Source: an uncultured bacterium (GTDB lineage Bacteria; JAHJDO01). From it: DNA of 64,000 nt. Within the stretch, counting starts at the first letter, position 1, and each line of letters opens with the position of its first letter. Below, piece by piece: positions 1 through 64,000 of this stretch. The stretch covers positions 15,645-79,644 of the forward strand of contig CAYTGU010000005.1 of NCBI GenBank assembly GCA_964437505.1, read 5' to 3'. Position numbers and translations under genes: made by a program. A model generated the notes under the pieces. That model did not search any database. It saw only the letters and a program-made list of their open reading frames with translations, and was not told the DNA's origin.

Positions 1-1157
1 TGCTTGGAACAGCTACTCCTTCCCTTGAAACATATTATAATATAGAAATAGGGAAGTATGAACTTATTGAGTTAAAAGAGCGGATAGATAAAAGAAAGCT
101 GCCTGATGTTAGGATTGTTGATATGCAGGATCGCAGTGTTCAGATTCCTGAGTCTCAGGTTTTTTCAAAGCCATTACTGAAGGCTATTAATGATAAACTT
201 TTAAAGAAAGAGCAAATAATATTATTCTTAAACAGGCGTGGGTTTTCAACGTTCATTATGTGCTATAAGTGTGGTTATGTTGCAAGATGTCCTGAGTGTA
301 ATGTTGCATTGGTTTATCATTCAAAACAGGATAAGGTACGATGTCATTATTGCAATTTTGAAGATAAACCTCCGAATATATGTCCTGAGTGTCAGGCTTT
401 CTATATGAAATACAGCGGTCATGGAACAGAGAAGATAGAGGAAGAAATATCAAACCTGTTTCCAGATGCGAAGTATCAAAGAATGGATACGGATACTACA
501 ACCCGAAAGAATTCTCATCAGGGAATATTAAAGGCATTCAGACATCATGAATTTGATATACTTATAGGAACGCAGATGATAGCAAAAGGACTGGATTTTC
601 CAAGGGTTACGCTGGTAGGAGTTATTTCTGCAGATACAAGTCTTTTTTTTCCGGACTTCCGCTCGGGAGAGAGGACATTCCAGCTTTTAACACAGATTGC
701 AGGTCGTTCAGGCAGAGGAACTGTTCCCGGAGAGGTTATTATTCAAACTCATAATCCAAATCATTACAGTATTATTACTTCGAGCACCTATAATTATAAT
801 GGTTTCTACAAAAAGGAAATGCTTTTCAGAAAAAGTCTTAACTATCCTCCTTTTAGGCACATAGTTCTTATAACCGTCAAGGGACACGACAATGCAAAAG
901 TTATAAGAGCGTCTAACGGGCTTGCTTTCCTGCTGCGGAAAGAATTGAAAGTACAGGATTGTCAACTTCTTGGACCGGCTCCGGCTCCTATGGCAAAAAT
1001 AAAGAATCAGTATCGCTGGCATATTCTCATAAAGCATAAGATGCCTGGGAAGATAAATATGTTTATTGAAAGATGTATGAAGGGATTAAAAGACAGCAAA
1101 TTGCAAATGGGCAAAACCAATATAATAGTAGATATTGATCCGATGAATACGCTATAA
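1..1157 (+). CDS. priA: Primosomal protein N' (PriA helicase), C-terminal part. The 5' end lies outside the window; the frame is open from nt 3.
   Basis: The frame is open from the window edge (LGTATPSLETY...). Helicase C-terminal motifs are present, as are the Cys-rich zinc-binding segments CYKCGYVARCPECN and CHYCN and a QIAGRSGR motif. Confidence 0.85.
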   Translation, partial: LGTATPSLETYYNIEIGKYELIELKERIDKRKLPDVRIVDMQDRSVQIPESQVFSKPLLKAINDKLLKKEQIILFLNRRGFSTFIMCYKCGYVARCPECNVALVYHSKQDKVRCHYCNFEDKPPNICPECQAFYMKYSGHGTEKIEEEISNLFPDAKYQRMDTDTTTRKNSHQGILKAFRHHEFDILIGTQMIAKGLDFPRVTLVGVISADTSLFFPDFRSGERTFQLLTQIAGRSGRGTVPGEVIIQTHNPNHYSIITSSTYNYNGFYKKEMLFRKSLNYPPFRHIVLITVKGHDNAKVIRASNGLAFLLRKELKVQDCQLLGPAPAPMAKIKNQYRWHILIKHKMPGKINMFIERCMKGLKDSKLQMGKTNIIVDIDPMNTL

Positions 1158-2239
1158 TGCTTTTTATGAAAACCCCCTTATATGACTGGCATGTTGCTAA
1201 TAAAGCAAGAATGGTTGAATTCGGCGGATGGGAAATGCCTGTTTATTATACTACTGTTTCCGATGAACATAATTGTGTCAGAGAAAACGCGGGACTTTTT
1301 GACCTGTGTCATATGGGTCAGATTAATGTTTCAGGAGACAGCGCATTAGAATTCCTGCAACGGATAACAACTAACAATATTTCCAAGATTGCTATCGGAC
1401 AGGTTCAGTATTCTTTGGTTTGCAACGATTCTGGCGGAGTTGTTGATGATATTCTTGTTTATAGGAAGAGTAATAGTTATCTCCTAATAGTAAACGCGTC
1501 TAATACTCGGAAGGATTTTGAATGGTTTAATACGCATAAAATACATGGTGTAGAGATTAGCAATATATCTAATAGTATTTTGATGTTAGCAATACAGGGA
1601 CCGAATGCCGAAAAATGTCTTCAGAAGATTGCGAATATAGATTTGAGAGAGATAAAGTACTATTGTTTTAGAATGGGGGAGATAAGTGGGACGAAGTCCC
1701 TGATATCACGAACAGGTTATACAGGAGAAGATGGGTTTGAAATATATGCAGAATGCGACACAAAGATCTGGGAAGCTATACTTGACGGGGGAAGAGAATA
1801 CGCAATTAAACCAATAGGACTTGGAGCGCGGGATACTCTGCGTTTGGAAGCAGCAATGTCTCTTTATGGACATGAATTAGATATAAATACTAATCCGTTG
1901 GAAGCTGGATTAGGACATTTTGTAGACCTTGATAAAAAAGAGTTCATAGGCAAAGATGCGATTGAAAGGATAAAGAAGGAGGGAATAAAGAGAAAACTAG
2001 TTGCGTTTCATATGCTGGAGAGAGGAATACCAAGACATGGATATAAGATATCTAAGAACGGGGAAGTAGTTGGGAAGGTAACAAGCGGCACAATGTCTCC
2101 GACTTTGAAAGAGTCAATAGGGCTGGGATATATAGAGAAAGAGTACTCGGATTTAAACACAAAGATAGATATTGTTATAAGAGATAAATATTGTGAAGCA
2201 ATCATTATAAAAAAACCATTTTATAAAAGAAGGGGATAG
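1157..2239 (+). CDS. gcvT: Glycine cleavage system T protein (aminomethyltransferase). The likely true start is the ATG at 1166 (MKTPLYDWH).
   Basis: N-terminal KTPLYDWHVANKARMVEFGGWEMPVYY and a GcvT-like length. The priA stop overlaps the start as TAATG, suggesting translational coupling. Confidence 0.9.
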   Translation: MLFMKTPLYDWHVANKARMVEFGGWEMPVYYTTVSDEHNCVRENAGLFDLCHMGQINVSGDSALEFLQRITTNNISKIAIGQVQYSLVCNDSGGVVDDILVYRKSNSYLLIVNASNTRKDFEWFNTHKIHGVEISNISNSILMLAIQGPNAEKCLQKIANIDLREIKYYCFRMGEISGTKSLISRTGYTGEDGFEIYAECDTKIWEAILDGGREYAIKPIGLGARDTLRLEAAMSLYGHELDINTNPLEAGLGHFVDLDKKEFIGKDAIERIKKEGIKRKLVAFHMLERGIPRHGYKISKNGEVVGKVTSGTMSPTLKESIGLGYIEKEYSDLNTKIDIVIRDKYCEAIIIKKPFYKRRG

Positions 2240-2241
2240 TA

Positions 2242-2634
2242 ATGGAAATAGAAGAGAAGGAATTTAAATTCACAGAAACACACGAATGGATCAATGTCTC
2301 GGGGAACACTGGCAAAGTAGGTCTCTCGGAGCATGCAGTAAAAGAATTAAATGAGGTGGTTTTTATTGAACTTCCTGAAGTTGGAGCGCAAGTTAGCAGA
2401 GGCAAACCATTTGGAACAGTTGAGTCTGTTAAAGCGGTTTTTGATTTGAATTCGCCTGTAACTGGAAAGATTATAACTGTAAACCAATTAGTGAAAGACA
2501 GCCCTGAAAATATTACTTCATCTCCATATAAAGAAGGCTGGATGATAGAAGTAGAATTGTCCGATATTTCTGAGCTCAGTTCATTAATGGACTATAAAGA
2601 ATACAAACAATTTCTTGAAAGCAAAGGAGAATGA
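2242..2634 (+). CDS. gcvH: Glycine cleavage system H protein (lipoyl carrier).
   Basis: 130 aa with a lipoyl-lysine context VESVKAV. It is positioned between gcvT and the P-protein gene. Confidence 0.9.
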   Translation: MEIEEKEFKFTETHEWINVSGNTGKVGLSEHAVKELNEVVFIELPEVGAQVSRGKPFGTVESVKAVFDLNSPVTGKIITVNQLVKDSPENITSSPYKEGWMIEVELSDISELSSLMDYKEYKQFLESKGE

Positions 2635-2640
2635 AATAAA

Positions 2641-3978
2641 TTGGTGTATATACCAAATACTTCCATGGATAAAAAAGAAATGTTAGAGACTATAGGATGT
2701 AGATCTATAGATGATTTATTTAGTGGAATAGATCAGAAAGTTAAGGTAAATGGCAAATTAAAGTTGCCGAAATCCCTGTCCGAAATGGAAGTTGCAGCCC
2801 TTATAAAAGAGATAGGAGAGAAAAATACTAATTTGAAAGATTATACATCGTTTCTTGGCGGAGGAGCGTATGAACATTTTATTCCGAGTGTTGTAAAGCA
2901 TATTACAGGCAGGTCAGAGTTTTATACTGCCTATACTCCATATCAGGCTGAAGCGAGTCAGGGGACATTGCAGGCAATATATGAATATCAGTCTCTTATA
3001 TGTGAACTTACTGGAATGGATGTTTCAAATGCATCCATGTATGATGGAGCATCAGCAGTGTCTGAAGCAGCTTTCATGGCATCAAGAATTACAGGACTAA
3101 AGAAGATTATTGTCTCAGAAACGGTTCATCCTAATTATCGTCAGGTTTTAAAGACATATACTGAAGCTGCTGATTTGGAATTGCAAGATATTGCATCCAA
3201 AGATGGAGTGACGGATATAGATATGTTGAAAGAATCGGTAGATGATAATACAGCATGTGTAATAATTCAGAATCCAAACTTTTTTGGATGTATTGAAAAT
3301 ATGGATACTATTGAGCATATTGTCCATTCTAAGAAATCGCTGTTTATTGTGTGCGTTGATCCGATATCTCTCGGCATTTTAGCTCCACCTGAAGAATATA
3401 ACGCAGATATTGTTGTTGGTGAGGGGCAGTCTCTTGGTAATAACCTTGCTTTTGGAGGTCCTTATTTAGGGATTTTTGCCTGCAAGAAGGATTTTCTTCG
3501 GCAACTGCCCGGAAGAATCGCAGGAAAAACAAAGGATAAAAATGGAAAGACAGGATATGTTCTAACTCTACAAACACGTGAACAGCATATAAGAAGAGCA
3601 AGAGCAACTTCGAATATCTGTTCTAATCAGGCTTTAAACGCTCTTGCTTGTACTGTATATCTTTCATGTATGGGAAAACAGGGTATTCCCAGTGTAGGTA
3701 ATTTATGTTTGCAGAAAGCGCATTATGCTCAAAATCAGATTGAAAAGATAGATGGATATACTTTGAAATTCAAGCAGCCGTTCTTTAAGGAATTTCTTAT
3801 ACAATGTCCCAGAAATCCTGAAGAGATTAATAAGAAATTATTAGAGCACAAGATAATTGGCGGTCTCGCAGCTAGCAAATTTTATCCTGAGTTAAAAGAT
3901 TGTATGCTTGTGTGTGTAACTGAGATGAGAACAAAAGAACAAATTGACAGATTCATTGATGTACTTGCCAATATCTGA
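2641..3978 (+). CDS. gcvPA: Glycine dehydrogenase (decarboxylating) subunit 1 (P-protein N-terminal subunit). The start may be the ATG at 2665 (MDKKEMLE).
   Basis: 445 aa with TAYTPYQAEASQG and ASMYDGASA motifs typical of GcvPA. It lies in the gcvT-gcvH-gcvPA gene order. Confidence 0.88.
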   Translation: MVYIPNTSMDKKEMLETIGCRSIDDLFSGIDQKVKVNGKLKLPKSLSEMEVAALIKEIGEKNTNLKDYTSFLGGGAYEHFIPSVVKHITGRSEFYTAYTPYQAEASQGTLQAIYEYQSLICELTGMDVSNASMYDGASAVSEAAFMASRITGLKKIIVSETVHPNYRQVLKTYTEAADLELQDIASKDGVTDIDMLKESVDDNTACVIIQNPNFFGCIENMDTIEHIVHSKKSLFIVCVDPISLGILAPPEEYNADIVVGEGQSLGNNLAFGGPYLGIFACKKDFLRQLPGRIAGKTKDKNGKTGYVLTLQTREQHIRRARATSNICSNQALNALACTVYLSCMGKQGIPSVGNLCLQKAHYAQNQIEKIDGYTLKFKQPFFKEFLIQCPRNPEEINKKLLEHKIIGGLAASKFYPELKDCMLVCVTEMRTKEQIDRFIDVLANI

Positions 3979-3979
3979 A

Positions 3980-4105
3980 TTACCAATAAAGAAGTGCAAG
4001 AAGTATTATCATAGCAACTGTTGCCAGAATAGCAAAGATATCCCATCCTTTAATTTTGTACTTTGCCTTCGTATACTTCCAACCGTCTTTTATATCTTTA
4101 AACAT
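3980..4105 (-). CDS. Small (41 aa) single-TM hydrophobic peptide: MFKDIKDGWKYTKAKYKIKGWDIFAILATVAMIILLALLYW. It is not in the ORF track because it is under 60 aa.
   Basis: I translated this by hand. A GGAGAAGGA RBS sits 4 nt upstream of the ATG. It has a Lys-rich N-terminus followed by one transmembrane helix, and sits in the convergent gap just after the ADH stop. Confidence 0.3.
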   Translation of the reverse strand: MFKDIKDGWKYTKAKYKIKGWDIFAILATVAMIILLALLYW

Positions 4106-4129
4106 TCCTTCTCCATATTAAGTTAAGAT

Positions 4130-5164
4130 TCAAAAAGAAATAAATGCCTTAATTACACCGTCTTTGTAATTGGAAACAAGTTCAAATGCTTTAGTGGCCT
4201 CTTCTGCTTTGAATCTATGAGTTATGAAAGGGTCTAATTTTATTCTGCCTTGAACAATATTTTCTACAACTTCAGGAAGCTCTCTACGCTGACGGCGAAT
4301 ATTTATAAGCGTTAATTCTTTTCTGCGCATTTTATCAGGCACAAACGACACGGTTTTTGCTTGGGGAATTCCTATCATTATTAGTTTACCGCCAGGCCTT
4401 AAAATATCCACTGCATGGTCAAGTGTCTCCTGTTTCCCTGCACATTCAAAAACGATATCAATACCGTTTTGGCAGACGCTGTTTATTTTTTCAATAATAT
4501 TTTCTTTACTTGGATTAAATCCATAGTTTATGCCAAGTTTTTTTACAACACCTAATCTTTCATTAATAAGATCAGTTCCAAATATATTTTCCGGATTTTT
4601 TAATTTTGAAAATACCAATACAGATAGTCCTATTGGTCCCAGACCAAGTATTGCGATATTCTGATGAGCTTCCTGTTTACTAATCTTTACAGCATACGAA
4701 CCAATACATAATGGTTCTGTTAAGACTGCTTGTTCAAAGCTCATAGTATCAGGAACGTTACATAAGCTGTTCTCAGGCATTACGATATATTCCGAAAAAG
4801 AGCCTTCTATTTGTCCCGGGCATCCGAGAAATTTAAGACTTCTGCAGGTATTTTCTCTGCCTGTAAGACACTGGTCACACTCCCCACAGGTAATTGCCGG
4901 GTCTATAGCTACCTTATCTCCAATTTTTATCTTTTTAACCTCAGCACCTATATCTTCAACTATCCCCGAACATTCATGTCCTAAGGTAAAGGGATATTCA
5001 ACGACCTGTGAGCCAATTTTCCCAGTCTTATAATAGTGAACATCCGAGCCGCAGATACCAACGGATTTTATTTTAATTAATACATCATCTGAATTGACTA
5101 TCTTTGGCTTGGCAACCTCCAACATCTCAAGTTTTTTGAGTGCTGCAAGTTTGATTGCTTTCAT
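4130..5164 (-). CDS. Zinc-dependent medium-chain alcohol/polyol dehydrogenase (sorbitol/L-iditol dehydrogenase-like).
   Basis: A GICGSDVHYY catalytic-zinc motif, a GHECSG motif, a CGECDQC structural-zinc motif and a GLGPIG Rossmann fold. Confidence 0.8.
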   Translation of the reverse strand: MKAIKLAALKKLEMLEVAKPKIVNSDDVLIKIKSVGICGSDVHYYKTGKIGSQVVEYPFTLGHECSGIVEDIGAEVKKIKIGDKVAIDPAITCGECDQCLTGRENTCRSLKFLGCPGQIEGSFSEYIVMPENSLCNVPDTMSFEQAVLTEPLCIGSYAVKISKQEAHQNIAILGLGPIGLSVLVFSKLKNPENIFGTDLINERLGVVKKLGINYGFNPSKENIIEKINSVCQNGIDIVFECAGKQETLDHAVDILRPGGKLIMIGIPQAKTVSFVPDKMRRKELTLINIRRQRRELPEVVENIVQGRIKLDPFITHRFKAEEATKAFELVSNYKDGVIKAFISF

Positions 5165-5165
5165 T

Positions 5166-6287
5166 TTACGTTAATATTCTTTTTACAACATCTATTGTTT
5201 TTCCTGCATCACCTGTTGCCTGTGCTTTCTTTAGCTCGTCTCGTTTAGCATATATCATCAGAGCTTTTTTCATTACATTAGCAAACAGTTCTCTAGAGAG
5301 AGACATTGCTTTTACAGGGTCCATTCTGTAAGTGAACTGATCTTCTCCAAACCATCCCTGATATCCTGTATCAATTGCTGCGTAACAGAAGTCAGCCAAT
5401 CTCCAATTATCTCCTGTTCCAGCAACTCTGTCCTCATCATTGGAGTGCAATTTTGCATTATTGACATGAAAGTTAGCTACAGGGACGCCGAACTTCTGCA
5501 CTGCATAAAGAGTAAAGGCAGGTTCTACCGCATACATCTGCTCATGACCATAGTCAACACAAACACCCATATTCCTACCTCCACATTCTTCATTAATCTT
5601 TTTGGCAACCAAAGCTGCACAATGAGTGGTAGGAATAATCATATTGCCTTCTCTTGGCTCGTGGAGTTTTGCTTCAACTCCAAATTTCAATCCAAACTTT
5701 TTAGCTTTTTTATTTATCTCGATACATCCTTGTATGAATCTGTCAAGAAGCACGCCATAGTTAGCTTGAAAGTTATAATCCCACCCATCCGAACCAGGCC
5801 AGAGAGCAACGCTTGCGCATCCAACCTCTTTTGCTATCTCAATCCCCTGAAGCACTATCTCAAGCGCATCTTTTCTTACTGTGGGATTTGCATTTGTTAT
5901 TCCCCCAAGTTTCCATTTTGGATCAGTCCAGAGGTTTGTATTCATATTTGTTGGTGTAACTTTATATTTCTTAAGAGCTTTTTTTACTTCATCTATGAGC
6001 TTTTTGTTCTTCCTGTAATTTTTGTCTATAAAAACAGCCTCGTGAAACTCTATTCCCTTTATTCCTGCTTCTGCCACTTTTTGTATTTGAGAAACTATAT
6101 CACTTTTGAAGTTCGTATTATCGCTGTTATACCCGACAGGTGCGAATCTATCGCAGAAGTCCCCTGCGCACCAATGTCCCGCAGCAAACTTTATCTCGTA
6201 TGTTTCAAAGAACTCATCAAGTTTTCCCCCTTCAAGATATCCTGAAAATTTTGGTAGTTGACCTAAGGTGTTTTTGTTTGCTTTCAT
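5166..6287 (-). CDS. Xylose-isomerase-like TIM-barrel sugar isomerase. It is a candidate L-rhamnose (6-deoxyhexose) isomerase of the RhaI type.
   Basis: 373 aa. An N-terminal FAAGHWCAGDFCDRF segment resembles the xylose isomerase metal-site region. Assignment to rhamnose isomerase is by context (kinase and aldolase in the same operon) and is inference. Confidence 0.55.
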   Translation of the reverse strand: MKANKNTLGQLPKFSGYLEGGKLDEFFETYEIKFAAGHWCAGDFCDRFAPVGYNSDNTNFKSDIVSQIQKVAEAGIKGIEFHEAVFIDKNYRKNKKLIDEVKKALKKYKVTPTNMNTNLWTDPKWKLGGITNANPTVRKDALEIVLQGIEIAKEVGCASVALWPGSDGWDYNFQANYGVLLDRFIQGCIEINKKAKKFGLKFGVEAKLHEPREGNMIIPTTHCAALVAKKINEECGGRNMGVCVDYGHEQMYAVEPAFTLYAVQKFGVPVANFHVNNAKLHSNDEDRVAGTGDNWRLADFCYAAIDTGYQGWFGEDQFTYRMDPVKAMSLSRELFANVMKKALMIYAKRDELKKAQATGDAGKTIDVVKRILT

Positions 6288-6358
6288 CCTTTAATATCCA
6301 GATTTTAAAATTACGCTTCTCATAACTGAATTAATGATAGCTTTGGAGAGATTGTTCG

Positions 6359-9349
6359 TCAAGCTAAATCTGCGGACTCAATAACTTCTACTTTACCAAA
6401 TATTCCATAGGGTGCAAACTTATAGTTATCTGTCCATTTTTCTTCATTGCAAAATTCTCCTGGTCCTGTCCATTGCAGTTTCCCTTTATAGTGAAGCGGA
6501 CCAAGCATATTTCTCAGGCTTCCTACAAGCTCAAGACTGATTTTGTTAGTGCCTTTTTTTAGAAGATTTGTAATATCCAGTCCATAAGGCTCCCAGCACA
6601 AAAGACCAGCTTGTCTATTGTTTATCTTTATATTTATTACCGTTGCCTTATGCTTATTAATCTTGAGTATATATTTCCTGCTTTTTCTCTTATCAACAGA
6701 TATATCCTGCTTATATGTTATTGCCCCAGGATAAAATGGAAAGCCTTGTTCTACCCAATCACCTGTTTTGATTGTATCTTTTTGTTTCTCAAGAACAAGA
6801 TTATTCTTATTAACGCTGAAGTCACCGAGTATATAACAATTTTCTAGCTCAACATCCTGTCTATATTTCTTTGTCACAACTAGCAGTTCATTTTTGCCTT
6901 TTTTTGCATATTTAGCTATTGGGATTAGTTTGAAACTTATATCAATGTACCATTCAGGGTTTTTATACGTAACCTTTTTGTTATTAACGAAAATATCGAA
7001 GTTTTGCGGCTCTTCGATCAACAAATTAATATTATTGACAGAAGCTAGATTTGATAAGAATTCGAATCTTAGAGAGACCTTTGCATTGTCTAAGTCTTTC
7101 ATATTCTTGTATGCTTTCCAGAATTGAACACCACTGTTACTCTTTATCTCAGGCAATCCAAAACGTTCCCTGATCTGTTCATGGGCTTTCCATACAGGGA
7201 GCATTCTGCTCCATTTATTATTATTTATCCTGTATCTACAGAAATCAAGTGTCAGAGCATTCATATGAGACAACTCGATATCCCACTTGTCCTCTGAAAT
7301 CGCTACTTTTTGTGTTTCCATTTCCTTTATTTCCACAGCTTTTGGGTTCTTCTTTGGATTTAATAATAGAAGCAATGAACCTGTTGGATATATACGTTCT
7401 TTTGTTTCAGCATATTCTGCAGTATTTGTAGTTCCAACTTCACAGACATCTCCTGTTTCAGTGTTCCATTTTTCGAAAACTCCTTTCCCTTTCATTCTTA
7501 TCGTAAGATTAAACCCTTTTCCCCTGTTTGTGTTAACCAAAAAGAGAAATCTCTTTTTGCCTATTTCTCTGAGCTGATAGATAATGTCTTTTGCGTCGTC
7601 CTTATTCTCGCCTGAAATTTGGACTTCCTTTTTCGAGACTTTATCGAGTGTTTTCTCTATTTTGTGCTTATCGTTATTTATTATCAGGGCATTTTTCTTT
7701 AAAAATTCCGTTATCTCATTATCCAGACTTCCGTCCACTCTATCCGGCAGATTTCCTATGGTTATAATTTTCCCACCTTGTATAGTAAAATCTTTTAACA
7801 GTTTAAATGTATTGCTATTCCATGTGATAGAGCAGGGGATAATTACTGCTTTATATCCAGCTTCTCCAATTACAAATTTCCCATCTTTTACTTTTCCATA
7901 TTTCTCGATTATCATCTCATCCCCGTAATCATAATCTCTGTGAATCTCAAGAAGATTTTTTGAGAGCTTCAAGAATTCCTTGTCTAATTCGTTCAACGCT
8001 TCGGTTCCTTTTGGATGATACACACTCCATGCGCTTCCTATTGGGTGAAGAACTAGAATATCTCTTATAGCTTTTCCCTGAGACAGGATAAAGCTTAGTC
8101 TGCCATAATAATCTTCTACTTTCTTGTAATACTTCCACCATGGAGATTGATAATGGATTGAAGCAGGATAATCTCTCTTTCTGCATCCTTTTAAAGAATA
8201 CAAAGATAGGTGCTGGCATCTGAAGTTTACCCCAAGCGCATACTGCCAATCACCAATCCATTTCTGTCCCTCAAAACTAAAATCCCAGCCTGTGCATCCG
8301 TAAAGTTCTGATAAAACTCTTTCCCGTCCAAGCTGATTTGCAACAGAAGAACACTGTTTTACTGTTAGAATTTCCGATATGCTTTCTGTGAGAATATCTA
8401 TCCCCGGCTGATGCATATACATATAATGTGGCATTGCTGCGCCAATGGCATCGGTTTGAGACTTCAGACTTAGTTCGGAAAGGTAATGCCCTGTTTGCTG
8501 AAGATTGTGCTTTTCGCACCAGTTATAAATATTCTCAGAAAAGCTCTTGAGGAATAGTTCCGTTGCACATTTCCAATAATTATATCTATGTTTTTTAAAA
8601 TCTCCAGTTTCATATATTAAAGAAGGCAAATTATCAATAATACTGTAATTACATCTTGACTTAAAATATTCAGGAAGTTTGTCTGTCCATGGAAGTACAG
8701 CTTTTACTTTCTTTGGTTTGATCTCATCAAAACCAGGCCAATGATGATAATTCGGCTCATCAGTAAAAATACCTGATATTACTTCCCCAAATTTTTCGCC
8801 TGCTTCTTTTAAATAAGCTTCATGAGTGCTTTTTATAAACTCCCGAACTGCTTCCTTACTCATTGTGTCAAGGTATGATGCTCCGTTATACCTTGGGCTG
8901 TCAGGAGCGTACTCAAAGGTTACAACTAATAATTTCTTTTTGGCATTTGGTATGGCCTTTACCAATATCTTTCCTTTAACGTTCTTAACATCTTTTGAAG
9001 AAATTTCCCTAAAAACAATTCCTTTATTTCTATATTTTTTGTTTTTTGATGTAACAATCCCACCTGCTGCCCCGCTCGGGTACCCGTCCTCATCATAAAG
9101 CCATGCGTTCATTCCTGTCTTTTTAGCCTCATCCACACATACTTTTATCATCTTCATCCATTCTTTAGACAAATATTCTGTAATAAGCCCAACTCTTGAA
9201 TGCATGAAAAATCCGCCCATGCCGGACTTTTTCATCTCTCTTATCTGTCTTCTTAATTCATTCTCTTCCAGCTTATCATTCCAGCTCCAGAACGGCGCTC
9301 CCCGCCAATCCTTGCCTGGATCTTTGAATGTTTTTTGTGTCTGACTCAT
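6359..9349 (-). CDS. Large (996 aa) putative glycoside hydrolase. It is a candidate alpha-L-rhamnosidase-like enzyme by context only.
   Basis: The N-terminal segment (RGAPFWSWNDKL ... EMKKSGMGGFFMHSRVGL ... WLYDEDGYPSG) reads like a TIM-barrel glycosidase catalytic domain. No signal peptide is obvious. The family was not confidently recognised. Confidence 0.4.
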   Translation of the reverse strand: MSQTQKTFKDPGKDWRGAPFWSWNDKLEENELRRQIREMKKSGMGGFFMHSRVGLITEYLSKEWMKMIKVCVDEAKKTGMNAWLYDEDGYPSGAAGGIVTSKNKKYRNKGIVFREISSKDVKNVKGKILVKAIPNAKKKLLVVTFEYAPDSPRYNGASYLDTMSKEAVREFIKSTHEAYLKEAGEKFGEVISGIFTDEPNYHHWPGFDEIKPKKVKAVLPWTDKLPEYFKSRCNYSIIDNLPSLIYETGDFKKHRYNYWKCATELFLKSFSENIYNWCEKHNLQQTGHYLSELSLKSQTDAIGAAMPHYMYMHQPGIDILTESISEILTVKQCSSVANQLGRERVLSELYGCTGWDFSFEGQKWIGDWQYALGVNFRCQHLSLYSLKGCRKRDYPASIHYQSPWWKYYKKVEDYYGRLSFILSQGKAIRDILVLHPIGSAWSVYHPKGTEALNELDKEFLKLSKNLLEIHRDYDYGDEMIIEKYGKVKDGKFVIGEAGYKAVIIPCSITWNSNTFKLLKDFTIQGGKIITIGNLPDRVDGSLDNEITEFLKKNALIINNDKHKIEKTLDKVSKKEVQISGENKDDAKDIIYQLREIGKKRFLFLVNTNRGKGFNLTIRMKGKGVFEKWNTETGDVCEVGTTNTAEYAETKERIYPTGSLLLLLNPKKNPKAVEIKEMETQKVAISEDKWDIELSHMNALTLDFCRYRINNNKWSRMLPVWKAHEQIRERFGLPEIKSNSGVQFWKAYKNMKDLDNAKVSLRFEFLSNLASVNNINLLIEEPQNFDIFVNNKKVTYKNPEWYIDISFKLIPIAKYAKKGKNELLVVTKKYRQDVELENCYILGDFSVNKNNLVLEKQKDTIKTGDWVEQGFPFYPGAITYKQDISVDKRKSRKYILKINKHKATVINIKINNRQAGLLCWEPYGLDITNLLKKGTNKISLELVGSLRNMLGPLHYKGKLQWTGPGEFCNEEKWTDNYKFAPYGIFGKVEVIESADLA

Positions 9350-9537
9350 AAATTTTCCCCTTTTCAGTGTTTTATTATTTCTTTGTGTCTTTACCGTACT
9401 GATTATAATTCATGTTGAAAAAACAAGCTATAAGGATTTTAAGAAAAACTAGGAGGGTTTTAGAATTTTCTGTATTCTCTGGGGGAGGTTTTTGTGGATT
9501 CTTTAAATATCTTTGTCATAATTTTCTTCAACGTATC

Positions 9538-10209
9538 TTATAACTCTGAAACAAGTTTTTCTTTTAACAGCATTTTTCTATACGATTCAGCTTCCATATT
9601 GTTGATCTGTTCAGATTGGTTTTTTGTAAAGAATTTCATTTTACCAAGCGATTTTGCTGCTACGAATGTCTTGCAGGCATCTTCAATGAGAAGAGTTCTA
9701 TAATAAGCCTCCTTTAAATTTGATCCAACAGTCAAAAGACCGTGATTGCACATTAGAACAGCGTTGTGTTTTTTTATAACATTTTTCACTTCTTCTGCCA
9801 GTTCTATTCCTCCCGGGAGTACATATTTTATAGTGGGAACATCACCTACCAGTGCGGCAAGATCCGGGGAGAAAGGCTTGAGTGTTATCTCTTGCATTCC
9901 AACTGCAGTAGCAATAGGAGCGTGAGTGTGAATTACAGCAGTTATATCTTTCCTTTCAAGATAACAACCTAAATGCATAGCGATTTCGCATGTCGGCTTT
10001 TTGTTTCCACATACAATATCTCCCGTTTTCAAATCAACTCCTATATAATCTGATGTTTTTGCTTCTTCAAAGCAAATGCCGCTGGCTTTCATATAAACAA
10101 TATTGTCAACTCGCGCGCTTATATTACCGCCCGGACCAACAACCAGTTCCTTGTCAGCAATCTTTTTACCTATTTCTACCAACTGTTTTCTAATTTCAAT
10201 ATTTTCCAT
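9538..10209 (-). CDS. Class II aldolase/adducin-family protein (L-fuculose- or L-rhamnulose-1-phosphate aldolase-like).
   Basis: 223 aa with a GPGGNISARV N-terminal motif and a His-rich metal site (AVIHTHAP) typical of the FucA/RhaD/AraD fold. Confidence 0.8.
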   Translation of the reverse strand: MENIEIRKQLVEIGKKIADKELVVGPGGNISARVDNIVYMKASGICFEEAKTSDYIGVDLKTGDIVCGNKKPTCEIAMHLGCYLERKDITAVIHTHAPIATAVGMQEITLKPFSPDLAALVGDVPTIKYVLPGGIELAEEVKNVIKKHNAVLMCNHGLLTVGSNLKEAYYRTLLIEDACKTFVAAKSLGKMKFFTKNQSEQINNMEAESYRKMLLKEKLVSEL

Positions 10210-10212
10210 TTC

Positions 10213-11397
10213 CTATTTCCCTTTCTCCATTTGTCTCAATGTATGATTTTGTAAAAAATATGCTCCATCCATAAATGTTTTTCTGATAGGGGTTAATTCT
10301 TCAGAGTCAAAGTCATCAACAAGTTTTTGTCCAAACTTGTTCATTTCCGTTCCTGCTATTATCGGAAGATTAAATTTTTTTGCAATTTCTACTGCTTTGT
10401 AGAGATTTTTTACTTTAATTCTTTTTTCCTCTTTGTCCTTTATATTGTAGTTTCTGTCAGGGATTATGTTCATCATTGAAATCCCCTTACCGATCAATAG
10501 ATTAAGTAATTCCTCCAGATTTTTCTCTCCATCAGAAAGTCCGTTAAGCCATGTTGCACACGGAATTCCGCCTAATTCTATTATCATCTTATTTACCGTT
10601 TGAATCTCAGGAAAGGTCGATGAATCCGGCTTTATATATGCGATACCCTCGTTTTTCATAAACTTTGAACGAATTATTTCGCACAGAACATAAGGATTAT
10701 CCCAACTGCTATTGATATCCTCTTCCTGCACTGAAAGTTTTGATCTCCAATATTTGATGAAGCTTGCAGAGTTTTTAAAAACATCTTTTGATTTATTATA
10801 AAAAGCTCTTAGGATGTGTCTTTCCGTGACGTTGTCGTTAGGAGTGAGGGGAATAACGTCTGTATCATATTCAATTCCGATATCGCTCAAATGATCATTT
10901 AATATATCCACCATTTTTCTGGTTCGCAGATGTGCTCGGTGAGACATCTCTTTTAATATTTTATTAGCAAGGGATTCAGTAGAGGGAAGTTTCGTAAATC
11001 CCGTCCCCATCAAGTAGTAGACTCCAGGTTCTCCGGGTGAATTTATCTCTTTATCTTTAAGTTCAGGAATGAAAACTCTGGTTTCTATGCCAACAGAAGC
11101 TTTTAGATTTAACAAGTCAGCTGCATAAAACAGCTCTTCAATTCCGTCCAAAACGTCAAAATCTACTACTTGGCATAACTTAATGCCATTTTTTTTGCAC
11201 AACCATGCTATCTTTATTGGCGAATAGCCATATCCGTTAAATGAAAAAAAACTGTGACAATGCATGTTTGAAATTTCTTTTTCCTTTAACCACTTGACTT
11301 TACCCTTTTTTTTGAGCTTAATAAGTTCCAAGAGAGCGTTTTTTCTTATGTCTTTATCAAAGTTATCAAGATTGGTTTCCAACAGCTCTATCATCAT
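10213..11397 (-). CDS. PHP-domain (polymerase/histidinol-phosphatase-like) metal-dependent phosphoesterase of unknown specificity.
   Basis: 394 aa with an NMHCHSFFSFNG N-terminal PHP motif. It is embedded in the sugar operon between the aldolase and SDR genes. Confidence 0.5.
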   Translation of the reverse strand: MMIELLETNLDNFDKDIRKNALLELIKLKKKGKVKWLKEKEISNMHCHSFFSFNGYGYSPIKIAWLCKKNGIKLCQVVDFDVLDGIEELFYAADLLNLKASVGIETRVFIPELKDKEINSPGEPGVYYLMGTGFTKLPSTESLANKILKEMSHRAHLRTRKMVDILNDHLSDIGIEYDTDVIPLTPNDNVTERHILRAFYNKSKDVFKNSASFIKYWRSKLSVQEEDINSSWDNPYVLCEIIRSKFMKNEGIAYIKPDSSTFPEIQTVNKMIIELGGIPCATWLNGLSDGEKNLEELLNLLIGKGISMMNIIPDRNYNIKDKEEKRIKVKNLYKAVEIAKKFNLPIIAGTEMNKFGQKLVDDFDSEELTPIRKTFMDGAYFLQNHTLRQMEKGK

Positions 11398-12188
11398 CTC
11401 ATTTCCTGTCCGCCGGTTACATTTATTGCCTGACCAGTCATGTAAGAGGCTTCATCACTTGCCAAAAAAGCTACTACATTGATAACATCGTCATAGGTGC
11501 AGCCTCTTGCTAACGGAACTTGTTCTATATATTTTTCCCTTACCTCTTCCTTTGAAATACCCCATTTTTTTGAATATTGCTCAAAGAGACTGTTTTTCCA
11601 TAAAGGAGAATCAAGAAAATTTCCGGGACAAACTGAATTAACTCTTATGCCATATGGAGCAAGATCCAGAGCAATACTTTGAGTTAGTCCTATGCCTCCA
11701 AATTTAGATGCAGCGTATGCAGAATTTTTAAAACTGCCTTTTTTACCTGATTTAGAGTTAATTTGTATAATCGTACCCTTCTTTTGTCTTTTCATCATCT
11801 TTGCTGCTTCACGTGCACATAAGAAATACCCAATGAGGTTTACATCAATCACTTTTTTCCATTCATTGAGCGGAAATTCTGTTATTTCCTTTGCGATAAG
11901 AATTCCAGCATTACTGACTAATATATCTAGATTCTTAAATTCTTTCTCAATCTTTTCAAACATACTGATTACCTGAGCTTCTTGTGTTACATCTACCTCT
12001 ATAGCAACTGCTTTAATTTTGTATTTTTCCTCTATCTCTTTAGCTACTTTTCTTGCATTTCTTTCTGATATATCTGCAACTGCTACCTGACATCTCTCTT
12101 TTGCAAAATATTCTGCTATTGCCTCTCCGAATCCTTGTCCTGCACCAGTTACTAAAACCGTTTTGCCCTTCAAACCAGGTTGTAACAT
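11394..12188 (-). CDS. Short-chain dehydrogenase/reductase (SDR) family oxidoreductase.
   Basis: 264 aa with a TGAGQGFGEAIA cofactor motif, NAG and the YAASK catalytic tetrad region. Confidence 0.85.
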   Translation of the reverse strand: MLQPGLKGKTVLVTGAGQGFGEAIAEYFAKERCQVAVADISERNARKVAKEIEEKYKIKAVAIEVDVTQEAQVISMFEKIEKEFKNLDILVSNAGILIAKEITEFPLNEWKKVIDVNLIGYFLCAREAAKMMKRQKKGTIIQINSKSGKKGSFKNSAYAASKFGGIGLTQSIALDLAPYGIRVNSVCPGNFLDSPLWKNSLFEQYSKKWGISKEEVREKYIEQVPLARGCTYDDVINVVAFLASDEASYMTGQAINVTGGQEMR

Positions 12189-12216
12189 TTTATGGAATCT
12201 CCTCTTATTTGTATTT

Positions 12217-13323
12217 TTATGGTTTTATAACCACTTTTAAAGCGTTTCCTTTTTTATCTAGCATTTTTTCCATCGCTTCAACTATGTTTTCTAAAGAAAA
12301 TATATGTGTAACTATTTTATCCATAACTAGTTTTTTGCTAACAATTAGTTTTAAAGCTTCTTCAAATTGTGATTTATGTGAAGCAAAAGCTCCGTAAATA
12401 GAAACTTCTTTGTAATGAATTATGTTCCCGTCCAATTTTAAAATAGAATTCTGTTTCGGGAATCCGGCAAAAAAGCTCAATCTTCCTTTCATAGCCATTG
12501 CACCTAAAAAATCCTCTGCTACTTTGCTAACAGAGCATGCAACTATTCCAACGTCAACCCCTTCGCCCTTAGTGATTTCTGATATACTCTGTACTAAATC
12601 AGCATCTTTAGTGGCAATATAATGGTCAAATCCAAATTCTTTTGCTTTTGTAAGCCTCTCTTCAGAATATTCAGCCAGTATAACCTTTGCTCCCTTAGCT
12701 TTTGCCAGTAGACAATGCATCAAGCCAATAGGTCCTGCTCCTACTACGGCAACGTACTCACCTCTTTTAATGTTTAGATAATTCTGCCCGTTTATTGCGC
12801 ACGAAAGCGGTTCAATCATTGCCAGATATTCATCGGAAATAGGCGCATCGCTTAGGACAGGGATTATAACACCCTGTTTTACAGCACGGTCCTGAACTAA
12901 TATGTATTCGGCAAAGCCTCCGGGATAATAATATCCAATAGGTTTGTTATTAGCGCACATATTATAATTACCTTCTCTGCAAGGTCTACACTCTTTCTTT
13001 TGGCAGCCTACTGAAGTTACCATGATTACTTTGCTTCCAATCTCGTATTCCCGATTTTTGACTTCAGAACCAATTTCTTCTACGATTCCTACGATTTCAT
13101 GTCCTATGATAAATTTGCCCTCGCCATATCCTCGAATTTGGGGAACGGATCCTTTAGTAGCGTCCTTTGTGCCTTCATACATTCTCCCGTCTGTTCCACA
13201 AACAGCGCAAGCGGTAACTTTTATAAGCACGTCGTTCTCTTTACAATTCGGCTTTGGAACGTTTTCAGTTCCCATATGTTTAGGTCTGTCCGTGTATAAA
13301 AAAGCGGCTTTCATTTCTTGCAT
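12217..13323 (-). CDS. Zinc-dependent medium-chain alcohol dehydrogenase family protein.
   Basis: 368 aa with a CAVCGTDGRMYEG catalytic-zinc motif, a CQKKECRPCREGNYNMC structural-zinc motif and a GAGPIG motif. Confidence 0.8.
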   Translation of the reverse strand: MQEMKAAFLYTDRPKHMGTENVPKPNCKENDVLIKVTACAVCGTDGRMYEGTKDATKGSVPQIRGYGEGKFIIGHEIVGIVEEIGSEVKNREYEIGSKVIMVTSVGCQKKECRPCREGNYNMCANNKPIGYYYPGGFAEYILVQDRAVKQGVIIPVLSDAPISDEYLAMIEPLSCAINGQNYLNIKRGEYVAVVGAGPIGLMHCLLAKAKGAKVILAEYSEERLTKAKEFGFDHYIATKDADLVQSISEITKGEGVDVGIVACSVSKVAEDFLGAMAMKGRLSFFAGFPKQNSILKLDGNIIHYKEVSIYGAFASHKSQFEEALKLIVSKKLVMDKIVTHIFSLENIVEAMEKMLDKKGNALKVVIKP

Positions 13324-13338
13324 TTAGTTTCTCCTGAT

Positions 13339-14814
13339 TTAGTTTTTTAATTTATGGTTTTTGTATCTTTTATAAGCTTCTTCCCAGATATCTGTTTGTT
13401 CAGGTTCATATCTGATGAGTTCAAACGAGTTTCGAACAATTTCTCTTGCCTGTTTAACGGATGAAAGCTCACCCGTTGCAATGGCCTGTATCAAAATATT
13501 GCCGATTGCAGTTGCTTCAACAGGTCCGGCAATAACTGGTTTTTGAGTTGCATTTGCGGTAAGTTGGCATAAAAGCTTATTTTGTATTCCTCCTCCGACA
13601 ATGTGGAGTACATCTATTTTTCGCTTTCGCATTTCTTCGAGTTTTTCAAGAACCTGACGATATTTAAATGCCAGACTTTCAAGAATACAGCGCAGGATAC
13701 TTCCCCTATCAGATGGAACTTTTTGATTTGTTTTGCGACAGTAATTCTGAATTTTTTCCGGCATGTTGCCAGGCTTTAAAAAAGCTGTGTCTTCAGGATC
13801 TATAAAACAGAAAAACGCTTCTGCCTTTTCTGCTTGTTTTGTTAAATCAGGGTAGGAAAGTTTTATATTTTGCGATTCCCAGCTTCTTTTGCATTCCTGA
13901 ACCAGCCAGAGTCCCATGATATTTTTTAGGAAACGAAATGTATTGTTTACGCCTCCTTCATTAGTGAAATTATTTTTTAATACTTCCTGATTTATCAATG
14001 GACTGCTTATTTCGCATCCCATTAAAGACCACGTGCCGGAACTTAAAAATGCCCAGTTATTTCCTTCAGCTGGAACAGCCGCAACTGCTGCTGCTGTATC
14101 ATGCGATGCTGTAGCAATGACAGGTATTTGAGGTATTCCCAGTTCTTTAGCTATGAACGGTAGGAGCTTTCCTGTGACAGTTCCTGGATTTACAACCTGC
14201 GGCATTATTTCACAAGGAATGTTTAAATTTTTTAGAATTTCATTACTCCATCCATTCTTGCGCGGATCATAACACTGAGTGGTAGTAGCCAAGGTAAACT
14301 CTGCTGCTTTTTCTCCAGAGAAGAAGTAACTAAACAGGGCCGCTATCGGCAGGAGACAATCCGCCGATTTAAGAAGGTAGGGCTGATTTATTTTCATCCA
14401 TAGTAGTTGGAAAAGTGTATTTATTTGCATGAATTGAACGCCTGTTTTTTCAAATACTTCTTCCCGCGGAACTTTTTTGAAACATTCTTCCATCATTCCA
14501 TCAGTCCGACTGTCCCTGTAATGCAGAGGATTTTCTAATAGATGGTTATTTTTATCAATGAGCCCGAAATCTACGCCCCAGCTATCGAATGCAATTGCGG
14601 CGATTTCAGACTTGTTGCACTTTTGCAATCCTTTTTTTATCTCATTAAAAAAGTTTATGGAGTCCCAGTAGAGAATGTTATTAAATCTTGTACCTCCTGT
14701 AGTAAATCTATGTTTCTCTTCAAGGACTATTTTCTTCCCATCAAATTTGCCAAGTATTAATCGTCCACTTTCTGCGCCTAGATCAACAGCTATGTAATTT
14801 TTGCTTTTTCCCAC
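13339..14814 (-). CDS. rhaB: FGGY-family carbohydrate kinase, rhamnulokinase-like.
   Basis: 491 aa. The N-terminus YIAVDLGAESGRLILGKF...HRFTTGG...ILYWD follows the rhamnulokinase pattern (AVDLGASSGRV...HRF..G....V.WD). Confidence 0.65.
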   Translation of the reverse strand: MGKSKNYIAVDLGAESGRLILGKFDGKKIVLEEKHRFTTGGTRFNNILYWDSINFFNEIKKGLQKCNKSEIAAIAFDSWGVDFGLIDKNNHLLENPLHYRDSRTDGMMEECFKKVPREEVFEKTGVQFMQINTLFQLLWMKINQPYLLKSADCLLPIAALFSYFFSGEKAAEFTLATTTQCYDPRKNGWSNEILKNLNIPCEIMPQVVNPGTVTGKLLPFIAKELGIPQIPVIATASHDTAAAVAAVPAEGNNWAFLSSGTWSLMGCEISSPLINQEVLKNNFTNEGGVNNTFRFLKNIMGLWLVQECKRSWESQNIKLSYPDLTKQAEKAEAFFCFIDPEDTAFLKPGNMPEKIQNYCRKTNQKVPSDRGSILRCILESLAFKYRQVLEKLEEMRKRKIDVLHIVGGGIQNKLLCQLTANATQKPVIAGPVEATAIGNILIQAIATGELSSVKQAREIVRNSFELIRYEPEQTDIWEEAYKRYKNHKLKN

Positions 14815-14923
14815 AGTAAATTCCTTATCATTCAGACTCTGGCAACATTATGCCATAATTCTTTATTTATTTAAAACAAAATTTATGATATTCTTGCGTT
14901 ATTGAAAGTGAGGGACATGGGTT

Positions 14924-16012
14924 ATGTTGAATGTTGTTATTATGGCAGGTGGAAAAGGGGAAAGATTTTGGCCAAAGAGTAGAGAAAAAAGCCCTAAACA
15001 GCTATTGTCAATAGGTTCAAAAAATACCATGCTTCAGGAAACAGTAAAAAGAGCGCAAGCTCTAACTTCTTCAGAAAATATTTTTATAGTTACACGGGCT
15101 GAGTTGGAGGGTGAGATAATTAAGCAGATTTCTCCTATTCCAAAAGAAAATATTATAAATGAACCGTTTGGTAGAAATACTGCAGCTGCAATAGGTCTTG
15201 CAAATATAGTTATTCAGAAGAGAGATAGTATTTCAAGAGATAAAAGTTCCATTATGGTTGTGTTGCCGGCTGACCATATCATAAAAGACGTCAGACAATT
15301 TAAAAAGACAATAGCTGTTGCCTCTATAGCGGCTGAAGAAGGACATCTTGTTACAATAGGTATAAAACCAAACTATCCTGAAACTGGTTACGGATATATT
15401 CATAGGGGGAACAAGGTATCTAGTGATATACAGGGTGTTTTTAAAGTGAAAGAATTTAGAGAAAAGCCTGATTTGAAAACTGCAGAAGAGTTTTTAAAAA
15501 AAGGGGAGTATTATTGGAACAGCGGTATGTTTGTATGGACAGGGAAAGAAATAGAAAAAGCATTTAAAAAGTATATGCCTAAACTTTCTCACGCTCTAAA
15601 GGTTATAGACAATTCTCTTTCATCTTCGTACCTGGATAAAGTTATAAAAGAGGAGTATGAGAAACTGGAGAAGGTCTCAATTGATTATGGAGTTATGGAG
15701 AAGGCAGAGAATGTAAGCGTTATAGAGGGGCTTTTTGACTGGAATGATGTGGGCTCATGGCTAGCTCTGGAGAAAGTTTATAAAAAAGATGATAATAATA
15801 ATATCGTTGTGGGAGATTATGTAGGCATTGATACAACTGATTGCATATTAATAGGGGATAAGAGTCCAATAACTACTATGGGTGTTTCGGATTTGATTAT
15901 TGTAAACACAGGAGATGTTGTACTTGTCTGCAAGAAAACAGAGGCTCAGAAAGTGAAAGAATTATTGAAACATATTAAGAAGAATAAAAAACTTTCCAAA
16001 CTAGTTAAATAA
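14924..16012 (+). CDS. manC: Mannose-1-phosphate guanylyltransferase (no cupin/PMI domain).
   Basis: Contains VIMAGGKGERFWP...PKQLL, the nucleotidyltransferase signature of ManC/CpsB. Confidence 0.85.
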   Translation: MLNVVIMAGGKGERFWPKSREKSPKQLLSIGSKNTMLQETVKRAQALTSSENIFIVTRAELEGEIIKQISPIPKENIINEPFGRNTAAAIGLANIVIQKRDSISRDKSSIMVVLPADHIIKDVRQFKKTIAVASIAAEEGHLVTIGIKPNYPETGYGYIHRGNKVSSDIQGVFKVKEFREKPDLKTAEEFLKKGEYYWNSGMFVWTGKEIEKAFKKYMPKLSHALKVIDNSLSSSYLDKVIKEEYEKLEKVSIDYGVMEKAENVSVIEGLFDWNDVGSWLALEKVYKKDDNNNIVVGDYVGIDTTDCILIGDKSPITTMGVSDLIIVNTGDVVLVCKKTEAQKVKELLKHIKKNKKLSKLVK

Positions 16013-17014
16013 ATGATAAAAATTTGGATTCAATTCTCGATAGGCGCAATTATAATTATTCTTGCCGGTTTTAGGTTGTCAAAGTATGGGGATATAATTG
16101 CTAAAAAGACAGGTATTGGCAGAGCGTGGATAGGAATGATATTCCTTGCCGGTGCAACAGCGCTTCCGGAATTTTTTACTACGTGTAGTTCCATAGTTAT
16201 TGAGGATGCTCCTAATTTAGCTGCAGGCAACGTCCTTGGAAGTATCATGTTTAATCTTTTTATAATTGCGATACTCGATATTGTTCAAGGGCATGGACCA
16301 ATTTTAAGGAAAGTGAATCTTGGACTGATTTTGCTTGGTGCGATTTCTGTGATCCTCTCGGTGGTGGCAATTTTGGGTATGTTGTTAAAGAATACAGTGT
16401 CAGTTTTTTCCATAGGTCCCGCAAGTTTCTTGATAGTAGGAATATATTTGATAGGTATGCGTCTTTCCTTTAGATATCAATATCGCAATTCTGATAAATC
16501 TCAGGATGTAGAAGTAAATGAAGAAAAAAAATATGAGAAAATTTCAACTTCAAAGACAATTTTCGGCTATCTGCTTTGCGCTGCGGCTATTTTTGGAGGA
16601 AGTGTATGGGTTGCTCATACTGCTAAACAAATAGCCGTAGTAACAGGATTAGGGGAAACTTTTGTTGGCAGTCTTTTCCTTGCGATAGTAACATCTCTTC
16701 CTGAGCTTATGGCAACAATAGGAGCAGTTAGAATGGGGCTATTTGATATGGCGATCGGAAATATATTTGGAAGTAATATGTTAAATATAGTGCTAATACC
16801 AATCAGCGATGTCTTATTCAGAACTGGTTCTATATATGCCTATCTATCTTCTACTCATATCCTGACAGCGATTGTAGGAATTCTTTTAACAATGATTGTA
16901 ATAATCGGGATTATTTATCGCTCCAAAAAATCCTTTCTTAAGCTTGGTTGGGATGCAATAGCTATAATTATAGTATATATTGCCAGTACATATATGGTTT
17001 TTAGGTTGAGGTAG
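16013..17014 (+). CDS. Na+/Ca2+ exchanger (CaCA/YrbG-like) family membrane protein.
   Basis: 333 aa with about 10 transmembrane helices. Alpha-repeat motifs GNVLGSIMFN and GNIFGSNMLN are present. Confidence 0.75.
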   Translation: MIKIWIQFSIGAIIIILAGFRLSKYGDIIAKKTGIGRAWIGMIFLAGATALPEFFTTCSSIVIEDAPNLAAGNVLGSIMFNLFIIAILDIVQGHGPILRKVNLGLILLGAISVILSVVAILGMLLKNTVSVFSIGPASFLIVGIYLIGMRLSFRYQYRNSDKSQDVEVNEEKKYEKISTSKTIFGYLLCAAAIFGGSVWVAHTAKQIAVVTGLGETFVGSLFLAIVTSLPELMATIGAVRMGLFDMAIGNIFGSNMLNIVLIPISDVLFRTGSIYAYLSSTHILTAIVGILLTMIVIIGIIYRSKKSFLKLGWDAIAIIIVYIASTYMVFRLR

Positions 17015-17040
17015 AATTTACGAAATAACAAGGAGGTAAA

Positions 17041-17553
17041 ATGGACTTAAAAGAGCTGATTCGGGATGTGCCTGATTTCCCAAAGAAGGGTATAATTTTC
17101 AAGGACATAACTACATTACTTAAGGATAAAGATGCGTTTAAAGAGGCGGTTGATAAACTAGCAGAAGAGTGTAAGGGGAAAAAGATTGATACAGTAGTTG
17201 CTGTAGAAGCAAGGGGCTTTATATTTGGCGGAGTGTTAGCGTACAAGCTCGGAGCAGGATTTGTCCCGCTCAGAAAACCAGGAAAGCTTCCATACAAGAC
17301 AATAAAAGAGACATACGAGCTGGAATACGGCACTGATACATTGGAAATACATGAAGACGCAATAAAATTAGGGGATAATGTATTGGTTATAGATGATCTT
17401 CTTGCAACAGGCGGAACGAGTTTGGCAACAGTTAAACTTGTTAAGAAACTTGGCGGCAATGTATCAAAGATTGTTTTTCTCATAGATCTTACGTTTTTGA
17501 AAGGCGCTGAAAAACTTGAAGGATACGACGTAAGTTCATTGATAAAATATTGA
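17041..17553 (+). CDS. apt: Adenine phosphoribosyltransferase.
   Basis: 170 aa with [13 protein letters not shown] and a [15 protein letters not shown]-binding motif. A GGAGG RBS precedes it. Confidence 0.9.
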
Positions 17554-17562
17554 TGATAATCT

Positions 17563-17638
17563 GCGCCTGTAGCTCAGTAATGGATAGAGCAAGGGATTCC
17601 TAATCCCTGTGTCGGAGGTTCGAATCCTCTCAGGCGTA
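17563..17638 (+). tRNA. tRNA-Arg (anticodon CCT).
   Basis: Manual cloverleaf: acceptor GCGCCTG/CAGGCGT (G1·U72 wobble), D arm GCTC..GAGC, anticodon stem AGGGA/TCCCT with loop TTCCTAA, and a TTCGAAT T-loop. Confidence 0.8.
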
Positions 17639-17700
17639 CTATGATGCATATTAAATTGAAAAGTGTGTATGTTTTATGTTATAAGTCTCTGTGAGTTTTT

Positions 17701-17772
17701 GGGCGATTAACTCAGCGGGAGAGTGCTACTTTCACAGAGTAGAAGTCACTGGTTCAAACCCAGTATCGCCCA
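17701..17772 (+). tRNA. tRNA-Val (anticodon CAC).
   Basis: Manual cloverleaf: acceptor GGGCGAT/ATCGCCC, anticodon stem CTACT/AGTAG with loop TTCACAG, and a TTCAAAC T-loop. Confidence 0.8.
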
Positions 17773-17808
17773 CTGTGAAATGACCGTAGCTTTTTTAGGG
17801 GGTTAGAT

Positions 17809-17982
17809 ATGAAATGCGATACGTGTGGAAAAGATGTTGCTAAGGTAAAAAGGATTGTTCTTGAGAAAGGCTATGATAGAATACAGGCAAAAGCAATTTA
17901 TAATTGCGAGGAGTGTTATAGGAAGAAAGAGACTGATATAGAGAAACGCGTTCAATCTGAGTGTAAAGAGAAAGGAAAGTAA
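17809..17982 (+). CDS. Small (57 aa) CxxC...CxxC zinc-ribbon protein: MKCDTCGKDVAKVKRIVLEKGYDRIQAKAIYNCEECYRKK...
   Basis: I translated this by hand; it is under 60 aa and so absent from the ORF track. A strong RBS (GGGGGTTAGAT) precedes the ATG. Its stop abuts the start of the next gene. Confidence 0.5.
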   Translation: MKCDTCGKDVAKVKRIVLEKGYDRIQAKAIYNCEECYRKKETDIEKRVQSECKEKGK

Positions 17983-18702
17983 ATGACAGGGCTGAAGAAC
18001 GATATTAAGTTATTGATTCAAGTCCAGGATTTAGATGTGCAAATACAAAATTTAGATACAAAGATAAAAAGAATACCCAAAGAAATGGATGCTCATTATG
18101 GGAATTTTAAGGCAAAGAAAGACGAGTTAGCAGTTCTAGAGTCAGAACTTGTTGAAATTCAGAAGAATAGAAAATTGAAAGAGGTTGAGCTTGATAGTGC
18201 TACAGAAGCAATAAAAAAATATAAAACACAACAGTCTTCTGTTAAAACGAATAAAGAATATACTTCTCTTCAGCATGAGATTGAACAAATACAAGAGAAG
18301 AATTCTATACTGGAAGACGAGATACTCTTATTTATGGAACAATCAGATGTGGCGCATAAAAATATAGAAAAAAAGGCAGAGGAGATTAAGCTGGAGAATG
18401 GAAAACTTGAACAGGAAGAGCAGGAGAATAAGAAAAAAATAGCCCGGTTTGAACAGGAACTTCAAAAAAGGCAAGAGGAGCGTACGAATTTAGTTAGTAC
18501 TGTAAATAATGCTATTGTAGCCAAATATGAAAGAATTAGGGATTTTAAGAACGGAGTGGGTATTGTAAATATTAGTGACGGAACATGTGGGGGCTGTCAT
18601 ATGGAATTACCTCCGCAGATTATAAATGATGCGAAAACTGGTAACAGAATTACTGTGTGCGAAAGATGTTCGCGTATACTGTACGTAAAGGAAGATGATT
18701 AG
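17983..18702 (+). CDS. COG1579/DUF164 coiled-coil protein with a C-terminal C4 zinc ribbon.
   Basis: 239 aa, with a long coiled coil followed by CGGCHMELP...CERCSRIL. This family commonly sits next to RNase H-like genes (as with Mycobacterium Rv2229c/Rv2228c). Confidence 0.8.
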   Translation: MTGLKNDIKLLIQVQDLDVQIQNLDTKIKRIPKEMDAHYGNFKAKKDELAVLESELVEIQKNRKLKEVELDSATEAIKKYKTQQSSVKTNKEYTSLQHEIEQIQEKNSILEDEILLFMEQSDVAHKNIEKKAEEIKLENGKLEQEEQENKKKIARFEQELQKRQEERTNLVSTVNNAIVAKYERIRDFKNGVGIVNISDGTCGGCHMELPPQIINDAKTGNRITVCERCSRILYVKEDD

Positions 18703-19209
18703 ATGGAGGAGTTAACTATATACGTTGACGGGGCATCGGCTGGTAATCCTGGGAAAGCAGGCGTCGGTGTTGTCTTTTTTCGTGAAGGGGAAAAAGTAAA
18801 GGAATGTTCTCAATACATAGGAATTACAACAAATAATGTAGCTGAATATATGGCTGTAATTTTTGCCATGCAGGAAGCTCTGATTATGGGTGTGAGAAAT
18901 ATTGCTGTTTTTACAGATAGCGAGCTTGTTGCAAATCAGGTAAATGGTGTCTATAAAGTCAAAGATAACAATTTATTTCGCTTGCATAAACAGGTTCAAC
19001 ATCTAAAAAATGGTTTTAAAAAGTTTAATATTACCCATATAGAACGTGCGGGTAATAAGGAAGCTGATAAGTTAGCAAGCAGGTCGGTTGATCGCCTCGA
19101 TGTATGTCGGGGAGGAAAGTCCGGGCTCCAGAGAGCAAGATGTCCCATAACCAGGGATGGAAGCGATTCCGAGGAAAGTGCAACAGAAAATAAACTTCCC
19201 CGCACCTAA
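18703..19209 (+). CDS. rnhA: RNase HI-like ribonuclease H (archaeal/actinobacterial type). The annotated ORF reads about 135 nt into rnpB, and the true C-terminus is uncertain.
   Basis: YVDGASAGNPGKAGVGVV...TNNVAEYMAVIFAM...FTDSELVANQ...ERAGNKEADKLA carries the RNase H DEDD catalytic residues. The ORF tail (DVCRGGKSGLQRARCP...) is encoded by rnpB P1-P4 sequence. Confidence 0.8.
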   Translation: MEELTIYVDGASAGNPGKAGVGVVFFREGEKVKECSQYIGITTNNVAEYMAVIFAMQEALIMGVRNIAVFTDSELVANQVNGVYKVKDNNLFRLHKQVQHLKNGFKKFNITHIERAGNKEADKLASRSVDRLDVCRGGKSGLQRARCPITRDGSDSEESATENKLPRT

Positions 19210-19428
19210 TTTTAGGTGCGGGGTAAAGTTGAAATGGTGTGGTAAGAGCACACCGATCTGATAGTGATATCAGGTGCATGGTAAACCCCATCTGGAGAAA
19301 GGCTAAGTAAGAGGGAAGGGACTGCTCGTCTCAATTTAACCCTTGGGTAAGCCGCTAGAGGTCGATAGCAATATCGGCGCAAGATAGATGGTCAACTATT
19401 ACAGAACCCGGCTTATAGACCTGCTTAT
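19075..19428 (+). ncRNA. rnpB: RNase P RNA, bacterial type A (rnpB).
   Basis: Contains GGAGGAAAGTCCGGGCTCC (P4 5' strand), GTGCAACAGAAA, GGTAAGAGCACACC, GGTAAACCCCA and the 3' ACAGAACCCGGCTTA. The 5' AAGCAGGTC pairs perfectly with the 3' GACCTGCTT (P1). Confidence 0.9.
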
Positions 19429-19429
19429 T

Positions 19430-20011
19430 TTATCTATAAAGTCTGTGTTTTTGTATGTAGTCTTTAACTTTCTCAGGCAGTAGGTATTTTATCGGATTGC
19501 CAGATGTTATTCTCTTTCGAATGTCAGAAGAAGAGATTTTAAGAGAGGTAATCTCCATTATCTCCGTATGGTTTTTGAAAACTTGTTTTGCTCTTTCTAT
19601 ATCATATCCTGGACGAGTTGTTACTATAAACTTACACATTCTTAAAAGCTCATCAGGAGATGCCCATCTATTTATTTCCAAAAAAGCATCTGCGCCTATT
19701 ATAAAGTATATATTAGTATCTTTTCCGTATTTTTTCATGAGCGTTTTAATCGTATCTATAGTATGTGATGCGCCTCCTCTTTTTATTTCAATATCTGAGA
19801 CCTCAAAATAAGAATTATCAGATATTGCTAATTTTATCATCTTAAGACGATGCCGAGCATCAGCAAGATTGGAAGAGGTCTTGAGAGGGTTAAGGGCTGA
19901 AGGAATAAATATTACCTTGTCAAGTTTAAATTTATTGCAAACTTCAGAAGCGCTCACAAGATGTCCATAATGAATGGGATTAAAAGTGCCGCCCATAATA
20001 CCAATACGCAT
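19430..20011 (-). CDS. nadD: Nicotinate-nucleotide adenylyltransferase.
   Basis: Contains GIMGGTFNPIHYGHL, the (H/T)xGH nucleotidyltransferase motif. Length is 193 aa. Confidence 0.88.
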   Translation of the reverse strand: MRIGIMGGTFNPIHYGHLVSASEVCNKFKLDKVIFIPSALNPLKTSSNLADARHRLKMIKLAISDNSYFEVSDIEIKRGGASHTIDTIKTLMKKYGKDTNIYFIIGADAFLEINRWASPDELLRMCKFIVTTRPGYDIERAKQVFKNHTEIMEITSLKISSSDIRKRITSGNPIKYLLPEKVKDYIQKHRLYR

Positions 20012-21249
20012 TATATTCGCACCTGCCCATTGCCGAATATAAGATATTTGTAGGTTGTGAGTTCTTCCAGTCCCATAGGTCCTCTGGCATGCAGCTTGCC
20101 TGTACTTATACCAATTTCAGCGCCCAGTCCAAATTCGCCGCCATCAGTAAATCGGGTAGATGAGTTGACGTATACAGTAGCAGAGTCTACTTCTTTCAGA
20201 AACCTGTCTGCAGATGAACTGTTTTTTGTAATTATAGCGTCAGAATGACATGACCCATATGTGTTAATGTGATTGATTGCCTCCTGTTCTGAGGAGACTA
20301 TTCTGATGGAAAGTATTAAGTCAAGGTATTCAGTTGACCAGTCTTTCTTCTTTGCCAGTTTTATTCCAGAAACAAGTTTTTTTGTTTCTCTACAGCCCCT
20401 TATCTCTACACCTGCATTCCTGAATATCTCTATCATTTGAGAAAGAAAGACTTTGGCGATATCTTTATGAACAAGAAGTGTTTCCATTGCATTGCAGACT
20501 CCCGGACGCTGAACTTTTGCGTTAAGACATACAGTTTTTGCAATATCAATATCTGCATGTTTATCAACATAAGTGTGGCATATTCCATCACTATGTTTAA
20601 TTACAGGTATGGTGGAGTTCTTAACAACAAATTTTATAAGACCTTTTCCACCGCGTGGAATTATAAGATCAATATATTCATCCAGTTTTAACATACGATT
20701 TACCATTTTACGGTCAGTGCTTTTTACCATTTGTATGCTATCAGAAGGAACTTTTGTTTTTCGCAGGCTGTTTATCATTATTTGATATAAAGCAATATTT
20801 GAATTTATGGATTCTTTTCCTCCGCGAAGAATAACAGCATTTCCAGCTTTCAGGCAGAGGCTTGCTGCGTCCACAGTGACATTAGGTCGGGATTCATAGA
20901 TTATACCTATAACACCAATAGGCACACTTACTTTTTCTATCCTTAATTTATTTGGACGGGTTGTCTTACTGAGTATTTTACCAACAGGGTCTGGGAGTTT
21001 AGTTAATTGCTTTAGGGATTTACAAATATTTTCTATTCGCTCCGAAGTTAAAGTTAGACGATCTATTAAAGCAGGGGACAGGTTGTTTCCTTTTGCACGT
21101 TTAATATCAATGATATTTGCAGATAGGATTCTAGATTTATTTTTTTCAATACCATTGGCAATGACCAGAAGAGCTTTGTTTTTTTCTTCTGTTGAAAGAG
21201 TTGCCAATACTCTTGATGCATCCTTTGCATGCTGAGCGATTTTTTTCAT
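20011..21249 (-). CDS. proA: Gamma-glutamyl phosphate reductase (glutamate-5-semialdehyde dehydrogenase).
   Basis: 412 aa aldehyde dehydrogenase fold with a ProA-type C-terminus. It overlaps proB in operon fashion. Confidence 0.88.
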   Translation of the reverse strand: MKKIAQHAKDASRVLATLSTEEKNKALLVIANGIEKNKSRILSANIIDIKRAKGNNLSPALIDRLTLTSERIENICKSLKQLTKLPDPVGKILSKTTRPNKLRIEKVSVPIGVIGIIYESRPNVTVDAASLCLKAGNAVILRGGKESINSNIALYQIMINSLRKTKVPSDSIQMVKSTDRKMVNRMLKLDEYIDLIIPRGGKGLIKFVVKNSTIPVIKHSDGICHTYVDKHADIDIAKTVCLNAKVQRPGVCNAMETLLVHKDIAKVFLSQMIEIFRNAGVEIRGCRETKKLVSGIKLAKKKDWSTEYLDLILSIRIVSSEQEAINHINTYGSCHSDAIITKNSSSADRFLKEVDSATVYVNSSTRFTDGGEFGLGAEIGISTGKLHARGPMGLEELTTYKYLIFGNGQVRI

Positions 21250-22418
21250 AATATTACCAGATTATCCCTGTGTATTACTTCATCATAGGACTTATAACCG
21301 AGTATATCTTCAATTCGGGAAGTCTTATTCCCTTTAATTTTTTCCACATCTTTGTCTGAATAGTTGACTAGCCCTCTTGCAAATTCGCTACCTCCGGTAT
21401 CAGCAATCCCTACTACATCTCCTATGCTGTACTTTCCTTTTGAAGCAATAATGCCTGTTGATAAAAGGCTCTTACCTTTGTTTATTAAAACTTGTTTTGC
21501 CCCTTCATCAACAATGATTGTTCCTCTTATATAATGAGCAAATGCTATCCATTTCTTTCGACCAGTTTTTCTTTTATCAATTTTTGGGAGGAAAATCGTA
21601 CCGACTTTTTCTCCATTCATTATTCTAGAAAGAGTATTCTTCTTTAGTCCATTAGCTATTATTACAGTTACACCTGACTGGGTTCCCATTTTGGCTGCAG
21701 TTATCTTTGTCAACATTCCTCCAGCCCCTGTTTTTGAGTCAGAAGCATACGATTCTATTTCAGATCGTATTTTGTCAACTTCAGATATAAGAGAAGCTTG
21801 TTTGCTTTTTTTAGGATCAACAGTAAACAGTCCATCAATGTTAGAAAGCATAATTAAAAGGTCTGCATCTAAGAGGTTAGCAACAAGTGCGGAAAGAGTA
21901 TCATTATCTCCAAACTTAATTTCGTCAGTTGCAACAGTGTCATTTTCATTAACAATAGGAATAACGTTCTCTTTAAATAGTTCCATTATTGTATTGCGTA
22001 TATTTAGGTATCTAAGTCTGGATTTAAAATCATCTCTTGTGAGCAGAATCTGCGCAGTATGATATCCTCTTTTTTTAAAGATCTCTTCATAAGTATGCAT
22101 TAGCTTATTCTGCCCTACGGCAGCAATAGCTTGTTTTTTTGATATTGTCAATGAATGCTTCTTAATACCTAAAGCTTTCATACCTGCGCCTATAGCTCCG
22201 GAGGACACAATAATTACTCGAATATTTTGTTTTCTAAGTTCAGCTATTTCCGTGGCAATATTGGATATTCTAGCTCTGTTTAACCCAGTGTTTGAGGTCA
22301 GCACATACGTACCTATCTTAATAACTACACATTTAGCGTTTTTTATTAACTCTTTTCTTTTCACAGCGCTTTGCCTTCTCATCGCCTTTACAGCGTTTGA
22401 GTAATTAAAATTATTCAT
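21246..22418 (-). CDS. proB: Glutamate 5-kinase with a C-terminal PUA domain.
   Basis: 390 aa amino-acid kinase fold (VIKIGT...) plus PUA. Its stop overlaps the proA start. Confidence 0.88.
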   Translation of the reverse strand: MNNFNYSNAVKAMRRQSAVKRKELIKNAKCVVIKIGTYVLTSNTGLNRARISNIATEIAELRKQNIRVIIVSSGAIGAGMKALGIKKHSLTISKKQAIAAVGQNKLMHTYEEIFKKRGYHTAQILLTRDDFKSRLRYLNIRNTIMELFKENVIPIVNENDTVATDEIKFGDNDTLSALVANLLDADLLIMLSNIDGLFTVDPKKSKQASLISEVDKIRSEIESYASDSKTGAGGMLTKITAAKMGTQSGVTVIIANGLKKNTLSRIMNGEKVGTIFLPKIDKRKTGRKKWIAFAHYIRGTIIVDEGAKQVLINKGKSLLSTGIIASKGKYSIGDVVGIADTGGSEFARGLVNYSDKDVEKIKGNKTSRIEDILGYKSYDEVIHRDNLVIL

Positions 22419-22476
22419 ATTATAACCAACTCTTGTATTTATTACTATGTTTTTGAGGAGCAGTACGCTTTTAATG

Positions 22477-23115
22477 CTATCTGCATAGGCTCATACTGTG
22501 AAGGTTTAGATATCTCCTGACTTTGTCTCCGATAGCTCCCTCTCTTATAATCGTGAGCGGGGAACTTGCAGCATTGACTATTGTTGATTCAATTCCCTCA
22601 GGTTTTGTTTCGTTGTCATCAACGAGAATGTCAACCTTGTTTTCAAACATATCGCTGAGTTTATTCAGAGATAATGATTGTTCATTATATCCTGAGATAT
22701 TAGCACTTGTTGTAGCAATAGGTACTCCTAATTCTTCTACAAGAAATCGCGGTATTGGATGATTTGGTATCCTGAAACTTACTGTATTGAATTTATCTGT
22801 TTTAAAGATGCACGCCTTGGATATTGGAATATTTTCTTTTGCTCTTAAGATAATTGTGAGTGGACCAGGCCAGAACTTGTTCATAAGCTTTCTTGCTATT
22901 GGCTGGATGTCATAAGCAATATCTCCTACTTGCTTTAAGTCTGAAATAAATAAAATTAAAGGTTTTCTACGGTCTCGGGTTTTTAGATCATAAATTTTAT
23001 CTATGGCATGTTCTATATTACATATGCATCCAATGCCATAAACAGTATCAGTTGGAAAGATTAGAATTTTACCTTTTCTTAAGACTTTAATCGCCGAGGA
23101 TCTGTTTACTTTCAT
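22477..23115 (-). CDS. tsaC: L-threonylcarbamoyladenylate synthase (YrdC/Sua5 family), involved in tRNA t6A formation.
   Basis: 212 aa with the ILIFPTDTVYGIGC YrdC signature. Confidence 0.85.
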   Translation of the reverse strand: MKVNRSSAIKVLRKGKILIFPTDTVYGIGCICNIEHAIDKIYDLKTRDRRKPLILFISDLKQVGDIAYDIQPIARKLMNKFWPGPLTIILRAKENIPISKACIFKTDKFNTVSFRIPNHPIPRFLVEELGVPIATTSANISGYNEQSLSLNKLSDMFENKVDILVDDNETKPEGIESTIVNAASSPLTIIREGAIGDKVRRYLNLHSMSLCR

Positions 23116-24175
23116 CTAGGAAGATTCCTTGCAGATTCATTTTTAACTCTTCAGGATTTGTTGCATTGGCCATAGCCTGTTCTCTGCTTACAAAGCCCTT
23201 TTTACATAATTCAACCAGAGACATATTGAATGTTTGCATACCATCTTCCATTCCACCTTGAATAGCAGATATTATCTTATTCAGCCTGTTTTCCCTTATC
23301 AGTCTGGAAACCATAGGGGTATTTATCAATATTTCCACTGCAGGTGTTACTCCACCCTGGTCCATTCGTGGTATAAGCCGTTGGCAAATAACAGCTTTAA
23401 GATTAAGAGAAAGTTGCATTCTGATCTGATGATGTTGAGACGGAGGGAAAAAATCAAGTATTCTGCTAAACACTCCTGATGTGTCAGTTGAATGAAGTGT
23501 TGTAAAGACAGTATGCCCTGTTTCTGAAGCACCTAGAGCAATATGAAAACTTTCAATATCTCTCATTTCGCCTATTAGGATAACATCCGGATCCTGGCGC
23601 ATGGCATGGCGCAGGGCAATAGAGTATGAAGATGTATCTATATGTACTTCTCTCTGATTTACAATGCTTTTTTTGTCTTTATGGAGAAACTCAATAGGAT
23701 CTTCAACGGTTATAATATGGCGATTTAATTTCTCGTTTATATAATTTATCATAGACGCGACAGTTGTCGATTTTCCACAGCTTGTTGTGCCGGAAACAAT
23801 AACTAACCCTCTGTTTGACAGTGATATTTTTTCTAATGCAGAAGGCAAATTTAACTCTTCAAATGATCCTATATCTGTTCTTACCCTTCTCAAAACTAGT
23901 CCAATCGTTCCCCTCTGATAGAAAATATTAACCCTGAAACGTCCTAGATTCTCAAGTCCGTATGAAATATCCATTTCAAACTCTTTATCAAATTTTTGCT
24001 TTTGTTGCTCATTCATTAACTCAAGGGCGATTTCTCTGGTATCTTTTGAAGAAAGTATTTCACCATATGAACATAACTCTCCATTTATTCTAATTTTAGC
24101 AGAGCTCCCTGCTTTTAGATGTAAATCCGTGCCATTTCTTTGAACTAGTTCTTTAAGATATTCTTTTGTATTCAT
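23087..24175 (-). CDS. pilT: Type IV pilus retraction ATPase PilT (twitching motility).
   Basis: 362 aa with a Walker A motif (GTTSCGKSTT), ITVEDPIEF, and His/Asp boxes of PilT/PilU secretion ATPases. Confidence 0.85.
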   Translation of the reverse strand: MNTKEYLKELVQRNGTDLHLKAGSSAKIRINGELCSYGEILSSKDTREIALELMNEQQKQKFDKEFEMDISYGLENLGRFRVNIFYQRGTIGLVLRRVRTDIGSFEELNLPSALEKISLSNRGLVIVSGTTSCGKSTTVASMINYINEKLNRHIITVEDPIEFLHKDKKSIVNQREVHIDTSSYSIALRHAMRQDPDVILIGEMRDIESFHIALGASETGHTVFTTLHSTDTSGVFSRILDFFPPSQHHQIRMQLSLNLKAVICQRLIPRMDQGGVTPAVEILINTPMVSRLIRENRLNKIISAIQGGMEDGMQTFNMSLVELCKKGFVSREQAMANATNPEELKMNLQGIFLDESKQILGD

Positions 24176-24191
24176 TTTTCCTCTTCTTCTA

Positions 24192-25301
24192 TTATTTTTT
24201 ACTTCTCAAAAATGTTGGAATGTCCAGATTGCTGTCACCACCCAGCTCTCTGTTTACTTTTTCCAGCATAACCCGATCCTTTATCATAGTTTCTTTCCCG
24301 TGAACTCCCAATGCCTTTGAAACGAATTTTACTTCCTTTTTCTCCAAAGATGGAATATCAGTAGCAATAATTGTAAGTTTCAGCATATTGTTTAGTCTTT
24401 TATCTATAATAGCTCCGAATACTATATTAGCGCTATGTATTACTGCTTTACGAACATTATCAATAATCTTTTCAACTTCTCCAAACCTGAGATCTTCACC
24501 TCCTGTTATATTGACAAGCATTGTTTTTGCACCTTTGATATCAATCCCTTCTATGAGTGGACATAGAAGAGCATTTTTAACAACAGAGGATATTCTGTCT
24601 TCACCATATGCAGTTCCCACTGCTAAGGTAGCTTCTTTGCCATGGGTTATTACCTGCTGAATGTCCGATATATCAAGATTTATTATTCCTGGAGCAGCTA
24701 CAAGGTCAGAGATTGCGCTAATAGCGTCGAATAAAGTGTCATTTGTAAATTCAAATGCTTTTGAGAAAGAAGAGTCTTTGTCAATGGTTCCAAAAAGTTT
24801 CTGGTTTGGTATGGAGATTATTGCGTTGGATTTTTCTTTTATTGCTCTTAGTCCATCTTTGGCCTGCATACATCTTTTTTTTCCTTCAAATAGAAAAGGG
24901 CTTGTAACTATTGCTATTGTTAACGCCCCTAGTTCCCTTGCAATTTCACAGATTAGTGGGGTTGCTCCTGTGCCTGTTCCGCCACCAAGTCCGCAGGTCA
25001 CAAACACGATGTCTGAGTTTTTTAATGCTTCGGCAATTTCTGCTCTGCTTTCATTCAGGCTTCGACGTCCTAAGTCTATATCAGAACCCGTTCCAATTCC
25101 TCTCGTTGTCTGCAGACCAATCTGAATTTTATGGGGAACAATAGATGTCCTAAGAGCCTGAATATCTGTGTTAATGTTAATACATTCTACTCCGGAGAGG
25201 CCTTTTTTGTATATTGCATCTACAGAATTATTACCACCTCCACCAACTCCAACTACCTTGATACTTGCGCCTACTTTGGTCTCTTCAACTATCTCAAACA
25301 T
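24192..25301 (-). CDS. ftsZ: Cell division GTPase FtsZ.
   Basis: Contains IKVVGVGGGGNN and the GGGTGTG tubulin signature. An AAAGGAG RBS precedes it. Confidence 0.95.
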   Translation of the reverse strand: MFEIVEETKVGASIKVVGVGGGGNNSVDAIYKKGLSGVECININTDIQALRTSIVPHKIQIGLQTTRGIGTGSDIDLGRRSLNESRAEIAEALKNSDIVFVTCGLGGGTGTGATPLICEIARELGALTIAIVTSPFLFEGKKRCMQAKDGLRAIKEKSNAIISIPNQKLFGTIDKDSSFSKAFEFTNDTLFDAISAISDLVAAPGIINLDISDIQQVITHGKEATLAVGTAYGEDRISSVVKNALLCPLIEGIDIKGAKTMLVNITGGEDLRFGEVEKIIDNVRKAVIHSANIVFGAIIDKRLNNMLKLTIIATDIPSLEKKEVKFVSKALGVHGKETMIKDRVMLEKVNRELGGDSNLDIPTFLRSKK

Positions 25302-25320
25302 TAGTTATATTCCGCTCCTT

Positions 25321-25554
25321 TTAGATTGCTTTCCCTAATCGCTCTGCCAGCCATACCTTGATAACAGATTGACGAGGCACCCCTAGACGCTTTGCTTCCT
25401 TATCCAATGAGTGAATCATCCAAATAGGGAAGTCCACATTAACCCTTTTCTGGTCTTGCTCAAGCCTTCTCGCCTTTGTAAGATCTAGATACTTAGAAAC
25501 GTTATTCCCTTCATCAAACTTTTTATCAAACTCTCTAGCTTTCATATATTTCAA
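25321..25554 (-). CDS. brnA: BrnA-family antitoxin (CopG/RHH-like), the antitoxin half of a BrnT/BrnA type II TA pair.
   Basis: 77 aa, overlapping the upstream toxin gene. The sequence ...LDKEAKRLGVPRQSVIKVWLAERL is a typical BrnA C-terminus. Confidence 0.7.
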   Translation of the reverse strand: MKYMKAREFDKKFDEGNNVSKYLDLTKARRLEQDQKRVNVDFPIWMIHSLDKEAKRLGVPRQSVIKVWLAERLGKAI

Positions 25555-25795
25555 CCTCCTCTTTTCGGGATTGTCTTACTGAAATAATTCTTATCTTTTC
25601 GCCGCGATAGGTAACAACTCCTGACCAATGCTTTCCAGAAATCATACCAATTACCAAATATCTTGGTTCATCACTGGTTCTTGCCGGAATTTCAATTAAG
25701 TCAGTATCCTCCCATAATAACTGCGCTTCAATAAAGTCAATACCATGTTTATTCTTATTGATTTCGCTTTTCTTAAGGTCAAACTCAAACTCCAT
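25535..25795 (-). CDS. brnT: BrnT-family toxin (DUF497/COG2929 ribonuclease toxin). The ORF is open to 25825, but the likely start is MEFEFD at 25795.
   Basis: MEFEFDLKKSEINKNKHGIDFIEA...YLVIG...VVTYR matches the BrnT N-terminal pattern (MKFEWD..K...N..KHG). Confidence 0.7.
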   Translation of the reverse strand: MEFEFDLKKSEINKNKHGIDFIEAQLLWEDTDLIEIPARTSDEPRYLVIGMISGKHWSGVVTYRGEKIRIISVRQSRKEEVEIYES

Positions 25796-25952
25796 AATAT
25801 AATTTATATACCAAAAAGATACCAATTGTCAACAAAAAAATCTCTTTTTCGTCATTGTAGAAACGTAGCGACGCTGCAATCTGTCATTCTTTTCGACGCA
25901 ACCGCTTGCTTTAGCTGGCGGTTATCTGGGCAGTCCCATTTGCTTTGTTGTG

Positions 25953-26531
25953 TTATTCTTTGATTTGATTGGGGAAGCCAGACGTTTGTTTCTTCAAGAC
26001 AATGGTGTATTCGATATGATCTTTAAATGGAATGACAAACAGCATCAGCCCTTTTTCCTCAAAGGTGGAGGATATGGTCAGGTTCCCTTCAGAATCTTTA
26101 GACATTACGCTAGTCCGGGATTTCTTTGCGATGCCAGGGAAAATGGCTAGACCAACAGTGGAGGGACTATCTGCCACATAATACAAGCAGCCCTGATTCC
26201 AGTTGAACGTCTTGGGTTGAAACACGAGCTCCTTGGTTTGAATTACTCCATTTGACCAATAGTAAACTATGGTCATCATTCGGTCTGACTCTTGCTGGAT
26301 TACTACTTCTGAATTATTTGAGATACTAGTAGCGCTAACAAAGGGATTGCCCGTCCTGAAGTATCCACTACAGTTAGATTTGAGAAAAATGTATGTCCCC
26401 GAGAAATCAGCGTGTTTGTTGTCGTACGTCTGACCTCTACCACTAGGCACAAACAATACGACACACCAGACAAGGCACCATAAAACAAATATCCCAAGAC
26501 CCCATAGACATCTATGTTTTTTTTGCATCAT
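25953..26531 (-). CDS. Hypothetical secreted or membrane-anchored protein (192 aa), with an N-terminal hydrophobic signal/anchor.
   Basis: MMQKKHRCLWGLGIFVLWCLVWCVVLFV is followed by a beta-rich domain. GC content is visibly higher than in its neighbours. No family was recognised. Confidence 0.5.
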   Translation of the reverse strand: MMQKKHRCLWGLGIFVLWCLVWCVVLFVPSGRGQTYDNKHADFSGTYIFLKSNCSGYFRTGNPFVSATSISNNSEVVIQQESDRMMTIVYYWSNGVIQTKELVFQPKTFNWNQGCLYYVADSPSTVGLAIFPGIAKKSRTSVMSKDSEGNLTISSTFEEKGLMLFVIPFKDHIEYTIVLKKQTSGFPNQIKE

Positions 26532-26557
26532 AACATTACTCCCTGCTTAATTTTCCC

Positions 26558-27772
26558 TCAGAAAAAATCTCCAAATATCTTCTTTACGCTTCCTGTCATT
26601 CTACCCATAAGGTTTTTATTTTCAAATCTTGACGTTCCTCCAAATTTTCTGAAGTAAGAACCATGTTGTAATAGGCCGACACATGTTGAATAACTTGGCT
26701 TGCCAGAGATATCTTCAAGCTGGTATGCAAGATTTGGGATGCCCATTCTTGTTGGCAGATTAAATGTATCTCTTACGGTTGAAGTCATTCCTTTAAGCAA
26801 AGAGCCGCCACCTGTGAGAACTACTCCAGAGGCAATTAGATTTACAAAGTCCGCTCTTTCTATCTCTTCCTTTACAATTCGGATGGTTTCTGTAATCCTG
26901 GGTTGAACAATCTCCGAAAGCTGATATGGGGAGAAATGATTAGAATTCTCCTGATTATTAGTATTGGTTTCCATATCTAACCCAGCGCCGTATTTTTTCT
27001 TTATTTTCTCTGCTTCAGGTGTGGAGATATGAAGGCCTATAGTTATGTCATTTGTTATATGATTACCGCCTACTGGTAGTACCTGAGAATATTTCAACTC
27101 ATCTTTTTCAAAAATAACAAAATTTGTTGTACCTGCTCCCATTTCAATCAATACAACGCCAAGCTCTTTTTCACTCTGTGATAGTACCGATTCAGAAGAG
27201 GCCAATAGATTAAATACAATATCTTCTATCTGAAATCCAGCCTGATTAACACTTTTTATGAAATTCTGTGTATGTGTTACCATGCCAGTAACAATATGTG
27301 TCATTATTTCAAGTTTCACACCATTCATGCCGATTGGATCCTTAATCTCTGTCTGGCCATCTACAATGAAGTCTTGAGGCAGAACTTGGATAATTTCCCT
27401 TCCTTCCGGCAAGGCAATTGCTTTGGCTGTTTCTATCACGTTTCGAGTATCTTCAACTGTGATCTCTCTGTCTTCTCTTCTAACTGGAACACTTCCTTTG
27501 CTGTTAACTGTATTAATATGTCCGCCTCCTATTCCCATGAATACAGATTTGATTTCTAGTTCAGATGTCTTTTCTGCCTCTCTAAGAGCTTCTTTAATAT
27601 CATTGGTTACAACATCTATATTAACAATAAGTCCTTTTTTTAGGCCTCTGGTAGGAACTATTCCCATTCCTATAATTTCTATACTATCCTCTTTGTCCAA
27701 TTTGCCAACCATAGCGCATATTTTAGAGGTTCCTATATCCAGTGCTGTTACAATGTCTTTCCGAGTTCGCAT
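26558..27772 (-). CDS. ftsA: Cell division protein FtsA.
   Basis: 404 aa actin-like ATPase with VTALDIGTSKICAMVG and DIGGGTT-like phosphate motifs. Confidence 0.92.
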   Translation of the reverse strand: MRTRKDIVTALDIGTSKICAMVGKLDKEDSIEIIGMGIVPTRGLKKGLIVNIDVVTNDIKEALREAEKTSELEIKSVFMGIGGGHINTVNSKGSVPVRREDREITVEDTRNVIETAKAIALPEGREIIQVLPQDFIVDGQTEIKDPIGMNGVKLEIMTHIVTGMVTHTQNFIKSVNQAGFQIEDIVFNLLASSESVLSQSEKELGVVLIEMGAGTTNFVIFEKDELKYSQVLPVGGNHITNDITIGLHISTPEAEKIKKKYGAGLDMETNTNNQENSNHFSPYQLSEIVQPRITETIRIVKEEIERADFVNLIASGVVLTGGGSLLKGMTSTVRDTFNLPTRMGIPNLAYQLEDISGKPSYSTCVGLLQHGSYFRKFGGTSRFENKNLMGRMTGSVKKIFGDFF

Positions 27773-27776
27773 AAGG

Positions 27777-28604
27777 TTACTTTCTGTATTTTACAGGAAT
27801 AGCATTTAAATCTTCTCCAAAACGTAGATCTATATAGAGAAGTTTTTTCTTTTGAGTTTGTCCAAGTCTGCTTAGAAGATTCTCTAATATTACGAGCTTT
27901 TCTTCAAAGCCAGTTTTGCCCATTCTTATTTTTATTTCATTGTCTTGGCATATAAAATCGAGAATCAGGGCTTTAGATCTTTTAACATTTATGTTTTTTA
28001 ACCTGCCAAATTCAGCAAGTCTTCCCACATTATAGGTTTTTATAATTGTAATAATCTTTTTTATTAATTCAGACACTTCGGGGTTTTTTATTTTCAATCC
28101 TATTATTTCAGGTAAACCTCTTGATCCATTAAGCTTAATAATTACCCCATCCTCATCTATCCCATATATATTGTGGTCGCATGAGATCTGTCCAATAGGA
28201 ATTCTCTCTTTTATATTTACTAAAATTATATTCGGAAATGAGCGCTCAATAACGACAGACTTTACATCTGGTAGGGCTTCGTAGCGTGATCTCAACCTGT
28301 TGATATCAAGAGCAAAAATATTCTCACCTTTTATATCATTAATTTCTTTTAAAATAACCACATTATCAAGAAATTTATTATTATTTACAATAACATTATT
28401 AATACAGAAGTAATTTGAATGAATAATGAATTCTTTAAATCTTAATACTATGAAAAAAGCGGCGTATATGATTAACAGTAGACCTATTATTTTGCTTATT
28501 CGTAAGGCTCTTTTTTTAATCAGCATTTTATGTGGATGCGGCGCGGCAGAGACTCTAGGTGCTATTTTAACATTCCTGCGAAGTTTTGTTTTTCTACTTT
28601 TCAT
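27777..28604 (-). CDS. ftsQ: Cell division protein FtsQ/DivIB (POTRA domain).
   Basis: 275 aa with an N-terminal TM segment, then POTRA plus the FtsQ beta domain. It lies between ddl and ftsA. Confidence 0.75.
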   Translation of the reverse strand: MKSRKTKLRRNVKIAPRVSAAPHPHKMLIKKRALRISKIIGLLLIIYAAFFIVLRFKEFIIHSNYFCINNVIVNNNKFLDNVVILKEINDIKGENIFALDINRLRSRYEALPDVKSVVIERSFPNIILVNIKERIPIGQISCDHNIYGIDEDGVIIKLNGSRGLPEIIGLKIKNPEVSELIKKIITIIKTYNVGRLAEFGRLKNINVKRSKALILDFICQDNEIKIRMGKTGFEEKLVILENLLSRLGQTQKKKLLYIDLRFGEDLNAIPVKYRK

Positions 28605-29505
28605 TTTTCCTGATTGCCAGATCCAGTAATCTCAAGCAGAGTTCCATGAAACTTATTCCAGCAGCCTGTGCAGCTTTTGGCAGCAAACTGGTTTCTGTAA
28701 GTCCTGGAATTGTATTAATCTCCAGAACATAGGGATTGAGTTTGCTGTCAAGTTTCATATCCGCTCTTGACATTCCAGAGCATCCAAGCACTTTATGGGC
28801 ATTGAGAGCTATCTGTTTTATCTGGGCGTTTTTCTCCTCTTGAAGCTTTGCAGGCACAACAAAATCCGTGGATTCTTTCTTGTATTTTGCATTAAAATCA
28901 TAAAATCCGGACTTTGGAATAATTTCAATTACCGGCAAAGCTTTCTCCTCTAAGATGCCGACAGTTATTTCTTTCCCGTCTATATATTTTTCACATATTA
29001 TATTATCATCATAACAAAAGGCAGTCTCAAGAGCTTTCTTAAATTCATCTTCTTTTCTTACAATAGATATCCCGATTGTTGAACCCTCAGTAGACGGCTT
29101 AACAACTATAGGAAAGTTCTCCAAAGGATTAATATGACATTTGCCTTTGCTCACTACTCTAAACTCTGGAGTCGGAATTCCAGCAATCTGAAACAAACGC
29201 TTGGAAGCGATTTTATCCATAGAGAGAGCGCTTGCAAGAACTCCGGAACCTGTATATGGGATGTTTAATATATCAAGCATTCCCTGTATTGTTCCATCCT
29301 CTCCGGGCTTTCCATGAAGAGCAATAAATACCAGATCTATTTTCTCTTTTATCAGCCTGTCAGGTAACTCTCTATTAACATCAAAAGCAGTAACATTCAG
29401 CTGAGCTTCTTTAAGAGCCTTTAGCACACAATTCCCACTTTTAAGAGATATTTCTCTCTCTGAAGAAGGTCCTCCCATTAAAATAGCAATACGCCTATTT
29501 TTCAT
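28594..29505 (-). CDS. ddl: D-alanine--D-alanine ligase.
   Basis: 303 aa ATP-grasp fold with HGKPGEDGTIQG and the C-terminal E..N..PG motif. Confidence 0.9.
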   Translation of the reverse strand: MKNRRIAILMGGPSSEREISLKSGNCVLKALKEAQLNVTAFDVNRELPDRLIKEKIDLVFIALHGKPGEDGTIQGMLDILNIPYTGSGVLASALSMDKIASKRLFQIAGIPTPEFRVVSKGKCHINPLENFPIVVKPSTEGSTIGISIVRKEDEFKKALETAFCYDDNIICEKYIDGKEITVGILEEKALPVIEIIPKSGFYDFNAKYKKESTDFVVPAKLQEEKNAQIKQIALNAHKVLGCSGMSRADMKLDSKLNPYVLEINTIPGLTETSLLPKAAQAAGISFMELCLRLLDLAIRKNEK

Positions 29506-30440
29506 ATCCCTATTATTTTAATTTCTTCCTCTAATTTTACACCAGTTTTTTCAAAAACTATTAATTTAATTTTTTTAATAAGTTTGAGCACATCCTGAGC
29601 GTTTGCATTGCCACTATTAATAATAAAATTGGCATGTTTCTCTGAGACCTGCGCATCTCCAACAGCAAGCCCTTTTAACCCAGCTTCGTCAATTAATCTG
29701 CCGGCAGAATGTCCATTCTGATTTTTAAATATACACCCTGCGCTTGGTATGTCAAGAACCTGTGTGGACTTTTTGTGCTCCAAAAGCTGGGATATTCGTC
29801 CATTGATTTCTTTTTCTTTTCTGCACTCTAATTTTAGCTTTACCTCAAGTATTATGTATTCGGATAGGTTAGACTTGCGATATTCAAAATGCAGGCCATC
29901 TTTTTTAAGTTCAGATACATTGCCCTTCATATCAATTACTTTTACTGATTCAACAAAATCCCCAATTGACACATGCTCTATGTTTCGGATTTCGGATTTC
30001 GGATTTCGGATTTTTTTCGTCCCTGCATTCATGCTCACTGCGCCGCCAACAGTTCCTGGGATACCTGCTGCAAACTCAAGTCCTGCAAGAGCTTCTCTTG
30101 CCGCTTGTTTTAAGACTCTTGAGAGCAAAGCACCAGTTCCGCATATAATAGATTCTCCTTTTATTTTGATACCACATAACCCATGTTCCAAATTTAACAC
30201 AACACCTCTTATCCCTTTATCACTGATCAATACGTTCGTTCCCTTGCCAATGGTTGTAACGGGAATGTTGTAACTATTACAGAACATGAGAGTGTTTTTG
30301 ATATCTGAAATATCTTTCGGATATATCCAAACATCTGCAGAGCCTCCAATTCTAAAGGAGGTATGCTTGGCTAAGAGTTCATTAAACCTGATCTCTCCTC
30401 TTATCAAATTACGGAACTCTTTAGCTAATTCTTTATTCAT
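29502..30440 (-). CDS. murB: UDP-N-acetylenolpyruvoylglucosamine reductase.
   Basis: 312 aa FAD-binding fold (GGSADVW..., GTVGGAVSMNAG). It carries an internal heptamer repeat; see the repeat feature at 29983-30010. Confidence 0.88.
   Translation of the reverse strand: MNKELAKEFRNLIRGEIRFNELLAKHTSFRIGGSADVWIYPKDISDIKNTLMFCNSYNIPVTTIGKGTNVLISDKGIRGVVLNLEHGLCGIKIKGESIICGTGALLSRVLKQAAREALAGLEFAAGIPGTVGGAVSMNAGTKKIRNPKSEIRNIEHVSIGDFVESVKVIDMKGNVSELKKDGLHFEYRKSNLSEYIILEVKLKLECRKEKEINGRISQLLEHKKSTQVLDIPSAGCIFKNQNGHSAGRLIDEAGLKGLAVGDAQVSEKHANFIINSGNANAQDVLKLIKKIKLIVFEKTGVKLEEEIKIIGI
29983..30010. repeat. Perfect tandem heptamer (TTTCGGA)x4, immediately followed by T7, inside the murB coding sequence.
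   Basis: Read directly: tgTTTCGGATTTCGGATTTCGGATTTCGGAttttttt. On the coding strand it encodes KKIRNPKSEIRN. Confidence 0.95.
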
Positions 30441-31825
30441 ATTAATTTATCGGCAAGTTTCCCTGCTACTTCGGAAATATCACCTGCTCCCATAAAAAGC
30501 ATTATATCTCCTTTCTCCATAGTATTGCTCAGATAACTGAGAATTCTACTTTTGTCAGGAATATATACGGCATTTTTATAGCCATGATTCTTCATAGTAC
30601 TAAAGATTATATCTGTATTCGCTCCCTTTATAGGAGCTTCTCCTGCGCTGTATACATCGGTTAATATAACCTTATCAGCTTTTGATAGAGACACAGCGAA
30701 CTGTTTGTAAAGTTTTTCAGTTCTTGTGTATCTATGCGGTTGAAATACAGCCACAATACGCTTTTTCTCTAAGTTTTTGGCTGTTTCTAAAACGGATTTA
30801 ATTTCAGCCGGATGATGAGCATAATCATCTATAACCATTATGTTGCCGATATGCGCCTTAATCTGAAATCTTCTGTCAACACCCCTGAAACTTTGCAGGC
30901 TTTCCTTAACTGCATCAAAGGATAATCCTATTTCCATACCAAGCGCAATTGCTGAAAGCGCATTAAGCACATTATGTTTTCCAGGAACACTGAGCGGAAA
31001 AGAGCCCAGTAATTCAGTATTTTTGTATACATCAAAACGTGTTGAAAGTCCTTCGCATATCAGGTTGTCAGCCCGTATATCAGCATTTTTGCTCATTCCA
31101 TAGGTTGTTATTGGAGTTTTAATTTTTTTTTTATGTAGTTTTGAAACCAGTTCTTTTACATTATTATTGTCAATGCAACAAAATATCCTGCCGGATTTAT
31201 CTATATGTTCTGCAAAATTGAGAAACGCATTTATAATATCTCCAAGATTCTCATAATGCTCCAGATGGTCTTCATCAATATTTGTAATAATGCCGAAATA
31301 CGGATTTAGTTTCAGAAAGGATTTATCGCTTTCGTCAGCCTCTGCTACAAACCATGGGCTTGCTCCAAAGCGGGCATTTCCCCCTAAAGAACTAATTTCA
31401 CCGCCTACAATTACTGTCGGGTCATACTCTGTTTCTATAAGCATATGCGCAATCATTGATGTTACTGTGGTTTTTCCATGACAACCTGTTACAAATATGC
31501 TCTTTTTGTTATTTGCCATTTTTGCGAGCAGTTCTGCTCTGTGAATTATTGGGATTTTTCTTTTTCTGGCCTCAACAAGTTCAGGGTTAGACTTTGAAAT
31601 AGCTGTGGAATAAACGATAAGATCCTGGCTGTTTATGTGCATGGAATTATGACCAGTGAAGATATGCGCGCCGTTTAGTCTTAGTTTATTGGTTATTGAT
31701 GAAGGTTTCTGGTCCGAGCCACTTACCTGATATCCTGATTTAAGTAGGATATAGGCAATCCCGCTCATTCCTATCCCACCAATACCAACAAAATGAATAG
31801 ATTTAGTTTCTTTTTGTATCATCAA
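30437..31825 (-). CDS. murC: UDP-N-acetylmuramate--L-alanine ligase.
   Basis: 462 aa with HFVGIGGIGMSG and GTHGKTTT Mur ligase motifs. Confidence 0.9.
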   Translation of the reverse strand: MMIQKETKSIHFVGIGGIGMSGIAYILLKSGYQVSGSDQKPSSITNKLRLNGAHIFTGHNSMHINSQDLIVYSTAISKSNPELVEARKRKIPIIHRAELLAKMANNKKSIFVTGCHGKTTVTSMIAHMLIETEYDPTVIVGGEISSLGGNARFGASPWFVAEADESDKSFLKLNPYFGIITNIDEDHLEHYENLGDIINAFLNFAEHIDKSGRIFCCIDNNNVKELVSKLHKKKIKTPITTYGMSKNADIRADNLICEGLSTRFDVYKNTELLGSFPLSVPGKHNVLNALSAIALGMEIGLSFDAVKESLQSFRGVDRRFQIKAHIGNIMVIDDYAHHPAEIKSVLETAKNLEKKRIVAVFQPHRYTRTEKLYKQFAVSLSKADKVILTDVYSAGEAPIKGANTDIIFSTMKNHGYKNAVYIPDKSRILSYLSNTMEKGDIMLFMGAGDISEVAGKLADKLI

Positions 31826-33500
31826 TCAATATAAAATCAATTAGTCTCTTATCGCTATTCACTTTAACTATTTTTGCCTTTACTGAATCTCCAAGCTGGA
31901 ATCTTCTCTTTGTGCGTCTTCCTACAAGCGCAAACTGTTTCTCAGAGAAAGTGTAGTAGTCATTCTTTAATGCGCTGACATGAACAAGCCCTTCAGCAAG
32001 AGTATCACTAAGCTCAATAAATAAGCCATATGGCTGAACACCGGATATTACCCCTTCAAATATGTCTCCCACTTTATTTTTCATAAACTCAACCTGTTTT
32101 AACTTAATTGTTTCTCTTTCTATTTTAAGAGCTATTTGCTCTCTTTCAGAAGCAATGCCTGCAATCTCAGGAAGGTTATCCATTCGGTTTTTAAACTTGT
32201 TTTTAAGAATTCTGTGAACAATTAAGTCAGGATAGCGCCTGATAGGGGAGGTAAAATGAGTATAGCAGTTTAATGCAAGCCCGAAGTGCCCAACATTCTT
32301 GGTGGAATATATTGCTTTTTGCATGCATGTTAAAAGGATCTGGCTAATAAGAACGTGGTCCTTTTCCCCATTTGTTTTATGCAGGAATCTCTGTATGTAT
32401 TTTGGATTTTTGGATTTATTTTGATCAAATTTGTAATTCAGCGTTTTTGCAAGCATTGCAAAGTCTTTTATTTTTAGGTCGTCTGGAGTTTCATGAATAC
32501 GATAGATCATAGGAACCTTATTCTTAGTAATGTATTCTGCTACGCACTGATTTGCAAGAAGCATGAATTCCTCGATCAAAACATGACTGGATAATCTCTT
32601 CTTCTTTTGAATATCAAGAACTTTCCCATTCCCGTCAAGCGAGATTTTAACCTCGGGGACATCAAAATCAATGTATCCTCTATCCAATCTTTTTTTATCT
32701 AATATCTTGCTTAGTTTGTACATAATTTTTAGAGCTGATGATATTCCTGTGTGTTTACTTGCCTCGTTAGAATATATCAATTCTTCTGCAGATTCATATG
32801 ATAACCTTGCCTTGCTTTTGATTATGCTCTCAAAGATTTCGTATTCTGTAATATTGCCCTGCGCATCTATTTTTATCATGACTGTTAAAGTTAATCTGTT
32901 TTCGTCAGGCTTTAAACTGCACAGATTCTCAGAAAGCTTGGAAGGCAGCATTGGAATCACTTTATCAGGCAGGTATATGCTTGTTCCTCTGGAAAGAGCT
33001 TGGTTGTCTATATGCTTATTTTTATTTACATAATGATCAACATCCGCTATGTGAACGCCCAGTGAGAAACCTCCTTTCTCAGTTTTCTCGATAGATACTG
33101 CATCGTCAAAATCCTTTGCATCTTCAGGGTCTATTGTAAAACATGTAAGTTCTGTTAGGTTGCGGCGCTTTTTAATTTCTTCTTTAGAAATAAACGGATC
33201 AATTCTTTCACATTCTTCTATTACTGATTTAGGAAAAGTTGGTGATATTTTAAATTCTTCTAAAATACTCTTAATAGGATCAACTATCTTTGAAGCGGTA
33301 TATCTGCCACCTCTGTCTTTCACAATTAGTCCTTGTTTGAAAATTTCCTTTACAGTGCGGCGAAATTTTGGATATGCAGTTCTGTGAATGCCCATTGTTC
33401 TTGCTAGTTCTTTTATTTTTAATGGACGCTTTGATTTTTTAAGACAAGATATAATTTTATCTGTAAGGGGACTTCGATATTCGGATTCGGAAATTTTCAC
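31803..33500 (-). CDS. rnr: RNase II/R-family 3'-5' exoribonuclease (short RNase R-like, with an N-terminal winged-helix and a C-terminal S1 domain).
   Basis: 565 aa with an RNB catalytic region (FTIDPEDAKDFDDAVS) and a C-terminal S1 domain (GDIFEGVISGV...). Confidence 0.8.
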   Translation of the reverse strand: MKISESEYRSPLTDKIISCLKKSKRPLKIKELARTMGIHRTAYPKFRRTVKEIFKQGLIVKDRGGRYTASKIVDPIKSILEEFKISPTFPKSVIEECERIDPFISKEEIKKRRNLTELTCFTIDPEDAKDFDDAVSIEKTEKGGFSLGVHIADVDHYVNKNKHIDNQALSRGTSIYLPDKVIPMLPSKLSENLCSLKPDENRLTLTVMIKIDAQGNITEYEIFESIIKSKARLSYESAEELIYSNEASKHTGISSALKIMYKLSKILDKKRLDRGYIDFDVPEVKISLDGNGKVLDIQKKKRLSSHVLIEEFMLLANQCVAEYITKNKVPMIYRIHETPDDLKIKDFAMLAKTLNYKFDQNKSKNPKYIQRFLHKTNGEKDHVLISQILLTCMQKAIYSTKNVGHFGLALNCYTHFTSPIRRYPDLIVHRILKNKFKNRMDNLPEIAGIASEREQIALKIERETIKLKQVEFMKNKVGDIFEGVISGVQPYGLFIELSDTLAEGLVHVSALKNDYYTFSEKQFALVGRRTKRRFQLGDSVKAKIVKVNSDKRLIDFILIDDTKRN

Positions 33501-33511
33501 TTTAAAATGTC

Positions 33512-33578
33512 CCCTCTGTCATTGCTGAGAGTGAAATTCTCGGCCACGCCGCTACGCTTCTCGCAATGTCATTTTTGC
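33512..33578 (+). repeat. Copy A of a ~55-nt repeat element (core ...GAGAGTGAAATTCTCGGCCACGCCGCTACGCTTCTCGCAATGTCATTTTT). It lies downstream of the MNT gene and can fold as an imperfect hairpin.
   Basis: Read directly. It is homologous to copy B (34345-34397, same orientation) and copy C (25846-25886, opposite orientation). Confidence 0.7.
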
Positions 33579-33590
33579 TATTAAATGAGG

Positions 33591-33920
33591 TCAAGAAATC
33601 TCTATGCCGAATTTTCTAATCTCAATAATAAGCGGAGAATCATGATTTCTGTATTCTTGCAGAGAAACAGGAATTGGTTCAATACGAGTATCTATCCTGC
33701 GGGTTTTTTTTAAAAGAAATTGAAGTTCGTCTGTGGTGTCCTTCCCGAATTTAGAAGAAATAATGCAAAGGTCAATGTCGCTTTCTTTTTTTGCTTTCCC
33801 TCTGGCATAGGAACCAAAAAGAATTAATTTCTCAACAGGCGTACCTTCTTCCTCTAAGAGATTTCTAAACCTTAAAGCGATATTTTGTATGTTTTTTCTT
33901 ATAGTTTTCTTTTTAGCCAT
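33591..33920 (-). CDS. Nucleotidyltransferase (MNT-type), the antitoxin partner of the HEPN toxin.
   Basis: 109 aa with the GSYARG...DIDL minimal nucleotidyltransferase motif. It overlaps the HEPN gene. Confidence 0.8.
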   Translation of the reverse strand: MAKKKTIRKNIQNIALRFRNLLEEEGTPVEKLILFGSYARGKAKKESDIDLCIISSKFGKDTTDELQFLLKKTRRIDTRIEPIPVSLQEYRNHDSPLIIEIRKFGIEIS

Positions 33921-34285
33921 AGATATATGTCCTTCGCTCTCTTAAAATATCCTTCCGTATATTCTTTAGTTGCTTTTTTGAAAAATTTGCGTTTATAGTC
34001 ATTATACCTTGCCTCAATGTTAAAACTGGTTATTTCAGCCAAAAGATCTAATTGTTCTTCAGAAAATTCGATACCACTTAATTCTGACAATCTTACTAAA
34101 TTATGTACATAAGGAGCTTGCTGTTTTGTTTTCTTGACCACCAATGATTTAATAATCTTCTCAAGAAATAAATGACAAAAGAAAAGACAATGATGATATC
34201 TCTTTGAGATGAAAAGACTTTTAGCGGTTTTAAGGTCATCTTCAGCCCCTTCAAACCAGTAATTAATCATCTCGCTAATTTTCAT
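33899..34285 (-). CDS. HEPN-domain protein, the toxin of a HEPN/MNT type II or VII TA module.
   Basis: 128 aa helical protein with the typical HEPN layout and an E..RY-like C-terminal region (NIEARYNDY). It is co-oriented with, and overlaps, the MNT gene. Confidence 0.75.
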   Translation of the reverse strand: MKISEMINYWFEGAEDDLKTAKSLFISKRYHHCLFFCHLFLEKIIKSLVVKKTKQQAPYVHNLVRLSELSGIEFSEEQLDLLAEITSFNIEARYNDYKRKFFKKATKEYTEGYFKRAKDIYLWLKRKL

Positions 34286-34344
34286 GTTTCTATTTTATCA
34301 CCTCTCTCATAAAAATCCACTAATATTTATATTTGATCAAGTCG

Positions 34345-34397
34345 GAGAGTCACAGAGAGATTGCTTCGTCGCTTACACTTCTCGCAATGACATTTTA
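34345..34397 (+). repeat. Copy B of the same repeat element (GAGAGTCACAGAGAGATTGCTTCGTCGCTTACACTTCTCGCAATGACATTTTA). It lies between the ppiD-like stop and the HEPN start.
   Basis: Read directly. It forms a direct repeat with copy A across the HEPN/MNT cassette. Confidence 0.7.
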
Positions 34398-35858
34398 GTC
34401 TAGAGATGTGGATTTAGATCGTATTTTATCAAGATTATTTACAATCTTTGCTTCCTGCTTTAGGTTTTTGAACCATTTCTCATATACTAACTGCTTCTTT
34501 TTTTGCATAAGAGTCTGTTTTATCTGTTCCTTCTGTGCATCAAATTCTTCTTTATCAGCGGCTTTTTTCTCAACAAGTTCAATCACAAATATACGTTGGG
34601 GTTCTGACACTTTTTTTATATCATCTTTTTTTAGGAGGAACACTTCTGCTATGAGTTTAGGGGCATATCCTAGGTCTTTTGCATACACTCCTCTTTCAAA
34701 AAACTCTGTTTGCTTAATCTCATAACCGGACTTTTTTGCCAACTTTTCAATGTTTTTTGCCCCGAACCGAGATTCTCTGGTTCGGGGAAATTTTTTAATG
34801 AACTCATCTGCTTTTTTCTCAGCTAGTTCCTTTGCTTTAAGAACAGTTAATCTTTTGCGTACTTCATCCTTCACTTCTTCTATCTGATCAGGTATGTAGG
34901 ATGGTTTTAGATCCACAAGTCTTAATATACAAAATCCTTTAGCTGTTTTAACAGGGTTGCTTATATCATCTTTGCTAAGAGAAAATGCGCTTTGAGAAAA
35001 CTCACGGGAATGGCCTATTTCTAAAATTTCCTCTGTTTCTGCGAAATACCCGGTCTGCTTTGATGAGAGGTTCTCTTTCTTCAATACCTCTTTCCATTTA
35101 TTTTCTTCTCCCAGGTCAATAGAAAGATCATATGCTCTCTCTTCATCTTTAATAAGAACGTATTCTATATTAACCCTATCAGGCTGCTTGAACGACTTTT
35201 TATTCTTAGAAAAATATTCAGTAATATCTTCATCATTCACAGATACCTTAGTTTCGAATTCATCTACACTGAAGCGTATATATTTGATTTTTACTTTTTC
35301 GTTTTTTACCATAAATTCGTCTAAAATTACATTGTCGCTTATTATAACTGGCTCAGTGATTCTTTTCCAAAGATGCTCAAGTGCAAGAGATTGCCTAATC
35401 CCGTTCTCAATTCTTTGCCACTGAGAAGCAGGGATGCCGTTTACATACTGTTCAAACTTTGCCTTATCAAACCCGCCTTTCTTGTTTTTAAATACAGGAT
35501 CTTGTTTTATCCTATCTATAATCTCTTTATCTGATATTTTTATACGCTGTTTCTTTATCTCCTGCATAAGGAGTCTTTGGTCTATTAATTGATTTAGAAC
35601 CTGTTTCTCTAAGTCCAGATTTTTTTTGATTCTGTCAAATTGATCTCCATACATTTTTCTATAATTTCTCTCCGTACTTATTAGAGCATAGCTGAACTCT
35701 TCATGCTTGATAACATCTCCATTCACTTTTGCTACAGCAATATTCGTTTTTGCTTTGAATGTCATATGCATTCCCCATGAAAAGAATATTGTAGCTAGGA
35801 AGCTTAATGCCGTTATCCACATTATTGGCTTCATGTTCTTTCTTATAGACTTAAGCAC
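34395..35858 (-). CDS. Periplasmic chaperone / peptidyl-prolyl isomerase PpiD-like (SurA N-terminal-like plus PpiC rotamase domains), N-terminally membrane-anchored.
   Basis: 487 aa with an N-terminal TM segment (IMWITALSFLATIFF) and a parvulin-type domain. Confidence 0.7.
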   Translation of the reverse strand: MLKSIRKNMKPIMWITALSFLATIFFSWGMHMTFKAKTNIAVAKVNGDVIKHEEFSYALISTERNYRKMYGDQFDRIKKNLDLEKQVLNQLIDQRLLMQEIKKQRIKISDKEIIDRIKQDPVFKNKKGGFDKAKFEQYVNGIPASQWQRIENGIRQSLALEHLWKRITEPVIISDNVILDEFMVKNEKVKIKYIRFSVDEFETKVSVNDEDITEYFSKNKKSFKQPDRVNIEYVLIKDEERAYDLSIDLGEENKWKEVLKKENLSSKQTGYFAETEEILEIGHSREFSQSAFSLSKDDISNPVKTAKGFCILRLVDLKPSYIPDQIEEVKDEVRKRLTVLKAKELAEKKADEFIKKFPRTRESRFGAKNIEKLAKKSGYEIKQTEFFERGVYAKDLGYAPKLIAEVFLLKKDDIKKVSEPQRIFVIELVEKKAADKEEFDAQKEQIKQTLMQKKKQLVYEKWFKNLKQEAKIVNNLDKIRSKSTSLD

Positions 35859-35882
35859 TGTTTTTTCTCCTGATTCAAAAAG

Positions 35883-35956
35883 TACGCCAGGAGGGATTCG
35901 AACCCCCGGCCCTCTGCTTAGAAGGCAGATGCTCTATCCAACTGAGCTACTGGCGC
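35883..35956 (-). tRNA. tRNA-Arg (anticodon TCT).
   Basis: Reverse complement GCGCCAGTAGCTCAGTTGGATAGAGCATCTGCCTTCTAAGCAGAGGGCCGGGGGTTCGAATCCCTCCTGGCGTA. The anticodon loop is CTTCTAA and the acceptor stem again has G1·U72. Confidence 0.8.
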
Positions 35957-36052
35957 AGGCATAATTGCAGGTATGTTAGCAAAAAGCGCAACCCAGTTCA
36001 AGGTACAAATTCCAATAGACAAAACAGCATGTAATGTTATAATCGGTCTGTT

Positions 36053-36715
36053 ATGAAAAGAGGGTTTTTATTAACATTGGAGGGACCTGAGGGTAGTGGG
36101 AAATCCACGCATTCCAAGTTACTCGCTAGTTATCTTACTCAGAAAGGAATTAAGATTTATTGCACAAGAGAGCCGGGTAGCACAGCATTAGGAGAAAAAA
36201 TGAGGCAATTACTGCTCTCTCCTATGCACAAGAATATGTCAATAAGGACCGAATTACTGCTGTATGAAGCAGCGCGAGCGCAGCATGTTGATGAGATTAT
36301 TATCCCTGCATTAGGGAAAAACATTGCTGTAATCTGTGATCGTTTCTATGATGCTACATTTGCATATCAAGGGTATGGAAGAAAAATAGATCTGAATATT
36401 GTAAAGTACATAAATGACTTTGCTGTGAACAAGGTAAAACCAGATCTGACAATTCTTTTGGATATTGATGTGAATGTTGGGTTAAAAAAATCCTCGCATT
36501 TATCAAAGGATTCTTTTTTGGGAGGAGAGAGTGACAGGATTGAGCAGGAAGATATTGAATTTCATAAAAGAGTGCGGGAAGGATATCTCAATCTTGCAAA
36601 AAGAGAGCCGGAACGTATAAAGGTGGTAATGGTAAAAGATGAGATTAGCAAGACACAGTTAGAAATTCAGAGATATGTAGACGATTTATTGAAAAGAAAT
36701 AATTATGTCATTTAA
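36053..36715 (+). CDS. tmk: Thymidylate kinase.
   Basis: Contains LEGPEGSGKST (P-loop) and DRF, with a lid region. Confidence 0.9.
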   Translation: MKRGFLLTLEGPEGSGKSTHSKLLASYLTQKGIKIYCTREPGSTALGEKMRQLLLSPMHKNMSIRTELLLYEAARAQHVDEIIIPALGKNIAVICDRFYDATFAYQGYGRKIDLNIVKYINDFAVNKVKPDLTILLDIDVNVGLKKSSHLSKDSFLGGESDRIEQEDIEFHKRVREGYLNLAKREPERIKVVMVKDEISKTQLEIQRYVDDLLKRNNYVI

Positions 36716-37739
36716 TGATATTGTTGGACAAGAAATACCTATAAGACTTTTGCAGAATTCGTTAAAACATAGAAGAGTCTCTCATGCTTATCTATTTATT
36801 GGTCCGCGTGGAGTGGGTAAAAAGTTAACAGCAATTAATCTTGCCAAGGCATTGAATTGTGAAGAGTCCGCTAAGGTTCCTTGTGATAGATGTGTAAGTT
36901 GCAAAAAAATAGATGCTTCCATACATCCGGATGTAAAATGTATTTATCCAACAGGGCCTTCTTTATCCATAACAATCGATAATATTAGAGAATTAAGAAC
37001 ACAAATATCGTTTAAAACATATGAGGGGAAGAAAAAAGTATATATTATTGCAGAAGCAGAAAATATGGGACTTCAAGCTGCAAATTGTCTTTTAAAAACA
37101 CTGGAAGAACCCCCCGATAATTCTATACTAATCTTAACTTCTACAGACTCACATCTGCTTTTACAAACTATAGTTTCACGTTGTCAAACAGTTCCTTTTA
37201 GCAGAATAGAGCTTCGAAGAATTGAAAACTTTTTAATAGAGCATCATAGAGTAAACAAATCTCTTGCTCGTTTCATAGCCAATTTATCCCAGGGTAGTTT
37301 AGGTGAGGCGCTTAAGTTGAAAGATGATACTCAAATACCTCTCATAAAGACAAAATTAATGGATGTTCTTAATAGATTGAGGAATGAAGATGTACTTGGT
37401 CTTGTAGGGGAGTTCAATAAGGAAATCTTTGCTAATGGTCATGATGAGAAGAGGATGGATGTTGCAGAATATAGAAATAAGTTACATATAGGCTTGGACA
37501 TGCTTACAACATGTCTCAGAGATATTGCGATATTGAAACAAGCTAGAGAACAAGTTCCTCTTATTAATTTGGATATTAGAGAAGATCTAAAACAACTGGA
37601 GAATCAGTTCTCTCTGTCTCAGATTGATGGCTTTTTGAACACAATTACTGATATGAAGATGTATGTAAAGAACAATGTTAATCCTCAACTTATTTTAGAA
37701 AGACTACTTTTGGACATGCAAGGGAAGGTAGATGCATAA
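36705..37739 (+). CDS. holB: DNA polymerase III subunit delta' (clamp loader).
   Basis: 344 aa AAA+ fold with GPRGVGKK and a C..C..C zinc module. It follows tmk as in many bacteria. Confidence 0.8.
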   Translation: MSFNDIVGQEIPIRLLQNSLKHRRVSHAYLFIGPRGVGKKLTAINLAKALNCEESAKVPCDRCVSCKKIDASIHPDVKCIYPTGPSLSITIDNIRELRTQISFKTYEGKKKVYIIAEAENMGLQAANCLLKTLEEPPDNSILILTSTDSHLLLQTIVSRCQTVPFSRIELRRIENFLIEHHRVNKSLARFIANLSQGSLGEALKLKDDTQIPLIKTKLMDVLNRLRNEDVLGLVGEFNKEIFANGHDEKRMDVAEYRNKLHIGLDMLTTCLRDIAILKQAREQVPLINLDIREDLKQLENQFSLSQIDGFLNTITDMKMYVKNNVNPQLILERLLLDMQGKVDA

Positions 37740-38511
37740 GATAACGCAGGTTAGAATTTGCAGAGACAGAACACTATGGCTTGATGTTGGGAATACTATT
37801 CCTAAATACAATGATTACTGCTTAATAGAGACAGATGGAGATAAATATTACGCTAAAGTTGCATCAGGCATACGAGAGGTAGCTGATTGTATATGTTCTA
37901 AAGACAATGGACAAATCATTAGAGTTGCAACAGAGAATGATATAAGTCAGATACAGGATATATTGGAACGAGAGAAAAAGTCATTGGCGATATGTTTAGA
38001 AAAAGCAGATAAACACGGTCTTCCAATTAGAGTTATAGATGCAAAATTCGCACACGACAGAAGTAAAATAATCTTTCATTTTGTAGCAGACAACAGAGTG
38101 GATTTTAGAGACCTGTTAAAAGATATTGAACACACATTAAAAACGAGAGTAGAATTAAGGCAAATAGGCGTGCGGGATAGAGCGAAAATTGTTACGGGAT
38201 GTGGGCATTGTGGGAGAGTTCTTTGTTGTGCAAGCTTTATTAAGGAGTTTCAGGCAGTTACTATTCAAAATGCTAAATCTCAGAATTTCCACTTAGACCC
38301 TTCAAAAATATCTGGTTTATGTGGACGCTTGATGTGCTGTCTGAGATATGAATCGGAGTTGTATCAAGAGATGAGAAAATCCTTTCCCAAAATAGATACA
38401 ACGGTGAATACAGAACACGGACAGGGGAAGGTCGTTGATTTAAATATACTCAGAAGCAGTGTTACTGTAGAATTGGAGAGTGGTAAAAGGTACGAACATA
38501 AGATAAAATAG
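37732..38511 (+). CDS. ricT: PSP1-domain protein (YaaT/RicT-like).
   Basis: Contains CGHCGRVLCCASF and GLCGRLMCCLRYE PSP1 C-terminal motifs. It sits in the conserved holB-yaaT neighbourhood. Confidence 0.75.
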   Translation: MHKITQVRICRDRTLWLDVGNTIPKYNDYCLIETDGDKYYAKVASGIREVADCICSKDNGQIIRVATENDISQIQDILEREKKSLAICLEKADKHGLPIRVIDAKFAHDRSKIIFHFVADNRVDFRDLLKDIEHTLKTRVELRQIGVRDRAKIVTGCGHCGRVLCCASFIKEFQAVTIQNAKSQNFHLDPSKISGLCGRLMCCLRYESELYQEMRKSFPKIDTTVNTEHGQGKVVDLNILRSSVTVELESGKRYEHKIK

Positions 38512-38528
38512 GGAAAGAGGATGATATT

Positions 38529-39305
38529 ATGAGAATTTTTGCTATTGGAATGCATCCTGATGATGTAGAGTTTATTATGGCAGGGACTCTTGCTCTGCTA
38601 AAGAAGAAAAGGCATAAGATAACCATTGCAACTGTAGGGTCAGGAGATATGGGATCTGTTGAATATGTTCCAGCAGACCTGAGTAGAAAACGCTATATGG
38701 AGGCTAAGGCATCAGCAGAACTGCTTGAAGCAGAATACATTAGTTGTGGCATATCCTGTTTGCATGTTGTGTTTGATAATCCAACAAGGTTTATGGTTAC
38801 GGAAATGATACGAAAAATAGACCCTGACATTGTTATTACTATGTCTCCTCAGGATTATATGAAGGATCATGAGATAACTGCTGATTTGGTCTGGGATGCG
38901 TGTTTCAACGCGTCAATTCCCAATTATCATACTTGTTTGGTAAATCCAGCAAAAGCAACATCTAAGATTCCATATTTATACTATGGAGATCCATTGGATT
39001 TAACGGATAGATTCGGTAATTCTATAGAGCCTGAGTTTTATATAGACATTAAAGATGTGATGGAAACCAAATCAAGTATGTTAAAGAAACATGAAAGTCA
39101 ACGGTCATGGTTAAAAAGGCAGCACGGCATGGACAAATATACAGAGACTATGAAAGAACTTTCACGCAGAAGAGGAAACGAGATTGGCATAGAACATGCC
39201 GAAGGATTCAGACAACATAAAGGACATCCATTTCCTCAGGATAATATTTTAGAGAAATTGTTGAAAAACAAGGTTAAATATAAAAAGCAAGATAACGGAG
39301 GATAA
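38529..39305 (+). CDS. PIG-L/LmbE-family N-acetylglucosaminyl deacetylase.
   Basis: Contains [11 protein letters not shown], the H-P-DD metal motif of LmbE-like deacetylases. Length is 258 aa. Confidence 0.75.
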
Positions 39306-39307
39306 CT

Positions 39308-40258
39308 ATGGATTTAATGAGCACAATTAAAGGATCTTTGTTAGAAAATTTCTTCCCGCAAGGATGGGATATGGAGAAGCTGGACAAATGTTGTGATAAT
39401 CCCCCTGAGTCTATTACTGAGCGTCAGAATTGGTGGAATAAGCAGTTTGAACCTGTTCCATGCGAAACCTTGAGTGATTTCGATACCATGATGGGGCATG
39501 AAATAGCCATAGAGATTAAAAGGGCGGGAGATGAGGGCAGGAAGATAGCATTTATATTGCCTGTTGGTCCTATGGGAATGTATAAATGGGCTGTTTATTT
39601 TCTAAAAGAATGGAATGTGGATTGCAAACATGTTTATGGATTTAATATGGATGAATGGAGCGATAAAGATGGAAATACATTGCCTTCTGATAATACAGGG
39701 GCTTTTCAAAATGCAATGCAGCAAGCTTTTTACGGACCGCTCGGAGATCTAACTGTTCCCAAAGGACAGCGGCATTTTGCTACAAAGGAAATGCTCTCCA
39801 CATATCCTGAGAAGATAAGAGAACTCAAGGCAGAAGGAGCGGAGCTTGTAGTTGTCTTTGGTATTGGAAGAGTATTTCACATTGCATTCTGGGAGCCGCA
39901 TTTTGCCAGCGAGTTTTCAGGAGAGGAAGAATGGAAGAAGCAGGAATACAGACTGGGAGCAAAGTTGCATCCTCTGACTATAGAGCAGAACGCAGTAACC
40001 AGTTTTAAGAGCAGGACAACACTTGTTCCGTGTTTTGCAAATACAATTGGTCCTGGTCTATTCCTTAAGGCGAATAAAATAATCGGCGGATGTGACGGGA
40101 CATTAGGCAGGGGAATGATGTGGCAGGGATTATCTCTCTGGGTTACTTTAAGACACGGACCAAGCATCTGGATTCCTTCCAGCTTTATGCCTACTTTGGC
40201 AGGAAAACTCTTCTTTATGAAAGAGCTTGCAGGTCCATTAGTAGCAGACTGTAATTGA
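39308..40258 (+). CDS. Glucosamine-6-phosphate deaminase/isomerase (NagB)-like family protein.
   Basis: 316 aa with [11 protein letters not shown]...VYGFNMDEW, which resembles the NagB G.TP...Y...FNLDEY core. Confidence 0.55.
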
Positions 40259-40282
40259 TTTATGTAAAAACATAAAGTCTTT

Positions 40283-40368
40283 GCCGGAGTGGTGGAACTG
40301 GCAGACGCGCCGGACTCAAAATCCGGTGGAGCTTAAACTCCGTGAGGGTTCGACTCCCTCCTCCGGCA
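40283..40368 (+). tRNA. tRNA-Leu (anticodon CAA), with a long variable arm.
   Basis: Acceptor GCCGGAG/CTCCGGC, anticodon stem CCGGA/TCCGG with loop CTCAAAA, and a TTCGACT T-loop. Length is 86 nt. Confidence 0.8.
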
Positions 40369-40393
40369 CTAAACAAACATTTAGGGGAATGTT

Positions 40394-41890
40394 ATGAAAA
40401 AGGAATTAATTATAAGCGTAGACGCTTATGAAGTAAGGACAGCGTTGTTGGAAGAAGGTGTCTTGGCTGAGTTTGCTATTGAAAGAAAAGGGGAAAGACG
40501 CATTGCAGGCAATATTTACAAAGGCAAGGTAAAAGCCATACTGCCAGGTATACAATCCGCATTTGTAGATATAGGGCTGGAGAAAAACGGATTTCTGCAC
40601 GTTAAGGATATAGCAACTCCTTCAGCAGTACTGGAAGATGTAGAAGAGTGCGAAGGAAGTGGTGGAATAGTTTCAAAGAGATCTCAAAAAGAGTCTATAT
40701 CAGATATTCTGACTAATGATCAGGAAATACTTGTTCAAGTTATAAAGGAACAATTGGGAACAAAAGGAGTGAAGCTGTCGTCTTTTATTTCTATACCTGG
40801 TAGATTCTTGGTTTTGATGCCAACAGTTAATCATATAGGTGTATCCAGAAAAATAGATAATCAAAATGAAAGATATCGCTTAAAAGAGATTGCTAAAAAA
40901 ATCAGACCTGAGAATATGGGGCTTATTATTAGAACAGGAGGTGCAGGAAAGACAGAAAAAGAGTTCGCTGATGAAATTAATTATTTGGTAAGACTCTGGA
41001 GAAGGATTCAAAAAAGGGCGAAAATATCTGAGGCATTGACCGTGGTTTACCAAGAGTATAATTTGATCCACAGGCTTGTGCGGGACTTACTGCGTCCTGA
41101 CATTCAAACAGTGTTGATAGATTCAAGTGATGAATATAACAAGTTGAGACAGTTTGTGGGTGGAGTATTGCCTGAAATGAAATCTCGTATAAAATTATAC
41201 AATGAGAAACAGAAGTTATTTGATAAGTATAATCTAGAAAAAGAGATAGATAAAGCGTTGCAAAATAAAGTAAGACTAAAAAGTGGTGGATGGATATTAA
41301 TTGAACAGACAGAGGCTCTTGTTTCTATAGACGTAAACACAGGGAAATATGTGGGGAAAACCTCCTTAGATGATACAGTTTTAAAAACTAATCTTGAGGC
41401 TGCTGTAGCGATAGCTCGTCAACTTCGTCTCAAGGATATGGGAGGAATTATAATAATCGATTTTATTGATATGAAGTATGAAAAGCATAAACATAAGTTA
41501 TTGCAAGTTTTTAAAGATGCTTTAAAAAGGGACAGAGCTAAGACTACAGTAGCGCAATTAAGCAAACTTGGTCTTGCCGAAATGACCAGACAAAGAGTTA
41601 AGCAAAGTGTCATTGATTACTTATTCCAAGTTTGTCCTTATTGTAAGGGAAAAGGCAATATAAAGTCGTTAGCAACTACATGTATTGAGTTACAGCGAAG
41701 AATAGAGCAATTATGTGCGACCAGATCAATGCGGACTGTTTGGGTAAAGATTCACCCATCTATATCTTCTTATCTTACAAAGCATTATAGAAAAACATTG
41801 ATTGGGTTGGAATTAACACATAATAAAAAAATCATTCTGGAATCGGATCTAAGCATGCATATAGAGGCTTCGGAAGTAAAATGTTTGTAA
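40394..41890 (+). CDS. rng: Ribonuclease G/E family endoribonuclease.
   Basis: 498 aa with an N-terminal S1 domain (GNIYKGKVKAILPGIQSAFVDIG) followed by the RNase E/G catalytic core. Confidence 0.85.
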   Translation: MKKELIISVDAYEVRTALLEEGVLAEFAIERKGERRIAGNIYKGKVKAILPGIQSAFVDIGLEKNGFLHVKDIATPSAVLEDVEECEGSGGIVSKRSQKESISDILTNDQEILVQVIKEQLGTKGVKLSSFISIPGRFLVLMPTVNHIGVSRKIDNQNERYRLKEIAKKIRPENMGLIIRTGGAGKTEKEFADEINYLVRLWRRIQKRAKISEALTVVYQEYNLIHRLVRDLLRPDIQTVLIDSSDEYNKLRQFVGGVLPEMKSRIKLYNEKQKLFDKYNLEKEIDKALQNKVRLKSGGWILIEQTEALVSIDVNTGKYVGKTSLDDTVLKTNLEAAVAIARQLRLKDMGGIIIIDFIDMKYEKHKHKLLQVFKDALKRDRAKTTVAQLSKLGLAEMTRQRVKQSVIDYLFQVCPYCKGKGNIKSLATTCIELQRRIEQLCATRSMRTVWVKIHPSISSYLTKHYRKTLIGLELTHNKKIILESDLSMHIEASEVKCL

Positions 41891-41916
41891 TACTATGACA
41901 TGGTGGGCATTCAAGT

Positions 41917-41945
41917 TTGACAATTGCTTACGTGTATGCTACTCT
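41917..41945 (+). promoter_or_regulatory. Candidate sigma70 promoter for rplU: TTGACA-N17-TACTCT.
   Basis: Read directly upstream of the GTG start of rplU. The -10 element is weak. Confidence 0.3.
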
Positions 41946-41973
41946 CCGTCAACAATTAAAAAGGGGATATAAA

Positions 41974-42306
41974 GTGCAAGCAGTTATTGTTACGGGTGGC
42001 AAGCAGTTCAAAGTTTCAGAAGGTGATGTTATAAAAACAGAAAAGATCGAAAAAAAGGTTGGTGACAAGATTAGTTTTGAACCTATCTTTATTTCTGATA
42101 AAGAAACTGTATCCGTAGATAAAGATTATCTAAAGGATGCGAAGGTTCATGGGGAAGTTGTCTCACAGATTAAAGGGAAGAAAATTATAGTATTTAAAAA
42201 GAAAAGACGCAAGGGTTACAGTCGTAAGATTGGACATAGGCAGCTTTTGACAGAGGTTAAGATTGGGAAAATATCTCTTGCAAAGGAAGAGAAAAAAAGT
42301 GCGTGA
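41974..42306 (+). CDS. rplU: 50S ribosomal protein L21. The GTG start at 41974 is preferred over the track's ATG at 41917.
   Basis: (M)QAVIVTGGKQFKVSEGDVIK matches the L21 N-terminus. An AAAAAGGGGA RBS sits 7 nt upstream of the GTG. Confidence 0.85.
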   Translation: MQAVIVTGGKQFKVSEGDVIKTEKIEKKVGDKISFEPIFISDKETVSVDKDYLKDAKVHGEVVSQIKGKKIIVFKKKRRKGYSRKIGHRQLLTEVKIGKISLAKEEKKSA

Positions 42307-42937
42307 TAAAAAACTAGAATCTGACATCATAGACCTAAAGGAATTTATTCGACTTTGGGTTACATTTGGAGAGTTTCTAAAACAAGGCGAAGAGAATTTA
42401 AATGCACAAAAAGAGCAGGAGTTTATGGAGGCGAAAAGTCTTCTAGCGCGTAAGTATGAGTCAGTAAGCGGGGTACTTGAAGGTCAATACAGTCCTGATA
42501 ATAAAATATCAAGTATACTAAGTCAATCAGTTTCATTGAATAATATAGCTTCCTCAGATATGCAATCCAGAAAACTGGAGAATGACTGGCATGTTTCTTA
42601 TATATTCCTGAATAAACGATTGGGAGGGCTTGAAGGGCAGAAAGAGAAGTTAGCTAAAATCAGCACACTAGGAACTATAATTATACCAAAAATCAGAAGA
42701 GGACTAATTAAGCTTTTCGTTTTTGTAGTACTAATAGCTATTTTGACAGCAGGAGCTTATATTGGATATAGAGTGCTTTTTGTGAAGGCTGTTGTAGAAC
42801 CTGAGGTAAAAACAAATGTTCCTGTACAAGTAGCAGAGAATGTTGTTGAGAACAAGACCATTATTACTAATATTAGAAATATATTGAACGAAATAGCGGA
42901 TAAGATAAAGAAGGATGGACGAAGTGAAATCAAGTAG
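42263..42937 (+). CDS. Hypothetical single-pass membrane protein. It sits where rpmA (L27) is normally found. The start is uncertain (possibly GTG at 42299 or a later ATG).
   Basis: One TM helix (LIKLFVFVVLIAILTAGAYIGY) and no recognisable family. Its 5' end overlaps the rplU stop. Confidence 0.45.
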   Translation: MGKYLLQRKRKKVRDKKLESDIIDLKEFIRLWVTFGEFLKQGEENLNAQKEQEFMEAKSLLARKYESVSGVLEGQYSPDNKISSILSQSVSLNNIASSDMQSRKLENDWHVSYIFLNKRLGGLEGQKEKLAKISTLGTIIIPKIRRGLIKLFVFVVLIAILTAGAYIGYRVLFVKAVVEPEVKTNVPVQVAENVVENKTIITNIRNILNEIADKIKKDGRSEIK

Positions 42938-42949
42938 AGGAATTCAATA

Positions 42950-43225
42950 ATGACAAAGAGAGACATTGTAATAAAGATTTCTGAAGAGTTGGGAGTGACT
43001 CAAGTTATTGTAGCAAAAGTGGTTGATAGACTGTTACACCATGTATGTGATAGTGTTCTCAAAGGAGAAAAGGTGGAATTGCGTAACTTCGGTGTTTTTG
43101 AACAAAAGTCGAGAAAAGCCAGACTGGGCCGTAATCCAAAGACTGGGCAGGAAGTACCTATCCCTGCAAGAAAAGTTGCCTACTTCAAACCAGGAAAAAT
43201 AATGAAAGAAAGGATGCTTGGCTAA
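42950..43225 (+). CDS. hup: HU/IHF-family nucleoid-associated DNA-binding protein.
   Basis: 91 aa with the ...RNFGVFE...GRNPKTG..V.IPA... beta-arm signature. Confidence 0.88.
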   Translation: MTKRDIVIKISEELGVTQVIVAKVVDRLLHHVCDSVLKGEKVELRNFGVFEQKSRKARLGRNPKTGQEVPIPARKVAYFKPGKIMKERMLG

Positions 43226-43240
43226 AAGAGATATGTCCTT

Positions 43241-43282
43241 GAGGTATAAGGCTCGGCTTTTTAGTGTCCGAGTCTTATTTTT
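43241..43282 (+). terminator. Candidate rho-independent terminator after hup.
   Basis: An imperfect hairpin GGCTCGG-cttttta-gtgtCCGAGTC followed by a TTATTTTTTTT run. Confidence 0.45.
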
Positions 43283-43295
43283 TTTGTGATAAAAG

Positions 43296-44297
43296 ATGAA
43301 AAAGTTAACGTATAAAAAAGCTGGTGTGGATATAAAAAAAGGGGACAAATTTGTAGACGTAATAAAGCCTCTTGCGAAATCCACTTTTGATAAAGGCGTA
43401 CTTAGCGGTTTAGGCGGTTTTGCTGGTTTCTATGAGCCCGATATTACTGAGTATAGCAAACCAGTTCTTCTTGGCGCAACAGATGGTGTTGGCACAAAGC
43501 TTGAAATAGCATGCAAGTGTAAAACATACAACACTGTTGGCATAGATTTAGTGGCAATGTGTGTGAATGATCTTGTTGTGCAGGGCGCAAAGCCTTTATT
43601 CTTTCTTGATTATTTAGCTACAGGGCGTCTTAATGTTAAAAGTGCGGCAAGTGTTGTAGAAGGGATTGTCAAAGGATGCAAGGATGCTGAGTGCGCTTTG
43701 CTTGGTGGAGAAACAGCAGAAATGCCCGGATTTTATAAGCCGGGCGAATATGAGCTTGCAGGCTTTACAGTAGGGATTGTGGACAAGAGCAAAATAATAA
43801 CCGGAGCAAAAATCACTTCAGGCGATGTCATAATAGGACTTCAATCCTCAGGGCTGCACAGCAATGGATTCTCTTTAGTAAGAAAGGTGTTTAATATTGA
43901 TAAGATTGGTTCGCAATTAAAGAAGGAGCTTTTGACACCTACCAGAATTTATGTAAAGGTCATTATGAAACTTTTGGGAAAATGCAAGATAAAAGGAATG
44001 GCTCATATAACGGGTGGAGGTATTGAAGGAAATCTTGCAAGGGTTCTGCCAAAAGACTGCCAGGCTCATATAAATAGAAAAAGCTGGAAAACACCTCATA
44101 TATTTGAACAAATTCAGAAAGAGGGGAATATTGAAGTAAAGGAAATGTTTAAAGTGTTTAATATGGGCATTGGGATGATACTAGTGGTCTCCAAAAAAGA
44201 GGCTGACAAAGTAATGTCTTTTCTCTCTAAAATAGGAGAAAAAGCTTATTTGCTCGGAGAGATTTCTAAAGGCAAGCGTAAGGTAAAATTGATTTGA
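43296..44297 (+). CDS. purM: Phosphoribosylformylglycinamidine cyclo-ligase (AIR synthetase).
   Basis: 333 aa with a YKKAGVDI N-terminus and GLGGFAG..., the PurM fold. Confidence 0.9.
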   Translation: MKKLTYKKAGVDIKKGDKFVDVIKPLAKSTFDKGVLSGLGGFAGFYEPDITEYSKPVLLGATDGVGTKLEIACKCKTYNTVGIDLVAMCVNDLVVQGAKPLFFLDYLATGRLNVKSAASVVEGIVKGCKDAECALLGGETAEMPGFYKPGEYELAGFTVGIVDKSKIITGAKITSGDVIIGLQSSGLHSNGFSLVRKVFNIDKIGSQLKKELLTPTRIYVKVIMKLLGKCKIKGMAHITGGGIEGNLARVLPKDCQAHINRKSWKTPHIFEQIQKEGNIEVKEMFKVFNMGIGMILVVSKKEADKVMSFLSKIGEKAYLLGEISKGKRKVKLI

Positions 44298-44908
44298 TTA
44301 TGGGAAAAGCAAAATTAGGGGTTTTGGTCTCAGGTAGAGGATCCAATCTTCAGTCTATTATTGATAATATTGAAAAAGGGAAATTGAATGCGGAAATAGC
44401 TGTTGTTATAAGTGATGTGGAGGATGCGTATGCTCTGGAAAGGGCAAGAAAGCACAATATAAGAACTTGTTTTGTTAATTCAAAGGACTTTAAAGCCCGA
44501 GGTAGATTTTTTGATGAAATAGGAAAGACTCTGGAAAAGAACAGTGTTGAATATGTGATTCTTGCAGGATTTATGAGAATAATTCCTTTATCATTGATAA
44601 ATGCATACAAAAATAAAATATTAAATATTCACCCTGCGCTCCTTCCTTCTTTTCCGGGATTGGGTGTGCAGAAAAAAACACTGGAATATGGGGTAAAATA
44701 CTCTGGCTGTACAGTGCATTTTGTTGATGAAGGGTGTGATACAGGTCCTATAGTTCTACAAGCAGTTGTTCCTGTGCTTGAGGACGATACTGAGGAAACT
44801 CTGTCTCAGCGCATTCTTAAAGAAGAACATAAAATTTATCCAGAGGCTATTGATATGGTCATAAATGGCAAGGTAAAGATTGTGGGGAGAAGGGTGATAA
44901 GAAAGTGA
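44294..44908 (+). CDS. purN: Phosphoribosylglycinamide formyltransferase.
   Basis: 204 aa with SGRGSNLQ, NIHPALLP and SGCTVHFVDEG formyltransferase motifs. Confidence 0.9.
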   Translation: MIMGKAKLGVLVSGRGSNLQSIIDNIEKGKLNAEIAVVISDVEDAYALERARKHNIRTCFVNSKDFKARGRFFDEIGKTLEKNSVEYVILAGFMRIIPLSLINAYKNKILNIHPALLPSFPGLGVQKKTLEYGVKYSGCTVHFVDEGCDTGPIVLQAVVPVLEDDTEETLSQRILKEEHKIYPEAIDMVINGKVKIVGRRVIRK

Positions 44909-45771
44909 AAAAGAGATTATTTAATAAAGTTTGTATATTTGGGGTCGGGCTTCTTGGCGGTTCCATAGGTATGGCAATTAAAAAGAATGGGCTTGCCAAT
45001 AAGGTTATTGGTATTGGCAGAGATATTGCAAAACTTAAAAAAGCTGTTTCTGCGGGAGCAGTTGATAGAGTTACAACCGATTATATAGCAGAAGTTAAGG
45101 ATGCGGATCTGATAATTCTGTCAATGCATATAAATTCTTCTATTGAAGCTGCAAAAAAAATAGCGCCTTTTTTAAAAAAAGGAACGATAGTTACTGACGT
45201 AGAAAGTACAAAGGAACTGTTTTGCCGGAAGATGCAGGAGATATTGCCTGATGGAATACATTTTGTCGGCGCGCATCCGATAGCCGGATTAGAAAGGCAC
45301 GGTGTTGATGTTGCAACCAATAGATTATTTGATGGAACAGTGTGTGTAATTGCAAAGACCTCAAAAACAAATAAAAATGCGCTCCTAAAAGTTACAAAGC
45401 TATGGAATAAAGCAGGAGCCAATGTTGCCTTTTTCTCACCAGGTCAGCATGATAAGCTCGTTGCTCTTACAAGTCATCTGCCTCATATAACAGCTGTATC
45501 GCTTATTAATGCTTTGGGCAAAAAAGGTACAGTAGATAAAGATTTAAAACTTGTTATTGGAAACGGGTTTAAAGACACAACCAGAATTGCTTCAAGCTCT
45601 CCTCAAATGTGGCAGGAAATATGTAAGACAAATAAAAAGAATATCTTGGATGTTTTATCGGGATTCCAAAGAGAACTGGATAAGATATACAAATTAATAG
45701 ACAAATCTGACAGCGAAAAACTAATCAAAGAATTTGAAAAAGCTAGGTCAATAAAAAACATTCTAGAATAA
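44905..45771 (+). CDS. tyrA: Prephenate/arogenate dehydrogenase.
   Basis: 288 aa with a Rossmann motif (IFGVGLLGGSIG) and GAHPIAG. Confidence 0.8.
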   Translation: MKKRLFNKVCIFGVGLLGGSIGMAIKKNGLANKVIGIGRDIAKLKKAVSAGAVDRVTTDYIAEVKDADLIILSMHINSSIEAAKKIAPFLKKGTIVTDVESTKELFCRKMQEILPDGIHFVGAHPIAGLERHGVDVATNRLFDGTVCVIAKTSKTNKNALLKVTKLWNKAGANVAFFSPGQHDKLVALTSHLPHITAVSLINALGKKGTVDKDLKLVIGNGFKDTTRIASSSPQMWQEICKTNKKNILDVLSGFQRELDKIYKLIDKSDSEKLIKEFEKARSIKNILE

Positions 45772-45774
45772 AGT

Positions 45775-47130
45775 ATGTATAAACCTCCATTAATAATAAC
45801 TCCTATAAAGAAATTATCCTGCACTATTTGTGTTCCCGGAGACAAATCAATTTCTCATCGCGCTGTTATTCTTGGCTCTCTTGCAAAAGGCACAACAAAA
45901 ATAACAGGTTTTCTTAAGAGCGAAGACTGCATGAGAACTGTTGAAATCTTCAGGCAGCTGGGTGTTGATATATCGATGGTCGGAAATGAGATAGTGATAA
46001 CTTCGAATGGTCTCCATGGACTAAAAGAGCCAAAAGAAGATTTATATGCAGGTAATTCAGGAACGACAATGAGACTTATGCTCGGGGTTCTGGCAGGTCA
46101 GAAGTTTACTGCAAGGATTACAGGCGATGATTCTCTTTGCAAAAGACCTATGCAAAGGGTCACAGAGCCATTAAGAAGAATGGGGGCTAAGATTACAGGT
46201 ACCGTTAAAAGTGACAACGAATATGCTCCTGTTACAATTAGTGGGGAACAGCTCTCACAAAAAAGAATAACACCGTCATTAATTCCCAGTGCACAGGTAA
46301 AATCCGCAATTCTTTTAGCAGGTTTATATGCAAAGGGTAAAACTTCAGTTTTAGAATTTTCTAAATCACGAGATCATACTGAAAGAATGCTCAAATATTT
46401 TGGAGTAAATTTGGAGATAGAAGGAGAAATAGGAGAAGGATACAAAGTGTCAATAGACGGTCACTCTCAATTGAAGTCTAAGGACATAGTTATCCCCGGA
46501 GATATTTCTTCTGCCGCGTTTTTTATTGTCGCTGCTTCATGTTTGAAAGATTCGAAAATTTTAATTAAAAATGTAGGAGTAAATCCTACGCGGACAGGTA
46601 TAATTGATGTAATGGAAGGGATGGAGGCTAATATAGAATTAAAAAACGAAAAGACAATTTCAGGAGAACCACGGGCGGATATTCTTGTTAAAAGCAGCAG
46701 GCTTAAGGGAACTACTATTGAACCTAATGAAATTCCAAGAATAATTGATGAAATTCCTATAATTGCGGTTGCTGCTGCATTTGCTAAAGGAAAGACTGTA
46801 ATCAAAGGAGTCTCTGAATTGAAAGTTAAAGAAAGCAATAGGCTCATGGCAATTGATAACCTATTTCACTACTTTGGAATGGAGCTTAATGATTGTAGTT
46901 CTGAAAGTCTGGTTATCCCGGGAGATCAAGTTAAAAACATGAAATCTAAACTCTTTGCCTTTAACAGCCTTGGAGACCACCGAATAGCTATGACAGGAAT
47001 TATTATGGGTCTTATGGCAAAAGGAGAAACAAAGATAGGGGATACAGATTGTATTAATACGTCTTTTCCTGACTTTATAAAAACATTGAAAAAAATGACT
47101 TCTGAAGGAACGATTAAAGTTGAGAAATAA
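45775..47130 (+). CDS. aroA: 3-phosphoshikimate 1-carboxyvinyltransferase (EPSP synthase).
   Basis: 451 aa with PGDKSISHRA and LGNSGTTMRL motifs. Confidence 0.9.
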   Translation: MYKPPLIITPIKKLSCTICVPGDKSISHRAVILGSLAKGTTKITGFLKSEDCMRTVEIFRQLGVDISMVGNEIVITSNGLHGLKEPKEDLYAGNSGTTMRLMLGVLAGQKFTARITGDDSLCKRPMQRVTEPLRRMGAKITGTVKSDNEYAPVTISGEQLSQKRITPSLIPSAQVKSAILLAGLYAKGKTSVLEFSKSRDHTERMLKYFGVNLEIEGEIGEGYKVSIDGHSQLKSKDIVIPGDISSAAFFIVAASCLKDSKILIKNVGVNPTRTGIIDVMEGMEANIELKNEKTISGEPRADILVKSSRLKGTTIEPNEIPRIIDEIPIIAVAAAFAKGKTVIKGVSELKVKESNRLMAIDNLFHYFGMELNDCSSESLVIPGDQVKNMKSKLFAFNSLGDHRIAMTGIIMGLMAKGETKIGDTDCINTSFPDFIKTLKKMTSEGTIKVEK

Positions 47131-47782
47131 AATAACGATAGCTATTGACGGGCCTGCCGGTTCAGGTAAAAGCAGTGTTTCAAAGATTGTTGCAAGAAGG
47201 TTGGGGCTTTTGTATATAGACACAGGCGCTATGTACAGAGCGTTGACACTTAAGGCTATGAGAAATGGTATTGACATGAAAAAAGAGACAGATCTGGTAG
47301 AACTTGCGCATAATACGGAAATTGAGCTAATTCATCAGGAAGAGGAAACTGTTGTTTTACTTGATGGACGAGATGTAACAGAGGAAATAAGAGGAACTGA
47401 TGTAACAAATAATGTCTTTTATCTTGCCAGAACAGAAGGGGTAAGAGAGTGCATGAAGAAATTGCAGAGGAAAATTGCAGAAAAAGGTAATGTTGTAATG
47501 GAGGGACGGGATATTACAACGGTTATATTGCCTGATGCTGACTACAAGTTTTATCTGGATGCTTCTTTTGAGGAGCGGGTAAAAAGACGCAGGAAAGAAT
47601 TAGAACAAGATGGTCAGCAAGTTGTAAAATCAGAACTTTCAGAGGATATAAAAGTGCGGGACAAAAAAGATTTAACAAGAAAAATAGCGCCTTTAAAAAA
47701 AGCAGAGGATGCTATTATTGTTGACTCAACAGGAATGAGTTTGGAAGAAGAAGCAGAAACAGTCATATCCTATATAAAATGA
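47120..47782 (+). CDS. cmk: Cytidylate kinase.
   Basis: Contains IAIDGPAGSGKSS and YIDTGAMYRA. Confidence 0.9.
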   Translation: MRNKITIAIDGPAGSGKSSVSKIVARRLGLLYIDTGAMYRALTLKAMRNGIDMKKETDLVELAHNTEIELIHQEEETVVLLDGRDVTEEIRGTDVTNNVFYLARTEGVRECMKKLQRKIAEKGNVVMEGRDITTVILPDADYKFYLDASFEERVKRRRKELEQDGQQVVKSELSEDIKVRDKKDLTRKIAPLKKAEDAIIVDSTGMSLEEEAETVISYIK

Positions 47783-48387
47783 TATATACAGTAGCTAAAT
47801 TAATTTCATATATTTTCTGTAAGATTTATTTCAGATTAGAAGTGAATGGTGCTGATAATATCCCTGAAAAGGGGGGAGTGTTAGTGGCTTCAAATCATGG
47901 CAGTTTCCTTGATCCTGTTATTGTAGGTGTTGGAATATCGAGACAAACTTATTACCTGACAAAACAAAGCTTGTTTGAGATTCCTATATTTAGATTGTTA
48001 ATCAAAGCTTTGCATACTATTCCTGTAAGGCGTGAGTTGGTGAGTGTTTCTACCTTTAAAGAATTAATTAAATCCCTGAATGCTAAAAAAGTTATTATTT
48101 TATTTCCCGAAGGGACAAGAAGTCTGGATGGAAAACTAGGTCAAGGAAAAGTTGGTGTGGGTATGATTGCTTTAAAAGCAGATGTTCCCATTATACCTGC
48201 ATATATAGATGGAGCAATAAAGGCTTTTCCTAAAAATGGAAAATGGATATATCCAAAGAAGATTAGAGTTATATTTGGCAAGCCAATTATGCCAAATTGT
48301 AAAGATCTAAATAAAAAAAACTATCGAGAGATAAGCACTCAAGTAATGCAGTCTATAAGTAGTCTAAAAGAAAATATCGCTTGCTAA
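47779..48387 (+). CDS. plsC: 1-acyl-sn-glycerol-3-phosphate acyltransferase.
   Basis: 202 aa with NHGSFLD (the HX4D motif) and FPEGTRS. Confidence 0.85.
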   Translation: MIYTVAKLISYIFCKIYFRLEVNGADNIPEKGGVLVASNHGSFLDPVIVGVGISRQTYYLTKQSLFEIPIFRLLIKALHTIPVRRELVSVSTFKELIKSLNAKKVIILFPEGTRSLDGKLGQGKVGVGMIALKADVPIIPAYIDGAIKAFPKNGKWIYPKKIRVIFGKPIMPNCKDLNKKNYREISTQVMQSISSLKENIAC

Positions 48388-48460
48388 TAGGAAAACAGTC
48401 TGCTATTTTGTAGGAATAAATTTTGGGACATTTCGAAAAAATGAGGAGGATTTTAGTTTA

Positions 48461-50074
48461 ATGCAAAAGACTAAGGAAGATTTAGAAGCATTATATGAAC
48501 AGAGTTTTAAAAATATTAAAAAAGGGGATGTGGTAAAGGGTGAAATTATTGAAATAGGACGAAATGAGGTAGTAGTGGATATAGGGTATAAGTCTGAAGG
48601 AGTAATCCCCATTGATGAATTTAAGGATGCATCTAAGCTAAAGGTTGGAGATGAGACCGAAGTTTTACTTGAGAAAATTGAAGATGAATCAGGCGTAGTT
48701 GTCTTATCAAAAGAAAAGGCTGGCCAAATGAAGTTTTGGAACGAAATCGTGGCGGCATTTTCAGAGGAAAAAAGCGTCACAGGCAGACTAATAAGAAAGA
48801 TAAAAGGTGGATTTTCTGCAGATATCGGAGTTGAGGGGTTCTTACCTACTTCACAGTCAGATATTAAGATAATTGCTGATTTTGAAAATATGGTTAATAA
48901 GGATTTAGAGTTTAAGATCATAAAATTGAATAAAATGCGTAGAAATGTTGTGCTTTCTCGCAATGCGTTGTTTAAGAAGACACAAACAGAGGATAGAGAA
49001 AAACTTTTTGGAGAGCTAAAGGAAGGACAGATTAGAAAAGGATTCATTAAAAATATAACAGATTTTGGAGCCTTTGTTGACCTTGGAGGAATTGATGGAT
49101 TGCTTCATATAACAGATATATCATGGGGGCGCATATCGCATCCTTCAGACGTGCTTTCTCTTGGACAGGAGATAGAAGTTATGATTTTATCAATTGATAA
49201 AGAAAAGAATAGAGTATCTCTCGGTCTAAAGCAGAAAGCTACCAATCCGTGGTTAGATATAGATAAAAAATATCCTATTGGTTCAAAGGTTAAAGGAAAA
49301 GTAGTGAATATTACTGCCTATGGGGCTTTTGTTGAATTAGAAGAAGGAATAGAGGGCTTAATGCATATATCTCAGATGTCATGGACTAAAAAGATTATGC
49401 ATCCGTCTGAAGTTGTAAATGTGGGAGATGTAGTAGAAGCTATAGTTTTAAGTCTTGAAAAGGGAGAGGAAAAAATTTCTTTAGGTATGAAACAGTTAGA
49501 AGTAAATCCGTGGGAAAAGGTAGAAAAAAAATATCCTGTTGGAACAAGGATTAAAGGCCTAATTAGGAACATAACTGATTATGGTGTATTTGTTGAAGTA
49601 GAAGAAGGAGTAGATGGTCTGGTACATATCTCGGATTTATCATGGTCCACGAGGGTAAATGATCCGTCAAAAATATTTAAAAAGGGTGATGAAATAGAAG
49701 TTGTTGTTTTATCTATAGACTCAGATAATAAAAAAATATCGCTAGGTGTAAAACAGCTTACACCTGACCCTTGGGAAAAGTTATCTGATAAATACGAAGT
49801 TGGAATGAATATGGAATGTAAAGTAATAAAGATAACTAAATTTGGTATTTTTGTTGAGCTGGAACAAGGAGTAGAAGGGTTGGTTCATGTTTCAGAGCTG
49901 GCTGAAGAAGAGAATCTGGAGAAAAAATATAAAATTGGCATGAAGATCACTGCTAGAATAGTTAGAATTGATTTACGGGAAAGGAAGATAGGTCTAAGTA
50001 TAAAGGAATCTGACAATAAGCAGGAAAAAGAAGAAATAAAAATTGAAGACAAGCAAACTAAAAAAGAAGAATAG
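48461..50074 (+). CDS. rpsA: 30S ribosomal protein S1.
   Basis: 537 aa with multiple S1 repeats (G..V.G.V..I...G.FV). An AGGAGG RBS precedes it. Confidence 0.9.
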   Translation: MQKTKEDLEALYEQSFKNIKKGDVVKGEIIEIGRNEVVVDIGYKSEGVIPIDEFKDASKLKVGDETEVLLEKIEDESGVVVLSKEKAGQMKFWNEIVAAFSEEKSVTGRLIRKIKGGFSADIGVEGFLPTSQSDIKIIADFENMVNKDLEFKIIKLNKMRRNVVLSRNALFKKTQTEDREKLFGELKEGQIRKGFIKNITDFGAFVDLGGIDGLLHITDISWGRISHPSDVLSLGQEIEVMILSIDKEKNRVSLGLKQKATNPWLDIDKKYPIGSKVKGKVVNITAYGAFVELEEGIEGLMHISQMSWTKKIMHPSEVVNVGDVVEAIVLSLEKGEEKISLGMKQLEVNPWEKVEKKYPVGTRIKGLIRNITDYGVFVEVEEGVDGLVHISDLSWSTRVNDPSKIFKKGDEIEVVVLSIDSDNKKISLGVKQLTPDPWEKLSDKYEVGMNMECKVIKITKFGIFVELEQGVEGLVHVSELAEEENLEKKYKIGMKITARIVRIDLRERKIGLSIKESDNKQEKEEIKIEDKQTKKEE

Positions 50075-50097
50075 CAAAATTGGGAAGAGATTATAAG

Positions 50098-50128
50098 CGA
50101 AGGTGCATGTAAAAGTGCACCTTTTTTA
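50098..50128 (+). terminator. Rho-independent terminator after rpsA.
   Basis: GAAGGTGCA-tgtaaaag-TGCACCTT hairpin (8-bp stem) followed by TTTTTT. Confidence 0.7.
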
Positions 50129-50133
50129 ATGAG

Positions 50134-51045
50134 ATGATAGCTTTTTTTGTCCTAATATTTAGTTTATGTGTAGGTAGTTTTTTAAATGTATGTATTTATC
50201 GAATCCCTAGGCAAAAGTCTATAGTGTTGCCATCGTCCCTATGTCCAAAATGCTCTAAGAGCATAAAATGGTTTGATAATATTCCACTGATAAGCTATAT
50301 CCTACTTAGAGGCAGATGCAGGTTCTGTAAAGAGAAAATATCTGTGCAGTATTTTATTGTTGAGCTTCTCACAGGAGTTCTATTCCTGTTACTGTATTTT
50401 AAATTTGGCATTAAACCCAAATTTTTTATATACTCGCTTCTTTTTGCTGTATTCATAGTTGTTTCTTTTATCGATATTGAGTGGATGCTTATTCCTGATT
50501 TTTTTTCTCTTTTCGGAATTGCATTCGGGCTTTTAGTAAGTTTTCTTTATCCTCCATTAATGAATTCACTATCAAACCTTGAAGCTTTTCTAAAATCCTT
50601 AGGAGGGGCTTTATGTGGGGGATTAAGTCTTACATGTGTGGCTTTTTTTGGCTGGTTTGTCTTTAGAAAAGAGGCAATGGGGGGCGGCGATATCAAGTTA
50701 ATAGCAATGATAGGAGCATTTATTGGATGGCAGTCTACTTTAATGACTCTTTTTATCTCGTTTCTCACAGGCGCATTTTTTGGAGTAAGCTTCCTAATTG
50801 TAATAGCGATAGAAAGAACAGGCACAACACTTAGGAGAATAAAAATGAAGAGTAGGGGACTCACAAAAACTCAACTTTATTTCATAGTGTCTTCTAAGAG
50901 CCTGATTCACCAATTGAGTCGTAGAAGAGGGACTGCGATCCCATTTGGTCCATATATTGTGCTTGGAGCAATTTTATCCATATTATATGGAGATAAGCTT
51001 CTTAAAATTTATCCTATTGTTCTCCAGAAGATATGGGGCATGTAA
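50134..51045 (+). CDS. pilD: Type IV prepilin leader peptidase / N-methyltransferase (A24 family).
   Basis: 303 aa with an N-terminal tetra-Cys module (C..C...C..C) and a GGGDIKL aspartyl motif. A roughly 35-aa insertion precedes the conserved PFGPY. Confidence 0.85.
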   Translation: MIAFFVLIFSLCVGSFLNVCIYRIPRQKSIVLPSSLCPKCSKSIKWFDNIPLISYILLRGRCRFCKEKISVQYFIVELLTGVLFLLLYFKFGIKPKFFIYSLLFAVFIVVSFIDIEWMLIPDFFSLFGIAFGLLVSFLYPPLMNSLSNLEAFLKSLGGALCGGLSLTCVAFFGWFVFRKEAMGGGDIKLIAMIGAFIGWQSTLMTLFISFLTGAFFGVSFLIVIAIERTGTTLRRIKMKSRGLTKTQLYFIVSSKSLIHQLSRRRGTAIPFGPYIVLGAILSILYGDKLLKIYPIVLQKIWGM

Positions 51046-51057
51046 GGGAGACTGACA

Positions 51058-52509
51058 GTGGAAGAAAAATCAGTATTTGGACTTGGGAGAGATGGAAGAA
51101 GAGGCTATACTTTACCTTTATGTGATGTATTAGAGAGGGATATTTTAGAACTAGTTCCTGCAAGATTCATCAGGAAGAATGCTCCCAACTTGCCACAGCT
51201 TACAGAGTTAGAAGTTATAAGACATTTCACAAGACTTTCAAAGGTCAATTTCAGTGTTGATTCCGAACTGTATCCTTTGGGTTCTTGTACAATGAAATAC
51301 AATCCAAAAATCAATGAAGAATTAGCAGAGTCCATAGATTTTAGATGTATTCATCCTTTTGCCTCAGAAGAGTTATCTCAAGGAGCATTACACATTCTTT
51401 ATCATATGGACAGGCTCCTTTCAGAGATTGGGGGTATGGCAAAAACATGTATGCAACCAGCTGCTGGTGCACATGGTGAGCTTACAGCAATGATGATGAT
51501 AAAAGCGTATTTTAAAGATAAAAAAGAGAAGAGGGGAAAGGTGATAGTTCCTGATTCGGCACATGGGACGAATCCTGCTAGTGCTGCATTATGCGGTTAT
51601 GAAGTAGTTGAGGTTAAATCTGATAATAGAGGAAACATTGATGTAGAATCTTTAAAGAACGTTGTTGACGAAAAAGTCGCATGCCTTATGTTGACTAATC
51701 CAAACACATTAGGACTGTTTGATGAACATATTATGGAAATATCCGAGATCATACATTCAAAAGGTGCTCTTTTATATTATGATGGTGCAAATATGAACGC
51801 AATACTTGGTATTGTACGGCCGGGTGATATGGGGTTTGATATAATGCATTATAATCTTCATAAAACCTTTTCAACACCTCATGGCGGAGGCGGCCCTGGC
51901 TCAGGTCCAATAGCATGTAAAGAACACCTAAATCCATATTTGCCTTTACCACTGATAGAAAAAGATGAGGAGGATAATTACTATTTTAAGTATAATTGTC
52001 CAAAATCAATAGGCAGAATGCACTCATTCTATGGCAATTTTCTAGTAATATTTAAAGCGTATGTATATATCAGAATGCTTGGACCAGATGGGCTTAGAGA
52101 TGTTAGTGAGAATGCTGTGCTTAATGCAAATTATTTATTGGCTAAATTAAAAGATAATTTTGATATATCATATGACAGGAATTGCATGCATGAATTTGTT
52201 TTATCTGCGCAACGATTTAAGGGAAAAGGAGTAAGAGCACTGGATATTGCAAAAAGATTGTTGGATTATGGCATACATCCTCCAACAGTGTATTTTCCTT
52301 TAATTGTGCACGAAGCACTGATGATAGAGCCAACAGAAACAGAGACAAAAGAAACACTAGATGAATTTGTAGATGTAATGGCCAAAATAGCGCAAGAGAT
52401 AGAAAACGCCCCTGAAAAGGTTGTAAATGCACCGCATAAGACTTCTTTATCAAGGCTGGATGAGGTTGAAGCTGCAAGACACCCTGATTTACGATGGTCA
52501 GCGGATTAA
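51058..52509 (+). CDS. gcvPB: Glycine dehydrogenase (decarboxylating) subunit 2 (P-protein C-terminal subunit), located about 47 kb from gcvPA.
   Basis: 483 aa with a PLP-binding region (YNLHKTFSTPHGGGGPG) typical of GcvPB. Confidence 0.88.
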   Translation: MEEKSVFGLGRDGRRGYTLPLCDVLERDILELVPARFIRKNAPNLPQLTELEVIRHFTRLSKVNFSVDSELYPLGSCTMKYNPKINEELAESIDFRCIHPFASEELSQGALHILYHMDRLLSEIGGMAKTCMQPAAGAHGELTAMMMIKAYFKDKKEKRGKVIVPDSAHGTNPASAALCGYEVVEVKSDNRGNIDVESLKNVVDEKVACLMLTNPNTLGLFDEHIMEISEIIHSKGALLYYDGANMNAILGIVRPGDMGFDIMHYNLHKTFSTPHGGGGPGSGPIACKEHLNPYLPLPLIEKDEEDNYYFKYNCPKSIGRMHSFYGNFLVIFKAYVYIRMLGPDGLRDVSENAVLNANYLLAKLKDNFDISYDRNCMHEFVLSAQRFKGKGVRALDIAKRLLDYGIHPPTVYFPLIVHEALMIEPTETETKETLDEFVDVMAKIAQEIENAPEKVVNAPHKTSLSRLDEVEAARHPDLRWSAD

Positions 52510-53649
52510 GTTTCTTATTTTCTGAAACTCTTCCCACATTGCCCAAAAGTTTTTCGCAGGGACATCTGCCTGAATATTGTGAATAGCGGAAAATACATAT
52601 CCTCCATCTTTGGCAAGTATGTCAACGGATTTTTTTACATCATCTCTAACCTGTTGAGGTGTTCCATGAGGCAGAGTCTCCTGGGTATTAATTCCTCCTC
52701 CCCAGAAACAAATGTCTTTTGAAAATTCTTTTTTTAATTTTTCTGCGTTCATACCTGTAGCGTTGGTTTGCACAGGATTTAATATATCTACCCCTATATC
52801 AATAAAGTCCGGGATTATCTCTGATATGGCGCCGCAGCTATGAAAGAAAATTTTCGCTTGAGGAGCTTTTGATTTGATAAAAGACAACAGCTTCTTTTGT
52901 CTCGGCTTGAGAATTTCTCTATACATATCAGGTGAGACCAATAAACTTTGCTGTGTCCCAAGGTCGTCGCATTCAGCAATAATATCTGCTCGCTTTCCTG
53001 CAAATGAAAGAACTCTATCCCAGTATCGCATTTTTATTTCCAGTATTTTGTCAATCAAGTACTCAGCCATTTTTTTAGAACAAGCCAAATCCATGTAAAA
53101 ATTTTCGTAGCCTCTTATCCTAAAAGCCATCTCAAATAATCCTGCGCAATTGCGGTCAACTACAAGCGCTTTATCATCGGGGATAGCACCAAGCTCTTTT
53201 CTTAATATATCAAAGTTAACTGTCTTCTCAGGATCTGGAAAATCATACGATTTCAAATCCTCAATGGTTTTTGCATTCTGAAGAGGATATGCAGTATTTT
53301 CGTTAAAATAAAAATCCAACTCTGTGTTCATACTCCATGTTATACCCCATTCATCCAGATAACTTATTGTTTTACCCTTTTTGATTGCTTTCTTCTCAAG
53401 ATTGTAAATACGTGGCGGACCAAGTCTCACAGTATCTACTTCTAAATAATCAAGAACTTGTTTTGACGGAATGACAATTTGTTGTATGTCATCATGCATT
53501 ATAAAATCGCAAGAAAGATTCCGCAATTTCATAGCATTTATAAAAGCAATTTTTGTAATTGCAGTTACTGTTGTTCCTGAGAGATCACAAGGAATTTTAT
53601 CAGGTACAGAATGTTCAATTGCTCTTAAAACTCGCTCCCTTGAATTCAT
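52498..53649 (-). CDS. Uroporphyrinogen decarboxylase (URO-D) family protein (HemE/MtaA-like).
   Basis: 383 aa (beta/alpha)8 URO-D fold family. Its specific function was not assigned. Confidence 0.6.
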   Translation of the reverse strand: MNSRERVLRAIEHSVPDKIPCDLSGTTVTAITKIAFINAMKLRNLSCDFIMHDDIQQIVIPSKQVLDYLEVDTVRLGPPRIYNLEKKAIKKGKTISYLDEWGITWSMNTELDFYFNENTAYPLQNAKTIEDLKSYDFPDPEKTVNFDILRKELGAIPDDKALVVDRNCAGLFEMAFRIRGYENFYMDLACSKKMAEYLIDKILEIKMRYWDRVLSFAGKRADIIAECDDLGTQQSLLVSPDMYREILKPRQKKLLSFIKSKAPQAKIFFHSCGAISEIIPDFIDIGVDILNPVQTNATGMNAEKLKKEFSKDICFWGGGINTQETLPHGTPQQVRDDVKKSVDILAKDGGYVFSAIHNIQADVPAKNFWAMWEEFQKIRNLIR

Positions 53650-53820
53650 GCGAAAAATTTTAACATAATAACAAACACATGTCTTTAGAATAAATCACTT
53701 TTTTGTTTAAATTTTCACTGTAGCTGTACTGTTTCAGAAAATGAAATCGGGAACAAGGTCTTTAGTCATATTGCTTATTATTTTCTTTTGCAGGATGTTT
53801 TTTAATGATAATATGACTAT

Positions 53821-55269
53821 ATGGAGAATATCAATGTTAAAGACAATTTAATGCAAAGGGCATCAAAAATCATTTGTAATTATAGAATGATTTCAAAAAG
53901 AGACAGTTTACTTGTCGGTGTTTCAGGAGGACCTGATTCTGTCGTTCTTTTATATCTTCTCATGGAACTCAAAGATAAGTATAATCTTCAGCTTTATATA
54001 GTTCATCTAAATCATATGCTTAGAGGAAATGAATCTGAAGAGGACGCAAGGTATGTGAAAAGACTAGCAAAAAAGTTAAAGCTTCCTGCTTTTATTGGGA
54101 ATAAGGATGTGAATAAATTCGCAAAAGTAAACAAACTGTCCTTAGAAGAAGCCGCCAGAATTCAAAGATATGATTTTTATGAACAAATAGCAGACAAATT
54201 GAATATAAGAAAGATCGCCTTAGGCCACACTGCAGATGACAATGCAGAAACTGTTATCATGAGATTATTAAGAGGTGCAGGAGAGACAGGATTAACAGGC
54301 ATCTATCCTGTTAGACATATTGGAAACTTAAAAGTGATTCGTCCGTTACTGAATATTTACAGAGTAGAGATTGAAGCGTTTCTAAAAGAGAAAAAAATCA
54401 GTGTGCGTACTGATTCCTCTAATGTGGACAGCAAATTTCTCAGGAATAAAGTCAGATTAAATTTAATACCACTTTTAGAGAAAAGCTATAATCAAAATGT
54501 AAAGCAGGTATTAATTAATACGGCTGATATTTTAAGAGAAGAGAATGAATATCTTGAAGAGATTGCAGAGAAGTTTTATTCCGAAAGCATTCGGAAGACT
54601 GTCTTAGGTAAAAGTAATGAGAATATACAGCTGGATATCAGTAAAATTAGAAGTTATCCTCTGGCAATTCAAAGAAGAGTTATTAGATATGGGATTAAAG
54701 AACTGACTGGAAGTCTAAGGCAAATTACATATCTGCATTGTAATGAAGTATTAAAACTGTTAAAGGGCAATCTAGCTTATGGGCAGATAGACTTACCTAA
54801 TGGATTAGTAGTGGAACGGATGCGTAGAGAGTTGGTTATTCGCAGAGGCAAGGCACAGAATATACGTAGCATAATCTATCCTGTTAAGATTCCGGGAGAA
54901 ACTATTATTTCTGAGCTTGGAGTAAAACTAGTCTGCACAATTTACATCAAAAAGAGCAACATCAAACTCTCTAGACATGGGCAGCAATATCAGGAGTACC
55001 TTGATTACGGCAAAATCAAGGAACCTGTTTTTATAAGAAGTCGAAAAAACGGAGATACATTTCAGCCGTTGGGAATGATTGGGAAAAAGAAGATAAAGGA
55101 TTTTCTCATAGACCAAAAAATTCCTCAGCCTGAAAAGAACAGGGTTCTGCTTCTAACTGATAAAATAGGTATTATCTGGATTGTAGGTTTTAGGATTAGT
55201 GATAAATTTAAGGTTACAGAAAAGACAAAACAAGTTTTAAAAGTGAGATTCTTAAAAATAAAGAAATGA
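53821..55269 (+). CDS. tilS: tRNA(Ile)-lysidine synthetase.
   Basis: Contains VGVSGGPDSVVLL, the PP-loop SGGxDS motif, in a 482-aa protein with a TilS-like C-terminal domain. Confidence 0.85.
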   Translation: MENINVKDNLMQRASKIICNYRMISKRDSLLVGVSGGPDSVVLLYLLMELKDKYNLQLYIVHLNHMLRGNESEEDARYVKRLAKKLKLPAFIGNKDVNKFAKVNKLSLEEAARIQRYDFYEQIADKLNIRKIALGHTADDNAETVIMRLLRGAGETGLTGIYPVRHIGNLKVIRPLLNIYRVEIEAFLKEKKISVRTDSSNVDSKFLRNKVRLNLIPLLEKSYNQNVKQVLINTADILREENEYLEEIAEKFYSESIRKTVLGKSNENIQLDISKIRSYPLAIQRRVIRYGIKELTGSLRQITYLHCNEVLKLLKGNLAYGQIDLPNGLVVERMRRELVIRRGKAQNIRSIIYPVKIPGETIISELGVKLVCTIYIKKSNIKLSRHGQQYQEYLDYGKIKEPVFIRSRKNGDTFQPLGMIGKKKIKDFLIDQKIPQPEKNRVLLLTDKIGIIWIVGFRISDKFKVTEKTKQVLKVRFLKIKK

Positions 55270-55281
55270 CGGAAAGGGGAT

Positions 55282-56244
55282 TTAATTCAGCAATTTTTCA
55301 ACGTGATTTATCAAATCTTTTACACCTTCTCCGGTCAGCGCAGAAATAGCAGATATATTCTTTGAATGCAGCTTTCTTTTAAAATCTTTAAGATTGACTT
55401 GCGCAGTAGTCATATCCATCTTATTAGCAACTATTATTTGGGCTCGATCACCTAAATTGTGTAAAGATAATTCCTTATTAATAGCATTAAATTTTGAATG
55501 TGAGTTTTTATCAGACATATCAATAAGATGTAGAATGATTTTTGTTCTGCTGATATGAGCCAAAAACTTGTTCCCCATTCCTTTTCCCTTGTGCGCACCT
55601 TCTATTAACCCTGGAATATCGGCAGCTACGAAGGATGAGTCATGTATTTTTACAACTCCCAAAAGCGGCTCTATGGTGGTAAATGGATAATCAGCTATTT
55701 TAGGCCTGGCATGTGATATGCGAGAAAGCAAAGTGGATTTTCCTGAGTTTGGATATCCAACCAGCCCAACATCAGCGATTAGGCGTAGCTCTAATCTAAT
55801 ATCCTTTTCTACTCCTTCTTTGCCTTGTTCTGCGATTCGCGGAACGCGTCTGGTAGATGTGGCAAATTTGGCATTTCCTTTTCCTCCTCTTCCGCCACGC
55901 GCAACTATGACACTATCAGCAGGATGACTAAGATCTGCAATAATTCTATTATTTTCTCTTATAATTGTTCCAACAGGTACATTTAATATAAGGGCAGGAC
56001 TGTTTTTGCCAAACATTTTTTTGCCTTTGCCATGTTGGCCATGTTTGGATTTGATATGTCTTTTATGAAGAAAATTGATAAGAGTTCTTTGATGTGGGTC
56101 AGCTTCAACAATGATGTCTCCTCCCTTTCCACCATCTCCTCCGTCAGGACCGCCTTTGGGAACGTGTTTTTCCCTGCGGAAGCTTACACATCCGTTACCA
56201 CCGTCGCCTGCTTTTACGTGTATGACAACATCATCAACAAACAA
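55282..56244 (-). CDS. obg: GTPase Obg (short form lacking a C-terminal extension).
   Basis: FVDDVVIHVKAGDGGNGCVSFRREKHVPKGGPDGGDGGKGGD Obg fold, followed by a GYPNSGKST G1 motif. Confidence 0.9.
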   Translation of the reverse strand: MFVDDVVIHVKAGDGGNGCVSFRREKHVPKGGPDGGDGGKGGDIIVEADPHQRTLINFLHKRHIKSKHGQHGKGKKMFGKNSPALILNVPVGTIIRENNRIIADLSHPADSVIVARGGRGGKGNAKFATSTRRVPRIAEQGKEGVEKDIRLELRLIADVGLVGYPNSGKSTLLSRISHARPKIADYPFTTIEPLLGVVKIHDSSFVAADIPGLIEGAHKGKGMGNKFLAHISRTKIILHLIDMSDKNSHSKFNAINKELSLHNLGDRAQIIVANKMDMTTAQVNLKDFKRKLHSKNISAISALTGEGVKDLINHVEKLLN

Positions 56245-56245
56245 A

Positions 56246-56689
56246 TTATGCCTTTATTACCCATGTTTTTACTTCTGCTGTTACTTTTGGGTGAAGCTTG
56301 ATTTGGATATTAAAAACACCTAACTTTTTTATTGGTTCTTTTAATATGATTTTCTTCTTATCAATCTCTATTCCTTCCTGCTTTAGCATGTTTGCAATAT
56401 CAATAGAAGTAACAGAGCCATACATTTTTTCATCTTCTCCAACTTGAACAGGGATGGTTAAAGATAAACCAGAAAGCTTTTTTGCTATCTCTTCAACTCC
56501 TGCTTTTTCCTCCTGTATTTTTCTTCCTTTAGCTTTTTTAATTTGTTCTGCAACTTTCTCAGCACCTGGAGTTGCTTTAAGAGCTAATCCGTGTGGTAAT
56601 AGATAGTTTCTGCCATAGCCGTCTGCAACCTTTACTATATCTCCTATGCTTCCTAATTTGTCAATATCCTGTTTTAAAACAACCTTCAT
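56246..56689 (-). CDS. rplI: 50S ribosomal protein L9.
   Basis: MKVVLKQDIDKLGSIGDIVKVADGYGRNYLLP, the L9 N-terminus. Confidence 0.9.
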   Translation of the reverse strand: MKVVLKQDIDKLGSIGDIVKVADGYGRNYLLPHGLALKATPGAEKVAEQIKKAKGRKIQEEKAGVEEIAKKLSGLSLTIPVQVGEDEKMYGSVTSIDIANMLKQEGIEIDKKKIILKEPIKKLGVFNIQIKLHPKVTAEVKTWVIKA

Positions 56690-56701
56690 TTTATTCTCCT
56701 C

Positions 56702-57649
56702 TCACATTATACTATTTAGAATGGTTTTTGTCTTATTGAGACTTTTTTTGTCTTCTACATTGAGTATCTGAATACTCTTATCAATTCTTGAGATAAGTCC
56801 TGATAATACTCTCTTTGGTCCTACTTCGATAAATGTTCTAATTCCTGCTGATATCATGTTTTTAATTGAATCTTCCCATAGTACAGAGCCTGTTATTTGT
56901 TTAGTCAATGTCTCTTTTATATCAGAGGGCTTTGTTATCGGTTTTGCAGAAACATTTGCATATACGGGAATATTTGCAGTTTTAATGTTAAAATTTTGCA
57001 GTTCATCGTATAATTTTTCCTTTGCAGATTGCATTAGACAGGAATGAAACGGACCGCTCACTGCTAGTTTGATTACTTTTCGCACTCCTGCGGCAGTAGC
57101 TTCTTCTATTGCCTTATCAATAGCTTTATACTGGCCGGATACGACAATTTGCCCGGGACAATTATAATTAGCGATTTGTATAACTCCATATTTAGATGAG
57201 ATTTTGCAAATATTTTTAACTTGTTTAGTATCTAATCCAATAATTGCTGCCATTATGCCAGGGTGTTGCTTGGATGCTTCCTGTATAAATAGACTTCTTT
57301 TCTTAACAAGTAATAATGCGGATTCCATATCCAATGCATTTGAAGCTACCAAAGCGGAGTATTCCCCTAAACTGTGACCTGCAACAAAAGAAACAGAGTC
57401 TTTTTTAAGAAACTTATTAAGTACTGCTAAACAGGCAATACTCGCTGTAAGTATCGCTGGCTGGCAATTCTCTGTAGCACTCAAATTTTCTATAGGACCT
57501 TCAAAACACAATTTTGCAATATCATATCCGAGAACTTTATTTGCACATTGAAAGATATCTTTAGCACATGAATAATTATGGTAAAAGTCTTTTGCCATTC
57601 CAACATATTGGGAACCTTGACCGGGAAACACATACGCGATTTTCTTCAC
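56702..57649 (-). CDS. fabD: Malonyl-CoA:ACP transacylase.
   Basis: Contains FPGQGSQ and the GHSLGEYSAL active-site serine motif. Confidence 0.9.
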   Translation of the reverse strand: MKKIAYVFPGQGSQYVGMAKDFYHNYSCAKDIFQCANKVLGYDIAKLCFEGPIENLSATENCQPAILTASIACLAVLNKFLKKDSVSFVAGHSLGEYSALVASNALDMESALLLVKKRSLFIQEASKQHPGIMAAIIGLDTKQVKNICKISSKYGVIQIANYNCPGQIVVSGQYKAIDKAIEEATAAGVRKVIKLAVSGPFHSCLMQSAKEKLYDELQNFNIKTANIPVYANVSAKPITKPSDIKETLTKQITGSVLWEDSIKNMISAGIRTFIEVGPKRVLSGLISRIDKSIQILNVEDKKSLNKTKTILNSIM

Positions 57650-57650
57650 T

Positions 57651-58640
57651 CTACCACCTTATAATAGCTGATGCCCATGTAAGACCAGCGCCAAAAGCGT
57701 CCAGAAGTATTATCTGTCCATCTTTTAATTTTCCCGAAGCTGCTGCTTCAGCTGTTGCTATTGGTACTGAAGCACCTGAAACATTTCCATATCTGGTAAC
57801 ATTTATCCATACTTTTTCCAAAGGAGCGTTAAGTCTTTGCGCTAAAGCATTTATAATTCTCAAGTTTGCCTGATGAGGAATAACAAGATCTATATCTTCG
57901 TTTTTTAGATTACATTCAGAAAGCACCTTATCTGCGGCACTTGTCATTGCCCTAACAGCAAGTTTAAAAACAGAATTCCCGTTCATTTTTAGAAAATGCA
58001 ATTTGTCATCTACTGTTTTATGTGTTGCAGGAAATTGTGAACCTCCGCCAGGCATATTCAGCAGATCCCAAGCTGACCCATCAGCACCAAGATATGAACC
58101 CAAGATAACCCTCCTGTTATTCGCGGCGCGTCCAATAACAGCGGCACCTGCTCCATCTCCAAATAGTACACAGGTTGTACGATCTGTCCAATCTGCAATT
58201 CTGGAGAGCGTATCTGCGGCAACAATTAAAACTCTTTTAAATGTATTACTTTCAACAAAACTTTTTGCCATTGTTAAAGCGTAAATAAAACCACAGCAGG
58301 CTGCGTTGACGTCAAATGCGCACACAGTTTTAGCTCCTATTTTATCCTGAAGAATGCACGCGGTGGAAGGGAATGGCATATCAGGGGTTATAGTAGCAAC
58401 AATAATACAATCTATTTGTTTTACATCGACTCCAGCATTTTTAAGAGCTTTCTGAGAAGCAAACATAGCAAGGTCAGAGGTGGTATGTTTATCATCAATT
58501 ATACGTCTCTCTTTTATACCTGTTCTTGTTGTAATCCACTCATCAGACGTATCCACCATTTTTTCAAGGTCTGCATTCGTAAGAATTTTTTCCGGCACAT
58601 AAAAACCAGTTCCCAAAATACCTACTTTAATATTATCCAT
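57651..58640 (-). CDS. fabH: 3-oxoacyl-ACP synthase III.
   Basis: 329 aa with AACCGF (active-site Cys) and the GNTSAASVP-like motif (GNVSGASVP). Confidence 0.9.
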   Translation of the reverse strand: MDNIKVGILGTGFYVPEKILTNADLEKMVDTSDEWITTRTGIKERRIIDDKHTTSDLAMFASQKALKNAGVDVKQIDCIIVATITPDMPFPSTACILQDKIGAKTVCAFDVNAACCGFIYALTMAKSFVESNTFKRVLIVAADTLSRIADWTDRTTCVLFGDGAGAAVIGRAANNRRVILGSYLGADGSAWDLLNMPGGGSQFPATHKTVDDKLHFLKMNGNSVFKLAVRAMTSAADKVLSECNLKNEDIDLVIPHQANLRIINALAQRLNAPLEKVWINVTRYGNVSGASVPIATAEAAASGKLKDGQIILLDAFGAGLTWASAIIRW

Positions 58641-58644
58641 TTTT

Positions 58645-59631
58645 TTAGTTTCTTAACCTCTCTTTTATATGTTCATTAACATGGTTGTTTACGAATTTCT
58701 CAGCTACCAAAATGCTGTTTTTGATAGCCAGAGAAGAAGAATTGCCATGAGCTTTTATACATACACCGTTAATTCCAAGAAAAGGCGCACCGCCATATTC
58801 TGCATAGTTCAGACTTTTTTTGAAGTTCTTATAAGCGCCTCTACTCAACATAGCTCCAATTTTAGAGAGAAAACTACTTTTCAGTTCATTGCGTAGTTTA
58901 AGATATATATTTTCTCCCAGTCCTTCAGTAGCCTTAAGGATTATATTGCCAATAAAACCATCACAAACAATAACATCAACTTTACCATTAAAAATATCTC
59001 TTCCCTCTACATTGCCAACAAAGTTAATTGGCGCTTTTTTTAATTCTTCATATGCTTTTTTTGTTAAGTCATTTCCTTTATGTTCCTCTTCTCCAATGTT
59101 CAAGAGACCTACTTTTGGAGTTCCTTTTTTCAAGATATACTTGCTGTATTCATTTCCCATTATTGCAAATTGGTAAAGGTTCAAAGGGCTACAGTCCACA
59201 TTTGCGCCTACATCAAGCAGTAGGGAAGCTTCACTTAGAGTAGGCATCAAGATAGCGATTGCTGGGCGCTCTATACCCTCTATTGTTCTTATATAGATTG
59301 CAGCAGATGCCATGTATGCTCCTGTATTGCCAGCTGATACTACAGCGTCTGCTTCTTTATTTTTAACCAGCTCTATTGCTTTGATCATAGATGAATCTTT
59401 TTTTCGCCTGATAGCTTGAGAAGGAGACTCATGCATTGCTATGACTTCAGATGCATGTTTAATCTGAATATTGGAACCAGTATATTTACGTTTTGTTAAC
59501 TCCTTTTTTATTATTTTTTCATCACCAACCAGTATCAGATCAAATGGCTTGTTTTTGGCAGCATCTAAAGCCCCTTCTATAACCACAGAAGGACCTTTAT
59601 CAGCGCCCATAACATCTATGGCTATTTTCAT
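58645..59631 (-). CDS. plsX: Phosphate:acyl-ACP acyltransferase PlsX. The ORF is open to 59655, but the internal start MKIAIDVMGAD at 59631 is preferred because it avoids overlap with rpmF.
   Basis: Contains the IAIDVMGADKGP PlsX N-terminal signature. Confidence 0.85.
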   Translation of the reverse strand: MKIAIDVMGADKGPSVVIEGALDAAKNKPFDLILVGDEKIIKKELTKRKYTGSNIQIKHASEVIAMHESPSQAIRRKKDSSMIKAIELVKNKEADAVVSAGNTGAYMASAAIYIRTIEGIERPAIAILMPTLSEASLLLDVGANVDCSPLNLYQFAIMGNEYSKYILKKGTPKVGLLNIGEEEHKGNDLTKKAYEELKKAPINFVGNVEGRDIFNGKVDVIVCDGFIGNIILKATEGLGENIYLKLRNELKSSFLSKIGAMLSRGAYKNFKKSLNYAEYGGAPFLGINGVCIKAHGNSSSLAIKNSILVAEKFVNNHVNEHIKERLRN

Positions 59632-59632
59632 A

Positions 59633-59818
59633 TTATGAAGCCTTCTTAATTTCAATTACTTTTTTACCATTATAGTACCCACAATGAGGACAAACTATAT
59701 GTGGGGATTTGACCTGATTGCAATGTGAACATGTACACATTGCAGGTAATGACAATTTTTTATGTGTGCGTTTTTTATCCCGTCTTGATTTTGAGAACTT
59801 TCTTTTTGGAAGTGCCAC
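59633..59818 (-). CDS. rpmF: 50S ribosomal protein L32 (GTG start).
   Basis: 61 aa. MALPKRKFSKSRRDKKRTH matches the L32 N-terminus, and a C..C...C..C zinc ribbon is present. An AAAGGAG RBS precedes it. Confidence 0.85.
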   Translation of the reverse strand: MALPKRKFSKSRRDKKRTHKKLSLPAMCTCSHCNQVKSPHIVCPHCGYYNGKKVIEIKKAS

Positions 59819-59848
59819 TGTTATTCTCCTTTTTTTCTAAGTTGTTTC

Positions 59849-59868
59849 GGGTCGGATTTATCCGACCC
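59849..59868. other. Perfect 8-bp hairpin GGGTCGGA-ttta-TCCGACCC between the pta stop and the rpmF start.
   Basis: Read directly. There is no U-tract on the minus (transcribed) strand, so it is not a classic intrinsic terminator. Confidence 0.5.
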
Positions 59869-59886
59869 CTACATTTATTCTTAATA

Positions 59887-60882
59887 CTAGGCAGAGTGAG
59901 CTTGTATTGCTGCAATAGCAGATATATTAACAATATCATCTACATTGCATCCCCTGGACAGGTCATGCGCAGGTTTTCGAAGTCCCTGCAGTAGGGGGCC
60001 TAGAGCTTGTGCTTTTGCTAAACGTTGAGTAAGTTTATACGATATATTACCTGATTCTAAATTCGGGAATATTAATACATTAGCTTTCCCTGCAACATTA
60101 CTCTGGGGTGCCTTTATTTTTGCAACTTCCGGAACAATAGCAGCATCTGCTTGTAGCTCTCCGTCAATTTGTAGATCGGGACACATTTTTCTTGCAAGTT
60201 CAGTAGCTTTTATTACTTTATCAATAAGACCATGAGATGCGCTTCCATTTGTTGAGAATGAGAGCATAGCAACCCTTGGCTCAGATTTTATGAACATACA
60301 GGCTGTTTTTGCGGACGCTATGGCGATACTAGCAAGCTCTTCGGATGTTGGATCTGGTACAATGCCTGCATCAGCGTATATAAAAATACCATGCTCTCCA
60401 TAAACGCAGTCTGGAACAATCATAACAAAGCAGCTTGAGACTACTTTTATACCATTTGCAGGACCTATTAGCCAGATTGCAGCACGCAAGACATTTGCAG
60501 TAGAATTTACTGCTCCTGATACTGAACCGTCAGCCATGCCTTTTCTTACCATCAAAGCGGCGTATAAGAGAGGCTGCTTAATATGTGTACAGGCGTCTTC
60601 TTTACTTGTGCCTTTATGTTTCCTGAGATTATAAAATAATTCAATGTCTTCATCTGTTACTTTTTGTTTTGGATCAATTACTTTCACGTTTTCTATATTT
60701 ATACCAGCATGTTTTGCTACCTTAATTAGATTCTCTCTTTTTCCTAATAGGATAGGGTCAGCAATCTTCTCTTTTTTCAGTATGGATGCAGCTTGTATTA
60801 CTCTTAGATCCTGTGACTCAGGTAGGACTATTCTTTTCCTGTCAGACTTTGCTTTATTTCTGATTTCTTCTATTAAATTCAT
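59887..60882 (-). CDS. pta: Phosphate acetyltransferase (short Pta, PTA_PTB family).
   Basis: 331 aa with a RIVLPESQD N-terminus and a C-terminal DLSRG..V.DIVN motif. Confidence 0.8.
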   Translation of the reverse strand: MNLIEEIRNKAKSDRKRIVLPESQDLRVIQAASILKKEKIADPILLGKRENLIKVAKHAGINIENVKVIDPKQKVTDEDIELFYNLRKHKGTSKEDACTHIKQPLLYAALMVRKGMADGSVSGAVNSTANVLRAAIWLIGPANGIKVVSSCFVMIVPDCVYGEHGIFIYADAGIVPDPTSEELASIAIASAKTACMFIKSEPRVAMLSFSTNGSASHGLIDKVIKATELARKMCPDLQIDGELQADAAIVPEVAKIKAPQSNVAGKANVLIFPNLESGNISYKLTQRLAKAQALGPLLQGLRKPAHDLSRGCNVDDIVNISAIAAIQAHSA

Positions 60883-60971
60883 ATCAGATTTTCCTATTTA
60901 AAAGGTCTCACACTATACCAACTCACTCTAGTTTTGTCAAAACAAAATCCTGTTATAGCTAAAAATTTCGC

Positions 60972-61000
60972 TTGACATCTTCTGATAGGCTGTATACAAT
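60972..61000 (+). promoter_or_regulatory. Near-consensus sigma70 promoter (TTGACA-N17-TACAAT) with a perfect 10-bp palindrome TTGTATACAA (a GntR-type GT..AC operator) overlapping the -10.
   Basis: Read directly 27 nt upstream of the GntR regulator start. Confidence 0.55.
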
Positions 61001-61026
61001 TGTAATGCAATATAAAAAGGTTCTAG

Positions 61027-61656
61027 ATGAAAGATACATTAATAAAACAATTATATAAAAAAATTAGACTAAGCATTCTGAATGGTGCGATAAAGCCTCA
61101 TGAGAGAATTGTTGAACAGGTTCTCGCCAAAAAATATAAGGTTAGCAGGACTCCTATTAGAGAAACTCTGCGTTTGTTAGAAAACGAAGGATTGATCACA
61201 GTTATCCCTAATGTGGGAACATTTGTAAAACAACATTCTCTGGATGAGATAAAACAGATTTATGAAGTACGAGCATTATTAGAAGGTTGCGCTGCAAGAT
61301 TAGTTTCTCTGCGTATCAAAGATGAGGAAATAAAAAAGCTGGAGAATATTGCTAAAAAGAATGAAGAAGCTATACAGAACATGGATTGTGATACTTTGGT
61401 GAAAACAGACAGGGAGTTTCATGAGTTCATTATGAAAAAGTGTGAAAATAAAGAACTTGCCAGGATTATGGAATTATACGATTTTCAAACAACAAGTTTA
61501 TATACCAAAAGTATTAGACATGGGGAATATTCAGGAAAAAATCTAAGCTATTCACATCTGCCAATTATAGAAGCTATTAAAAAAAGAAACCCAGATTTGG
61601 CAGAAAAACTGGCAAGAAGACATATAGAGGAAGCAAAAGAGAGGTTGCTGAGGTAA
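61027..61656 (+). CDS. GntR-family transcriptional regulator (FadR/FCD subfamily).
   Basis: 209 aa with an N-terminal winged HTH (ERIVEQVLAKKYKVSRTPIRETLRLLENEGLI) and a helical FCD-like C-terminal domain. Confidence 0.8.
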   Translation: MKDTLIKQLYKKIRLSILNGAIKPHERIVEQVLAKKYKVSRTPIRETLRLLENEGLITVIPNVGTFVKQHSLDEIKQIYEVRALLEGCAARLVSLRIKDEEIKKLENIAKKNEEAIQNMDCDTLVKTDREFHEFIMKKCENKELARIMELYDFQTTSLYTKSIRHGEYSGKNLSYSHLPIIEAIKKRNPDLAEKLARRHIEEAKERLLR

Positions 61657-61708
61657 TGTCTTCCAGCTGCTAATGGTTCACAGTTGATTTAAAAGATTAA
61701 TCCAAATA

Positions 61709-61963
61709 ATGATGAAACAAACATACAATCTTGGGATAATTGGTAAAGTAGATGCAGTGATACTTGCACGTGATGATGGAGAAAATCATCTCTCTATGGC
61801 AAAGCCTTTTATTGAAAAGGATATCCCTATATTAATTGATAAACCCCTTACTGATAATGCAGAAGATCTGAAGGAATTTATACAATATTATGAAAAAGGG
61901 AAATTAATTATGTCATGCTCAAGTATCTTGCGGTTTACTGGGGACTGCGCAATATTCGTGTAA
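61709..61963 (+). pseudogene. Fragment of a Gfo/Idh/MocA-family oxidoreductase. The N-terminal Rossmann region is truncated and the C-terminal domain is missing.
   Basis: ...VDAVILA...LIDKPLTDNAEDLKEF resembles the EKPLA region of Gfo/Idh/MocA. The ORF is only 84 aa. Confidence 0.5.
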
Positions 61964-62184
61964 ATGCAGTAGTTCCAGGAGCATTTCCGCATTCAAAAGC
62001 ACGATGGTGTGCAGATAATCCAGAGTTCCCAGCTTTTTTAGAGCGTTTGGCAGATAAGGTACCGCTTGGACGTATAGGACGTCAGGATGAAATGGCTGGC
62101 GCAGTTATTTTTCTTGCTTCTGACGAAGCGTCGTATGTAACGGGACACACTTTAGTTGTAGATGGTGGATGGACAGCGTGGTAA
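61915..62184 (+). pseudogene. C-terminal fragment of an SDR-family dehydrogenase, fused or juxtaposed to the preceding fragment.
   Basis: IRVNAVVPG...PLGRIGRQDEMAGAVIFLASDEASYVTGHTLVVDGGWTAW is a canonical SDR C-terminus. The N-terminal cofactor-binding half is missing. Confidence 0.6.
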
Positions 62185-62209
62185 TCAATATAATCAGAGG
62201 AGAGAAAAG

Positions 62210-62992
62210 ATGAAAATGCGAGCAAGCAGGGTACTGCAGAAACTTCGTGCAGGTGAAATAGTGAGTTGTTTTAAATTAAACTTGTCCTGTGGTCGTGCCG
62301 CAGATATTGCAGCCATGAGTGAGTTTGATTGTCTCTGGCTGGATATGGAACATGTGCCTAGTGACTGGTCTGTAATAGAAAAACAAATCTGGGCGGCTAA
62401 AGCTCATGACGTTGATGTCATGGTGCGTGTATCCCGTGGTGGGTACAGCGATTACATCAAACCTTTGGAATTGGATGCTTCTGGTATCATGGTGCCTCAT
62501 ATCATGAGCCTGGCAGATGCAGAGAACGTTGTCAGGATGACTAGATTTCATCCTGTTGGTCGCCGTCCCGTTGACGGTGGCAATACAGATGGTGCATACG
62601 GCAAGATTGATTTTGTCAAATATCTTAAACAGGCAAATGAACAAAGATTTGTCGCCGTACAGATAGAGGACCCTGAACCGTTGGATGACTTGGAAGCCAT
62701 TGCTTCTCTTGAAGGTATAGACATGATCTTTTTCGGACCAGCGGATTTTAGCCATGGGATTGGCGCACCTGGTGAATGGAATTGTACCAAGTTGGTGGAG
62801 ACACGCAAGCGCATAGCTGAAGTCTGTACAGAGCATGGAAAATTTGCAGGTACTATTGGGAGCATTGATAATTTAAATGAGCTTATCAGTATGGGTTATC
62901 ACTTTATTAGTGTAGGCGCCGATGTAGTGGGTCTCGGTCAATATTGTGACAGGGTAATGATGGAATTCAGAAATGCATTATTAGGTAAATAA
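62210..62992 (+). CDS. HpcH/HpaI-family aldolase (2-keto-3-deoxy-sugar-acid aldolase, e.g. KDR/HpaI-like).
   Basis: About 260 aa with a TIM-barrel class II aldolase pattern (...LWLDMEH..., ...VRV...). A CAGAGGAGAG RBS precedes it. Local GC is visibly higher. Confidence 0.7.
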   Translation: MKMRASRVLQKLRAGEIVSCFKLNLSCGRAADIAAMSEFDCLWLDMEHVPSDWSVIEKQIWAAKAHDVDVMVRVSRGGYSDYIKPLELDASGIMVPHIMSLADAENVVRMTRFHPVGRRPVDGGNTDGAYGKIDFVKYLKQANEQRFVAVQIEDPEPLDDLEAIASLEGIDMIFFGPADFSHGIGAPGEWNCTKLVETRKRIAEVCTEHGKFAGTIGSIDNLNELISMGYHFISVGADVVGLGQYCDRVMMEFRNALLGK

Positions 62993-63263
62993 ATTTACTT
63001 AAAATGTCATCGCTTTCGCTTATTTGTGCTTTACGCCTTATATTGCAGATTGTTTTATTACCTCTGGATCTTTGAAAATTTTTTCTAACATGGTAGCCTC
63101 CCTTTCTGGCTTTTATAGCCAATAGGAGAGTACCATATTATGTTAAGCTATTAAAGAAACGAATAATCGTAACTGTCGTGTACACCCAGATTTATTCACA
63201 GAGCGAAACTTACCATAACCCAGTGCTTATCATAAAACACATGATCAGATCAAGAAAGCCGGG

Positions 63264-63623
63264 ATGATTGAAGAGGCAAAGTTTGTTTTGTCTTGCGATG
63301 AATACAAGTATGAGATCAGCGAAGCTATGCGTGATGCTGCTAAGAAAACAAAGACTGGCATTGGAGCGAATCTCGCGCTATTAGACGCAGCAAGGCGATA
63401 TGAAACCAGAGTATGGTGCGATATCTATAACCTTGGCGGAAGTCATGGTCGAATTGGTAATGCTTATCGCCATTTAGCGGATCACGTAAATTTTGGTAAC
63501 AGTTTAGCTGTGGAAAGTAATGGAAAAATTTGGATGAGAAAATCGGCAACTAAATTTGAAAGAAGTAAAGATAATAGTCAGGGCGATCTTGTTTGTAGCA
63601 GATTAAATTGTCTTGAAAGTTAA
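63264..63623 (+). CDS. Hypothetical protein (119 aa), possibly a gene fragment.
   Basis: An ORF with no recognised family. It lies in a degraded GC-richer region next to a transposase remnant. Confidence 0.3.
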   Translation: MIEEAKFVLSCDEYKYEISEAMRDAAKKTKTGIGANLALLDAARRYETRVWCDIYNLGGSHGRIGNAYRHLADHVNFGNSLAVESNGKIWMRKSATKFERSKDNSQGDLVCSRLNCLES

Positions 63624-64000
63624 GGAGTTAATCCTTTGGTAAGAAGAGTTATGAGAACTTGTTTTGGGTCCAAGCCTTTGAGTTTGGCAGTTTGGATAAT
63701 AGTTGAAATAAGAGATACGTTCTTGGTTCTCTGGTCAGAGCGATTGCCGAAGATAATTTCGTTCAGCAAGCACTTTGGAAGGGGATTCTCCGTTAAGATG
63801 AGGACAAGATTTGGAGAAAGGGCAATGCTGAACTCTTGCTGCAACAGGATGAGAATAACTCATTCTTTGAATTCGCCTTTTTTAATTAATTGGACGTTTA
63901 TGTCTGTAAGTTCTTCAATGAGGTCTCTATGATGATAGTAATTGTTGAGAAGTTTTTGAACTTGCTTGCGAAGTTTAGGAGGAATAGTCGTTCTCTTCTT
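63620..64000 (-). mobile_element. IS66-family transposase (TnpC) C-terminal remnant. The reading frame is interrupted by an in-frame TGA at 63860-63862 and continues past the window edge.
   Basis: ...NEIIFGNRSDQRTKNVSLISTIIQTAKLKGLDPKQVL matches the conserved IS66 TnpC tail (YLFAGSDEGGERAA.IYSLIGTAKLNGIDPEAYL). The upstream in-frame part is ...LIKKGEFKE*VILILLQQ. Confidence 0.55.

Follow-up and report, generated by a model that had tools for sequence, protein, structure and literature searches.

A probable eroded remnant of a widespread catabolic gene cluster around a conserved HpcH-family aldolase in an uncultured low-GC bacterium

The DNA past pta in the 64,000-nt stretch analysed here (the window) is very probably the eroded remnant of a widespread, uncharacterised catabolic gene cluster arranged around a highly conserved HpcH-family aldolase. 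As part of the same explanation, and with the same confidence, the locus is regarded as old in its lineage and not as a recent import. It is a case of ordinary genome decay and not a new system. A preliminary description of the window had proposed a decaying accessory locus at this place, and this much was borne out: gene stubs and an insertion sequence (IS) remnant are present, and homology to a sister species stops at 60942.

The sister genome L099 (about 89% nucleotide identity) is homologous to the window over 55286-60942; the homology ends just past pta, where PMT_2, HD and ArgS genes occupy the corresponding place in the sister species. The left edge of the non-syntenic region (60943-61026, unstranded) contains a promoter-like site of gntR, TTGACA-17-TACAAT, at 60972-61000, and a divergent promoter-like site of pta is located at 60940-60912; each matches at 11 of 12 positions. 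The variable part of the chromosome would begin just past the pta promoter, and the eroded cluster would sit within it. Four other assemblies share the locus structure, with 99.3-99.9% identity, and the structure is therefore no artefact of assembly. A search of 60500-64000 gave no Rfam match at E up to 0.1 and revealed no terminator-like site.

Remnants of two dehydrogenase genes were located upstream of the aldolase gene, both on the plus strand. The first (61709-61926) derives from an atypical Gfo/Idh/MocA-like gene whose parent encoded about 310 aa. Its 84-aa ORF (61709-61963) matched Pfam GFO_IDH_MocA at profile positions 62-116 of 120 (E 6.9e-6) and was 83% identical over 64 aa to the intact 307-aa Gfo-like gene of L010. 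Alignment to L010 indicated that codons 1-11 and about 94-152 are kept and that the GNGHPYSW segment and all residues after MSCSS are missing; the complete N-terminal nucleotide-binding domain and C-terminal domain of a functional Gfo/Idh/MocA protein are not present. Codons 12-93 were removed by an in-frame deletion of 246 bp with its junction, ATTGGT, at 61739-61744, and L010 carries ATTGG(A/T) at both endpoints of this deletion. The 84-aa fragment seen at first therefore exists, but it is not the plain N-terminal piece for which it was taken, since it contains this second deletion.

The second remnant (61927-62184) comprises the last 89 or so of about 260 codons of an SDR gene. The 89-aa ORF at 61915-62184 covered the last 84 positions (153-236 of 236) of Pfam adh_short_C2 with E 3.8e-24, in agreement with the C-terminal SDR fragment already recognised, and shared 71% identity with the L027 SDR (residues 175-263). 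It begins about 10 residues past the YGVAK of its relatives; the cofactor motif GGAGYLG and the catalytic YGVAK are both gone, and with them the Gly-rich motif and Ser...YxxxK of a functional SDR. Gfo homology ended at 61927 and SDR homology began at 61915, the two stub ORFs overlapping in different frames. Alignment to L010, L027 and L036 showed that a deletion of about 1 kb joins Gfo codon ~152 to SDR codon ~175 at 61921-61926 on the plus strand, probably at AAGTAT microhomology. A deletion junction had been suspected between 61915 and 61963, and the mapped position falls inside this interval. On these alignments, both stubs, neither of which retains a motif for cofactor binding or catalysis, are very likely pseudogenes that are listed as small ORFs by gene callers. 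The result is of use chiefly for annotation: the 84-aa and 89-aa 'genes' called in every assembly of the organism are pseudogene stubs.

The order Gfo-like, SDR, aldolase, SDR, AKR (aldo-keto reductase) is intact in L036, a Lentisphaerales MAG. We infer an ancestor with genes for a Gfo-like oxidoreductase (~310 aa), an SDR (~260 aa) and the aldolase, in that order; the order is taken from distant relatives, the best Gfo-like relative being 83% and the best SDR relative 71% identical, and an intact Gfo-SDR pair from a close relative is not known. The Gfo-like gene lost 246 bp in frame, probably between ATTGGT repeats, and a loss of about 1 kb, probably at the AAGTAT microhomology, joined it to the SDR tail in another frame. 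The neighbours of the closest aldolase relatives differ: a Gfo-like gene, a second Gfo-type gene and the aldolase in L010, and AKR, aldolase, EamA and FGGY in L100. Remnants of a second SDR or of an AKR were not found in 62993-63495 (blastx, E up to 10). A search of 5.8 billion proteins returned no near-identical intact SDR parent, only short or truncated ORFs of at most 66% identity, and thus offered no means of dating the deletion.

The aldolase gene (62210-62992, plus strand) is intact and of full length, as first described, and encodes a class II HpcH/HpaI-family protein of 260 aa; it is preceded at 62197-62204 by the Shine-Dalgarno-like GAGGAGAG. The protein matched Pfam PF03328 at profile positions 13-215 of 221 (E 2.8e-27, 95.9 bits against a cut-off of 25) and covered positions 5-248 of 249 of TIGR02311. 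It aligned over its full length with the HpaI, GarL and YfaU/RhmA models and kept the His, Arg, Glu and Asp of YfaU: His48, Arg73, Glu152 and Asp178 (Glu152 and Asp178 numbered by alignment offset) align identically with H49, R74, E153 and D179 of YfaU in a phmmer comparison with 2vws. In YfaU and HpaI, we take the Glu and Asp to be metal ligands and the Arg and His to be catalytic. However, identity to solved structures reached about 30% at most, and every equivalog cut-off was missed (HpaI, 122 against 369; GarL, 113 against 407; RhmA, 96 against 441).

The aldolase subfamily is 63-80% identical across more than 10 phyla and has a neighbour set of its own. Across 85 related loci its conserved neighbours encode an AKR, the atypical Gfo-like protein, a class-III aminotransferase and either one or two SDRs, with Gfo-like homologs beside the aldolase in 41 loci and SDR homologs likewise in 41. 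A very conserved, uncharacterised cluster of aldolase, AKR, Gfo-like, SDR and aminotransferase genes is spread over many phyla, a side result that may interest specialists; we found no literature on this combination. The best aldolase match in a scan of genome contigs was 80% identical. Intact relatives sharing 80-90% identity occur in very different gene contexts, so the aldolase appears to work without fixed neighbours.

It is also conceivable, though unlikely, that the whole locus is dead and the aldolase is a relic without partners that has so far been spared disabling mutation. The Gfo-like, SDR, second SDR and AKR partners are destroyed or absent, no paralogs of the usual partners were found in 73 kb, and the neighbouring orf119 and a URO-D-family gene are broken as well. 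Against this, the aldolase frame is of full length with its active-site residues conserved, the Shine-Dalgarno-like sequence is in place, and relatives remain intact elsewhere. All nine differences to the four other assemblies lie in one 61-bp patch (62443-62503, plus strand) and are synonymous third-codon changes, so that the protein is the same in the four other loci. Compared with its closest relative, in L100, the gene showed a dN/dS of 0.18, a value that averages over both lineages and with which a recent relaxation here is compatible. On the explanation preferred here, that of an eroded cluster, the gene evolves under purifying selection and its product is probably still expressed as a functional orphan pyruvate aldolase, as judged from its sequence.

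The orphan aldolase might be under the control of the adjacent GntR regulator. This gene (61027-61656, plus strand) is intact, as had been noticed, and encodes 209 aa with an N-terminal GntR winged helix (PF00392, E 3.5e-17, 62.3 bits) and a C-terminal FCD ligand domain (PF07729, E 8.3e-24, 84.8 bits), both above Pfam cut-offs, which places it in the FadR/FCD subfamily. Its best NCBIfam match, phnR_burk, scored 113 bits, below the cut-off of 271.5. FCD-type GntR genes were present in only 4 of the 85 related aldolase loci, at 24-31% identity, and the regulator was rejected as a member of the conserved cluster.

The preliminary description had read the locus as a GC-richer, horizontally acquired catabolic island, now decaying and bounded by the IS66 remnant, with the signature of a non-phosphorylative deoxy-sugar-acid pathway (for example of the L-rhamnonate/KDR aldolase type). 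Taken as a recent acquisition with its pathway under GntR control, this reading is improbable. The GC rise itself is real: GC reaches 0.45 in the 1 kb from 61951, the peak of the 64-kb stretch, where the mean is 0.368 and the sd 0.021. In addition, the region is missing beside pta in the sister species, and the closest aldolase relatives are found in contigs of 44-46% GC, the gene itself having 44%. But the excess is mostly in codon positions 1 and 2 and thus mostly reflects amino-acid composition. Against background values of 0.463, 0.336 and 0.298 for GC1, GC2 and GC3, the SDR stub has 0.633, 0.467 and 0.300, and GC3 of gntR (0.281) and of the Gfo stub is likewise host-like; the aldolase has 0.556, 0.387 and 0.387, its GC3 lying 2.4 sd above background. 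The dinucleotide signature of 61.5-63.5 kb is slightly over the 95th percentile and is not the extreme of the window. A local rise in GC need not mean recent transfer; here it mostly follows the amino-acid make-up of conserved enzymes.

The divergence of the aldolase also speaks against recent horizontal acquisition. Its dS to L100 is 0.288, as in core genes compared with the sister species (dS 0.28-0.50, dN/dS 0.10-0.18), an equal-divergence argument that is only suggestive, since L100 may come from a species other than the sister. Taken as sequence comparisons, these values suggest that the aldolase is an old, selected gene and no recent import. Of the observations usual for a genomic island, absence of the region from the corresponding site of the sister species was found; GC3 near background and core-like dS were found beside it.

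Nor are the proposed pathway and boundary supported. Non-phosphorylative L-rhamnose and L-fucose pathways (LRA1-4) consist of an SDR dehydrogenase, a lactonase, a dehydratase and an HpcH-type KDR aldolase. The present locus resembles them in that an SDR gene lies next to one for an HpcH-family aldolase, with an Amidohydro_2 gene 5 kb downstream, and among named aldolases the nearest are RhmA, GarL and HpaI. It differs in that no dehydratase was seen, that the aldolase and SDR are far below the Lra/Rhm equivalog cut-offs (96.3 bits against 441 for the RhmA/YfaU model NF007521), and that the conserved aldolase partners are AKR, Gfo-like and aminotransferase genes. L-rhamnonate dehydratase and lactonase were absent from the window and from L001, and no sugar-acid dehydratase family occurred among the neighbour families named with Pfam across the 85 related loci. 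The L-rhamnonate/KDR assignment is therefore not supported. Nor is the IS remnant supported as the island boundary: the non-syntenic region begins at 60943 and continues for at least 8.5 kb beyond the IS, with further catabolic genes and another split gene, of the URO-D family, so that the IS lies inside the region and not at its border.

It is extremely improbable that the 84-aa and 89-aa ORFs represent genuine small genes, or that their fusion is an assembly artefact: both are called in every assembly and many short SDR C-terminal ORFs occur in other databases, but five independent assemblies are identical base for base over the junction, the ORFs overlap in different frames, the SDR stub is without its NAD(P) motif and catalytic Tyr and Lys and the Gfo stub without its GNGHPYSW segment and whole C-terminal half, and the best non-self short SDR match is 66% identical. 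The nearest relatives of both stubs are full-length proteins, and the early view of these ORFs as gene fragments is supported.

A third gene remnant, absent from the preliminary description, lies beyond the aldolase. The ORF of orf119 spans 63264-63623 on the plus strand, and its non-IS part (63264-63495) is the remnant of a small conserved hypothetical gene. Homologs P0294-P0300 matched at E 1e-18 to 3.5e-11 and extend past the point at which the IS end cuts the gene, at codon 78. Missing are the original start and some 17 aa of Cys-rich sequence; the strain variant P0173 retains a further 19 residues at its N-terminus. Pfam, NCBIfam and PHROG searches gave no match for orf119; matches to TPR proteins were rejected as compositional, arising from a 'GNAYRHL' stretch. 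The annotated 119-aa 'gene' is a remnant fused to an IS end.

The interrupting sequence is an internally deleted IS66-family element on the minus strand, of which 63496-64000 lies in the window. Beyond the window end the element runs on to about 64512, and both inverted repeats are kept, the right one at 63496-63512 and the other at about 64496-64512. Comparison by blastn with the elements of L091 (2124 bp) and L101 (2238 bp) gave three collinear segments; relative to these elements, 1.2 kb of the transposase gene is missing. What remains is codons 1-40 (63744-63863) and the last 61 residues (codons 436-496; 63587-63769, minus strand), with the deletion junction at 63751-63757; the tail is 82% identical to an intact IS66-type transposase (E 4e-24). 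The C-terminal IS66 transposase remnant reported earlier was thus found on the strand indicated, though not at an island edge. The in-frame TGA noted within it is no mutation of TnpC; it terminates an intact DUF6788 ORF of 101 aa (63860-64165, Pfam E 2.3e-15), the 3' part of which lies in the window and which happens to be in frame with the transposase tail.

Intact relatives carry DUF6788 and a transposase of 497-502 aa overlapping by 4 bp, and this transposase matches DDE_Tnp_IS66 at E 1e-35 to 8e-39; the window copy has lost its DDE domain. The element of L098 is flanked by an 8-bp duplication, CCATAAAA, whereas the flanks of the window remnant differ (GTCAAGAA and CAAAATTT), and the lack of a target-site duplication points to rearrangement or deletion at the left flank. 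A two-gene IS66-family element (DUF6788 ORF plus transposase) very probably inserted into the small hypothetical gene and later lost 1.2 kb of its transposase gene, and it is now non-autonomous. No other copies were found in the window or in L001.

The ISBst12 group of the IS66 family lacks tnpA and tnpB; one member, ISDge4, has terminal inverted repeats that begin GTGACT... and GTAACT... and is reported to produce an 8-bp target duplication (PMC12898284). The terminal repeats of the elements described here begin GTWA (GTTATAGTTTAGTTA and GTAACAGTTTAGCTG), like those of ISDge4, and the duplication in L098 is of the same length. The accessory ORFs tnpA and tnpB are not present at the window remnant, where the upstream ORF is DUF6788. 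The DUF6788-bearing elements fit neither the three-ORF layout of IS66 nor the single-ORF layout of ISBst12.

DUF6788 proteins are about 101 aa long with a zinc-ribbon-like CX4CX2C...H pattern, and the stop of the gene overlaps the transposase start (ATGA). We found no literature on this family. It seems somewhat probable that DUF6788 serves insertion sequences as a portable accessory gene and marks a two-ORF subgroup of IS66. If so, DUF6788 gains a first functional context and the subgroup is defined; the consistent coupling to transposase genes is a side result that may interest specialists. The window ORF keeps all 16 invariant residues though the transposase is deleted. Of 21 testable loci, 20 pair DUF6788 with an IS66-type transposase, and in one distant member its partner is an unrelated DDE_Tnp_1_4 transposase.

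The region next to pta is an old accessory locus that has been eroded, an ordinary though real feature in which a single enzyme gene and a single regulator gene survive. ORF listing together with Pfam and NCBIfam scans recovered each element named in a preliminary description made from the sequence alone. An intact GntR regulator with an FCD domain (61027-61656) is followed by an 84-aa Gfo/Idh/MocA-like stub (61709-61963), which matches GFO_IDH_MocA at profile positions 62-116 of 120 only (E 6.9e-6). An 89-aa SDR stub (61915-62184) overlaps it in another frame and covers the final 84 positions of adh_short_C2 (E 3.8e-24). Next comes an HpcH_HpaI aldolase, full length by profile match, which ends at 62992; its true start is probably 62210, preceded by GAGGAGAG. 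At the window edge, the minus-strand tail of an IS66 transposase gave a weak match to the last 41 model positions (19 bits, E 6e-4). That description was largely right, except in its recent acquisition, its IS boundary and its rhamnonate pathway. Small microhomology deletions would have worn down the locus, and an IS, itself since decayed, would also have damaged it.

The two stubs were compared with 85 loci carrying a related aldolase (L005-L089). Homologs of the Gfo stub lie within 7 kb of the aldolase in 41 of these loci, and 61 copies of SDR-stub homologs occur in 41. In a Lentisphaerales MAG (L036) the genes are compactly arranged as Gfo-like gene (323 aa), SDR (257 aa), aldolase, SDR and AKR, with the first SDR ending about 60 bp ahead of the start of aldolase homology; order and spacing match those of the window. 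Among intact relatives of the Gfo stub, a 307-aa gene in L010 comes closest (83% identity); L010 also holds the closest aldolase with usable context (80%). Alignment revealed two deletions. The first removed Gfo-like codons 12-93 in frame, including the conserved GNGHPYSW segment; L010 has ATTGG(A/T) at both endpoints, and the window retains a single ATTGGT at 61739-61744. At the second, Gfo homology stops after MSCSS (about codon 152) and SDR homology starts in a different frame at KYLAV (about codon 175 of 263), with a loss of about 1 kb. The two homologies overlap at 61915-61927, which bears out the proposed deletion junction between the dehydrogenase fragments; AAGTAT at 61921-61926 is the likely junction.

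The SDR stub begins about ten residues past the catalytic YGVAK and is without the GGAGYLG cofactor motif, and the Gfo stub is without its N-terminal core and C-terminal half; with these losses, neither can function as an enzyme. That the stubs are genuine small genes was rejected, as their nearest relatives are full-length proteins; when small proteins related to the SDR stub were sought, the stub itself and truncated ORFs of ≤66% identity were all that came back. Nor is the structure an assembly artefact, since four other public contigs, 99.3-99.9% identical to the window and encoding an identical aldolase protein, carry the same stubs. One of them, L001, is a 210-kb JGI contig reaching 9 kb beyond the window end (window = L001 + 52209).

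An intact 101-aa ORF at 63860-64165 matches DUF6788 (E 2.3e-15), and what had been read as an in-frame TGA in TnpC is its stop codon. Related ORFs encode stand-alone proteins, likewise about 101 aa long. Among related loci (L090-L098, L101-L113), the junction was testable where the contig continues, and in 20 of 21 such loci the DUF6788 stop and the start of a 497-502-aa DDE_Tnp_IS66 transposase share 4 bp. In L113, a distant member (35% identity), the partner coupled in this way is a DDE_Tnp_1_4 transposase. Copies in different contexts give an element of 2.1-2.2 kb with ends GTTATAGTTTAGTTA... and ...TAACTAAACTGTTAC; in one copy, that of L098, there is a perfect 8-bp duplication, CCATAAAA. 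ISDge4 of the ISBst12 group is reported to have GT-initial repeats and a duplication of 8 bp (PMC12898284), in agreement with the repeats of the DUF6788-type elements and the duplication in L098. Their extra DUF6788 ORF departs both from the three-ORF layout canonical for IS66 and from the single-ORF layout of ISBst12. A literature search found no paper mentioning DUF6788.

The copy in the window matches intact elements in three collinear pieces with both termini present (63496 and ~64512), so that the rest of the IS66 remnant was found past the window end. It is without an equivalent of positions 1004-2214 of L101, a contig with an intact element, and its transposase comprises residues 1-40 and 436-496 only, joined out of frame at 63751-63757. 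No other copies were found in the available 73 kb. Element copies at L104 705-1214 and L108 676-1182 match transposase residues 1-170 only, though the contigs continue; both are JGI contigs with Ga numbers near that of L001 and may come from the same project. From these alignments, deletion derivatives of the element seem common. In L101 (36.6% GC, like the window) a second left end lies at 2471-2564, 74 bp past the right end of the intact element, so that the IS is multi-copy, and probably active, in that organism.

The IS end overlaps by 128 bp a 119-aa ORF, orf119 (63264-63623). Codons 1-77 have homologs of 105-229 aa (P0294-P0300; E 1e-18 to 3.5e-11), relative to which about 17 aa of Cys-rich sequence are missing, and from codon 78 on the sequence is that of the IS. 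We infer from this replacement that the IS inserted into the orf119 gene. A strain variant has 19 extra N-terminal residues, degraded in the window. The family, represented by 63264-63495, is a small one of hypothetical proteins that share a conserved motif rich in Cys, and P0295 bears a SWIM zinc finger. The flanks GTCAAGAA and CAAAATTT showed no target duplication. The 3' part of orf119 was not found across the IS, where 24 bp separate the IS end from the start of GHL10; in keeping with the absent duplication, this suggests that that flank underwent deletion or rearrangement.

The sister genome GCA_030652805.1 (L099, ~89% nucleotide identity) is collinear with the window from obg to pta, and homology ends at 60942, the −35 of a pta promoter-like site. 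From there on the sister carries PMT_2, HD and ArgS, and the window GntR and what follows. None of the sister's genes beyond pta reappears in the next 12 kb, which holds GHL10, an M24 peptidase, a split URO-D-family gene, DHDPS, AP_endonuc_2, Amidohydro_2 and a second GHL10. The IS remnant, proposed as the island boundary, is thus inside the variable region. The URO-D-family gene is broken into 125-aa N-terminal and 210-aa C-terminal ORFs (L001 15319-16408; window-equivalent 67528-68617); the full-length gene in L071 encodes about 356 aa. An aldolase cluster in an Omnitrophota MAG (L027) includes a 57% identical counterpart of the Amidohydro_2 protein.

The reported local rise in GC was confirmed: the 1-kb window from 61951 has the highest GC in the 64 kb (0.45; mean 0.368, sd 0.021). 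The excess sits mostly in amino-acid-determining codon positions. GC1, GC2 and GC3 are 0.633, 0.467 and 0.300 in the SDR stub and 0.556, 0.387 and 0.387 in the aldolase, with means of 0.463, 0.336 and 0.298 (sd 0.037) for 58 other genes; the GntR gene and Gfo stub are host-like. At 98.9, the dinucleotide signature over 61.5-63.5 kb slightly exceeds the 95th percentile (92.7), three other parts of the window being more extreme. Between 60 kb and at least 72 kb the tetranucleotide correlation runs about 1-2 sd low. Recent import thus finds little support in composition. The nearest relative of the aldolase, L100 (90% amino-acid and 89.7% nucleotide identity; contig 38.8% GC), shares homology with the window in this gene only, its flanks being AKR upstream and EamA and FGGY downstream. 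Nei-Gojobori estimates between the two are dN 0.052, dS 0.288 and dN/dS 0.18, and five core genes compared with L099 gave dS 0.28-0.50 and dN/dS 0.10-0.18. If L100 comes from the sister species, these similar values would fit presence in the lineage since the species split under purifying selection. They would also speak against the recent acquisition first proposed.

The aldolase subfamily is strikingly conserved, with 63-80% identical proteins across Phycisphaerae, Lentisphaerales, Verrucomicrobiota, Bacteroidota, Paenibacillus, Armatimonadota, Omnitrophota and others. Along its whole length the protein aligns with the solved structures of HpaI, YfaU and GarL (~30% identity). It is identical at YfaU H49, R74, E153 and D179, which we take to be functional positions, and falls below every NCBIfam equivalog cut-off (HpaI 122 vs 369, GarL 113 vs 407, RhmA 96 vs 441). 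Conserved partners in the 85 loci are aldo-keto reductase (44), Gfo-like proteins (41), SDRs (41) and class-III aminotransferase (23, with Amidohydro_2 fusions in a further 8); BNR-like, NagA-like, transporter and kinase genes are sporadic. A recurrent cluster of HpcH aldolase, AKR, Gfo-like protein with GNGHPYSW, one or two SDRs and class-III aminotransferase occurs in more than 10 phyla. No partner protein reached a curated NCBIfam cut-off. Since no sugar-acid dehydratase occurs among the neighbour families named with Pfam, the suggested rhamnonate/KDR pathway is unsupported. The pathway of the cluster is uncharacterised; a literature search found no paper on it. FCD-type GntR genes like the intact regulator are rare (4/85 loci, 24-31% identity), so it is adjacency that links the regulator to the aldolase.

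Within the 11.8 kb compared, the window differs from the four other assemblies at nine sites, all within 62443-62503 (61 bp) of the aldolase and all synonymous at third-codon positions. It resembles a tract recombined from a diverged allele, or a mixture of strains in one of the assemblies. A second patch of locally raised divergence was seen with strain L002, where 32 of 41 differences fall within the 1.5 kb before 59887 (58352-59886, plsX to rpmF) and the following 4 kb is nearly identical. In L099, obg is directly followed by proB; in the window 33 kb separate proB (21246-22418) from obg (55282-56244), and by this gene order 22419-55281 is a large insert or a rearranged segment compared with the sister species.
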